The notes beneath the pieces are model-generated. The model saw only the letters and a program-made list of their open reading frames with translations. It did not search any database and was not told the origin of the DNA. From Podarcis liolepis (Eukaryota): a stretch of 64,000 bases of DNA. Below, one piece after another: positions 1 through 64,000 of the stretch; the stretch's first letter is position 1; the number at the start of each line of letters is the position of its first letter. The DNA lies in NCBI GenBank assembly GCA_965112155.1, contig OZ218102.1. One strand, 5' to 3'. A program made the position numbers and the translations under genes.

Positions 1-1224
1 CTGTTTTGTATTTCAAGAGCGAAGAAGTAATAAGGAGCTGTTTTGAAATCCAAATTTTATTANNNNNNNNNNNNNNNNNNNNNNNNNNNNNNNNNNNNNN
101 NNNNNNNNNNNNNNNNNNNNNNNNNNNNNNNNNNNNNNNNNNNNNNNNNNNNNNNNNNNNNNNNNNNNNNNNNNNNNNNNNNNNNNNNNNGTACCAGAAG
201 CTTCATGCAAAAACTGCGTAAATGAAAAATTCCCTCTTTACTGCTTACAGTGCTCTCATAAAGAACAAAATGTTGATAAACTTGCACCTCTGTTGTGTAA
301 AGTCTGCCTTCTCTTCCCTGTTTACTTAATCCAATGTTATGCAGGAGTTGATGTCCCCAGGATCAGAAACATAAGTTTGTCACAAACGCAGCACTTTTAT
401 CTCTGTGGGAGCACTGGTGGAGCTAAAAAGTCAATCTACAGTTCTTAAGAGAGAGAGAGAGAGAGATGCTGATGATGGTTCTATATTGCTCGTGCAATTT
501 GACAAATAGAGAAACTGAGACTGGGAAATAAAATGACAAATCCCTTCAGATTTTTGGAAGGTTTGTTACTGACACTAATAGGGAGGGATTTGCCCTTGGC
601 CACCGTTCCTCTTTAAGAACTGGACCGATTGTAACACACCGGTCACTCGAAGTTCTCATTGTTTGGAATAAGAGGTACTGGGGTCAGGCCTAGTTGGGAG
701 TCGTGTGCTGTGTCCAGTAATTCTCTCCTGGACCCTCTCCTTCTTCTCCCATTGTTTAGAGTGGACGTGAAGGGGGGGGGGACTCTGAACATGCTCAAAT
801 GCTCCCTGGTTTTTGTTATTTCTTGGGCGTGCCAGACTGACTACGAGAGTTGAGAAACGGGCTGATCTTTACCTTGATGAGTTCCTGCAACTGTTCTCCA
901 GAACCCATGAATTATTGGTCTCTAATTAAGATGAGAGTAATAAGGCTCAGTAAAACAAACTTCCTATGACGACTGAGGATGTTTTTCACCTGCAAGTCGT
1001 CGCTTGAAGACGCGGTTACAGGTGGTGACTCAAATGAGTTCACACTAATTTTGACACGCCACATGTGGATGTCCAGTTCACAAAAAACTGTTGCTACCCC
1101 TGATAGCTATGTCGCACGGCTGAAATCCTGTCATTTCTCTCATGTATACATTATGTGGAAGTGGATATGTTGAATATTATACATTGGTTTGCATTCTGCT
1201 ATATTGGGAAAAACATTTGAAAAA

Positions 1225-1446
1225 AGAGACAGTGTAAGCTATTGGTTAGAGTGTTGGGCCCGGGAGGCCATGATTCAAACCGCCACTCAGCCCTGAAACT
1301 CGCTGGGTGACCTTGGGTTAGTCACACACTCTCTCTATCAAATAACCTACCTCACAGGCTTGTTGTGACGATAAACTGCGGAGGAACCATGTATGCCACC
1401 ATAAGTTCCTTGACAGAAAGTTGGGATATGAATAGTAACAAATAAG
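1225..1446 (+). mobile_element. tRNA-derived (MIR/CORE-like) squamate SINE
   Basis: Decayed A/B-box head (tggttagagtg...gattcaaacc), core gggtgaccttgggttagtcac...acctcacaggcttgttgtgacgataaa and AT-rich tail. Related copies at 17011 and 17541. Confidence 0.75.
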
Positions 1447-1571
1447 TGATGCACGGTCTATATAAACATTGCATGCCCACTATCTACTAATGCACATATT
1501 TAATAATTGATATACAACAAGAACTTTCCAGGTCCCACTTACTTCAACTGGAATACTTAAGTGTGGGCTTA

Positions 1572-1654
1572 AGGCTGCAACCCTCTACTCATTTACTTGG
1601 GTGTAAGTCCCACTGAACTCAATGCAGCTTGGTAGATACTTATAGGATTGCCCC
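1572..1654. mobile_element. Palindromic MITE-like element
   Basis: ggctgcaaccct...atttacttgggtgtaagtcccactgaactcaatg...taggattgccc, preceded by TTA. Confidence 0.55.
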
Positions 1655-3709
1655 ATGGATCTCGGTCATTGAAATCAATAAGGCTTATGAGCTTATCTTT
1701 GGTTGGATCGTAGTACCCACGTGTTTAAGCTGCAATCTTGTATCTACTTAGCTGGGAGTACACCCCATTCAGTGCTACTTACTTCTCAATTGAGATACAC
1801 AGGAGTCTGTACTGTTGAGGTATATAAAGTAAAAGTCTATATGCGTTCAGGTAAGTTACGGTATATTGGACGGTGCATGCTGAGGATATGTGCCATTTAA
1901 TTGTTTATCCGTTTCCCCACCCACAAAATACGCTTGCTTTTGATTTCACACCAGCTTTCGATTTCATTTGTTTCTTTTCTCTTAGGCATTCAGGTGTAGC
2001 CACTGCCCAGAGTCGCAAAAGTCACTGAGTCGAAGTAGATCCGGGTCTCCTTGAAGTCACAACGGGACTTCGTTGGCGATATTCCACCATTTAAACAGGA
2101 CTTTGAGTTGGGCTGCAAGTCATCTAAAAGAACTTCACAAGCCATTTGCAATCCGGATCAAGGAGGTCTTTTGTGGCACCCAAAAATAAAATAAAATAAA
2201 ATAAAATAAACGGCACCGCGTGGACTCTGGCGTTTCTGTGCCCTGAAATCAGCCCTTTCGCTGGGTTTGTTTTTGTGTTAGGAAGAAGAAGAAGAACGAA
2301 ACGAAAAAAAGGAAAATAACAAAATAACGAGCAAGCAATTCCCTCCCCCAATCCGTTGACGTACCAACGATTGAGAAAGGGTCTTATCCAGAGATAGTAG
2401 GGTAACACTTCTCCTACTTGACGGGGCTGCTGCCCTAAAAGCGTATGTCTCATTTCATTCCACATAAATAAATTACAGTACGTTGACTTTCCATCATAAG
2501 CGCCAGAGCAAGTTCTACACCTGCCCTCAATTGACGCGGACCATCGCGGTTCAGCGGGTCGGGCTGAAAACTGGCGAGTATTTGGGGCGGCAGGTTGATA
2601 TATTAAACAGCAGTACATTATTCAGAGTCTAAAAAATATGCCAATAAAAAGCAGGAAATATACCCCAGTATCCTCTTACGTGTATGCAAAACAGGTAATA
2701 CTCCTGTTTCCCCCCGGATAATGAGCAGGTGGAATCTTAAATCAGAATCTAATCTGCAAGTTTGTCCTGTTTCATGCGTTTTTCCATGTTAGAGACTTAA
2801 TGCACTTCCCATCTTCCAGCGGCGTTTCTCTAGGATCTTTCCCCTGTCATTTTCCTTTAAAAAGAAAGAAAGAAAAACGAGGGGTTTTATGGGTCGGGAA
2901 TGAAGTAAGTGCTAACTTGTTTTACAACCTGTTGAGCATCTTTGTTCGGCAATCGCGGGGGTGCGGGTCCGAAAGATCCTAGAGGATAAATTTCATTTTC
3001 TATTCCACTAACTCCTTCTTGACTTGAATAATTTAAGTAAACGATCTGGGGTCAACAGTTAGCAGCAAACTTTAGCCCGGATAATTTAAAGCTGCCCAGC
3101 AGCTCAAGAACTCAAACCATTAAAATGTGGCAATAATATTTAGCTGCCACTGATTTCAGGGGCAAATCTATGTGCGGTTTTTGAACTGCGTTTGCATTAT
3201 TAAACTAACTTTCACGGACTGAACTCCACAGAGTTTAAAAAACTAACGAAAATTCTGATAAATTGAACTGTTTGGGTTTAAAGCGATTTAATTCACATAA
3301 ATCAGCAGGACTAACCTGGCTGTAATCCTAAACACATTTACTAGGGAGTGATCCCCATTGACCACAGTAGGATTTCCTTTAGAATGGCTCTGTGAGGAAG
3401 CAGTCGTTTGCACAATTACTTGGGAGTAAATCACATTGAATTCAGAGCGGCTTACTTCTGGGTAAATATTCCCTGGTGCTAGGGCTACGAATCAGTTAGG
3501 GCTAAGTAGTTCCGTCTAACTTTACTCGTGGAAGGTGCAGTCATCCACAAATCAAGACGTCTGAAATACAATAATTCATTCGAGGGACGGTTTGTTTGCA
3601 GTTCTTCTTTAATCACCAGCGTCACCATCCTCTGTCCATCCTTAACAGATCCCACGACACAGGTTATGTTGTAAACCGCCAGGCGATCTTCCGATGAAAG
3701 GCGGTATAA

Positions 3710-3770
<61 letters not shown>
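3710..3770. repeat. (ATT)n microsatellite, about 20 units, following an L2-like 3' tail
   Basis: Perfect trinucleotide run directly after tgtaaaccgcc...ggcggtataaa. Confidence 0.9.
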
Positions 3771-3771
<1 letters not shown>

Positions 3772-5475
3772 ATTAATAAAGCGCCGTGCTAAAGGGGGTG
3801 GGGGGAGGGATCATGTGGGAGCTACAATCCAGTTAAATCGATGCCCTGAGACTAACTGGGACAGAAGTCCTAAGTCCTAAATAAACCTTGGGGGCGTTAC
3901 ATTAGAGTCTGGAGAATATTTTTTGAGGGGTGTAAATAGATACAACTTAAACTAGTGGATCTTCCAGTTTCATTCCAGAGATGTTATATCCTTTGAAATG
4001 ATTGGACTTGCTGTCTGATCTTGAACAGGAGAACCCTAAAATTCGTTCTGTTTATTTCAGAGGAACCTATGTACTTTGTTTTAAGTCCTAAGCTCTTGCC
4101 TATTTTCACACCTCTGGTTTTATTGACTACGAACCCAGACTACATATACCTAAGCTGTCTAAACCTTCCAGCAATAAACAAGTCGTCGCCTTGGGAAGAA
4201 CTCAAGTGGGTTATAAATCCGTTAAATAAATAAATTATACAAAATCCCTGGCTTGAAATTCTGTTTCTAATGGGAGAGGTATTTGGCGACGCACCCAACG
4301 GGTTAAAATAAATTTGCAGAGCAACGGTAGGGATACTGTTCAGTAGGGATACTGAAACTAGAGCGCACACATTTACCAGCTCCATACTTTCTTAAAGGCC
4401 ATCGGATTTTTATTTTATTTTATTTTACTCCTGAAAGAAGTCCCCTTGTCCTGACCTGTGCGCCCAAGTGAAAGTTGCGAAGGGGGATTTCAGAGCGAGT
4501 TTATTCCAGGGCTTCCGCTGGGCACCTTGGCCTTCATAAGACCATGTGTTGCCTTTTAAGGACTTGAGAGACCAGCATCGCAGTTCAGCCGGGACCCTTG
4601 GGGAAGGCGTTGCGAGCCAACGTGTGGGATGTGGTCATGTCAACAGTCGATCTCAGATTTCTTGCGAAGGACTGCCCGGGGAATGAAAAATGCAAAGTTG
4701 GTAAGGCAATAGCTTTTATTGGGCTCAGCCTCTGTTGGTTTGAAAGCGTCCAAAGCTTTCGAGCTGCAGAAAAAGATTAACCATAAGAGGAAAATGAGAA
4801 GGCTTGCAAAGGGGAATAAGGAAAATGAAGGCTTGCAAATGAAACATTTCTCTCTCACCAACCAGTAGTTTCGATTCCGCCAGTCTCCTCTCATTATGAT
4901 TATTAACCTGTTGCCATATTGTTTTACTGCTGTTATTTGGCATTCATACAGGGCTATCAGAGTGCATGGTGCGTTACAGGGTAGCCTGAAAAGTAGATCC
5001 CTGTCCTCGAGGCGCTTACAGTCTACAGGCTTCTTCGATTTTAATATACACCCGATACCTTCTAGCTGCTCGAAGCCCCCATTTAAGGAACTGACCATCC
5101 TAAACACATTTAAGCAGAAGTGCCTGTTAGTAGAAATCAGTGGGAATGGGAACCAGAATGTGCACCAGATTTTGAATCGCAAAGTAAAATCCAGGCATAC
5201 TCGGAGTGATGTTAACTGGAAGATGGTTGGAATGGCCAGTGTATTCAATGGACTTTGCTGCATTGTGAAGTGGATTACCAACCAGCTTTTCAAGTCGAAC
5301 GTCGTTGGTGGGTGATCAGCCTTTACTAGAGTAGCTCGGAGGCCGATTCTTCACCTGAATTAGCATTACCCTGTGAAGTCCCTGGGACAGGAAGCGGAAG
5401 TGGTCGCCCAAGGCCTGCTGCTGAAGCGTTTGGATGGTTGGAGTCGGACGTTGGCAGTTCTGCCTTGTGAATTTG

Positions 5476-5476
<1 letters not shown>

Positions 5477-5521
<45 letters not shown>
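5477..5521. repeat. (TCTT)n microsatellite
   Basis: Direct reading. Confidence 0.9.
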
Positions 5522-6720
5522 TCCTTCCCTCCCTCCCTTTCTAGCAAATGTCAGTAGCTTGCAACTTTAGTGCTCTGCAGTTCATATTTCTTGCCCGAGG
5601 TCTATCACTAGCATTAATTGTCCCAATAAATTGAGATATAGTGTGCATAATGCAATGTAACAATATGGTTATATTCCACGTGTAGACTTAATTAAGCTAT
5701 TTGCAGCCTGATGCTGCAAGCCAACGGGTGTGCAAGTGGATTAACAATGTACTGTTCTCCTATCCTCAGGATGGTGCATAATTACTTTACTGGCGGTACA
5801 TATCAATTTTTGATGATTGCAGAACACATGCTCACTTTACCAACAAGCGCTTTAATAACTCTCCATTGTGTTTTTAAAAACCGTTGTTTGGAAATATTTG
5901 GAAGTCTCTGCAAACAATTTTATAGCTTCTTAGCGCGTACTTTAATGGCTCCAGCTTCATTCCCGATGTATATTTTATAAAGTGCAAAGGCTAACGCGTC
6001 GTCCGCCTCCCAGGCTGGGGATTTGGAGTTCCCTCCTGCCACTAACCCCTCCACCTCTGTCCCTTGGCCTGCCCTGCAGAGCCATCAGTTCAACTGGTGC
6101 AAGCTGGGCTGCTCCAGCTCTCCAATATGACACAAACGATGGCCAGGCAAGAAATGTTATTCGGCTCTTCCAACCCCCCCCACCCCGTCTCTTTTTCTCC
6201 CTCCCTCCCTTCCCCCCGCCCTTTCCACACCTTGAACTGGAATTAATAATTCAATGAGAAGAAGACAAAGAGCCTGCATCCACTCAGAGACTCTGCTGTC
6301 TCAGGTCACCTCGTTTTCCAAAGCCAAAAAATACAATATATAGATATATTAAAAAATCGGCACGGATCTCCATAGTGTGCCCCGGAGCGCAAGGGATTGT
6401 GGGTGCCCTAGCTCGGCAGGGTTCCCGTGTCCCAGACCTCGCTTATGAAATTTACCAACAATTCAATTACTAAATTAACAAAACTCGATTACGCCACTGG
6501 GAGGAGGAAATATCCGACACCCCCAGAGTAGAGGACGGGCAGCCGAAGAATCTGCCTTGCCTACTGCTGTTTATCTGAGCACCGTACAATATGTGGTTGC
6601 ATCTCAAAATCTCTGCATTCAGCGCTCTTGACTTGGGCTGCAACGAGCTGGGGCAGTCAAACGCCCTGAATTGAGGCCTGCGGTATCCTCTCCTAGTATC
6701 TGTTCATATCTCAACATGAA

Positions 6721-6866
6721 AGGGCCCTGGTTCAGTGGTTATAGCATCTGATTTGCATGCAGAAGGTACCAGGTTCAATATCCCGCACAATCAGTGTAGT
6801 GACTGGGTTAGATAGAGTAGAAGAGTCAATGGTCAGACAGTAGAAATCAATGTCATGTGTTCCTAC
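6721..6866 (+). mobile_element. Second tRNA-derived SINE type (internally deleted)
   Basis: tRNA-like head gggccctggttcagtggttatagcatctgatttgcatgcagaaggtaccaggttcaat with A and B boxes, followed by a decayed LINE-like tail ending tgttccta. Confidence 0.6.
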
Positions 6867-6934
6867 GGAAAGTGAGAGAGAAGCTGCCGGTCAGAGACTA
6901 CACTAATACTGGGACCAACGATCTGATTCATTTC

Positions 6935-7006
6935 AACCTCCTTCCTTGGAGGTTTCTAAGCAGAGGTTGGATGACCATCTGTCATGGAATGGATGCTTCA
7001 GCTGAG
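6935..7006 (+). mobile_element. CR1 LINE 3' end, left part
   Basis: ctccttccttggaggtttctaagcagaggttggatgaccatctgtca matches the characteristic end of CR1 ORF2 / start of the 3'UTR. Confidence 0.75.
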
Positions 7007-7668
7007 TGTGGGATGTATCATTTATTGCTAGAGCAGTCAAGTACAACATTTTCCTGTTGCCTAGAATGGACGCACAGGGGAATGTGGCTCCAGACAGGGA
7101 GGAGTTCCTGTCATACCTGCTCTGGAGCTTCCTCCCCCTGTGTGTGACCAGGTAGATGGGCATGACTCTAGCTGACCAGAAAAATGGTTGGCTACACAAC
7201 CATCTCTCTCCTGGACTCTTACTCTTACTCTTGGACTCTTGGTCTCCTGACTCTTAGCCAGCTCATGGCTTAACCTTCACATAGAATGGAGCTCACAAGC
7301 AGAAAGTCTGAAACGTAGCTCAGACTTCTTTTCACTGTAACCACAAGATAAAGCCTGCCTTTAGTGCTGTTAACTGAATGTCAGTAAATGTGAGCAAAAC
7401 TTTATAATTACTTTTAAAGAAGACTGTGTTGTGTTGTTTTTATTAAGAGGGAAATGAAGGATAGACTTACCAGGAACAATCCAGACTGGACAATCCAGAC
7501 TGGATTGATTGATTGATTGATTGATTGATTAAAGGATTCTAAGGAACCATCAACTTGCTCCCAATAAGCTGCAGTGGGAATGTGCTCTGCTGTTTACTCA
7601 CTAGCGTGAGTGCGGAGGGATAATATCAAAACAATATATCCTCTCCTACCTTCCTTAACATTCCCACA
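7007..7668. mobile_element. Solo LTR (662 bp) inserted in a CR1 3' end
   Basis: TG...CA ends with a short inverted repeat TGTGGGATGT / ACATTCCCACA. Flanked by CTGAG (7002-7006) and CTAAG (7669-7673), a 5-bp target-site duplication with one mismatch. The flanks rejoin into a continuous CR1 tail. Confidence 0.75.
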
Positions 7669-7736
7669 CTAAGAATCCTGCATTACAGGTGTTTGGACTT
7701 GATGACCCTTGGCGTCGCTTCCAACTCTATGATTCC
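7669..7736 (+). mobile_element. CR1 LINE 3' end, right part
   Basis: ttggacttgatgacccttggcgtcgcttccaactctatgattc is the CR1 terminal hairpin and tail motif. Confidence 0.75.
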
Positions 7737-8043
7737 TCCCAAGTCACCTTCCTATGTTTCCGCAGAACAGTTGTGCTTTGCAGTAATGCCAACGCCGTCT
7801 TGAGAACTTGCTGGAGAGCTACAACGGTGCGCACAGCTAGGTTGCCTGGACCCCACAGAACTTCTTAGAATGTAAGCTCCTAGGAGCAGGTTTACAACCT
7901 GTGCCTTTGAAGCGTGGTTGGCTAAGGGCTTGGCCCGAGACCCTTCCTATCCTAAACGTTCAAGTGTACATGTTATGTGTTAATGACGGTCCAACTCACA
8001 AGGGCGGAAGGGCCATTCCACCACTTTTCTTAAGCCGGATCAT

Positions 8044-8215
8044 TAACATAAGGACAAGAGCCTGCTGGATCAGGCCAGTGGCCCATCTAGTCCAACATAA
8101 TCCTGGATCAGGCCAATCAGATGCCCGTAGGAAACCCGCAAGCAGGATTCGAGCACAAGCGTATTGTCTCCTCCTGCGGTTACCGGCTACTGATACTCAC
8201 TAGATTCATTGTCTT
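8044..8215 (-). mobile_element. CR1-type LINE 3'UTR fragment
   Basis: aacataaggacaagagcctgctggatcaggccagtggcccatctagtccaaca is the reverse complement of a common reptile CR1 3' terminus. Confidence 0.65.
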
Positions 8216-11200
8216 GGTGACTTTGGGGTAATGTTGGGCATGCAGGAGTGGGGAGGCTAATAGTCGACAAGCTCATTGATCAAGGCCCGGGTGAATCAGA
8301 AACTTGGGTCCATGATAACAGGGCTGCAGTGGTGAGGGTAATTTTAGACGCTGGGTTTAGCTGTTTTAAGAGCGCCCCCACTGTAGATGGCAAAGTGCAT
8401 GACTTCACTTACTTCAAAATGTGCTGTGTTTCCAAGCACCCACATCAGGAGGAGATTCAGTCAGACCAGGCGCCGGTTTGTGCGGGTAAAATGGGCGTCG
8501 GCCTCCTATTGGCCCATGTGAAATGAATCAAGAGCTGCCTGCTCCATTTACCTTTACAACGTGGAGGTTCTTGAAATAAAATAAAGTATTTCGGGTTCTT
8601 GCTCCCCCCCAAAAAAATTAAGGTTTCACATCCCCCCCAACTCAGAATTTTATTTTATTTTTTGAAGAAAGCAGTAAAAAGAGTGCATTTGTTCTTGTAC
8701 CTGAAGCAGGTGATGTTTATGTAGAGACATCTGAAATGACAGCAGGAGAGAAGGCCAAATCTAATCAAGCCTAATAAACCGTGCGAGTCGAAATGTCATT
8801 AAACCTGATCAAGATGAGTCTCCGAATCGCCGAAAAAGGTAAATGCCTTCNNNNNNNNNNNNNNNNNNNNNNNNNNNNNNNNNNNNNNNNNNNNNNNNNN
8901 NNNNNNNNNNNNNNNNNNNNNNNNNNNNNNNNNNNNNNNNNNNNNNNNNNNNNNNNNNNNNNNNNNNNNNNNNNNNNNNNNNNNNNNNNNGTCTGCAAGA
9001 TTACACACGAGGTCCCATCTATCTGCTCTCAAACTGTGCCTTCGCCTTTCCCCGCGACATATTGTGCGACTGACAAGTGAAATAGTGCAGATAAACCAAT
9101 GGTTTAAAACGTAATAAAGACAACAGCTATTTGCATTTTTTACATTTTATTACAAAGGTAATTTACTATGACACATTTTCGGGATGTCATCTCTAGAAAA
9201 CATTGCCAAGCAATTAGAGAAATGTATACAACACCGAGGAGCCCGGGGTGGGGGGCGGGGAGAGAGAAGTCAGATAAAGGAGAATATTATGGATCATCAG
9301 AGGTTTTCTTTTCGTATAGTAACACATAGATTGGGGGAGGGGGTTCGAGGAAGGGGACCAGTTCAGCGAGAACAGAGGCCAGACCTTAACACAGAGAGGG
9401 CATAATAAAGCAACTTGATTCCATGCGGAAGGAACGTGGAATAACTTTCTGGGTGGCTTAAGAAGCCTGTCTAGATGTCTCCAGGGAACTGTGGTCAGAG
9501 GTGGTGGTCAGGTCTATGGGTCGGGGTGAGCAACCTCCCGCCCAAGGACTCGCTCTGGCGCTGAGCCTATTCTCATGCAGGTGGCAAAGAAGAGAGTGGG
9601 GAGGGGAGAGAAAAAGGGGTGACAGAATGAGAGAGGGGAAAGAGGGCGCCTTGTCCACTCCTGGCTTTGGCCCTGCCCACTGCACTGAAGAGACAGAAAA
9701 GGGTCGTGGGCCGGTTGACAGTATGACTCAGGGACTCCATCACGCGAGGAGAGGACCATAAGAGGGTGGGGGCGCAGCTGGAGTAAAAATTTAGAAAGCA
9801 GCCGATCTCAACAGCAACTTTTTTGCAAATGATGCTGCGTCTTCGCCAGTCCAAGCTCTTCGCGTGTATTTGTGGCGTTGGCTTATGGAATTGCTGTTTG
9901 TTTTACAGGAACGGTTGCTGCCCCCAGGATATGGTGTCTTTACTTCTGTGAAGCCCGAGACTCGGAAACAAATCCCATTGTATCCAATGAAGCTTCCTCC
10001 CAAGGAAGGGTCTATAGGATTACCCTGGAGTTGCTAGCATGTGCCACTCCAATAAGTGTCAAAGGATGAAGTCTAGGGGTTCAGTTAAAGCGACCAGCGT
10101 TCAGCAACTAAATCTTAATATCCTTCATTTCTACCTCCGCCCACTTCGCATTTCCATTCTTTGCTTAGAATATATAGTAAAATCTCAGCCAGCCTATAAA
10201 AAGAGGTTTTATTACAGAATCTGTCCAGGTCTTTTAATCGTGCATGATTTAGACAGGGGGGAAATCTTGGAGGCCGCCAGCAGATCTTGTTCCCTACTGA
10301 GAGACAGAGTGTCAGAACCCCCTTTCTTCATATCTATTAAATCCCTCTCTCACACTCTCTCTCTCCAAAATTTGTCACAACTGGAATCCGATTTATTGGG
10401 GAGAGGGTGCGGTGTGGGCTGCCTTGAACCTCAAATCTGGTCTCAAGAGTTTAAAGTATCAACTACCCTTTCCACCGAGGCTTTATGAAGTAAAGGAACT
10501 CCTTTGACATGCCTCCAAGTTTATAAGGGCTTACTTCCAGGGAGGCGTGTGTGCATGTTAACACAACTGACGTCGTCTAAATTTAAGCTTTCGGAGAAAG
10601 ATTACGGAAAATCCCGAGGAAATTGATCTTTCAAATATTTTGTTCAGCAAGAGTTTGGTTTCCTTGCGGCAAATTCAGAAGGAGTTGACCCCTCCGTGCT
10701 CCCTCGTTCTAAGGTTTTGTGGCTTTCAGCTAACACGCGAATCCAAACCATATATCCGGAGTAAAATCCCACTGATTTCAGCGGGTCCTGCTTCCCAGTG
10801 GAACCTCCTTAGGGTGACAGGCCTCAGGCTGACCTTAACTCAGTGCCTTCGCCGCTTTCGGCTCTACGTGTTTAGTTATACACCTGAGATGTTTAAACAC
10901 ATAACGTGTGAATAGGATATCCATGGGTTTACAAGCAGCTGTGTCACATAGGTACGCACTACAGGGAGCATTGTTTGACTGAAGCTCTCTCTCTTTTCTT
11001 TTCTTTGAAAAAAGGCTATTTGTCGACAAACTCGGGTTTCCTTTTGCGTAACGTGTGAAGCGGCTCTTAGAACGGAGATTGATTTTTCTCTCCGGTCTGG
11101 TCCTCAGGGAAGGTTGCCTTTATACATCTTATGTGCAGAGGTCAAGACGCAAGAGCTTTTGACCAGCAAGAAATAAAGGGAATCCTGGGAAATGTGTCTC

Positions 11201-14142
11201 TCCTTGAAATATCCCTATTCCGCACCACCGCTCCAATTGTTAGTTTGCACTTATGGATGAGATTAGGGAGGTTGTGAGGTTCTTACTCCTCTTTCTGCAG
11301 CATCTCCTCAGCGAGTCTCCCTTTCCCCGCCTCGGTCAGCTTGCAGCGCTGCTCCACCACGTGCTGCCTAAGGTCAAGGGAAGGGCGTTTCCTGGCTGGT
11401 CGAGTCTGATGCACCGGCTGCAGGACTTGGAGACTGGACAACTGGGCGGTAATAAGAAGAAACACTCCGTGACTCTGGGAGGGAGGAATCTGGACTGTAA
11501 ACTGGCCAAAGAACTTGGGTAAATCCCAGGGAGAAACCCCCCACTCCTCTTGAACACCGCCCACCCATCCATCCATTTATTCACTCACTCACTCACTCAC
11601 TCACTCATTCCTGGCCACCGAGCTTGCGCAAGAGAATTTCCCACTGGGCGGCCGGTACCTTCCTCGGCCAGCAGAGTCCAAGTTCGCCCCTTCGAAGTGG
11701 CCGGCGCCTTTGGAGGTTTACCGGACGTGTCAGCCCCGCCGGGCCGGCCAATCGCTGGGTAACAAATGGCCACGGTGAAAAGACCACATTGTCCTCTGGG
11801 CGCAGCAATCCATAAGTGGCCCCGCTTCTGGCTGAATGGCCGGTGTTTTGATGACTTATAGTATATGCAAAAACAAACTTTCCCGCGGTGGCCTTTTTAA
11901 AGGGGGGTGGGGAGAATCCGTCATGCTTTCCTTTCCCAAACAGCCCCGATTATTTTAAAAAGAAAAGGAGGGGGGCGAAAGAACACCCCGAAATGATAAA
12001 TCGCGTGGCAAAGCTAATGGCTGGAGGGCGCGTTTACCAATTCATAATCATTTATTCTTGGTGATGTATGACCCTTACTCTTAAATCTCAAAAGCTTCTA
12101 TTTGAAGGTGTAAATAGCTTTTTTTCCCCCTTGCAGTAAACCTTCCTGCATTAGCAGTGANNNNNNNNNNNNNNNNNNNNNNNNNNNNNNNNNNNNNNNN
12201 NNNNNNNNNNNNNNNNNNNNNNNNNNNNNNNNNNNNNNNNNNNNNNNNNNNNNNNNNNNNNNNNNNNNNNNNNNNNNNNNNNNNNNNNNNNNNNNNNNNN
12301 NNNNNNNNGCTGTTATTTTCTCTTAGACCCCCGCGGTTGTTATACATCGAATTAAAAAGTGGTCTTTTAGCATCATTTTTTTTTCTTCCAGTGGCAACTA
12401 AACGCCATTTAATGGGAAAAACAAATGTTGACATGCCTCTTTGAAGGAAGTATATTTCCTGGCAAGACATCAAAGTGTTTTAAACTGTATTGGCGGGCGG
12501 GGGCGGGAAGCGGGCTGGGCGAGATCTTAGCTTTCTATTAGTCCAAGCCTACGGTAATGTCAGGAAAAAACCGCTTGGTGTTCCTAGAGGGGAGGGGAGG
12601 GAAGACGACAGAGAAAGGTGGAGAGAGGGGAAGCTGGCTGGAGGTTTCTGCTGGATCCATGTATACCTGGGGATTTGAGTCATGTTAGGTCACCACCAGA
12701 CAGCGATGGCTGCTCAGATTCTGAAACTGCGAGTGCATGCCCCGAATTGGGGCGTAGCAAAGGAGAGCAGTGCATGCAACGCGAGAAAGTTCGCCAATGC
12801 AACTGGCACATGTCAGAAACCGGAAGGAGGGATCCCTGGGATGAGAGGGTCAAGGCCGCCCATTTCGTTACCAACAGCATTTTGAATCCGCGTGGATTTC
12901 AATGGTCATGAAATCTGGTGCCGCTGCTCTGGCTCTGTAATCGGTGAGAGCTAAAAAACGCTGAAGCTGAACCGTCAAGACACCTTGAGGAGGACCGCCG
13001 AGACAGGAGGTCTGCAGGAAGGGGAAGGAGAGTTCATGCTAACTCCCAGCAGCTTCTGTTGGATATATTAAGGATTTGGGCGGAGTGGCGGAGTTTGAAG
13101 ACCATTTGTTGCGTTCCAGGAATGATGGTCCAATAATAGCCAAAGAATATAGTCCTCAGTCCACCTGAGATCTATAATACATTTGGGTGAATGGGAGTTA
13201 ACCCTTCTCACTGCCTATGGTACATAAGATACCTCATTCCTAAGCTTTTGCAGGAAAGTCAATTGAAATGACCGACTTAGGCCTGTTCACACGTGCAAAG
13301 TGTGAAGCCATTCAGTTTGTTGGAAAATATGTGTCTCACACGACGAAATTTGTATAGTTGAGGTCAGGGAGGCTGCCTCCCAGCCGAACTTCGAGTGCCT
13401 ATTGGAGTCCTTAAAAAAAGAAAATCCAGCAGGCGTTTTAATTGAAGTCTGATATTATAGTTTTAACCGAGTTTTACCTTTTCTGAATTGGAATTCAGGC
13501 ACACTGCTCACAGATGAATGTAGATAAGCGGTATATAAATCATCTAATGAAAGTCAAAGTGACAGGACTGATTGCAGCTACGAGTTGAGTATCTCTACCG
13601 GCGAATCACCTGTGTTTGTTACTGCCTCATGTGCGGGATGGCTCTTACCTGACGGGGGCGGTGTCATCTTGCAACAATCATAACCTGAGTTTATCTCAGC
13701 TGGAATGTCCAAGCCCTTTCATTTGAGAATGAGGACACGGTCGCAAGGAAGGGTCTGCTACTGGAAGCTTATCCGTAGAGAATGTTGTGGAGGGGGCTGT
13801 AATAAGGACACCATGACTCCCTCTCCCACAGGAAGCTCAACCTCAGAGCACCCTTTTAAGATGAATCACTTAAAAACGAAGAATGTCCCGTTTGCAGTAG
13901 CCTATCGGGAAATAAGAGAAGCATCTTTATATTAAGATTTTTCAGAATACAGACTTTTTGGGGGGGGGAGGGGAAGCAACCAGTCTTCACTCCAAAAAAC
14001 ACATAATTGTTCCTCAGAGATGTTCAGAGAAAAATGTCCAGAGGTGCTGCTTCTTTTTAGATTCTACACACCCAGCCTGTTGTTGCTGTTATGGGATATG
14101 CCAACGACCTGTTTTCGCTTAGTCCCATTAACTTCCACCTTA

Positions 14143-14232
14143 GAGAGCGATCTTACGCATGGCTCCTCGAAGGTAAACCCTGCTGTCTTCAATGGCGTTT
14201 ACTCACGAGTGAGCGTGCTTAGAATGACAGCC
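14143..14232. mobile_element. Short palindromic MITE-like element flanked by TTA (representative of a dispersed family)
   Basis: TTA at 14140-14142 and 14233-14235; internal inverted repeat gtaaaccc...ggcgtttac; similar to many other copies in the window. Confidence 0.55.
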
Positions 14233-15529
14233 TTAAGCAGGTCTTTTCTTATTCGCCTTTGACTATAGCTAATGTCCTCTCCTGATTTCCCACCCCACCC
14301 GCCTTGTCCCTCTGCTGTTTTATTGTTGGATTACGATTCTATTTGTATGGACAAATTTTAATTGTGCCCCGCTTCGGGAATCGATATGATTGAAAGGCGA
14401 GCTAAAAATAGACCTAAACAAACAAACAAGACAAACATGGCTACGTTAAAGAATCAGAGCAACAGCCACTGCCTTGTTGCTGTCTGCTCAGATACCCAAA
14501 CATAAGCAAACAAACCTCGCCACTCCGATAGCGCTCACCCTGTTCAACCTAAGCTTCTGTATGTTTGTTTACTCCTTTCCGCTTGGTTCAAAGAGACTTA
14601 CTTCCGGGTAAGTGTCCATTGGGTTAGAGACTCGGAGTACAGTCCTGTCCATGTTTATTCAGAAGAAATAAGGCGCCTTGAGTTCCATGGGATTTGCTTT
14701 CAAGTAAGTGCGATTAGGATTGCAAACCCAGTGACAAGGGTTGCGCCTGATTTGTGCTTTAAAAACAACAACGAGGTTTCGTGTTACACAGGATTCTTCA
14801 CCTACAGTTGATCGGATGATTAAAATAAAAAAGCAAATAAAGTAAATAAAATATATTCTCATTGTTGACCCCAGCNNNNNNNNNNNNNNNNNNNNNNNNN
14901 NNNNNNNNNNNNNNNNNNNNNNNNNNNNNNNNNNNNNNNNNNNNNNNNNNNNNNNNNNNNNNNNNNNNNNNNNNNNNNNNNNNNNNNNNNNNNNNNNNNN
15001 NNNNNNNNNNNNNNNNNNNNNNNNNNNNNNNNNNNNNNACCCTTCACCATAAGATTCCACCGAGGGTGGCAACAGTGTAAAAGCCCACTATTGTTTGTGG
15101 CTGTGTATTCTGCGTATGTGTGCATGTGTGTACATGTACGCCTACATACACACCATATGTATACCCATTCCTCTGAGTCCTCGCCCGTCTCTAAGCTGTT
15201 GACTTTAATGCTCCGGGTTTTCTTCGTCCTGAAAAATGTGCGGGTCTTTTATTGTTTCTGTAGAACTATAGAAAAGGAACTGAGAGGAAACCCCCCCTCT
15301 CCTCAAAAACAAAACAAAACACTAAACAAAAACTCAACTTGACCAAGGGGAAATAGCTGGGGATTATTTGCTTGGGACTTCCAAACAGCCGGTGGAGGTG
15401 AATGACCTCCCATCACAACGTAACATATTTGCGTTTACTTTTTGTTTTTTTGTTTTTTCCCCGCGGGCGGGGCAATGTATTCCCCCTTGAAGGAAAATGT
15501 GGTTTGGACACTTTTTCTTCTTTTATTTA

Positions 15530-15531
<2 letters not shown>

Positions 15532-15581
<50 letters not shown>
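15532..15581. repeat. (AG)n microsatellite
   Basis: Direct reading. Confidence 0.9.
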
Positions 15582-15586
<5 letters not shown>

Positions 15587-17010
15587 ACCTCAAAACGATG
15601 TTACAATGAAGAAGAAGAAAAAAACCGGACAAATTAGGAGCCATTTTCCCTGATCAAAGGCAAGCAAGCGAAAACGAGTCTGGGCATTCAGCGAGCTTGA
15701 CTTATTCAGACAACTTCTTTGGAGAGCAGGGCCAACAAGCGTGTCTTCCATTGAAAAGGAGCCTCTATTCAGGGTGCAGGTGCGAAGTGGTGCGGCGCAT
15801 CGGGCACATTATGCGGAGGTTGTTGGAGATTAGTGCACAGCCTTAATAACTAAAGCGCTTGATTTACATTGGGAGGCGGGGAGGGGGGGGGAAACTAAGA
15901 CTCCTCATCCGTGAAAGCAAAATCATTGAACTCCTGATCATTTCGAGTGCTCGTGATATCCTANNNNNNNNNNNNNNNNNNNNNNNNNNNNNNNNNNNNN
16001 NNNNNNNNNNNNNNNNNNNNNNNNNNNNNNNNNNNNNNNNNNNNNNNNNNNNNNNNNNNNNNNNNNNNNNNNNNNNNNNNNNNNNNNNNNNNNNNNNNNN
16101 NNNNNNNNNNNNNNNNNNNNNNNNNNNNNNNNNNNNNNNNNNNNNNNNNNNNNNNNNNNNNNNNNNNNNNNGATTGATTCATTTACAGCCAATGAACTCT
16201 GCTCCGAACTGGGGCGGGAGGTGACGCGGGAGGTGGTTCTGGGACAGGAAATGAAAGGGAGAGAGAGGGAGGTTTTCCATTTGAATAAAGAAAGCCAACT
16301 CCAAAAGATCCCTTCCCTGAAAGAAAAAAAAAAAGGAACCTCCCCCCCCCCACTATATTTGCATACAGTGCACCAAAGTCCAGCCGGTCTCTCCCCCACC
16401 CAGCCCCTGCCCCGCCTCTTTCTCCTCCTATTAATATTCCTTCCAAGAACCAAAGAACAAACTTTGCCTTTCTTCTTGCAAAGACAAACCAAGGGGAGGA
16501 GGGAAAGAGAAATGGACCTCTGCCTAAGCTGGATCGATTCAGTCACTTGCTCACGCGCAAACACCTCATGGAGTGAATCTGGATCTGACCGAGGGAATTC
16601 CAAAATCCTTCGAGGAGCGATCCAACTGTCACCGATGAAGTCTGTGTCAAGAGCCCCGCTGCCCTGGGCAGAGGGAGACACAAGTCAGTTTGGGATGTGG
16701 GGCTTGGACCTTTTAGGAGGTGGGAGAGCAATTGAAATGGAACGACCAAAATCCTCTTGCTGACAGCCCATTAAGTCACGAATTGAAGGGCTTGGGATTT
16801 CAGCCTTTGACAGTTCATTTCTATAGCGGTCCCACCGATTTGAGCGGAATTTCTTACCTGCGAGGAACGAGTCCTAAGAATACCTACACAAATTGGGTAG
16901 GTTCAGGTGACTTACTTCCAAATAAACACGGTGAGAATCGGGTTAATGTTAAGCTGCACTTGGGTTTCTTCCACACTGAACTAAAAAGGGTTGACACCCA
17001 CCTTACACTA

Positions 17011-17150
17011 ACATCCCACCTTTCTTCCAAGGAGCCCAAGGTGGCGTAGATAGTTCTCCCTGCCCTCATTTGATCCTCGCAACAACCCTGTGAGGTTGGT
17101 TAGGCTGAGAGTCAACGGTTGGCCAGGGTCACCTAGGGAACTTCATGGCA
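17011..17150 (-). mobile_element. SINE fragment, same family as 1225-1446
   Basis: caacaaccctgtgaggttggttaggctgaga...ggtcacc is the reverse complement of the SINE core. Confidence 0.75.
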
Positions 17151-17540
17151 TGTGAGTGCCTTCCTCCTCTCCTCCAGACTCTTTGTAACCAGACTCGTCA
17201 GGAGTTAGAGGGCGGGGCTTCGGGTCAGGGGGCGTGACCAGGTGTGAGCACATGATGCAGCTCCCTTGATGAAGAGATATAGCAGTGCCTAGAATGGAGA
17301 CGTCCTGGAAATGCTCTTTAGGCCGCCTTCAACCCAGTCGAGGTAATGCCAGTCGAGTATCTGAAAGCCTTACAGTGCTTTCCAGCATATACCACCAGAA
17401 CAATCCTCAGTTTCTTGCGTTGGAGAAATAATGACCACACTGCTTGAGGTCAGATTTGCTGATATTTTGGTGCGGCCCAAGCCTGCGCACGTCTATTTAA
17501 GAGCAAGTCGAGATGGGTTGAATTGGCTTCATTTCATTCC

Positions 17541-17765
17541 ATGTTTATGCCACCCTTCCTTCAAGGATCTAGGGCAGAGAGGGGCGCACATATTTCTCCA
17601 CTTGCCTCTTACTGTTTAACAACAACCCTGTGAGTTCGGCTAAGCTGAGAGGAGGTAACCGGCCCAAGATGGTGCAGGGAGCTTCACAACTGGGTATGGG
17701 TGGAGAAACTGAACCTGGGTTTTCTTGAGTTGTAGTCCAACAAGCAAACAAGCTACACTATGCTG
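17541..17765 (-). mobile_element. SINE, same family, more diverged
   Basis: caacaaccctgtgagttcggctaagctgagag...gaacctggg...ctacacta. Confidence 0.7.
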
Positions 17766-20700
17766 ACGGGAAGAGTGAAGTGGACATAGGATTGCAGCAG
17801 CGTCAGTATGGTGCAATGGTTTACTAGTTTACTCCCAAGTAAACGCCGCTGGACACAGCGGGATTTACGTTTCACTAAAAGTAGTTAGGATCACACTCTT
17901 AGAGGAGAGTGTTTAACTACAACTGGGCTTTACAATGAAAAACATCTGATAACTCTCCTTTTTTTAGGACTGCAGCCCTAAATTAATAGGTTTAAATCCC
18001 ATTTATTTAGCTTGTGAGCAACCTTCAGAGCAGACTTCAGGGGCGATCCTAGCCTCATTTACCTGGGAGCAAGTCCATTTGATTTAACTACTTATGAGTA
18101 GACGTGGCTACGTTTGTTCTGTTAATCTGCTAAGGGCCTAATTCAGAAACTTTATGCTTGGAAGTTGGAACATATAACTAAACACCAGCGATGCTTATTC
18201 CACTGCACCCCCTCCATCCTGGAATTGCCTTATGCCAGGATTACATCCAAAGGAAACATTTTTTAAAAAGACAAATAATTAATGCTAGTGGCCATCGCTG
18301 ATATCCACGTTGGCCACCCATTTGAGAATGTTAAGAGAGGAAGTAATTTCTTATAAACTACCTATCTATTATAATGGAAATATCTACGGCTTCCCTGCCT
18401 TCCAACCCTCAATTTAAGAAAGAATCTTATTGGCATTTCCATAAGTTCTCCACGAGTATAAAAGCCATATAATGGGAACAAGGTGAGAAAGCTGTTCAGC
18501 CTTGTTTCACCAAGAAAAGGTCGTAAGTCAGGCAATTGGTGTCTGACCTGTCAGGAGAAGGTATAAAGGCTTCTTTCATTCAGTCGCTCACAATTTTCTC
18601 AGCTCTCACAAAAGTGTTTTTATTATTCTGTTTTCTTACCTCGTCCCTTAATTAAAAAGCTGAATGATTAGAATAGCACCTGCATAATGTCTGGACCACG
18701 GCTGCATACTAATTCAAGAGGCTTTACATCTCGTAATTATAACATAAAATCAGAGATTGAATAAAACAGAAGGATTGTGCCCCTAAAGCCCTGCTAATCC
18801 CCTTTAAAAGAGTCTGCTGAAATAATTCAGAACACTTTCCGGAAGTTGGATTACCGACTCTCTTTTTAACTTTGCACAATGAAATGATATTTCACACTTA
18901 AAAGAGTGTCTGAATTTTTACAACTGTTCCCCCCCCCCCCTCTTAAATTGGACCGTTTCCTGGACGATTAAAAAAATAATCTGAGGTACTCCCTATCCCC
19001 AATCAAACGTTGTTGTTTTTCTTTTGTGTGCTTGTGTAACACTCACCCACACCCACACACCACCAACAACATTTTCAAGTTTAGGAAAAATACAAGCAGT
19101 TGTAGTAGAGACTAGATTTATCAGGATGTTTAGCAGCATAGCTAAGCTATTGCTAAGGGAGAGAATAAAATTGTCACGGGCTACCTGGAGATATATTGTT
19201 CTAGCCATATCAGTAAATAAATATGCTAAAGAGTGCTGTAATATCTTCAAACTCGACACTTGTGAATAGATTCGGAGTCAATAAAACAATGGCACTATGT
19301 TGCATGGCTACATTTTTCGCCTCTCAAGTAGTTCAGTTGAGATTAATGAGATTGATTCAGATGAGGTGGGTTGTGGGGTTGTTTTCGACGTTTCAGTGAA
19401 GAACAGCTTCACCTAAGCCTTGAGGTAGTCAGTTTTAAAGAGGAATAATATAAACGGTTGGCTTATTATGTGAAAGCATCTGAGAACTCTGCCACCATTC
19501 AGTCAGACGAGAGTAAGTGTATTTAAACCGACTGAGCCACACTGAAGGCCAATGAAACAGGTAATAAATGAAGCCCCTCGCTTAACTGGGCTGTGGATCG
19601 AGGTCCCCAACACTCCGAAACATACAGAGAGAAAAGGGACAAAAATATTGGGAGATAATATAGGAAGTTCTCACGGTTAAGTAGAAATCTTTAAAAAAAA
19701 TGTATATACGTAACTAAAAAGTGATCAGGTTTCTTTCAAAAAGGGAAGGAGACGTTGGATCATTCAGCAATTTTCCAAATTTATGCATTGATCGAGACGT
19801 TTCTTCCACCCCCATATTTAGGAAACGTCACATGAAATATTTTAAATCCATCCCCCCCTAAGAACTTGCTAGAAATTTTGCACGTTCTGCAATCTTCATC
19901 GATTTATTTGCTCTTAAGAGGAAGAAAGATGTGCAGAAACAGTTTTGAAAAAGTAAACCTACCTTCTTCAAACTGCATTTTGAATGCTACTGACGTAGCA
20001 GTGGCGATGGGATTCAGCCAAGGTTCAAAGGTTAATTTGCAAAAGAAGGAACTGCTCTTTCAATATATCATTCAGGATCTATCCGTGAAAATAAAACATT
20101 TATAATGATGCTGATCATTTTTGCATTGTTTTCACACTCTCTCTGTGTGTGTGTTTTTAAAAAACTAATTGCCACATACTGTAGCTGCACAATTCCCGAA
20201 CTTTCTTTAGTTCCTGAACATGCGTAGAAAGAAAGGAAACATTTTGCACCTTTGCAAAGGTTGCAGCAGTTCTTTTGAATAAACAAGTAAGAAGAAGGGA
20301 ATAAAAAATCCCGATGATGTATCATTTCTGCATCCTATCTCTACGGAATAGGAATTATATTATATCAAAATGAATTCTTTTCTATCAAAAGAAGACTTAC
20401 TCTTTGGTTAAGAGGTTGCATGAGGCTCAAAGGAAGGACGTGCTTTAAATAGGTGTGCGCATGCCTCCATGCATTTTCGCCTTCATTTGGAAATCACCAT
20501 TCTCAGAAGGTAACCTAAAATAATGTGAGTGTAAGCAAATGAACATATGACCCAGATAACATGCTGGGATTTAAGTGAAACTGGGGTTATTTCTGGTGCG
20601 CATGAGAAAAGTGGGGAGTGAAAGCAGGAGAGGACACTCGATTACCTTTAATTCCCTAATTTTACTCTGGTTTCTATTACTTCTTCCTTTGGTTATGACG

Positions 20701-22275
20701 CCAACAACAGGACTGATGCACGTGGGGACGCCACGATGCTAAGTTCACGCGACTGTGTGCTCCAGTTGTAGCGTGTATCTATCTGACCTGTAATACCCAG
20801 TCATCTCATTGGACCCATCCTTTGAGCACATTACATGAAATCAAGCCTAGGCTCGCCTCCCAAATTCTTATGTTTGTGTGCTTAGCGGTCAGTACCACTT
20901 AGAAAGTTAAGCGTTAAGGTTTCAAATCTCCCTATTCTCATCGACATAATGGAACACTCTGGCCCTCAGGGTGCCTAGTCAGCATAGACGACATTGCCCC
21001 TCGTTTCCATGTATTGTAGCTAGCTACTGGACGTGAATATACCGGGCCTGAAAATGTGTAAAACACAATCCACCGGACGAGCCTCTTGTGCAAGCCCCAT
21101 TGAATTGTATGGGAAGCAGGCAAGAAGACGATAGGGTACTCCTTCACTCCGTAGTGACACGACCCATCAACCCCTGGTAGATTTCAAGAGTTGTTTCGAA
21201 CAAAGATTTCAGGAGAGCAATTCATGGAAGCTGTGTTGTATGCCTGCAAACGAACATGGCATTCATTTCTCTGGATCTCCACGTAACACACTACACATAC
21301 ATCGTTTCTTCCAAGAACGCAGGGAACTTCGCACAAAGTCAACTTAAATCGTGGCTGCGTGGCTCGCAACCTCTAACCCGAAAGTGTCCATTGTGTTCCT
21401 CCTGGCAAAACTTTCATTTCTGAAACATTCCTGGTCCTTTACTCGGAAAGCGGAAATGTGTTTCCAGGAACCGGACCAAGACCCGAGAGCCAGCTTCCGC
21501 CTGACATTCCCTGACACTACCTTCGAATCTAACCGTCTCTACGCAAGAAGCCGGGCGGCGAGGGCGGATCATCACCACCCCCCGGGTCATATACTTCTAG
21601 AGAGAAGCGCTGGCCATTCGTTTTTATGGGCATTCAATTAAAGGAGGTTGCAAAACCCCGAAGGTCCTTTCTTCTTCTGCCTGCCTCCCCCCCCCCAGCC
21701 CCTCTCCCTTCTATAGTGTGCCTGGGCGGAAACGGGGCTCGGCCGTCCTGATTCATATTTCTAATCTTCATTTCCTAAAGATACAAATGGCCTTTTGTGA
21801 AATGAATGGTCTTTAATTAATGCGTCCGCACAATGCAGGGGCTTGCATGGGGATCGATGCTAGAAAGCAACAGGGGAGGAAGCCATCCGAAATGGATTGT
21901 CAGCATTAAAGGAAGAAAAAGGCAGCAGCGTCTATAGAAAGAGCAGGGAAGCCTGCCCACACGTCTCTCCCCATGTTGTCCGAGGGAACCTTCCATGTCT
22001 TGCTGACTACAGCCGAGTGTAATGATGATTACAGGGCTTCTGTCTGCGATTAGAGGCCATATAACTCTTGGCTTTAATAGTCACCGACTCTCCAGCGTTG
22101 GGTTGGGGTTAGGGGGCGTTGTTTTGTTTTGTTTTTTGTCGTCGTGCTTCGCCAACCTTGCCGTCTGTAGAACAACCCACATTCCCCTCACTTCCTTGAT
22201 CTCCTTTCCCACGTTCCACTAACCTGGTCTTCCTCTACCCCACCTTGGTCATATAGTTCGGCTTTCTGTAGATGC

Positions 22276-22470
22276 TCATCTCAGCTATCTGCCAATCTCC
22301 CATTCCCACCACCCTTCTGAGTAATACCCCTCCCCACCTTCTCACTATATAGAAGGATCTGGCAACTTCTGTTTCAGTGTATCTGAAGAAGTGTGCATGC
22401 ACACGAAAACTCATACCAAGAACTAACTTAGTTGGTCTTTAAGGTGCTACTGGAAGGAATTTTTTTATTT
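22276..22470 (+). mobile_element. Penelope-like retroelement terminal-repeat fragment carrying a hammerhead motif
   Basis: CTGAAGAAGTGTGCATGCACACGAAA followed by ttagttggtctttaaggtgctactgg, typical of reptile Penelope-like element ends as I recall them. Boundaries are approximate. Confidence 0.7.
22379..22416 (+). ncRNA. Minimal type I hammerhead ribozyme motif (probably degenerate)
   Basis: Stem I GUAU(22379-82)/AUAC(22413-16); core CUGAAGA (22383-89); stem II GUGUG-CAUG-CACAC; GAAA (22405-08); UC with predicted cleavage after C22412. Confidence 0.75.
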
Positions 22471-23999
22471 TGTAGATGCATAGTAACACAGATGCATTCT
22501 GTGAAGAATGCAAGCAAGGAATGTGAGGAGCACAACTAAGGTGGAATGGAAGCCTCAACACACTTGCTAGAGAGTAGCACAGGGGTACTTGCTTCCGAAC
22601 ACACCAAGGAATGGACAGTCAACCGATCGCCCTATCCCAGCTTTACTCAGATCTAAGCACCGTTTGTATAAGCACACCTTCCTTCCAAGCAAAAAGGAAG
22701 TGCTACAGACGCTAGCCATCACACACATTTACTTGGGTGTGAGTCTCGCTGATTTTAGTGACCTGTCCTTTAGTGCGATGACAGCCTGATCCTATACTGT
22801 ATATAGCTTGCTTGCTCCAACTGATTTCGACGGGACTTACTGTCGAGTGAGCGCGCATAGGATTCCGGTCTTGCACTGATAATATTTCCAAGCAGGAGAA
22901 AGGCAAATCAACGACTTGCACAATGCGCATGTGCAGCAAAACGCAGTAGTAGGCATAGACAGCTAGCAGCGTTCGATAGATAGATATATACAGTTGTGGG
23001 AAGGCGGAGAAATTTGAGGGGACTCATTATGGACTATTCACATTGAAAAAGAGATTGATTACTATCTGCCAGTGAACTAACTTCTTAAAAACAAGACAAT
23101 CCCACCCCCGCAGTTCTGGAAATATTTATAAAAACAAAACACTAGTGTAGTAGAAAGCAGATATTATTTTCCTGCGCCAAACCATTTCTTGGGCACCATA
23201 GCTTTCCAACCCTAACTTGAGAGAATCGTTTATCATTTTCTAGGGGCATTGTTGAAGCCACAACGGATACTTGATTTTCAAAGAATCAGCTGGAAGGGGG
23301 GGGGGGAGAGAGAGAAAAGAGAAAAGTAAAGACGAATTTAATCACAAAGAAGCAAGTTTTATATTTCTCATGGAGGGCTTTATTTTAAAAGTACAAATTA
23401 TTTCTCCAGAAGATTGAGTTTTCAGATAGCAATGATGTTTTCATCCAATATTCGTTTTTTTATTTATTTAAAAATCCATAACATGTCCATAATATTCCAA
23501 CAACAATAATTGCCATTACATCGCATTAGAAACCGACCCAAATTATACATGGTTGCTGCGTAGAATTGATTTTTCCTTTTGCTGTTTAGTGTACAAGTGA
23601 TAGGAGGGGATTGTTAAAAAAAAAACTTTCAGAAATAGCACGGTAGGGCGAAAAATAAAACATTTTAATTCATCTTTATAAAAAGAAGCACCGAAGCTTC
23701 GTAAATATTTAAAGATACAATAACACTACGCAGAATTTGTACAAATATCCTTTTCAAATAAAGAAACATTAAACCCCTGGGGGAAAACTGCATCTATTGG
23801 TAGATTGGAAACTGAATTTGGATTATAATCTTCCTTTTTTGAAATCAGTTTTTTAAAAAATGAGATATCCTTATCTACAGAAGTTCCTGTATTCAATAGT
23901 GAGGAATCATTCATTGTGTGTTTCCTTACCCAATCATCCTAGAAGATGTAACCTGAAATTTGGAAAGTACCTAGGAGAACCTCTCCCCCCCTTTTTAAA

Positions 24000-24170
24000 A
24001 CCTATACCATCTATGCAGAAGTAAGTGACACTGAGTTCAATGGGATTTACATTTACTCCCGGGTCAATGTGTATCTGATTGCAGCCTTACAGCTCAATCC
24101 TCGTTTACTCGCAAGTCCCACTGTTTTCAATGGGGCTTACTCCTATGAAAGCTTCATTAGGAGTCATCCT
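24000..24170. mobile_element. Two tandem palindromic MITE-like elements separated by TTA
   Basis: ...gattgcagcc-TTA-cagctcaatcc...; each unit has aagt(c/g)(c/a)cactga-ttcaatggg-(a/c)ttac-type symmetry. Confidence 0.55.
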
Positions 24171-26114
24171 TACTCCGCTATCTTTTCTCACACCCCCTTT
24201 TAAGAATGATACCAACGCCACGATTTTTCTCTCCCCCCCCACTCCGTTTTGCTGAAGTCTCAACTTTTAGAGATCTCAAAAACTTCCTCACTATTTTGTG
24301 ACATTTTTGTTGGCCTAATAAAAGTATTGCCCTAATACTATAGTGTGGGTGGGTGTGAGTTGCGTTGTGTTTCTTCTTTTGTCTATATTTTTCATTCTGA
24401 TTAAGGCAAGTGCTATTTAAACCTCAATCCTGAATAAATGCCTAAATTTAAGATGAATCTCACTTATTTCAAAGAAGCTTATTACTTCAGAAATTGTTTA
24501 GGACCACAGAGTCCCGCTGGAAACATTTCAAAACTAAACACGATACATAGAAGTCATTATTATTTATTTCACTAGGACTTATTTCACATATGGATTGGAA
24601 CTGATGATGTACAATTGGTTTAAACGACAAATCCTTCTGCTAACTGAGGTATGGACAGGGTGCTTGCGAATTCCTAAGACGGCCTCCATAATGCAAGGCC
24701 CAGTATCTTCCAATAAACAGGCACCAGTTAAACCACTCTTCTTTCCTCAGCCTCTGAGCCAACAAAAACTTACTGGGATCACTGCCAATAGTTTACACTC
24801 AGCACTTGGCTGCGACAAAAGAGGGCCCAACAACGATGCCACCATTTCATGGGACCCAAAACTACCAGTGTGGCAGAAATGCTAAACTGGTGAGCAGTGC
24901 ATTCTCCAAGCCACTATCTCATTCCCAAAGACATCTATGGACTCTTGAGTTTGGTGTTGTTGTTGTTTTTTTTCCCTCCCAATTGAGAGTACCAAGTTGC
25001 GGAGTGAGTGGGATGCTGTTACTTTTCTTTCCACTCGCTGATAATAAAACATTGAGACATATGGAAGCCATCGCTTTGAAGGCGTAACCATTTTAGTGCA
25101 CCGCAGTAGAGAAACGTGCTTTTTAGTAGGTAGTCTCAGCATTAACACGAGCCGAGCCTGCAATAAAGGCATGTACGAGCTGTTGCATTCTTTATACTGG
25201 GATAATGGGAGGGTAGCGAGGTTCAGCAGCTACAGACTTGGTGTTCATGGACGGCGTTCGTAGGAAGTTGGGTTTTGTGCAAAGAACAAAGACTTGGGCA
25301 GAATTCAAGCCAATGAGTTCGGAATAGAAGATCCAGTTCCTCTGGGGCTGAGAAGTTCGGAAAGCAGAAGGGATCCTCTCTGGCTCTCGTTCTCCACCCC
25401 CTCTCGTTTCCCCCTCCCACCCTCCCCACCCTAGAGCTACACGCCCCCCTCCACCTACAGAGAGACAGACATAGGCAGACAGACGTAGGTAGATGTATGT
25501 ATCTGATTGTATACTGGGACATTTTCTGTCTCCATCCCAACGTTATCTTTTAAGAAGTTTGGTTCCATCTCTTTAGAAACGGTCCCAGCTAACGGGGCAG
25601 AGGGAGTTTGACAGAGGGGAGAACAAATCGCTGACAAAGAACCTTTTTACGTTTCATCAGCGTTGTTAGGGCGACGAGGAGGAATTTCTCAGATAATAAC
25701 TCCCACTTCAAAGATTTTTCAGCTCAATAGAAATTGGACCATCCTTTTTTATTCAGCCACAAGGGCTAGCACTAAAGACGACTCGACTGTTTGAAATTTT
25801 TTTTTTTTGTTCGGCGTGTTTATTTTTCCCCTATTCACTGGGGTACTTGGATAAAATAAACAAGAAGACAATTACTGGAACATGGACTTCTAACTTTCCC
25901 GGGACCGTGGCCCATCGTCCGTGGCCTCAGACTTGGGAGTGTCAAGTTCTGTAGCCCTGGAAGGCATTAAACCCTAATTTCTTGGGACATGGTTTTTGCC
26001 ACACACCTAGGATCTAGTCCTTGTTTGTTTCCGTGAAAGAGTCAAGAAATTCAGAAGATTCCTCAGTCTTTGTTCTGGAAATGGCATCCCTTTCTAGTTC
26101 AGTCTCTATCTTCA

Positions 26115-26151
<37 letters not shown>

Positions 26152-27238
26152 ATGTGACTGTGTGTGTTTACAAAGAAGGAAATAGTGTCAAAAAGCAACT
26201 TAAAGCCGCAGCATTCAGCAAGGAGCTAGATCCTAAGGAGGATGGAGTCAGACACAGAAATATCGAAATGTTACTTGCAAAGCAAAGATCAGCAAATATA
26301 TACATTTATGAATAAGAATAGTGACACCAGCTACTGTTTGGACCGTGCTTGTAGGATGTCTTAGGAGGGTTAAGGCTAGGGGCGTGGAGACAAGAGTTTT
26401 GTGAGCTCACTAGTAAACAAAACTGGTCCACTACTGACTTGCTCCTGAGCAGTCCTATTCTAGCCAGATGGGCTGCTTTGAACAAAAGTGGGTCCTCTGC
26501 TATTGAGTCCCAGCCCAGCCCCAGATTTCCATGGGTGCAAAATTTCACTCGACACTGGTAGCTCTTATAAAACCGCCTCGCCCCCTCCCGCCCTCCCCTA
26601 CTTCGGTTTCTTAATCGCAAAGATCCAAGATGCTGCAACAAAAGCCCTCCTTAGAGAGCAAGCCAGCAAAGCAAGCCAAAGGGGACGAGATGGAGGAAGT
26701 CCATCTCTGAGGAAGAGCAGATTGAATGTATTAAGCTAGCATGAAACCAAAGGTCAGTGCAAATGTATCTTAATAGACTGTCTCGAATGGAGTGTGCCTC
26801 CTTTTCAAGGGCGCTTGCTATTGCTAGGCTCATTACCATAGCGATCCTAACGTGGCATGTTGATGCACCATAAAGCTCACACTTTCAGCCCCCACCCTCC
26901 AACCAAAAAAAAATAAAATAAAAATCAGAGCCTTTGAACAAGGCCGGGCTTGATTAGACCTTTCTCCTTTTCTTTTCCCTCCTTCAAACCCATTTCCTCG
27001 CCTTTAGAAAAGTCGCCATCAAATCCCAAAGGCCGTCTCTGATCATGGCCCAGAAGGAGAGAAACAAAAGTGAACTGGCGGACGGCGATTCAGGCGGCCC
27101 CCTTTTTCTTCCTGACATTCTTATCCATTCTGATTATGGGCTGGAACAAGGACCCCCATTCGCGTGGGGGTTTTCTTGCCCCGGAAATTCGGAGGGAAAA
27201 TATGCATACTCCACGTCCATCACGAACACAACATACAA

Positions 27239-27239
<1 letters not shown>

Positions 27240-27279
<40 letters not shown>
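27240..27279. repeat. (TG)n microsatellite
   Basis: Direct reading. Similar dinucleotide runs occur at about 26118, 34381, 46375, 47961, 49681 and 60299. Confidence 0.9.
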
Positions 27280-27280
<1 letters not shown>

Positions 27281-27479
27281 TGTGGTTTTGGCACTGTTGG
27301 GGTGTTTTCTGTTTTTTTATATATATACATCGGTGAGGATGGGAGAAAGAAACTGAGCCGCGAGGGGATGGGGAGAAAGAGAGAGAATCTGTTAGACCTA
27401 AATATTATGTCCTTCATGAAAAGACTGGACGGGCTCCAGACTTCGCTTTTCACTCTTTTTAAGTATGACTTGCCTATTG

Positions 27480-27625
27480 CTATAGAAATCTTAACTCACC
27501 ATGAAGATTCACCGTTGCGAAGAAATACTTTCATTGTGAGAGACTGCTTTGATGTCTAAGGCATAAGATGCGGGGCTTTTCAGCTGCCTCTGTCTAGATT
27601 ACCTTGAGAGCAACGGGATAGACAT
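27480..27625 (-). other. ZIC4: Candidate alternative terminal (3'UTR) exon of ZIC4; start defined at 27625, far end not defined
   Basis: Strong acceptor ttaatttttcatttgcttgttacAG|ATGTCTATCC at 27626/27625. Joining it to the donor TG|GTACGT at 30185/30184 gives TG+A = TGA straight after ...NLSE. Confidence 0.65.
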
Positions 27626-28859
27626 CTGTAACAAGCAAATGAAAAATTAAAGGTGATTAGCCTACACATCCAAAAACCGCTTCTGCAAAGAAAGAAATCA
27701 AGAAGAAAAGGGAGAGGGAGGAGGAGGGCCGAGGGACGGAGCCGGGAGGGGGCAACCCAACTCCAGACAAGGTGGAAGCATCTTTCGCAGATGGCCTCCA
27801 TCCATCCATCTCTACCTTCTCATTTCCACGACGGCTCCACTAGATCAGAGGGAGTAAACGAGCAGCAGCAGTAATGGCAACGAATATCTTGTTTTAATTT
27901 TTATCCTGAGAATCGGGACGGGATGGTTATTTCTTTGTTTGCTATGTTTCGTCCATTTAACTCGGCGATCTATTAAGGATCTCTCGCTGAGGCAGTGAGA
28001 AGGAATAGGGAACCAAGTCATGCACATTGTTCAAAAGGTAGATAGGTGATAGATGGATTGATACCCAAATAGGTAGACTTTCTTCTATTTTTATTTTTTA
28101 ATTTTTTAAATGTCAATGCCTGAATGACACCAACCGCCCCATCTTCAGACGTAAGTACCACGGTGTTCACAGTTCACTGGGATGTCCCAATGAACTCAGT
28201 GGAACTTACTTCCGAGTAAATAAGCATATGGTCCTGCTGCACAAGGAAGATAGAGAGAAAGAAAGAGTTCAGAAACGTGGGAATGTTAAGGAAGGTGGGA
28301 GAGGATATCTTGTTTTGATATTATCCCTCCTCACTCACGCTCAGAGCACATTCCCTTTGGAGCCACATTCCCCTGTGTGTCCATTCTAGGCAACAGGAAA
28401 ATGTTGTACTTGACTGCTCTAGGGATAATACATTCCACAAGAAATAAGAAATTTCTGTTGCTGGTGGTGTGTACATGGCTAACCCAGAGACTGGGCTGGA
28501 CGTTTTGCTTCACTCTCCTTCACTGAAGTGAAGGAAATGGCTTTGTAGAAGTGTTTTGGCTAAGATCTTAGAGCGCCTACAGACAAATGGGCCTTTCCAT
28601 AGTTTAAAAATCGATTAGAATGAACCACGCCCCCTCCCTCATTCCTAAATATACTGCCTGTAAATAAGTTTCATTGAAGTATATGGGTCTTACTACAAAG
28701 TGATGCGTTTAGGAGCTACAATCAGTAAATGAAATCCATATAATAATATTTCCACAAGCATTCCACCCCCCCCCCCGTCTGGGGAATTCGCTAGAGACAA
28801 GGACTCACATAGGGCTGATAAGAATCATATAGCTTTAGAGACCTCGACATATGTTCAAG

Positions 28860-30069
28860 ATTTTAAAACCATTTTATTTTTACCTTTACAAAAAATAATA
28901 ATTAATATTTCGAATTGTTATTTTTACATAACTACTGTTGTGCGTTTGAAAACCAGACCACCACTGGGTTTACACCACGGGTTCAGAAAAAATCGACACG
29001 TCGTGAATCCTTTTGGACAATCCAAGCAACTCAACACAATTACGTCACTCATAACAACTCCCCCCCCCCTTCTCTCCAATTAACATGGATCTCACCTTCC
29101 ATCCACTAAGGAATCACAAGAACTCACAATTCAACAGAAATAATGCGAGGGAGGGGGAAGAGAAAAGGAGAATATGTTTATGCATTTAAATCCATTACTA
29201 GTGTAAATTAAAATGTACCATAAATCATTAAGCCACCCTTGGGTCTGTTTTATTAGTGACAAGTGGGAAGAATATACTGGTGAAAAAGGGGCAGTAAAGA
29301 GATTCCCCCCCCCCGAAAAAAACGTCAACTGAACTGGTAAATTAATCAAAGTATTTAATTGATCGATTTGTTGTACAGTTCGGTAACAAATAATATATTT
29401 ATAGATACTGATGTTCCTTTTTGGAAAAAAAGCACACGCACACAGCCCCCCCCCCACCCCCGCCAAGAAACCCAATTAAAATCCAGACACTGGGCTAATA
29501 AAACTGTCCAAGAAAAAACACCATCACAAGATACCAGCACCGACGATCGCAGCTGTACAGCTAGAAATCCGTATTAAAACACTTTGGTTCATTGATACAA
29601 AAGGATGTTTCCATTCAAATCGAGGCCATTGTAAACGTATGGGAAGGAGTTGGTCCGCGGAGTCTGCCCTGGGAGGGTGTAAAATAAAAAGAGCTCATGG
29701 AAAGAGGTGCGGGGAGGTGGAGGTGGCGGGAGGGGGGGGGTCTGCTGTCCTCTGTGCCATAATAAATACAAAACGGGGGTGGGGGAGAGAGGGAGGAGGT
29801 TTGTCCACCCCCCCCCATGTATCTTCTCTCCGATAGCCTGTGCAGCATTTCTGATCGAAGGTGACTGACTGGGGGAAGAGGGAAGAGGCTGGGGAGGGGG
29901 GGAGGGGGAGGGGGCTTGCTCCCTAGGCCTGGGATCGATTTCCGCCCCTCCCCCAAGAACCGGGCCTTGCCGACCCGCCGTTCGTCCAGTGTGAGCCAAG
30001 GATCCACAGCACCCCGAAAAGAACAATGCAGTCTCGCCGCCGCCGGCGGGCCATCCTACCGTATTGACT
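28860..30069 (-). other. ZIC4: 3'UTR of the read-through ZIC4 form with candidate AATAAA signals
   Basis: Minus-strand AATAAA (plus-strand tttatt) near 29249-29254 and at 28873-28878, in AU-rich sequence. Confidence 0.45.
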
Positions 30070-30700
30070 TTAATAAGTGGGCCGGGGCTCGCAGTTCGTG
30101 TAAGCGGCCTCTCCCGGGTGAGGTGACGGAGAGTTACTGGGTGGAGTCGGGATGCCGCTGGCCCCTGAGCTCTGACACACGTACCATTCGCTCAGGTTGG
30201 CTGCCGCCTGGGTGGAGGAAGCCGCTGCGGGAGGTGGTGGTGGCGGCGGCGGCGGCGGCGGCTGAGGGGGCTCCCGGCCGCAGTCCGACGACGGCGACAC
30301 CAGCGACGGGGTGGACGACTCGTAGCCCGAGCTGGGAGGTGGGGACTTGCAGTGGACTTTCATGTGCTTCCGCAAGGAGCTGGGGTGCGTGTAGGACTTG
30401 TCACAGCCTCGCACTTTGCAGTTGTAGGGCTTGTCGCTCGTGTGCACGTGGGAATGCTTCTTCCTGTCGCTGCTGTTGGCGAAGCGGCGCTCGCAGCCTT
30501 CGAACTCGCATTTGAAGGGCTTCTCGCCTGCAAGGAAAAGAGGGAATCCAGGGAGACTTTGCGTAAAGGACCAGGGTGGGGAAAGGTGCGGGTGTGCGGG
30601 TTTTATTGGGGTGGCGGGGTGGCGTGTCTGCAGGTCACAGGTTATTGAGCGATGAGCTCTGTGTCGCCCTCGCCCCACCTCGATTTCCCAGCAGTGGCCG
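29930..30700. promoter_or_regulatory. Intragenic CpG island over the ZIC4 last coding exon
   Basis: GC and CpG content are visibly much higher than in the flanks. Confidence 0.6.
30070..30527 (-). CDS. ZIC4: ZIC4 second coding exon (ZF4-ZF5 and C-terminus, read-through form ending ...EWYVCQ...PRPTY*)
   Basis: Acceptor cttttccttgcAG|GC; [74 protein letters not shown]... The KKHSH and CKVRGCDK residues are ZIC4/5-type. TAA at 30072-30070. Confidence 0.94.
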
Positions 30701-33700
30701 TGGAGCCAAACCCAGCAGAAGCGCCTAGCAGCACTGTATGTGAACAGGATTATAAGGGTGTGAGGAGAGAGCTCTAAAGCTGTGGGGTCTTCTGAAATGA
30801 CAAAGGGGGGAAGCGTCGTGTGTGAGTTTGTGTGTTCATCCCTATCAATGCCTGCCTTCCAGAGGAAGGGTGGAAATGTTCCAGGCCTTGGATGAAGGGC
30901 CTGGGGCGACGAGGTGGGACAACGCTTTCTCTTCCCTAGGCTCCTTGCCCATCTTGCTCGCTCCTCTTATCCGTACCGTGTCCGTATGGACACATGTTTC
31001 CCATGTCACAAATGCCCCTCCAAGCTCTCTCACCTGACAACCCCTTTACTTCAGAGATGGCTACATAACCTAGGTTAGGATCTGAAACCCCAGAAGCTAC
31101 GGATTCGTGGCCTTGTGGTGCAGAGCTTCTTACTAGTCTCGGGCACTCCCACATAAACAACTCCACATGCTGCAAGGCGCCTTCTTCTTGCGCGCGCACA
31201 CAGAGTCGCACAAGAGCTCACATTTGACCTTGCCAATAGGCTTTGGAGGAAAGGGGGATTGCAAAGTAGGCTTCGGAGGAAACGATGAGCAAATGTCAGC
31301 AGCCAGCTCATTAAAACCACCGTTTAGATATACCACGGTTGAACCAGTGTTGCACAGGTTTAGAAATCTATCNNNNNNNNNNNNNNNNNNNNNNNNNNNN
31401 NNNNNNNNNNNNNNNNNNNNNNNNNNNNNNNNNNNNNNNNNNNNNNNNNNNNNNNNNNNNNNNNNNNNNNNNNNNNNNNNNNNNNNNNNNNNNNNNNNNN
31501 NNNNNNNNNNNNNNNNNNNNNNNNNNNNNNNNNNNNNNNNNNNNNNNNNNNNNNNNNNNNNNNNNNNNNNNNNNNNCTCTCAAATTCATATGGAAATAAC
31601 TAAATTAATACATAACCTAACCTAAAGGCAGTTCTGGTAGTTTCTGGAGAATAATCTACGATAGAGTATCTTTCCACTTCATATCCTTAGAATAGATTAA
31701 TAATCTAGAAGGATCTCAGTAGCATTCTGCTCGGAAAGCCAACGCCTTACTGAGTAGGCCAAGATTTTATTTTGCTATCAAGGAAAACCTGCAGAAACTA
31801 ACAGACAGGGACCTATTTAGCAGCGGAGAGAAAGAGAAAAACAACGACGCAGTCCATAGTGCATTGTCCATGGGAGAACTCATTGATCTGGCTAGATGAT
31901 ATGCATTGGAAACATATTAAACACCGTAAGCGGGATGAGATATTGGAAAGGTGAGGAGGGGTGAGAGACGGAAGGAAGCCAGATTCCCCAGGAAATCTAC
32001 TGGAGATAGTCTGTACACCAAATGCTGCATGGGCGATTTTTCACCGATAAAGGAAAACACGTTGAAGCCACGTGCTTTGATGTCTCTACGGGGCACGGAT
32101 GCCTTATTCTGAAAAACCAACAGACAGAGACGCTTGCGTACGAAAGTCGCGCAAAAAATGATATAACGCATATTTGACAGGGATGGGAATGAAGGTCAGG
32201 ATACTATGCGTTTCTTAGAGGCAAATGTTGCCAAAATAGCAGGGTAAGTGCATGTGTGTGTTAGTGTGTGTTTGTTTGTGTAGCATTTTTTAAACATGAG
32301 TTCCTTAATGAGGCCATGTTGTATATTCAGACTTCAGCACAAAACATTTTTTTAAAAAATTAAAAAAAGCTGTGTCTACTGAATATGCTAAGGCTAAAGT
32401 GTTCTTTAAGAAATGTTGGTGGGGTGCTAAGCAACTGCTACTCCCCCCCTACAAAAGCATTCTCTGTCAGTGTAATGATTCAGGGAAATCCGCCGTGCTG
32501 GACGGCTAGTTATTGCAAAGAGTAAAATATGGTTCCACATTTTAAAGAATATCCGTGGCAAATACCAATATTGGTCTCAGGCCTGCGAGAAAACGACGTT
32601 TTTAGCAGGCTAGGCATGACAAGTGAGGCTCCGTGTGTACCTGCATCGAAAGGTATTTACTCATTTTGCTTTGTTTTGGCGGGGAGAGAAAAGAAAAGGA
32701 AGGTCATCTGTATATTTTGACGGCTCTTTAAGTATTTTAATTATAGTTCCTTGTAAAGAAACAGTTTGACCTTCCGCTACTCAGCTGAAATAACAAATCA
32801 AGCGGATTGGTGTAGCACAGGCAAGCAGTAAGTTAGGAGGCCCTGGGGAGAGGCCCCGTCATAAACCCAGCGATCGGGCGGAGTGAGTTACATCGTGGTA
32901 TAAGACGGTCTTGTTTCTCGCGAGCAGCAACAAAAAAATAAATAAATAAAAATGGCCAGCTTCCTTCCACACCTCGGCACCTTGGCAGAGGTAAATAAAG
33001 GCCCCGGCCACAAGAAATGATTGCAGAAAGGGGCTCTTCCTTGTTGGCTGTAGCGCATTATCTATGAATGGTTTCAGGCCTAGGGTTAATGTTAGAGTTC
33101 CCCCTGTTAAAAGGATAGGATTCCCTGCGCGTAAATATGTATCGGTCAAAAGGAAATGTGCTTGAATGTTTGTCTCTGACCCGCCGCACTTTTGAAAGTG
33201 TGTGTTTGGGGGTGGAGAGATGCGGGGGGGGGGGAGAGAGAGAGGAAGAGAGGAAGCGAGGACTGAGGAAGGATGGGGGCAAGGGCGCGCGCGCGCACAC
33301 ACTGCAGCGAGTCGACACCGCCATTTTCTACCCACACTTGTAGCTCTCACAGGACTCGCTGTGGAGAGCAATACGTACAGCTTGGAGATTTTAGCATAAT
33401 CCTCCCAACTCTGGGACTGGATTAAAGTATTTGCAAAATTCTCGAGGGGGAGGGGAGGAGGGATATTGAGCTTGCCAGCGCCAGCACTATAAATTACAAG
33501 TTAAAACATACCTCTCTTACTGCGGCCTAAACACCACCTTGGTCACAATTGTCCCTTGGCCAGTTCTGATGGTAAGGAAGTGATTTTTGCTTTCCTTCTT
33601 TTGATACCTGTGCTACGTTATTGTGAATTAAGTTCGTTCTCTCTCCCTCCCTCCTTCCCTCCCTCTCTCTCATCTCCAGAAACCCATTCCTGTCTGCCCA

Positions 33701-34371
33701 GGCTCAGGGAAACGCAACGTCATTAATATTTGAGAAGGCAATTATTTTCTCGTTTAAATCTAGAACTGTCTTCATGAATAATTTGCAGGAAGTTCTATTG
33801 CCATTTCAGAAACATTTGGGTTTGAGAACTTAGGGCGGGGTGGGTCAATCGAAAACGCTGCCTTGTAATAAGGCCTAAGGATTCCACCTCCACTTCTCCC
33901 TCTCTCCACCCCAAGCCTAGCCCACCACCACTGCAAAAATAAATTAATTAAGCAGGGAAGTTCAAGCGAAACGACTACATAATGTAGTACATTTTGAATG
34001 CTGAACTCCAAGCCCGCACCCTTCCCAGGCACTCAACTGGTTGCACTGATGTAGGTCAAATTTACCAAGAATCCGACCATTTTCTGCTTCATAGACTTCA
34101 AAGGAGAAGGCGGCTAAAGGGCAGTAAAAGTTTGTTTACTTAAGAAAAACACTGTAATTAAGGGATGAACTGTGCTCTTCAGTGCTTTCCTACCTAACAC
34201 GAAGATGCCTTGGTGTCATTCGCATTATTAATATTTTAAATAATATAAGTAACAAAATATTCTCCATCAAATGCACAGCTTTATTTTAAACGTAGTTTTT
34301 GGAGGGGGGTAGGAGACTAACCTAACCATACTACAGTTAAGGCTACGACATTTTAGAACTGCAGAAAGAGA

Positions 34372-34415
<44 letters not shown>

Positions 34416-35449
34416 TTGGGTTGTAAGGATATCTTACAATAGGATTATGTCGTTTTCCTGGGAGTTTATAAGGCTGTGGAGTGTGTGTGCAAAAAACTGC
34501 ACAGTGGAACGGATTTAATTTTCCAAAAGGGCTTATTTATTATCTTCTGGTGTGTGTGAGAGAGAGAAAGAGAGTCGGATAGGAAGGAATGGAGTGGAGA
34601 AGGCAATAAAAAGCTAAGAAGACCGGCTGCTAAACTAACTCTCTACAACTTCACAGGCTGAATTTGGAAGTCTGAAAACTTTATACCGCCAGTTTCATTC
34701 ATTCACCACAGATGCTTCTGTGGATTCCGAGGTCAAAGAGGGTGTTGGCAAGGTCTTCCCCTTCAAATAACTTTCCTTTCTGTCTTAACGAGAAATTGTA
34801 CCTATTTCTGACAAAAATTCCCTTCATAATTCTGGCCAATGACCGTTCAAAAAGAACATGCTAGGAAGACAAAATTAACTCCAAGCACACACCACTACTC
34901 CCCTCTTTCCTTCCCAGGTTCCTAAAGAGCACCTTCCCATATTTCAATCTCCGTAGCACTTTAAGAAGGAAAAGGCTCTTACGAAGACTTGGGATGAAAC
35001 ATCGCAGGGTTCCTCGTACAAAACAAAAAGAGGGGACCTTGCAGCTGTGCTTTTCTCACAAGGAAGGCGGCAGAAGCAGCATCCCAGCAGCATCACTCAA
35101 AACTGCCTAGACAAGTTGCAACTTCCATTGTTCGCTCCTAATTTGCGAGCTTGCATCAAGATTGGATGCTTTTCCGTCTCTATAGGGCTTTTTAACTCTC
35201 CCCTCTCCAGGAAATCCCGATCTAAATCATGGAAGACCTTTCTTGCATACGCACATACACATACACGTCAGCATTATGCATCCACACACGCCTCAATTCT
35301 TCAAACGAAAGACAACAATCAAAACAAACTATTGATCCGGTCTTCATTGGCTAGTATTAATTCTATGTAGCGGGCGGGGGTGGGGGAGATCGCACATGCA
35401 GCAGATAGTTGAACAAAACACGAATGAAGAAAGACCTTTCCATACTGAC

Positions 35450-35702
35450 CTGTGTGCGTCCTTTTGTGGATTTTGAGATTTTCCGAGCGAGCGAAGACTT
35501 TCCCGCATCCCGGGAAAGGACAAGGGAAAGGTTTCTCCCCCGTGTGGACTCGGATGTGGTTGACCAGTTTGTATTTGGCCTTGAAAGGCTTCCCTTCTCT
35601 GGGACACTCTTCCCAGAAGCAAATGTGGTTGGACTGCTCCGGCCCTCCAACGTGCTCCACGGTGACGTGAGTCACCAGCTCGTGCATGGTGCTGAAAGTT
35701 TT
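35450..35702 (-). repeat. Inverted-repeat arm in ZIC4 (partner of 52064-52316)
   Basis: Same alignment as the ZIC1 arm. Confidence 0.95.
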
Positions 35703-36638
35703 CGAGCATAATTTTTTGGGAGTCTGGTCCAGTTCGATCCACTTGCAGATGAGCTCCTGCTTGATGGGCTGCCTCATGTAGCGGAAGAAAGCCCCAGGGC
35801 CGTGGTGTGGAGCTAAATTCACGTTCAGGTTCATGCCACCGTAGCCGTGGAAGGAGGAAGCAGCAAAAGGATCTGTCCTGGAGACTGGTACTGGCGTGAA
35901 AGGTTCAGACCTGGCATACATTTCTCCAGGTAGCCCCAGCCTTATCTGTCCGTTTAGATGGCCACCTGGAGCTGCATGGGGAGGTTGCTCATGGTGGAGT
36001 CCAGTAAAAAGCGAGGGAGTTCCGGCTTCTGAGTGGTGGTGGTGGAGGTGGTGGTGGTGGTGGTGAGCATGGTGTCCGGGGTAGCTACCTGTTGTTGAGA
36101 CAAACATTCCATGGTGAGAACCTGTAGCAGCAGAGTGTTGATAAGGGAGCCCTGGCATGACTGGGGCTGTCAGATCTCTGCGCAGGAAGAATTCCCTACC
36201 TGATGAAAGAGCATGACTTGGGTGAGGGACTGCGTAAGGGACTGTTGTTGACTGCGTCGGGCCAAATGCTCCCGCTGGACTGGGTACCACCTCGGCTTGG
36301 CCTGTCACAGGATGGTGGGGATGAGGCTGAGGGGCAGGGCTGAGCTTAAGGGCCGCTGAGTGATGAGGAGGATGAGAGTGGTGGCGGTGGTGATGATGAT
36401 GATGGAGAGGATGGTAGTGGTGCCCCATGTGTTCTGACCGGAATGGACTCAGCCCGAGGCGGCTTTCTGCAGCGTACTCCCCAGGGTGCGTGGGAACCAT
36501 GGAGTGGGGATGCCCGGCGAAGCCTGTCATGCTCTGAGGGGAGTGGTGATGGTGGCGGTGATGACGATGACGAGGAGCCCCTGCCAAGCCTAGTAATTTC
36601 AGCGCCGTGTTCCGTTTGGAGAGTGAAGCAGAGTCCAT
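35450..36638 (-). CDS. ZIC4: ZIC4 large coding exon (long His-rich N-terminus, ZF-NC, ZF1-ZF3)
   Basis: ATG at 36638 (gtaATGG, good Kozak context) opens [15 protein letters not shown]... The exon includes [38 protein letters not shown]-type sequence and ZF1-3, and ends at a phase-1 donor ACAG|GTCAGT at 35450/35449. Head-to-head position with ZIC1 is the known ZIC4 arrangement. Confidence 0.93.
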
Positions 36639-37049
36639 TACTGGGCTCCCCCAAAGCCTCCAAGCTCTCCTGGTTCTACTACAATTCTAAAAAGTCACCT
36701 GACGCCGAGGAGGGGGGAGCGAGGGAGAAAGAGGAAGAGCGAAAGAGCGGTGGAAAAACTTTTTTGAAAGTCCCCCCCCCCCACCCGCAAAGAAAAAAGG
36801 TTTTTCCCCTCCCTCTCTCTTGGTCTGGACTATTTGGCTTTGTTTTGTTTTTGCTCCCCGCTCCCCCCCTTCCCCTTTCTTTTCTCCCCCTCCTCTTCCA
36901 TTATTTTGTGTGTGTGTGTGTGTTTCCTCCTTCCTTTTTTTTTTTAATGCCTACGTGGAATCCCATACGCTTTGAGAAGCAGCAGCAGGACGCTGGGAGG
37001 CTACTGAATAGCGCTTCACAGACTAGGCTCCAACCCAGAGAGCTAAACA

Positions 37050-38240
37050 ATCAGGGCGGTCGCTGATTGGCCCAAGCTGCCTGACCGAAGTCAGCGCTGA
37101 CAGGTCCCCGCTGAAGTCTGAAAAGATTTAGGAAGGGGTAAAGGGGCGGGGAGGGAGGAAGAGGACTCAGGAAGCAGTGCGCCTGCGCTGCGTTTGTGGA
37201 TAATCCCCCCCCCCAAGCTCCTTCCCTTTCTCCTCCTCCTCTTCCCCCTTTGCCCCCTCCCTCTCTAGCCCTAACCAGTGCGCCGAGCTTGTCCGGTGTT
37301 TGCATTTACTCCCCGCATTTTGTTTTTATCTGCGTTTAACTGATTAAGGGCCGCTGGAACCGTCTTCCCCAGACGAAATGAGGGGTCCTCCGAGTCGTTT
37401 ACGCGCTAATGAGCAGTGGTTGCCAAAGGAGGAACAAGGCCTTGAGCAAGCGGCGGCAGCAGCTCCTGGGAGCGCCGGGGAGGCGAGGCTGGCCGGCGGG
37501 TGGCTGTTGCTTTCTCCCCACCCCTTCCAAAGACGCTTTGGTTGTCCCCGATCATCTGCTTAGAAGAGCCAGGCGCTTGGAGGTATCCTGAGTGATCTCC
37601 TGACTCCTGCACGGCTTGGATCGTGGCTCAAGCCCCTTCTGCTTTCTGTTCTCCTGCTAGCCTCCAACCATTTACACACACACACACACACACACGTTCT
37701 CCTTCCACACCCAGCCCTGTCTCTTTTTCTCACTTAGCCTCGTAATGAGCAGACGATTTAATGGAGAGCTCAGATCGGTGTCTGCTTCGGGGCGGACTGC
37801 CTGATTGGCCACCGAGCAGCTCATTGTGGACTAACCAAAGTGCGATTCTCAACTCCCTTCCAGTTTCCTTCCTGCAAGAGCAACAACAAAGATGGAGAAG
37901 GGGCGGGAGGGGAGGAAGGTAGCACACATCACACAGGGACTTTCACAAAACTTCCGCTCTCGAGGGACAGGGGAGCGGGGGGGGGGGGCGAAATACGGCT
38001 AGGCCAAGCCGCCGCAGAAATCAGCAGGGAAGGAGGTAGGGAGGAGAGAGACTGCCCGGAGAAGGTCTGCCGAGACGTAGCAAGCTCTCCTCCGTCCCCT
38101 TTCCCTGCCCTCACAATCGCCCAGATTATGAATGAATCCGAAAGACAGGAGACGCGCGGGGCTTTCTGAGACCGCCTCATAAATTCCTTTGCCTACGACC
38201 CACCATTGTAGGAAGTAGAGAAGCGCGCAGGTTTGTTACC
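37050..38240 (-). promoter_or_regulatory. Proximal ZIC4 promoter region (CpG-rich, CCAAT and GC boxes)
   Basis: CTGATTGGCC (NF-Y box facing ZIC4) at 37063-37072 and 37801-37810, GGGGCGGGG at about 37143-37151, and CpG enrichment 400-1500 bp upstream of the 36638 ATG. Confidence 0.6.
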
Positions 38241-41200
38241 AGGCCTGTTTTGGGCCAGGAGCAAAAGTCTAGATTATTTTCTTTAAAGCAATACAGCGAT
38301 GGTGGTGGACCCCAAACCCCGGGCCAGGCAAGATGCTTTCGAGGGATCCAATCCTACACACACACTACCTCCACCCTCGCTTCCTAACCTCCAGCCCAAC
38401 CGCGCCATCAATTTGACTGCTGATTATTTATAGCACAGACAAATCTCCGGGACTCCCGTCCCCAACAGAAATGGGCACAATGTGGAAGAGACAGGCTTTG
38501 CATACAGAAGTCGTCCTGGGAAGCGGAGCTGGGCAGCTAGGTATTTAGATTTCTGACACTGGTTGGCGGCCCAGAGAACCAGACCTTTAAAACAACAACA
38601 ACAAAGGCTAAAGCTCTGCCACATCTTTCATTTCCCACGATTACACGACATTTATGTCCCCCTCCCTTTAAAAGTAATACAAAAAAGTCATACCTAATAC
38701 CTGCAATTAACTGGCGCGTATAACCCAATCCAAATATTGCAAATCATTTCAAAATGCTTATGCAACTAATAAGTCTCTGACCATCTGAAGCAGCCCTGGA
38801 TGCGTGTGAAACATCGTGTTGAATCCCTTTGCCTCTCCCTGTCAAACGCAATCGCCCACATTCATTTATAAGGAGCAATTAAAAGATCAAGTCAATTTAA
38901 AAAGCAACCTGTAGATTAATAGATAAATCTATCGGACGTTATGATGCTCACATTTGCTCACTGTCAAAAGGAAAATAAACCGATTGCAAGTGTACTGTAT
39001 CCGTGATGAAAATAAAAGTATAGAGTTTATTATTTTTACCCCCACCCAAAAAAAAAAGTCATTGAAAGCCCTTCCAATAAATGCTGGAACCCGATATTAC
39101 TGAATTCAGGTAATTCTGTTCTCCTCCATTTAGTGGGATAATATCAAAATTCGGCCTTGAACTCTGGACCTAAACTCCTAAACGTAAAAGTTACTTTAAG
39201 TATACCCACTTTCTGCAGAAGGGCAGCTTTCAATGTTACTTAAAATCCAGTAAGAAACACGGCAATTTTGAGAATGTTTTCCCCCACTGAACAAGCAGCA
39301 TTTTTTACTTTTAAATGACATCCTGCGAAAAGAGCCCTTTATTTTTATTTTATTTTTAAAAACTGAACCATTTGGGCAAAAGTAAAATGCAAAATCGACA
39401 CGTACTTTTAAAATAATATTCTTTCTCGCTTTCTGTCCCGTGTTAATAGCTGCACAAGTGATGTCCTGAAACCGAAAGCCGCTCTTAAGTTACTTGTGGT
39501 AATGCCCTGAGTATTAGTGAGGTCAGTGTTATTAAAGATGCAATCACAACACTCACTTGAGAGTAATCCCAACTGAATTCAGTGGAAGTTCCGAGAAAAC
39601 ATGCATAGGATGGGCTTTAACTCATTTCAGATGCAAAACTAGGCGGTGAATTAAAAGTGTCCCCCCCTCAAAGGAAGTCACATATTAAAGGAGAATAACA
39701 TCATTTCTCGGGATACAGAACTTCAGTTTCAAGAGTAAATATTTCTTTCTCTCATCATCGCAAAATTTACATCCTGACATACAGTAAATAAACTATCTGA
39801 AGCCGCACTGAACTCTTACAGCTTTTCCACCACTATCCCCTCTCCCCCCCAAAAATATTTGAACTTTTTGTTTTTATTTTTTAAAAGCAACGTTTAGCTA
39901 TAATGTTGAAACAGTTGCCAGTCACTGCATTTTAGAGAAATCACCCCGGAGACAGACCTTAGCAAACATCAAAACAATTTCTTGGGATATTCTAAAGTTG
40001 CTAGCTAAATGTTGTTTTTGTATGCTTGGGAACAACAATTCCCGACTCAGGCAATTGCCAATCAAATTTACGTAAAGCAGAAAAATAGGAGCCTGCCTGC
40101 TATAAAATATTTTTGAATTGCTAAATCGTGGAATATTGAGTTCAAGATGTACGACATGCATAAATAATTATCTAAGAAGCATCTCATTACACTTTATACC
40201 ATAGCGGGAGTTATAGTCTTGTTTTTGACCATTTTTGTACAGATCACAATACTGAGGATAAAATAAAAGGCAGCTAAATCGGTATTTATTATTGTATGAA
40301 TGTAACGCGCGCGCACACATTGATGCCCCGAGGACCTGAAAAGTTACACATGCTGTAATTAACTAGCTCTCCTTACGTAACATGTTTATGTAGACAACTT
40401 AAACCCCCCAGTAGTTCAAGACGACCTTCCCTTGCCAGTTTCTTCGCCCTAAGCCAAAAACATTTCGTCTTTTCCTTCCTCATCCCTGACCATCTCCGAA
40501 GAAGATCACAGAAAGAAAGAAACGTTATCGGAAGCAGGACTCTGGAAGGCTGTTACTTACAAAGGTACTGAGAGTGTGACTTCCAAATAAAGCTGTTTTC
40601 CTCATCCCTCCTTACAACCACTTCACCTCTACACTCTTGACATCCTTCAGTCCTGACAGTCCTCAGTCAAGGGAGAAAACATCTGGAACAGTTTATCAAT
40701 ATATATATGTTACTATCGGTTGGCTTAGGCCATTCTAAAATATTGGCATGGCTTCTTGTCAAACGCTAATGGCTTTATCCGCTCTTACTTAAAACCCTGA
40801 GGTTCCTCACAGGGGTTTCCCCCCCTTGTTCCCCCCTCTGCTTGCATGAGTCCAATGGAAAAGAAATGGCCCATGGTGTCTCTCTCATTATATTAGGTGA
40901 AGTTAGTGCTCTCACTCCTAGCATTTGTTGTGTACCTTGGGAGACATATCTCTGTGCGTGCGTGTGTGTGTGTGTGTGTGTGCGCGCGCGCGCATAAAGG
41001 AGACAGAGCAGACAAGTGAGGGAGGGTGGTGATGCAGATGGAGCTGTACACATGACCAGAAGGCGGAGGAAACAGAACGAGGAGGGCCTGAACAAAGTTG
41101 CAGAGTTATCCAGGAGACTTGCATCTGCGATGCAGCTCTTACCTGTCTAATGTGCGCTTTTCTTTGTGGTTCCCTCAGTGTGTGTGTGTGTGCGCGCGCG

Positions 41201-43974
41201 CGCGCGCGGTTCTATATATTGAGTAGATAAAACGACCAGAAGAGCAGAATAGCTCACCCTTCCACAAATAAACAAATCGGGATGGCAGGGACTCCCCGCC
41301 TTATATTTTTAAACTGTCATGGCCCTCATGGACGCATTCCACTTCTAATATAAATACTGGAGCTGAGGAACTTGATGACAAGGAGAGCTGCACTTTGCAA
41401 GAATAACGCCCAGCCCAGTTGCGTTAGCATGGCCACTAGCCAAAAGCAGAATCTAGACTCCCCAAAGGCAATAAGACTGTTTGGTTACTAGCTCCATTGG
41501 ACTACTGCTGCTGCTGCTATTAGCTTCCCACCGGAGGACCGCAGCCGCATACGGCGTGGAAGAGACAATTAGAAGTCCTTGCACGTTTGTCCACAAAATG
41601 TTTTGCGGATCGCAGTTTCTCCCCCTACTGACTGTCCTGGACAATGTGGCCCAATTGTAAAGTATTGGCAAGATGCCCTTTACTCACAGAGCCCAGTTAA
41701 GTCCACCTATTGGGACTATGTAAGCGGGTTTCAATGAGATTGCTGCGGCTTAACTGTCTTGTGAACTGGTTTGAGGATCCTAACAACTTGAACACCGTGG
41801 CCCAGTGGTTTGGGGGGGGGGGAATCACAGACTTGCCCTGCCAGACAGTTAGTAGGAGAGAGATGAGGTTTGTTGAAGAAAAACCCTCCTATTACGCACA
41901 CACAACCACATTGACAGCACCTACTAATAACCATTGAAAAGCTGAACAAATGACAATTGACTTCTTCCGTTTCAGGTTTTGCTTATCATAGCCTAGGAAA
42001 TAAATGCGTACCAGAAAGTAGGCAGCAAAGCAGCCATTCTGCCCTCTGTCTCCCACTGACACCAGCGACAATTATGTCTGCTTAAGTGTCGGCAGGATTG
42101 CCGCCCAATGGCGTGTTCTGTTGCTTCCAGTGACCTCAGGCACGAACTGGAAAAGATGTGGTTAAGATTTCTGCATAAGAGAAACCACAGTATTATTTCT
42201 GTAGGTTGGAGATTCAGCAGAAATCTGTTGTGGGAAGGAGATTTACACTCCCCCCTAAAAAATACCTTCTCGATCAGTTCCAAGGATCAACAGCCTAAGA
42301 GTCTGAGGTGCTTTTTTGCACTCTAAACTCAGATATAATCACATTTGTAGTTTATATTATCCTATCTTCCGCAAGGAATAGATTACATTTCTGCATAAAC
42401 ACGACACCTGGCTGATTTCCCCAATAAATAAGTAAATACAGAATGGAAGAGTGTAAGCTTTTTTAAAACAACAACAACAAATAAATAAATAAACTTCCTG
42501 AACTTTAGAGCAATCATCTGGTCTTATACGCTGCCAGTATTTTCTTTACCCCATCTCTTTAACAGAGTTTATTAGGCTGTATCTGCTAGCAGAATCTGAC
42601 CTTTAGCTTTTAGTTAAAACAGCCAGATTCTCTGGGCGATTGAGACTCGCAGAAACTTTTTTCGCGTTTTCTATGTCTGTCTCGCTGAAGGGTCATTGAA
42701 TCAGTGTAGGGAAGTGGTGACCTTTCCGAAGAAGGTCTTCACTGCTTATGAAGAAGGAAAGTCTTGTGAATAAGGGATTTCTATGCAACTCTACCCCTTC
42801 CCACTTCAAAAATCGCCTGTAAACGCAAATCTTCAGGGTGCACTACGGACATTGTCGCCTTAATTCGAATAGCAGCGTAGGAATTCATAGGAAAAGGAAC
42901 CAGCCCGATAAGAGGCTTCCTTAAACTGAAATATACGGGTGCAAGACTTGTGTCGTGCACATGATTTCGAGGGAAACAATCCATTTAAAACCCAAGTTAT
43001 CTGGGGGATTAACTGAGTTGTTGATGGGCTGTAAGAGAATAATACAGGGGGAAGCCCGTGTTTCCTGATCATCTATTCAGCATTTAGGCAGCCGGGAGAC
43101 TTAAGAGAAGGGACGGAATTCACCAAAATCAAGAAGAGCCACGTGGAAGGATTGGTGAAGAATCGCCGCAAGATAATGATGAGAATTAAACGTGAACCCT
43201 CCCTTTTATTCAGGAAGGTATTGGCTCAGAAAATATGACGGAAAATACTGATGTAAAATAAAGGAGAAATTCTGTATCTCCCCCCCTTTTTAATATGACC
43301 TGCCTTTTATTGCTGAAAACTAATGTCTAACTGGGCTAAGCTACAGGAAAGGATGACAAAGCAGGTAATAGGTAGAAGGTAATGACCAGTTGTGAAGATG
43401 GGATGGCTCCAAATCCTCTTCCTCCCACCAGTTCAGAACTTGAATTACTGAAGATCAACCCAATCAAATGTTTATTTCAAATGGAATACTTAATATAGTG
43501 CCCCAGATTAAGGTATTCCTGTCAGATAAGATGTCAATCAATGCCCTACTTAACTCCTCGCATGGTGGAAGTTGGGTAGCCAGCACATTGTGGAAAGCTG
43601 GTATACCGGGTAACGATGATACATATCATGTAAACCCCATCGCCAAGATCAAAGCTTTCTTCTTTAATAGGATCCAATACATGTCAAACCTCATTCCAAT
43701 CAAATCGCCCGTAAATTAATGCAAGATGAATATGTCATAGAATAATGTGACAATGCAATCACAGAGGGTCAGGGGTTGTTGTTTCAATGAGAGAGTTGTC
43801 AAATATTAATTCTAGAACCTCCAAATGAATAGGCAGAGAGCAGGATTAAGCGCTTGCTGGTGGGACCTTGTGTGGCTGATTTGCGTTCATGCAAGCAAGT
43901 TAAACACTATAGGGGAGGAATCATATATTGTTTTTGGGCTTTTTTTTTTTTAAGAAAGTCATATTTTAACTTAC

Positions 43975-44059
43975 TTGACTGTCCCAGAAGGTTTCTGTAA
44001 AGTCGTTTTCTTTTCCTCATTACAAGGGTAACCTTGTGCCTTATTTTCTAACTTGGTTC
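43975..44059 (-). CDS. ZIC4: Candidate 85-bp upstream ZIC4 exon (coding part 44020-43975: MRKRKRLYRNLLGQS) for a short isoform
   Basis: Acceptor ccacttttctctcctgaacAG| at 44060/44059 and perfect donor CAA|GTAAGT at 43975/43974. Translation IRHKVTLVMRKRKRLYRNLLGQS closely resembles the mammalian ZIC4 N-terminus as I recall it ([23 protein letters not shown]). Its phase 1 matches an internal acceptor at 36089/36088. Confidence 0.8.
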
Positions 44060-46373
44060 CTGTTCAGGAGAGAAAAGTGGCAATATTTTTTGAAGTGTCT
44101 AGTTTATATGCAAGTGATAAATAATTGAAGAATGGCGTGAAATCTTTTTTTTTTTTAATACCCCCATCCCGAATAAAAACCTCAAATTGTTTTGGAACTC
44201 AAGTCTTTGTGTCGCCAAAATATGGCAGAAGTAAAGAAGGGGGGAGGGGGAGAGATGGAAGAGGTGGAATATATTTACAATAAAACATTTCAAAACTTCG
44301 TGCATATATTACAGAACAACCCTAGGGCTGATTTAGAGGAAGAGATAGGACAGGAGATTTCCAGAATTCTGCTTTGATCTGACACATACCTCCTGGCTGA
44401 GCACTGAGAAGTGTTACCACCGACGACGCTGCATTGTTTATGGACTTTTCAGAGCTAATATTAAACTTTTCAGCGCTAATATCTTCGTGTTTGTTTGCAA
44501 GACTCTTCCAACCAAAGATGGGATGCTTTAAAGCTGCCACTTTTGCACCGTCCAACTCTGACTTTTCAAAGGAGAACCAATGGCCTGACGGTGCCAAGAG
44601 AGGAGCTCTCAGTGCAGATACTAAGACTTAAGAGCAGACTTCAAAAAGCAATAGATTCAGCCCATGACTTAGTGCTAGTGGTTAATGTGAACAGTAAAGT
44701 AGGAATAATAGGAAAGAGTGACGATAACCCTTGTGCCAATTGCAGAGGAAGTAAATGACCAAGTCTAAATATTGTTGCAGGAGCTCTTTCTGGATATATA
44801 TTCCTGAAAGGGAGATAGGAAGGAGAGGAACATATACTTTATATTATTTCATAAGAACCAAATAATGCAAATATTTGAGCTCAAAGAGGGATTTTGTATA
44901 GCTTTTGTATAGCTGTTGTTTTTATAAAAAACTACATTAGAAAGATTTCCAATGGGAGTGAAATAAATAAATAAATAAATAAATAAATACTCTTAAAATG
45001 CTCAATGAAGTTATTGAATCAAGGAGGGGCTTTATATGGGATGCCCAAACTTGTCACTTTTGAATCATTATAAATTATTATGATGCTATTAATTATTTTT
45101 ATTCTGGAATACGTTTTAATTTTCAAAAATAAACAGATGTGGGGGGGGGGCAGAGGCCAGATTTCCTCAAATACTATCAAGATGGAGTGCAACGTCTCCG
45201 CACATCATATAAAATTTGGGGTTATTATTAACACCGAAGTAGTGTTCTGACCTGAAGAAGGGAAAAGATAGGATTTCCTGTTTCTTTTTGGCTCGAAAAA
45301 AGGAGAGGAAATAGGTGCAAGGTCCATGAATGTGGAAAAAACCCTGGCATTATATACCTTAACTTCACTTATTAATACTTTTTTCCCTCCTAATTTAAAG
45401 TTTGACACGCACCTCACCCGAAATTTCAAAATAGGGGGCACCGTAAACAGCGTCTGTTTACAGCCCGAACTCTTTCTTATATATTCCATTCCAGAAGTGC
45501 ATGAGATTATTTTATTGTGTGAGATGCACTTCTGAGGTGAAATGGAACAAGCCTGTGTATGTGTGCGTAGGTGTTTGTACGCGTGTGTGTGTAGTATTTA
45601 CATCCAGAAAGGCTGGACTTCTGCTGCAGGTCGGCTAGTCAACAGCCTCTATTTCCATAACTAAAAACAATTTGGCAGCACTCAAACCATGTCCGGTAAC
45701 CCGACTCTCGATGCAGCCAGCCATTCTAATAAACTTCCAGCAAATCTTTTACAGATCCAGCTGACTCTTTGGAATACCATGCGGAATTTGGGGGCTCTTC
45801 TTATGAACTATTTCCATCCTCAAACGGCCTAGTTGAGGCAAGGGAAGCTGCAATGAATCCACCTCCCCTACGCATATTGTTTTAAAAGCATAACATATAT
45901 TTTTCAACGCTCTGAGACTGAGCATACAAGGCTCAAGGTAATCCTAAATGTCTATTACTCTTATAGAGTAACTCAGAAGACACTTGGACAGATCTTGCCT
46001 TTCAAGAGCTAGACAAATTGTTTGCGGAGAACATTAGAGCAACTCTATTCTTGGACGAAGGTTAGGAAATCAGGTTGAGCTAGCTAGTCGTTCGAAACGG
46101 AAGGGCGAACCAGTGTGCACAGAGGCGGGCGCGCGCGGGCGCGCGGGCGCGCGGCTACACACTCGAGTCATTGTCCCGGATACGGTGGGCCCGGCACATG
46201 TTCCCGGTCGCAGGTCAGAGGTCAAGCTCCAGGGGTGTTTCCAAAGCCGGCCACTTCAAGAACTCAAGCCTTCAACACTTATCCAAACTGATTAACTACA
46301 TGATCAACAGTAGCCAAGGAAATGCAACGGGCTTCACCGGTGTCGCCACTGCGAGAAATAGCCAGACCAGGAT

Positions 46374-46429
<56 letters not shown>

Positions 46430-47543
46430 GCGAGGGAGATGTGACTTTCGTGGAAATCCCTCTCGATTCCCTTTAAGACTTGGATAGCCTAAAGCTCTGT
46501 CGCCCTCCTCCTTCTGATCCAGATTTTACAGATATTCTCTTTAAAGAATAAAATAAAAATGCAGCAAAATAAATCAGCGAAAGGGTTTGGTGGTGGTTGG
46601 TTTTTTTAAAAAAAACCCACAAACAACACCATGCAGATTGGTAGACATTTTTGCACAAATAAAAAAAGAAACAAGGAGTTAAATGATGGTGGAGTGGGGT
46701 GTTTGTGTGTAAGGGAGGTGGGAGTGTCACCCGATTACGGAGAGCTCCTGATCGAGATGGGAATGGAAGGTCCATTGTGAAAAGCTTACGAAGTCTTGGC
46801 TACTAGACCTTTAGCCACAGACATGGTTAACTCCTTCCTAACTACGCAGGAGAGAGTGCCTGAAACAGAGAAACTGGTGCCGAGTTCTCAAGGGGGAGCA
46901 AGACCTGGGCTGACCAGTCCCCGCCTCTCGGTTCCCCCCTGCACCTCGAGCCCAAAGCAGCGACTCATCTTCCACGGTTGGGAGGCTGGAGCAGAGGTGG
47001 ACCGAGATAACCGCACTTCTCTAACGCTCGGCACCCTAGGGCATTGTCTGCTTAGGATACACACTCTGCTGTTCTCCGCCTCCTGTTCCCTCTCTTCCGA
47101 GGCAACCGCATCTCTTTCGCTGCCCTCTCTTTTCTCCGTCTGCCCTCCTGTAGTGGGCATTCAGATATAGGGCGCTTGTCCCAGCGGCACCATGGGAAGC
47201 ACCTTGATCACAAACGCCCCGATCCACTTGGCGGCGTGGACCTTCGGGTCGGGGAAGGGAAAGCCCTGCCCGCCTTTGGCGGTGGGGCCAGGTGCAGCTT
47301 TACCTCCCAGCAGTCTCCCGTGGAGGAAAGTCTCTGCCCACGTGCCTGAAAAGGTGCCAAACCACATCCGCAGAGTGTGTGCGAAGAGAGGGGGGGGGCT
47401 CCTAAGGTTCATTCATGCACATAACAAGCCTCCTGAAGGTGAAAGGTTGCTCCAGCGCTTGGCCTGACACTGGCAGAAGGGAAGCCGCATTTCCTAGCCC
47501 GCCCCGCGTCTCCCACCCCTTGATCACCACTTCAGTCACTTAC

Positions 47544-47810
47544 CCCACTCCACCTGTTGAAGCAGAGATCCCCTCATTTCTGCCTAGCATGTCAGAACTG
47601 ACCAAAAAAAAGAGAAGAAAGTCGAAAGACAGAGGGAGACGAGAGGAGAGGCTGGGGGTGGGGGTGGGATAGAGGGGGTAGGGTGGGCAGCGGTTGGATC
47701 AAACAAAACCAAAACACCTCTTGGGCGACTTCATCGAGGCGGTCATCCTTCATTTCTTCTTTTCTTGCTTTCTGGGAGCAGCTGGGGATTGTATGGAGAG
47801 GCAGAAATGA
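47544..47810 (-). other. Candidate non-coding first exon of the short ZIC4 isoform
   Basis: Perfect donor GGG|GTAAGT at 47544/47543 on the minus strand and a TATA-like CATATAAG near 47835-47842 (minus). The 85-bp exon has an acceptor, so it needs an upstream exon. The TSS is only estimated. Confidence 0.4.
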
Positions 47811-47959
47811 ACCTTCAGGATGATATTTTAATGGCTTATATGTCACGTTGGTGCATGTGGCTTTGAACTGGAGCAGCTTTCGTTTCCTGCAGAGAGCATG
47901 CCGCAAATCCCACTTGATAACTTCTGCAGCCCACAACACTTGCACACAGAGCGCGCGCA

Positions 47960-48007
<48 letters not shown>

Positions 48008-49676
48008 TGGACTTTATATCTGAGCATGTTCCCAACAACAAACAAACAAACAAACAAACTTTGGACTGTACCCTTCCGCGGTTGTTGACTCTTGAGATGG
48101 GGTTAAGTGTTGCTCTGCATTTTGGAGAGGCGAATCTATTCCCTTTTGCTAACTTCAAGTATGTGTAGATTATTCTCTCTGGGACCAAACTTTCCTGAGA
48201 TTCTTGCCCGTGGCTCTGGAATTAGGCATACTAGAGCGAAAGGGCGAAAGAGCGAGATCTCATTACATATACCAAGTCTAACACATGAAAACTCTTTATA
48301 TTCCTTATCAAGGGAAGATGCTTCAGACCTGTTGCTGTAGGACCTTAGATGTGTGCTTGTATGTATGCATGTGTGTATGTGTTTGTATGCGTCTGTGTAC
48401 ACACACACGCAAACATTGTGTGTATGCGTGCGTGCGTTTGTGAGTGCAAGCCTTCTTTCATGCAAGCAGCATTACCTCCGCTATCGGTCAGAAACTATGA
48501 AGCCGTGCTAATAGAACTGCCCCGAATACCCTCCTTTATGCATTGAACCTACTCGGAAATCTGATATATAGTATTACACTGCCGAATGGCAGTAAAAAGG
48601 TGGTTTTTGTTTTACTTAAACCAAACAGTGTGCCCCCCCCACACATTTCACTGAAATATACAGCTCTGAAATAGGAAATATTTTTCGTGCACTTTTATCT
48701 GCCAAGGGAATTGATTCCTAACTCCTTTAATATAAAACAGGATAAATCAGGTTGGGGGAAAGTCATAGCGAAGTCACATAAAGGCTGGACAAAGGTTCAA
48801 AACCCGAAGGGCTTTGATTTCTAGTTAACATTTATTAACATCCCTCTCCCTCTCCGTCTAACACACAGGCTTACATTTTCTGTATTGGGGTTGGGGATGG
48901 TCCAGGTTAAAATATTATTATTATGTGGTTTTTTTTAAAAAAACAACAACAACTAAAAACACTGTTCTCAGCAAAACGCACTCTTTCTCAAAACTACACG
49001 GGCATCACAGGGAATAACATACCCAAGTTGCTTTGCTTAATTGATTGAGTCACAATGATTGTCTCTTTTTAAGTAACCATACTTCTACATCTCGACAATC
49101 ATTTTAATATATAGTCAATGGGTCTTTGTAACAGGAACAAAGAAGAACTATCCGTAGTTTTTCAATAGACTTGAGTTGGGTAAAGGCAGGTTAATCGAGG
49201 GGTTGCATNNNNNNNNNNNNNNNNNNNNNNNNNNNNNNNNNNNNNNNNNNNNNNNNNNNNNNNNNNNNNNNNNNNNNNNNNNNNNNNNNNNNNNNNNNNN
49301 NNNNNNNNNNNNNNNNNNNNNNNNNNNNNNNNNNNNNNNNNNNNNNNNTCAGCAACAAAGGCGCCGCCTGCTTTTTCCACCGTCCTGGTGTGGCAAGTTG
49401 AGGAATTTCAATAAATGTGACAAGGGTGACTGATTTGTGAACTAGAAAAGGTTTGAGCGTCAGAAAATTTATATTGCTCCTATCTAGTGAGGATTTCAAA
49501 TACATTATAAAACCCCAGGATCCAAAAGCTCCATGCAGCACAGAAGAGACAAAAGCAACTTTGGGGGGGGGGGATACAGTCTTTTTTTTTTTTTACCTGA
49601 ATGAAAGAGGTCGCGTAAAAAAGAAAGAAAGAAAAACAAGAAACAAAGTGCAAGGAGATACATAAACAACACTATA

Positions 49677-49711
<35 letters not shown>

Positions 49712-50149
49712 CAGAAAGTTAAGCGCTCTCACCCACCTGCCTTTTGATGGGTGCTAAAAAATAATTCAGAAAAAACAAAGTGATGGAACGTTACAGCCGT
49801 TTCCCCACAGAAATCACGCCTGCTGTTTTAAAGCAAAATCTAATGTAACCAACACATGCGTTTTGGAGAGCATCTGAAAGAAAACAAGGAGGAAGCCCAA
49901 ATGGAAAAGGAGCAAGTCACAAAAGGACTTCCCTGGGCAACTCCTTAAAAAGTTGTGTTGTTCAAAGATCTCGATCTCCAGGAACCAAGCATCACCATCA
50001 CAAGAAAGAAGGAAAAGATAGGCACAGGAATAACATCTACATCTTTCTCTATCTCCATAAAACAGCTATAGAAAAGAGAGCTTTGGAATATTGCCGAGCC
50101 GAAATATATATCTATATCTATATATTATATATGTTTATGTATATAAAAA

Positions 50150-52438
<2,289 letters not shown>

Positions 52439-53421
52439 TAGGGAATAAATATAGGGGTGGGGGGCTCCTTTCTTAAACAAATCCACACCAAGAGCCGGAT
52501 TCAGTTCAGCTGGTGAATTAATTGGCACTATAAACCAAACATTGCTTTTCTTTTTCTTTATTTTTTTAAGTGGGAAAAATCAAATATAAGGTAGGGCTCT
52601 AAATGTTTCAGGGAAAAAGGGGGAGATTAGGGTGTGGGGTGGAGGGGAAAAGATGGCAGCGATCTGAATTGTTAAAATTTATTGGTTTTAATTAATTGGT
52701 AGTCGAGGGCACTGACTGTCTTACAGTGAGAAATCCTGCTAAATATATGGCTACCTAACCTCAGCTTTCCTTGCTATCTATTTCTCACCCTCTGTAAATA
52801 TTTAATTATGTGGGGCTATTGTAAGTAATCTGAGCTGTACGAGTTTATGTATTATTACAAGGAAACGTGGGGGCTGGGAGCGCTGAAATCACTCGCAAAT
52901 CACCAGCTCCCTGTTCTAATATTTCTTGTGTTGTCTTTTCCTTCTCCCTTTCCTTTTGGAAAAAGAAATCCCACAACCTGTCGTGTGTTTATCTAAATTT
53001 TTTTTTAAAAAAATCTAAAGCTGGCGCTATTGTGATTTGAACAGTTTAATACACTGCAAGTTTAATAACTAATACTACTGTGCAGCCGTGGAAGGTTATG
53101 TGTACACTACGTAATAAATAAGGAAAGGAAGGGAAGGTAAACAAACGCCAAATTTAGCCATAAAAGTGGCAACAAACCTTCTCTTCCTTCCAAAACTGTG
53201 TGCAAATGTACTCCTTTGCCAGGCGTTCATTTTCTGGTGAGATGCCACAGTTCGCTGTTTAAAAGAAAGATAAGAAAAATGGGGAAAGAAAACAGGCTTT
53301 GATTTAATTTACTCTTGTTCAGTAAAGTGGGGGTTAGAATTGGCTGTAGGTGTTGCTCCATACTATAAAAATCTAGGTGCCAGATTTCCAATTAGGTCGA
53401 CTTTGTTTGTTTTTGTAATAG

Positions 53422-53585
53422 GTGAAAAACCCTTTAAGTGTGAATTCGAGGGCTGTGACAGGCGCTTCGCCAACAGCAGCGATCGCAAAAAGCATATGCA
53501 CGTCCACACTTCAGACAAACCTTATCTCTGCAAAATGTGCGATAAGTCCTACACGCACCCGAGCTCCCTCCGAAAACACATGAAG
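53422..53585 (+). CDS. ZIC1: ZIC1 coding exon 2 (ZF4-ZF5)
   Basis: Acceptor tttgtttgtttttgtaatAG|; 164 nt encoding [55 protein letters not shown]; donor AAG|GTAAAT. Phase is compatible with exon 1. Confidence 0.97.
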
Positions 53586-54497
53586 GTAAATGCTAGACGC
53601 GGCCCCCCCCTTACGCTTCTCTTTTCATTGGGATCTGTTTGGGCCGGGTGGCCTTCGCCTCTCTCCTTCCACCATCGACTTTGCACACCGCTATTTACTG
53701 GAGGAGGGGGGAGGGGGGGAGGGAAATAAACATTTATTCCTTATAAACAGTAGTTTATACAGTAGTGACGCGACGTTCCGGACAGGAAACTGGGAAACTA
53801 GCCCGTATTGTTCTGTCACTCTGGAAAGGTTTATTAAAGGAGAAGTGATTACGTTTGCTTAAAGGCGTGGAAAGTCTTCGTTTCTGGAGACCCGGGATTC
53901 CAGTTCTTTACGCTGTAAATTGTCTCACAATGGATCCCGGTTTGGGCTAGCCTGGGGTTGTGCATTGCTTCAGGGGGAGAATTTAAAGAAAAAGACTCGA
54001 TGGGGAGTCTGAAGGGACACAGGCAGGCATAGAAACTCTGGGTTTCTTGTTCAAGCCTCCGCTAGGATATCGTTCTTCTTTTGTGTATCCCAGGGCCGTA
54101 TTTATCTTGCATGGCAGTTCCCTGAAATTAGCTGAGAACAGGCGATCTCGGTGTATAGTTAAGTTAAGAGCTCGGCGTTTCTATGAGATCAGCCAACATC
54201 CTGATTAGCGAAGCAGTATTTCAAACTTCACGCTTCCCCCGCGCCGCCACCCTCCCCCCACCGTGGCATTTAGAGTTCAATCTGTGAGCTCAGCTCCGTG
54301 ATTTAGCATGTTGGGCAAGTAAATGGGCCAGATGCATACGTGCATATTGTTTGCATGGGTATAACAATATTTATATATTTATCTAGCCAGGGGTATGTGT
54401 GTGTGTGTGTGCGTGCACCCAGCGATACACGTATATCTATGTGTGAATCCACACACACTTCAAGCATTTCCCTTTGTTATTCATTTCTGTTTTCTAG

Positions 54498-54695
<198 letters not shown>

Positions 54696-55760
54696 ACAAA
54701 CGAACAAACAAATGCAAAACCAACCTATTTAAAAGACTCCAAAAATTAATGAACACTTTGAAAATCGATCTTTTTGTGTGTTTTGATTTTTTTTTTTAAT
54801 GCTGCCCATAGACCCAGGACCGAATCAAATCAAGAATTCTCTCTCTCTCTTTCTCTTTCTCTCTCTCTCTTTCTATCTATCTCCCTCTCTTCTTCAATTT
54901 CTGTTGTTTTGTTTTGGTTTTGTCGTGTTTGGGGCAAAGGCTTGGAAAGCAAATGGTTTTTTTCTAGAGTGCGTGAGAAGAGCAGGGTTATTGGGCCATC
55001 TTGCCGATGTGCAGGGCTTTTTAATGGAACCACTGACTGGAGTTCTTCAACTGCATGTCTCTTTGGGCAGCGCCTTGTTTTCTGTAAATACAGAAATACT
55101 AGCTTACAATGTACTGTTTGATTTTGTAAATAGTTATACCACAAGTTGAATAAGGGGATACGTGGAATTGTGGTCTTTGCATATATATGTGGGGGGAGGG
55201 GAATAGGGGAGGGGGATAGGGGAGGAGGTTGAAAAGTGGGGGGGAAGGAGGGAGGAGGTAGCAAATCATCTATTTGTACTGAATGGCAAGGATGTTCTAG
55301 TAAATGTGTACCAAAATGTGAATTACTTTGTATTATTACAGTCTAAACGTCGACCTAACAGAATATTATTGGTATTAATGTGCTTTTTCTTTTGTATAAA
55401 GTGCAAACATTTCGTCCCAAAGTCCAGTCTAAGTAGTGCAGTAAAATGTTGTTACACGTCCTGTCAAGAAATTCGTATAGTGCAAGCCTGGATCTGCGTG
55501 TCAAACTGTTACATTTGTTTATGTAAAGTGGTATTAAAAAAAAAAAGCTATAAACTATAACCTGTCCATTGCTTTTGGCAAATACAACCACATACTGTAT
55601 ATACTTCCTAATTTCCATATTTATCCGCATGTAAAGGTCCGGTTATACATGTTACAGATATTCAATATTTATGGCTAGAAGAATTGGTATGTACAATTTA
55701 GTTTACAGAACTGTTTGGTAACATTTCGTACCTTATTAAAGATTCTGAAATCCCATAATC
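54696..55760 (+). other. ZIC1: ZIC1 3'UTR (proximal part) with candidate ATTAAA poly(A) signals
   Basis: AU-rich sequence after the stop; ATTAAA at 55533-55538 and 55735-55740. The true 3' end cannot be determined. Confidence 0.55.
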
Positions 55761-58700
55761 CGTGGTAGGAATCCTTATTGACTAAGCCTGCTGCTCTGCT
55801 GCAACTTAGCTAGTTTTCAGGACAGTAAACTACAGACTGGACCAAGAATCCTGCCCCATGACTTCCACTCCTTATCCTACTGTACTACCATTATGTCATC
55901 ACTAGACCAGCAAATTTGATATTAATGTGCTAAATTGATGTGCCCCTGCTGGCATTTAGGGTAGGATGTAATTAGTATTTATATAAAACCTTATGAAACA
56001 AAAGTTTTGGGCTGCAATATAATTTAAATGACCATTGCTGACTCCTAATAATAACAATAACAGCAACTACAGCAGAGTAGCAATAGATTGCATACGACCA
56101 TGCAAATCTTGTCGGGGGGGGGGGGAGGCTGAGGTGTTGCCACAATATCATAAAATGGATTTGTTCTTTGCTACAATCAGTAATTGCGAAAATAATTCAT
56201 ATGTTTAAATTTGAGAAGTTTTTAGGTATTATTTAATCTGAGTCATTTGAAATCACAAGTTTTTTTTTTATTCTTGCAAGGCCTTCTGCGATCCTCACCT
56301 CTTCCCCCCAAAGCCACACCATTATATTATATTCCTCTGTTTAGATGCTCCGTTCTGTGTTTGCAGTTGGTATATTTTTTTTTTACTATAATTTTGCCAG
56401 AGTTGCTCCTTACAACAGCAGCAAAATAAAACAAACCCAGAGAAGGTGGGAGGGAGTTTATGTAGTTTGATTATCTCTTTTATTTCCCCCCATTTACTTA
56501 AGAAATTCGTTCCATTGGCTGGCGGTGATACAGTAAATTTGTAAATGAGAAGACAATATATATTAAAAAAAAATCTAAATTACTTGTGCTTAATGACTGT
56601 GGCAGAACGCCTTTTTCTCTAAATCAGATTGTCTTTCTTGCAGTTTAGTTTGATAGATTTGCAAGCTGTGGTGCTTCCGTTAACTTAGCGACGCTTGTAG
56701 GAACCGCTAGGCTTTGTTCCTTGGTGTAGGTTGCGTGATCGCCCCATTAAGCAGACAACATATCAACAGACAACACAGATCATGAGCTCTCTGTGTTTGG
56801 GATATTATGTCACAGAGTGAATTGCACCTGCTGACCTCTCTTGTAGGCCAAGATGGCATTTTAACAGCTTCTTTTAAAATATAGATATTTAGAAGTTCAG
56901 CGAGTCAGCCGCAGCATCAACGGCGATGAGGATTTGGGGATAGCGAAGCTGGTTTGGATCCCCAAGTTATCTCAGTTCTTAATACGCATGTCTACTAGCT
57001 ACTCACAGTATATATATTGACCTGGTATATATTTATTATATTGTGCAGGATTTTTGTAAGTAGAGTCATGGGGGAAGGAGAAGCTTGTGTTTTGGTGTTT
57101 TGCTGGAATGTTTTACTTAAATCTACATAGGCCTCTCTGGACCCTTAGGAAGTAGGATCTGGGTCGCGGAGATGTGCTGCGATGTCTTATAGATCTTTTC
57201 AGTCGGAAAGAAACAGTTAAGAAATGGTAGAGCCTGTTTTGTGTTGTTGTTGTTTTTTTAAACTTCACTTCCTAGAAAATGTTATTCTAATGAGAAGCTC
57301 ATTTATCAGCTCTTCCAGTGCAAAGAGCGCCACCTTGCAGGGCCTACAGATACTGAAAGAAGTTCGAGAGAACCATAGAGGCTGAGCCACAACCCGGAGG
57401 AACTGCGGCCGAAAGACACGCTGGGTATTCATTTAACCCTAAAGAAATGCAATGATAAAGTTTAGTCGTCTCCAGACCGTTAGCCTTAGCGGGAACGTAG
57501 CAGTTTCAGCGATTTAGTATGCGAGCCTAAATGGAAAAGGAAAGAAGATATAGGGCAATATACAATATTATCTCCCTTACCCGCCCACCCCCAGCATGAT
57601 TGAAAGGAATCATCGTTTCATTTTTACAAAATCTAGAAGAATCTTAAAAGATAAATGCCATAGCTTCTTTGGGTGTAGATTTTATTATTATTATTCACCA
57701 GTGGTAGTTTGTTTTAGAAATATGTTTTATCTGAATGGATTGCCTGGCTACCAATACCGAGTATTCTGTCATTTTCAAATCAGACGATTTTGAACATCAC
57801 TAAAACTAAGTTCTATCTATGCTTGAAGTTGTATTGTAACCCACCCCGCGCCAAAAAAAAAACCATAGTATCCCCACGACCTATAAAACAACAGGCTTCT
57901 CGGAATAAACAGTCAGCCATACATATTTGGTTACACAACTCAGCGATGGGCGCTAGAATGTTTTAAAAGTTTAATACATTTAATTACAATATTGCATCTG
58001 TCTGGTTTTGAACAGATAAATAGACACGCATTACTTATATGTATGTGTGTGTTTATACACACGCACACACACTCTCTCTCACACATATATGGAGAGAGAT
58101 CGTGGCTTCTTGTAAGAATGCTTAATTAACTCTTTTACTGAATAAATCAATACCTGGCGAAGATCATTATTTTTTTTAAAAAAAATACTTGACAAAAATG
58201 CTATTAAGAAGAGAGGTTGCATTAAATGGCCTTTTAAACTCCAACCCAGTCTCTCATTGTGCGGGTACTTTTAATGTCTGCTTCGTGAGATGTATATTTC
58301 ATACTTTTCTTCATGGGCTATTAGGTATGGAAAGACGTGAACGCTGGCTGAGAAATATGAATTGTTAGAGTCTATTTAGCAGAAACTCCAGACAATATAG
58401 AAGCGGGCTTGTGGGGGATGGAGAGCCGCGCGTTTGGATTATTGAGGCAGCAGCCTGTAGCTCAGATGATGTTGTTTTATTCCCAGACCCCAAAGGATGT
58501 AAGATTTCTGTACGCCAATGCGGAACCTTTGAAGACCACCCAGAAACACTGACCAAAATGTGTGGATATGATTATGTTCGTGCGGGTTTTATAGGCGCAC
58601 ACACAAACCGCAGGTAGACTTCACTGGCTGCAATCCTGTGTACATTTACTTGGGAGTAACACCAATTTAACTTAGTATAATTTACAGACGAGTAAACACG

Positions 58701-60296
58701 CAATAGAAAAGATCATACTTTTATCATGCTTGCAGGCAGAAGCTGTCTGCAGCCTGAAGTTTTCATAAATATTTACGTTTTAAACTATTTTTTCCAATGC
58801 TATCAATCACCCTCCCATACTTTCTGTAAATAGAAAATAGGAGCCCGTACTTGCGAGATAGGGGATGTAATCAGAAGCAGACGTTGAAGTAAAAACCACT
58901 GATGCCAATACGATTAACTTCTGAGTATACACGGTTCTGTGAAATCTTAAAATTGAGCTTTTTAAGAAGGAGCTACATTCGGAATAAAGGGGCTTGTAGA
59001 GCAAGATCACGTGGAATTTCGACAGTAGTAGAGTGGCCAATCTGTTGCATGCTTTACAACAGGAATAATTGTGTTTACAAACGTAAAACATAAACTACAA
59101 TTCTCTCCTGTTGTTGTTTAAAAAAGAAAGTTGCTTTGCTCGAGAGCATATATATACCCCAATCCTAAATAATGCAGACGCTTGGTTTCCGCCTGACATT
59201 CCACTGAAACGATCAGAAAACGAAATTCCATTTTGAATTATTGATTTTTCACGGAAATCTGACTGAAATTCCCATTTATTTCCCTGTGAAATTCAGTTGA
59301 TTCTACTTCAAAGTAACTGTTTAGGATAGGAGTCTACGGGCAGGAGAGGGAAGAGGCAAATGAGAGGGCAAGCTGGCCTACAATGTGAGCTCTCCAAGGG
59401 AGGCGGGATGGGGAAGCAGGGATGGAATAGTTCTAAATAATAAACTTGACGCATGGTTTTCTTTGAAGTTAGTATCACAATCCCCCGAAAATCTATATGG
59501 GAAGATCTATATTTCTGGCAGAGGAGTGGTAGCTGGCGTCTTTTTGTCGAAAAAGGGAATACAGTTGTATTTAAAGGAACTGAGCGCAAGAAATGGATGG
59601 GCACTTTTACGCTTTTTCTACTTCATATACCTCCGTATACCTACACTATCCACCTATAACCGCATTAGTGCCCTGTTCGGTGTATTTATTTACTTGGCTG
59701 TGTTTATGTAGCCTTTATGCGCACATTAATAGACCTAACCTGCTCGAATGATGTAAGAATAAAAAGATATTGAGCCATTCACCAGTTACAAAGAGTTAAA
59801 GAGAGTCAGATAACATTTTCGAGAAGAAAGCAAAATAAGGCTATGAAGCTTTTGATGGCGATTTGCGGACAAAGGGTGTGTGCAGAAATTAGATTTTTTT
59901 TTATTTAAAGTAGGCAGAGGACAATTTATTTATCACTCAGAAATCGTGACAAACCCACTCTTTTTACACCTGCTGAGATTCCTTTACATGGGTTTTCTAT
60001 AGGGCCTCCTAGTTATGATTTCCCCTGTTTATATAAAACTTTTGTTTGGGAGCTAAAAATATACCAGATACATACATAACTGTTATCTAATGTGCATCTA
60101 ATGGACAACTATATGGTTTAGCTGTAAATTTCATGCATACTGGTTCAAATCACATATCCCTGCTTGTTTTGCATTTGGTAACTTCGCATTTTAATTAATT
60201 TTTATGTGGCTTTCCTCCCACATTGCCTCTGATGCTTTTTTGTGTGGTCTTACCGTAGTACACTCTCCCCCTCCCCCTCTTGACGCTGTCTATCCA

Positions 60297-60334
<38 letters not shown>

Positions 60335-63300
60335 CTCACTCTTAGACGTTTGCTACTTATTCCACTTGTTAACTTAAGTGTGTGTACATGTATGATTATA
60401 AAGAGACCAATATAATAAAATAAAGAAATGCTTACTTCTCTATTCATTTTAGAAAATAAATAGGATGTACGCACACACACACACACATTATGCTTCTTGT
60501 GTACAATTGTAATATGCCCATTTCTTAATTTTATTAATGTATATCTCAATCTATCTTTTCAATCTGTCTCCTACACAGTACATAACATAATACATAAGCA
60601 CTAGATGGTCAGGATATAAATCTTTGTGTAAAATAATAAACAAATAATAAACAATTCCAAAATAATAAGTCAATTCAATCTTTAAACCCACCCTTCCCCT
60701 TCTAGGTTCTGTAAGTCAGGCCTGCTTCATCCTCGATTAACAAGAAACAGGATCATGTGAAACCAGAGGGCTATTTTTACCGTGCAGCTGGAAGCTGTCA
60801 TCAATTGGTAACATTTATTTCAGCCTTAGAATGATAGTACAAAATAGCATGAAGTTTCCAGATGACACCCCTATTGGAGGCAGTGTTTTTGAAGAATAAT
60901 AAATCAAATTAACTACCCAATCATGCTGGCTTCTCCAAGATAATGTGTGTGTGTACACACGTTATCCTGGGAGAGTCTCTATTTATATATGTGTAGTGTG
61001 TGATAATCTTGCTTGCTAGGACACGATCCGGCAAAAATAAAGCACTTTGAAGTCACATTTATTTCAGTGGGAGTATGAAGCATGGGCTTATACCACTTCC
61101 CTTGCAAGCAATGTGCTTAATGTTGTTATGCATAACAATTATTTAAATATGGATTATACAAGACAGACGCATTCAATACCTGTGCTTGTTTTTGTTTGAG
61201 AATGTCCTTCTACGACCCATTTTTTTGGACAATACTTTTAATGATATTTATTATGTGTCACCCAATTCGGTTATTTCTCATGTACGTGCGTTTTAAACCG
61301 AGACAATTTAAAAAGGCAAAGGGCAACGACAGAGAAATAGGGAGGGAAAAATAAACAAACAAACAAATAAATAAATTGCATTAAACACACACATACACAC
61401 ATCCCCCGCCACACAAAAAAACCCCCAAATAAACCACTGTAAGGCCACGTGGTTTCTTTTCGATACTGCTTCTTTCACGACAAGTGAATCTGGGGATTTG
61501 GAGATAGGTAACGTATTCTGCTTTGCTTTTTGTGAAGGAGAGTTCCTGGAAAACAAGAAAAGACCACGTTTTTAGAAGCTTCGCTGTGCTTTCTGGCTAC
61601 ATCGGGGCTGCCAGCGGTCTCTTAAAGAGTTTTCCAATGCCACACATGAAACAGGCTGCTCTCTTTAAGAACACACAACGCTTGGCGTTAGATGTAGACT
61701 CTACGCGCATGCGCCTTCCTCAAGCTCGGGCACAGCTTCCACGTGCTGTTGCATATTTATAACTCTCAGCACTTCCTAAACTGTCTAGAGAAGGTAACCA
61801 CACAGAGCCTAAATCATCGGGAAACCGTTGGCGAGGCTCCCAAAATAGTTTGGTAGGGGAATATGCACGTGTTTGTTTTCAGACATCTATGGTTTAAGCA
61901 ATATCGTAATACAACAAGGCCCAGAAGGTTCATAAACCTTGACAGATAAACAACAAACATTGTAACACACACCCCCACCCGGAAAAAACCCCGAGAGGCT
62001 CTATAAGGCGTCGGCAGCAATAGCAGCAGCAGCAACAAGACCATTCTCAAGGAGCTTTCTGTGATCGCAGCTACTCCATGAACAATCATTCCACATCGGT
62101 TGAACCAGGAAGCCCTAGAGTTGCCACGCAGTACTGTTTCTGAAAGAAAACTTTATTTTTCACTCTCCTCACGACCCCATATATCCACATCACATAATGT
62201 CATCAAATGCATTTTATTCCACGGTTAGGTGGGCCCAACCACGCCTCTCGAATAGATCTTTCCTTAGGCCCCAGCGGTGGCTTTTTCGCTACAGAGTGAG
62301 ACCCTAACGCTTAGCTCTGGCTTGTCTGTCAAATATCCTCCAGTCTGTCCCTCCTCCCTTTCTCCCAAGCCTCTACACGTCGGACGAGCACAACCTATCG
62401 CGTTTAATGACTCCTTTAGCTGGACCCCTCAGCACTAATAATTTTCAGATGAGATGTCTGCCTAGGCCAAACGCTTTCTCTGGTCCTGGGTGCTGACCAG
62501 GAAACCCGCAATTCTCTCCGCCATTCCATCTACAAAGGGGCGTAATTTACTTCTAGATCTGCTCCTACTCATTTGGAATTAAAAGATAAACAGCGTGAAA
62601 TATGACTGGAACCTCGGACCTGGAAGTGCAGTGATTTCAGTTGGCCTAACTTTCTAGGTAAATGTGTCATTAACAACTATTTAACGTGTGTGTGTGTGTT
62701 TAAAATGAGAGTAGAGCCACCCTAATAGGCCAAAAGGGAGAAAAAGCTGCATAAATAATAGATGACTTTCTTTTTAAAAGAAGCTATTGTTTTCTAGCCC
62801 ATTGTCATAATGAGGAAATCACGCGCCAGGTACGCAGCAGTGACTGCTCGAGCTATGTTTAGCCAGCCTTACAACTCGGTCAGAGCTCTTGGATTTCACC
62901 CTTCAGCGTGCCATTAAAGTCTGTAAGAGGGCACTGACTTAATGCTTAGCGGTACTTAAGCCTCTCTGAGTTATAGGTGGGACTAAAGGCGTGTAAAATA
63001 GATGGCACCTCATACAAGACAGTGGTACCTCACTCGGAGTCAGCTTTGCCTCTCTCCCTCCCCCCCAATATAGACACACACACACACACACACGAAATCA
63101 CCAATTGTCGATGACAATTTCCTCTCATCCAGTTCACCTCAAGGTGACATCAGGTTCAGACTAGAGACTCATTTTCAAAGTTAGTGGCTGGGCTGTTATG
63201 GGTGGAGTGAAAAGGCTACATGAATAGCCTTTGACCACATCTCATTTGTGGACACTCTCTCTCCCTCCTCCCATATTTCTTCCCCCCCCTCCTCCCGTAA

Positions 63301-64000
63301 TAAAGGATCTGCCATTATGAAGATTATTTCGCCCTAAAAACAGCAAGAAAATAAACAAATCTTTTTGGCGTTCCATTTCAGACCCCTGACATCTAAGCAC
63401 TGGATGTGACAAGTAATAGCTCTGAGCCTGCAAATAGGAATAAAGGCTTAAATCTACTGTCTCGACTCCGATATCATTTACAACCATTTGTTTACACCAG
63501 GTTGGAATTTAAAACTAGAGACCTTTTTTAAAAAAATGTAGACTTCAACGACCGCAAATGTCTGTCGCAGTCCTACAACCCTGCGCCCACAGAGCATATT
63601 TTAGGCAGGATAACGTAAGAGATTTTGGTGACTTTTAAGAAGAGGATTGAAGCATAGAGAACCACACGCGCACACACCTTGATCACGTGTCCAGTCAATG
63701 TCTGTGTAAACAGATGGATTCGTTTTGTTCAAAACGTGGGTGGAGAAACCTCCGCCCCCACAACTGTTGATCATCTTCCTTTTTATCTTCCTTATTTAAG
63801 ATCACTGCATTCTAAAAACACTCTTGCAAGGTTGCTTTGTTTACGCACATTAAATTAGCCTCTTAATCTATACTTCATAGATCCAGTTAAACCCCGGTTT
63901 CTTCTTCCAAAATAAAGATGTTTAGATACTTTTTTTCTTGGGGGGGATATTAAAATGCTAGGGTAACAGAGAATAAAATGCAGAAACACAGAACAAGATC

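What the first reader, a model, noticed from the sequence alone, without database searches (positions are those of the whole stretch)
36088..44059. ZIC4 appears to keep two alternative N-termini: an 85-bp exon splices into an acceptor inside the long coding exon
Seen: an exon missed by the ORF track (44059-43975, minus; pyrimidine tract + CAG acceptor, A|GTAAGT donor, phase 1) encodes MRKRKRLYRNLLGQS. Inside the long ORF, tgtttgtctcaacaacAG|GTAGCTAC (36089/36088) is a phase-1 acceptor. Joining them gives ...GQS-S-SYPGHH... in frame (380 aa versus 548 aa for the long form). From memory, mammalian ZIC4 starts [30 protein letters not shown] and lacks the long His-rich N-terminus of fish and frog Zic4. 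Inference: this reptile retains both forms, so 36638-36089 is coding exon in one isoform and intron in the other. That could be the intermediate state explaining the short mammalian ZIC4. The RKRKR peptide could act as an added NLS.
Basis: partly seen in the sequence, partly recalled or inferred. Interest (0 to 1): 0.85.

Follow-up and report, generated by a model that had tools for sequence, protein, structure and literature searches.

The report
ZIC4 alternative N-termini, already annotated
This lizard's ZIC4 gene can encode a long and a short protein start through two promoters and a splice acceptor inside the long first exon, but the same isoforms are already in public gene models for its closest relatives and most other amniotes, so it is real but ordinary.

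Summary
The 85-bp exon (44059-43975, minus) has a pyrimidine tract and CAG acceptor, an ATG at 44020 and a TCAA|GTAAGT donor. The phase-1 acceptor caacag|GT sits at 36089/36088 inside the long ZIC4 ORF. By arithmetic the two forms are 380 and 548 aa.

It is not new. NCBI models of the closest relatives carry every variant. Podarcis muralis and P. raffonei have long forms (N-terminus 181/183 identical to the window), a form that skips the ZOC-like motif, and a short form starting MRKRKRLYRNLLGQSSSYPGHH. Zootoca vivipara X2 matches the window's short-form pieces at 99%.

Long and short forms are also modelled in other squamates, turtles, birds and marsupials. Only eutherians lack the long ORF. 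So this is the general non-eutherian amniote state, not an intermediate held by this reptile.

The same acceptor also ends a 111-nt in-frame internal intron (36199-36089) that removes the ZOC-like motif. That variant is modelled from gar and coelacanth to marsupials.

Expression in this animal was not tested. The NLS idea is untested.

The parts
47718..47936 (-). Distal 5' exon (1a) of the short-form transcript. The 3' end is defined by the donor caagag|gtgttt at 47718/47717; the 5' end and TSS are not mapped. It holds the start (ATG 47753) of a 15-codon upstream ORF, MKDDRLDEVAQE|EPS*.
   Evidence: Sequence. tblastn: emu model P0041 aligns over 47936-47715 at 84% translated identity (E 5e-57). 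Pogona X3 MKDGHLDGVAQE|ESNQK and Hemicordylus X1 MKDDRLDGVAKE|EPAQE place the same junction.
43975..44059 (-). 85-bp exon 2. It has a cag| acceptor, the TAG of the upstream ORF at 44050-44048, the main ATG at 44020, and the donor TCAA|gtaagt. It encodes MRKRKRLYRNLLGQS plus the first base of a Ser codon.
   Evidence: sequence; 16/16 identity to Zootoca X2, and conserved in turtle, bird and marsupial short forms.
36970..37118 (-). Conserved stretch upstream of the long-form ATG, probably the proximal promoter or 5'UTR. It contains a CCAAT motif (gggccaatcagcg). The TSS is not mapped.
   Evidence: sequence; 77-88% translated identity to the read-through part of the Gekko japonicus model P0134.
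36089..36638 (-). Long-form-specific coding part (aa 1-183, His-rich, with the ZOC-like REFFLRRDL). It is intron in the short form.
   Evidence: conserved in ZIC4 from shark to marsupial, E 8e-81 to 1e-13; 181/183 identical to Podarcis raffonei X2.
36089..36199 (-). Internal in-frame intron of 111 nt (37 codons). Donor tcatcag|gtaggg at 36200/36199; it uses the same acceptor at 36089/36088. Its removal deletes REFFLRRDL...[10 protein letters not shown].
   Evidence: sequence. The junction ..SSG|SYPGHH is modelled in Podarcis X3, and the equivalent junction in python, turtles, marsupials, frog, coelacanth, gar and teleosts.
35450..36088 (-). Exon part shared by all forms (SYPGHH... through zinc fingers 1-3). 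Donor ACACAG|gtcagt at 35450/35449.
   Evidence: PF18366 zf_ZIC, E 4.7e-27, on window 35592-36638; 164/165 identity to Zootoca X2 over 35592-36086.
30070..30527 (-). Last coding exon (zinc fingers 4-5 and the C-terminus). Acceptor ccttgcag|GC at 30528/30527; stop TAA at 30072-30070.
   Evidence: sequence; 149/151 identity to Zootoca X2.
51293..52441 (+). ZIC1 exon 1 ORF (context). It is divergently transcribed, about 3.4 kb from ZIC4 exon 1a.
   Evidence: the ORF translation reads [13 protein letters not shown]... and includes the ZOC motif [10 protein letters not shown].

Best explanation
The window holds the ZIC4/ZIC1 head-to-head locus of a lacertid lizard. ZIC4 is built to give three N-termini that all converge on one 3' splice site at 36089/36088. 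(1) A proximal promoter just upstream of 36638 gives the ancestral long protein of 548 aa, with a His-rich N-terminus and a ZOC-like motif REFFLRRDL. (2) The same transcript can lose an in-frame 111-nt internal intron (36199-36089), which removes the ZOC-like motif and gives 511 aa by arithmetic. (3) A distal promoter near ZIC1 gives exon 1a (ending at 47718), then the 85-bp exon (44059-43975), then the acceptor at 36088. This yields a 380-aa protein starting MRKRKRLYRNLLGQS-S-SYPGHH that lacks the first 183 residues. In this transcript a 15-codon upstream ORF ends 24 nt before the main ATG. Shown here: the sequence features, their reading-frame compatibility, and their homology to public gene models. 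Inferred: that all three are expressed in this animal, and that the forms differ in cofactor binding or trans-activation because ZOC and His tracts modulate ZIC activity. The codons MFVSTTG double as the pyrimidine tract and acceptor, which may explain why eutherians keep them after losing the long ORF.
For: The splice signals and frames are read directly from the sequence. The long N-terminus is conserved in ZIC4 models of squamates, turtles, birds, opossum, amphibians, lungfish, teleosts and shark. The short N-terminus is modelled in gecko, Anolis, Zootoca, Podarcis, Hemicordylus, turtles, birds, marsupials and eutherians. In Podarcis muralis and P. raffonei all three N-terminal variants are modelled from one gene, and the long N-terminus is 180-181 of 183 identical to the window. 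The window's short-form pieces are 99% identical to Zootoca X2, XP_034989329.1. Exon 1a and its junction are placed by Pogona X3, Hemicordylus X1 and bird models. The ZOC-skipping junction is present in models from gar to marsupials. It is also in a Logan-derived 403-aa protein on a 1278-nt contig (P0122), which is too short to be genomic.
Against: The comparative evidence rests mostly on predicted (XP_) models. Some of these could be propagated by protein homology rather than transcripts. Relative abundance, tissue specificity and the two transcription starts are unknown. A functional difference between the forms is pure inference.
Confidence: 0.82

Rival explanations
1. Only the distal-promoter short form is made in this lizard. 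The long ORF upstream of 36088 is a not-yet-decayed relic, as in eutherians.
For: Eutherians show that the long ORF can be lost while the acceptor is kept. No transcript data from this species were obtained.
Against: The 183 codons are open. They are 180-181/183 identical to Podarcis, about 80% identical to tegu and skink, and 48-60% identical to shark, fish, frog and opossum. That pattern indicates purifying selection on a protein. The upstream 5' region is also conserved with gecko. Long forms are modelled in all sampled squamate families.
Confidence: 0.05
2. Only the long (and ZOC-skipping) forms are made here. The 85-bp exon is conserved sequence that is not spliced to 36088 in this species.
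For: The acceptor has a modest pyrimidine tract (tgtttgtctcaacaacag). The junction was not observed in RNA.
Against: The acceptor, donor (GTAAGT), ATG and frame are all intact. The peptide has been conserved for the whole of amniote history: MR.KT.LVMRKR.RLYRN in turtles, birds, marsupials and eutherians. The form is modelled in three lacertid species.
Confidence: 0.06
3. The short exon is used mainly as part of a non-productive or regulatory transcript. The upstream ORF from exon 1a and a weakly translated main ORF would make the distal transcript tune ZIC4 or ZIC1 expression from the shared intergenic region rather than supply protein.
For: In this lizard an upstream ORF (ATG 47753, TAG 44050) precedes the main ATG by 24 nt. 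The distal exon lies about 3.4 kb from the ZIC1 ORF start, in a conserved region.
Against: The peptide encoded after the ATG is conserved at the amino-acid level across amniotes. It is the only N-terminus of eutherian ZIC4, which is a functional protein. In Pogona, Hemicordylus and birds the upstream ORF is fused in frame to the main ORF.
Confidence: 0.07

Closest known systems
NCBI RefSeq models of ZIC4 in lacertid lizards: Podarcis muralis X1-X6 (XP_028587064.2, XP_028587066.2, XP_028587068.2, XP_028587069.2, XP_028587070.1, XP_028587080.1), Podarcis raffonei X1-X4, Zootoca vivipara X1/X2 (XP_034989328.1, XP_034989329.1)
   Same: They have the same gene and the same three N-terminal variants. 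The long form is 548-559 aa, with the first 183 residues 180-181/183 identical to the window. The ZOC-skipping form reads ..HALSSG|SYPGHH. The short form starts MRKRKRLYRNLLGQSSSYPGHH. The window's short-form pieces are 99% identical to Zootoca X2.
   Different: The only differences are His- and Pro-repeat lengths and a few substitutions. The window's own species was not identified. These are predicted models, not experimentally characterised isoforms.
Eutherian ZIC4 (short protein starting [29 protein letters not shown])
   Same: It has a homologous small coding exon and the same acceptor position (S|SSGHH versus S|SYPGHH), and the same head-to-head arrangement with ZIC1.
   Different: Eutherian models lack the long His-rich, ZOC-like N-terminus. 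Read-through models keep only ..LFVSTTG before the acceptor. The eutherian start is 8 codons further upstream; the corresponding codon in this lizard is ATA, so translation starts at the second Met.
Long Zic4 of fish, amphibians and shark (for example the Scyliorhinus, Bombina and Brienomyrus models)
   Same: The His-rich N-terminus, the GRDF[FL].RRDL motif and [10 protein letters not shown]|SYPGH are conserved. A ZOC-like motif in Xenopus Zic4 was noted by Layden et al. 2010 (PMC2988786).
   Different: They begin MSVDALGSPVMDP.... Squamates have lost that first Met: the window has WGSPVM preceded by an in-frame stop at 36689-36687. No MRKRKR-type short exon was seen in their models, but this was not searched specifically.
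ZIC1-3 (subclass A) ZOC box
   Same: A short N-terminal motif of the RDFL.RR type lies in the same relative position. In the window, ZIC1 has [10 protein letters not shown] and ZIC4 has [10 protein letters not shown].
   Different: The literature classes ZIC4 and ZIC5 as lacking the ZOC box (PMC7403390). The ZIC4 motif is divergent, and no binding of a ZOC partner has been shown for it.

Membership tests
ZIC4 orthologue | Divergent (head-to-head) pairing with ZIC1 | tested here: met
   The ZIC1 exon 1 ORF lies at 51293-52441 (+) and later ZIC1 exons near 53.3-53.7 kb. ZIC4 lies on the minus strand from 47.9 kb down to 30.07 kb.
ZIC4 orthologue | Zic-type zinc-finger domain, and best matches named ZIC4 | tested here: met
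   PF18366 zf_ZIC, E 4.7e-27. The top hits are all named ZIC 4; the ZIC5 hits are far weaker (E 3e-6 and 3e-4).
Amniote short ZIC4 isoform (small MR.KT.LVMRKR.RLYRN exon joined to the acceptor inside the long exon) | Homologous small coding exon upstream on the same strand | tested here: met
   tblastn: 44020-43973 is 16/16 identical to Zootoca X2, 78% to Gopherus X7 and 65% to Monodelphis X5.
Amniote short ZIC4 isoform (small MR.KT.LVMRKR.RLYRN exon joined to the acceptor inside the long exon) | Intact GT-AG signals and compatible phase at donor 43975 and acceptor 36088 | tested here: met
   TCAA|gtaagt and caacag|GT, both phase 1.
Amniote short ZIC4 isoform (small MR.KT.LVMRKR.RLYRN exon joined to the acceptor inside the long exon) | The junction is present in RNA of this species | not testable with these tools
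No indexed RNA run holds the exon.
Long ancestral ZIC4 form | Open, conserved His-rich N-terminal ORF continuous with the zinc-finger exon | tested here: met
   183 codons are open. E 8e-81 to 1e-13 against ZIC4 from squamates to sturgeon and shark. 181/183 identical to Podarcis raffonei X2.
Alternative-promoter gene | Two separate transcription start sites | not tested
   The evidence is indirect only. The 85-bp exon has an acceptor, and exon 1a lies 3.7 kb upstream of it. The region upstream of ATG 36638 is conserved with gecko. No CAGE or read data were available.
In-frame internal intron (exitron-like) removing the ZOC-like motif | GT-AG, a length that is a multiple of three, and a junction seen in relatives | tested here: met
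   CAG|gtaggg...caacag|GT, 111 nt. The ..AG|SYPGH junction is in Podarcis X3, Liasis, turtles, marsupials, Ascaphus, Latimeria, gar and teleosts, and in the transcript-length Logan contig P0122. Use in this species was not tested.
ZOC-box Zic proteins | RDFL-RR type motif in the N-terminus (relaxed definition of Layden et al. 2010) | tested here: inconclusive
   The window has REFFLRRDL. It resembles but does not equal the consensus. PMC2988786 admits XlaZic4 only under a relaxed definition, and PMC7403390 states that ZIC4 lacks ZOC.
Monopartite nuclear-localisation signal | A basic cluster K-(K/R)-X-(K/R) that is shown to drive nuclear import | not tested
   RKRKR fits the pattern by eye. No predictor or assay was available. 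Eutherian orthologues have RKRLR or RKRIR.

The most novel reading that the evidence does not exclude
ZIC4 may carry an ancient, regulated on/off switch for its ZOC-like N-terminal module. One acceptor, whose pyrimidine tract is the invariant MFVSTTG codons, receives three kinds of donor: none (full form), an internal donor built from the Gly-Arg codons that open the ZOC-like motif (skipping form), or distal 5' exons (short form). Eutherians would then have fixed the 'off' state by losing the long ORF. On this reading, the textbook statement that ZIC4 is a ZOC-less subclass B protein describes a eutherian derived condition. I found no paper in the searchable library that states this.
Probability: 0.45. 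Interest if true: 0.35.

Novelty: already known. Interest (0 to 1): 0.15.

Why it matters
For genome annotation it matters little, because the isoforms are already in RefSeq for sister species. For ZIC biology there is a modest point. Functional work on ZIC4 uses the eutherian short protein, and reviews class ZIC4 as lacking the ZOC box (PMC7403390). Most vertebrates, marsupials included, are modelled with a long ZOC-like-bearing form, a form that splices the motif out, and in amniotes the short form too. If these forms differ in cofactor binding or trans-activation, results from mouse and human ZIC4 would not transfer directly to chick, reptile, frog or fish, and the eutherian loss would be a datable simplification.

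Tried and rejected
1. Read evidence. The look-up of sequencing runs found no holder on record as RNA.

Splice-site conservation at the DNA level and dN/dS could therefore not be computed. Conservation was judged from protein models only.

3. Joined model. Each exon was compared by reference, and lengths were obtained by arithmetic.

4. Decayed long ORF in eutherians. Read-through models keep only LFVSTTG before the acceptor. One sheep model (P0082) shows a faint N-terminal resemblance (E 0.044 among 29 sequences), which is too weak to claim.

5. Literature. Six searches found no paper on ZIC4 N-terminal isoforms or their evolution. One search was a syntax error.

6. Age of the short exon. Whether it predates amniotes was not tested: 15 aa is too short for the protein search tools. 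Zebrafish X2 and other models use different 5' exons into the same acceptor.

7. The bacterial promoter/terminator scanner was not used because it does not apply to a vertebrate gene.


Full report
WHAT IS AT THE COORDINATES

On the minus strand the window reads ...ccacttttctctcctgaacag|GAACCAAGTTAGAAAATAAGGCACAAGGTTACCCTTGTA ATG AGG AAA AGA AAA CGA CTT TAC AGA AAC CTT CTG GGA CAG TCA A|gtaagt. This is an 85-nt exon (44059-43975) with a good acceptor, an ATG at 44020 and a consensus GTAAGT donor in phase 1.

The long ORF listed at 35319-36638 begins with ATG at 36638. It contains atgtttgtctcaacaacag|GTAGCTAC, with the exon resuming at 36088, the second base of codon 184. The long exon ends at ACACAG|gtcagt (35450/35449). 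The last exon runs from ccttgcag|GC (30527) to TAA (30072-30070).

I did not build or search the joined sequence; each exon was handled by reference.

WHICH GENE

ZIC1 exon 1 is on the plus strand at 51293-52441, with later ZIC1 exons near 53.3-53.7 kb. The minus-strand gene has a zf_ZIC domain (PF18366, E 4.7e-27), and all its strong matches are named ZIC 4. This is the ZIC4/ZIC1 head-to-head locus.

The species is a lacertid lizard. The window's pieces are 99% identical to Zootoca vivipara ZIC4 X2, and the long N-terminus is 180-181/183 identical to Podarcis.

THE LONG N-TERMINUS IS ANCESTRAL AND CONSERVED

Residues 1-183 match ZIC4 models of squamates (E to 8e-81), opossum (1e-44), birds, turtles, amphibians, lungfish, bichir, teleosts and shark (3.5e-24).

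Squamates start at the second ancestral Met. The window has WGSPVM before [10 protein letters not shown], with an in-frame stop at 36689-36687, where other vertebrates read MSVDALGSPVMDP. A stretch at 37118-36970, upstream of the ATG, is conserved with a read-through Gekko model. This fits a conserved proximal promoter or 5'UTR.

THE SHORT N-TERMINUS IS THE AMNIOTE-WIDE SHORT FORM

Proteins starting MRKRKRLYR...SSSYPGHH are modelled in Heteronotia, Anolis, Zootoca, Podarcis, Hemicordylus and Phrynocephalus. MRHKT[SP]LVMRKRKRLYRNILEKSSSYPGHH is modelled in turtles and birds. [29 protein letters not shown] is modelled in marsupials. [29 protein letters not shown] is modelled in eutherians.

In tblastn against window 35592-64000, these N-termini land on 44020-43973 or 44047-43973, with E from 5e-14 to 2e-8. 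The codon that is the first Met in turtles, birds and mammals is ATA in this lizard, so translation starts at the second Met.

BOTH FORMS, AND A THIRD, ARE MODELLED FROM SINGLE GENES IN THE CLOSEST RELATIVES

Podarcis muralis has X1/X2 (559/549 aa, long), X3 (522 aa..HALSSG|SYPGHH), X4 (511 aa, long with a short C-terminal variant), X5 (389 aa, MRKRKRLYRNLLGQSSSYPGHH) and X6. P. raffonei has X1-X4, with X2 at 548 aa, exactly the length computed for the window. Zootoca has X1/X2. Anolis X1/X2, Pogona X1-X3, Gopherus X2/X7, Mauremys X2/X6, Monodelphis X1-X7 and Dromiciops X1-X3 show the same duality.

It is the general state of non-eutherian amniotes, marsupials included, and not an intermediate preserved in this reptile.

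THE THIRD VARIANT

The same acceptor closes an internal intron. The donor is tcatcag|gtaggg (exon end 36200, GT at 36199-36198). The intron is 111 nt, or 37 codons, in frame. It removes [37 protein letters not shown], which includes the ZOC-like motif.

The ..AG|SYPGH junction is modelled in python, turtles, a bustard, marsupils' sister groups aside, in marsupials, Ascaphus, coelacanth, gar and many teleosts. It also appears in a Logan-derived 403-aa protein on a 1278-nt contig, which must be a transcript. The donor GT is made by the Gly-Arg codons that open the motif. The tegu model has Asp there (PSD|REFF), so the tegu probably lacks this donor.

THE DISTAL FIRST EXON

The 85-bp exon has an acceptor, so a further exon must exist upstream. 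Bird models (P0041, P0049, P0045, P0052), Pogona X3 (MKDGHLDGVAQE|ESNQKIRCK...) and Hemicordylus X1 (MKDDRLDGVAKE|EPAQEIRH...) place it at 47936-47718, with the donor caagag|gtgttt. This stretch is 84% identical at the translated level to the emu model (E 5e-57).

In this lizard the frame from ATG 47753 runs into TAG at 44050-44048. That makes a 15-codon upstream ORF ending 24 nt before the main ATG. In Pogona, Hemicordylus and birds it is fused in frame to the main ORF. Exon 1a lies about 3.4 kb from the start of the ZIC1 ORF.

EUTHERIANS

Models that read through the acceptor keep only ..[AS]LFVSTTG|SSSGHH and then diverge completely. The MFVSTTG codons are the pyrimidine tract and AG of the acceptor, which can explain why they survive. 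A sheep model shows a faint resemblance to the ancestral start (E 0.044). I do not build on it.

WHAT COULD NOT BE DONE

No indexed RNA run holds the exon.

Expression in this animal, the two transcription starts and DNA-level splice-site conservation therefore remain untested.

LITERATURE

The held library has no paper on ZIC4 N-terminal isoforms or their evolution. PMC7403390 classes ZIC4 and ZIC5 as subclass B proteins lacking the ZOC box, and it shows that ZOC and His tracts modulate ZIC3 trans-activation. PMC2988786 notes a ZOC-like sequence in Xenopus Zic4 under a relaxed definition. PMC5997157 mentions an intron 3 of human ZIC4 facing ZIC1, and PMC10807796 reports many ZIC4 isoforms in human cerebellum.

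VERDICT

The feature is real, and it is a member of an already annotated set of ZIC4 isoforms. The evolutionary reading needs correction: the loss of the long form is eutherian, not mammalian, and the reptile is typical rather than intermediate.

The most interesting residue is the single acceptor serving three N-terminal choices, which together act as a possible switch for a ZOC-like module. That switch is conserved in models from fish to marsupials and seems not to be discussed in the open literature.

Noticed in passing
window 36089-36199 (-): An in-frame 111-nt internal intron (donor CAG|gtaggg at 36200/36199) uses the same acceptor as the short form and removes the ZOC-like motif. The equivalent junction is modelled from gar and coelacanth to marsupials and in Podarcis X3. 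The tegu model has Asp in place of the Gly codon that supplies the GT.
   Followed up: yes
window 47718-47936 (-) and 44048-44059 (-): The distal non-coding first exon is 84% identical (translated) to an emu model. A 15-codon upstream ORF (ATG 47753, TAG 44050-44048) ends 24 nt before the short-form ATG. In Pogona X3, Hemicordylus X1 and several birds this frame is open and fused to the main ORF.
   Followed up: partly
window 36639-36689 (-): Squamate ZIC4 has lost the ancestral first Met (MSVDALGSPVM...). The window keeps WGSPVM in frame, with a stop at 36689-36687 and no upstream start, so translation begins at the second ancestral Met.
   Followed up: partly
window 36970-37118 (-): The stretch upstream of the long-form ATG, with a CCAAT motif, is conserved (77-88% translated identity) with the read-through 5' part of a Gekko japonicus model. 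It is probably the proximal promoter or 5'UTR.
   Followed up: partly
window 30183-30190 (-): GAATG|gtacgt lies inside the EWYV codons. Many relatives' models end ...ANLSE (Pogona X2, Monodelphis X3, Podarcis X4) or continue ...SCTAAIVGAGIL (Podarcis X1, X3, X5, X6). This fits use of the donor with downstream exons, which is the subject of another note on this window.
   Followed up: no
proteins P0071, P0075, P0078, P0089, P0093, P0096, P0097, P0111, P0120 (eutherian models): Eutherian read-through models start inside the former long exon and keep only LFVSTTG before the acceptor. P0089 sits on a 1781-nt Logan contig, so transcripts from a proximal start seem to persist in eutherians.
   Followed up: partly
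window 47960-48010 (-): A long (GT)n microsatellite lies immediately upstream of the conserved distal exon.
   Followed up: no
window 31.37-31.59 kb, 49.2-49.5 kb and other N runs: Several N stretches lie within the locus, inside ZIC4 intron 1 and in the ZIC4-ZIC1 intergenic region.
   Followed up: no
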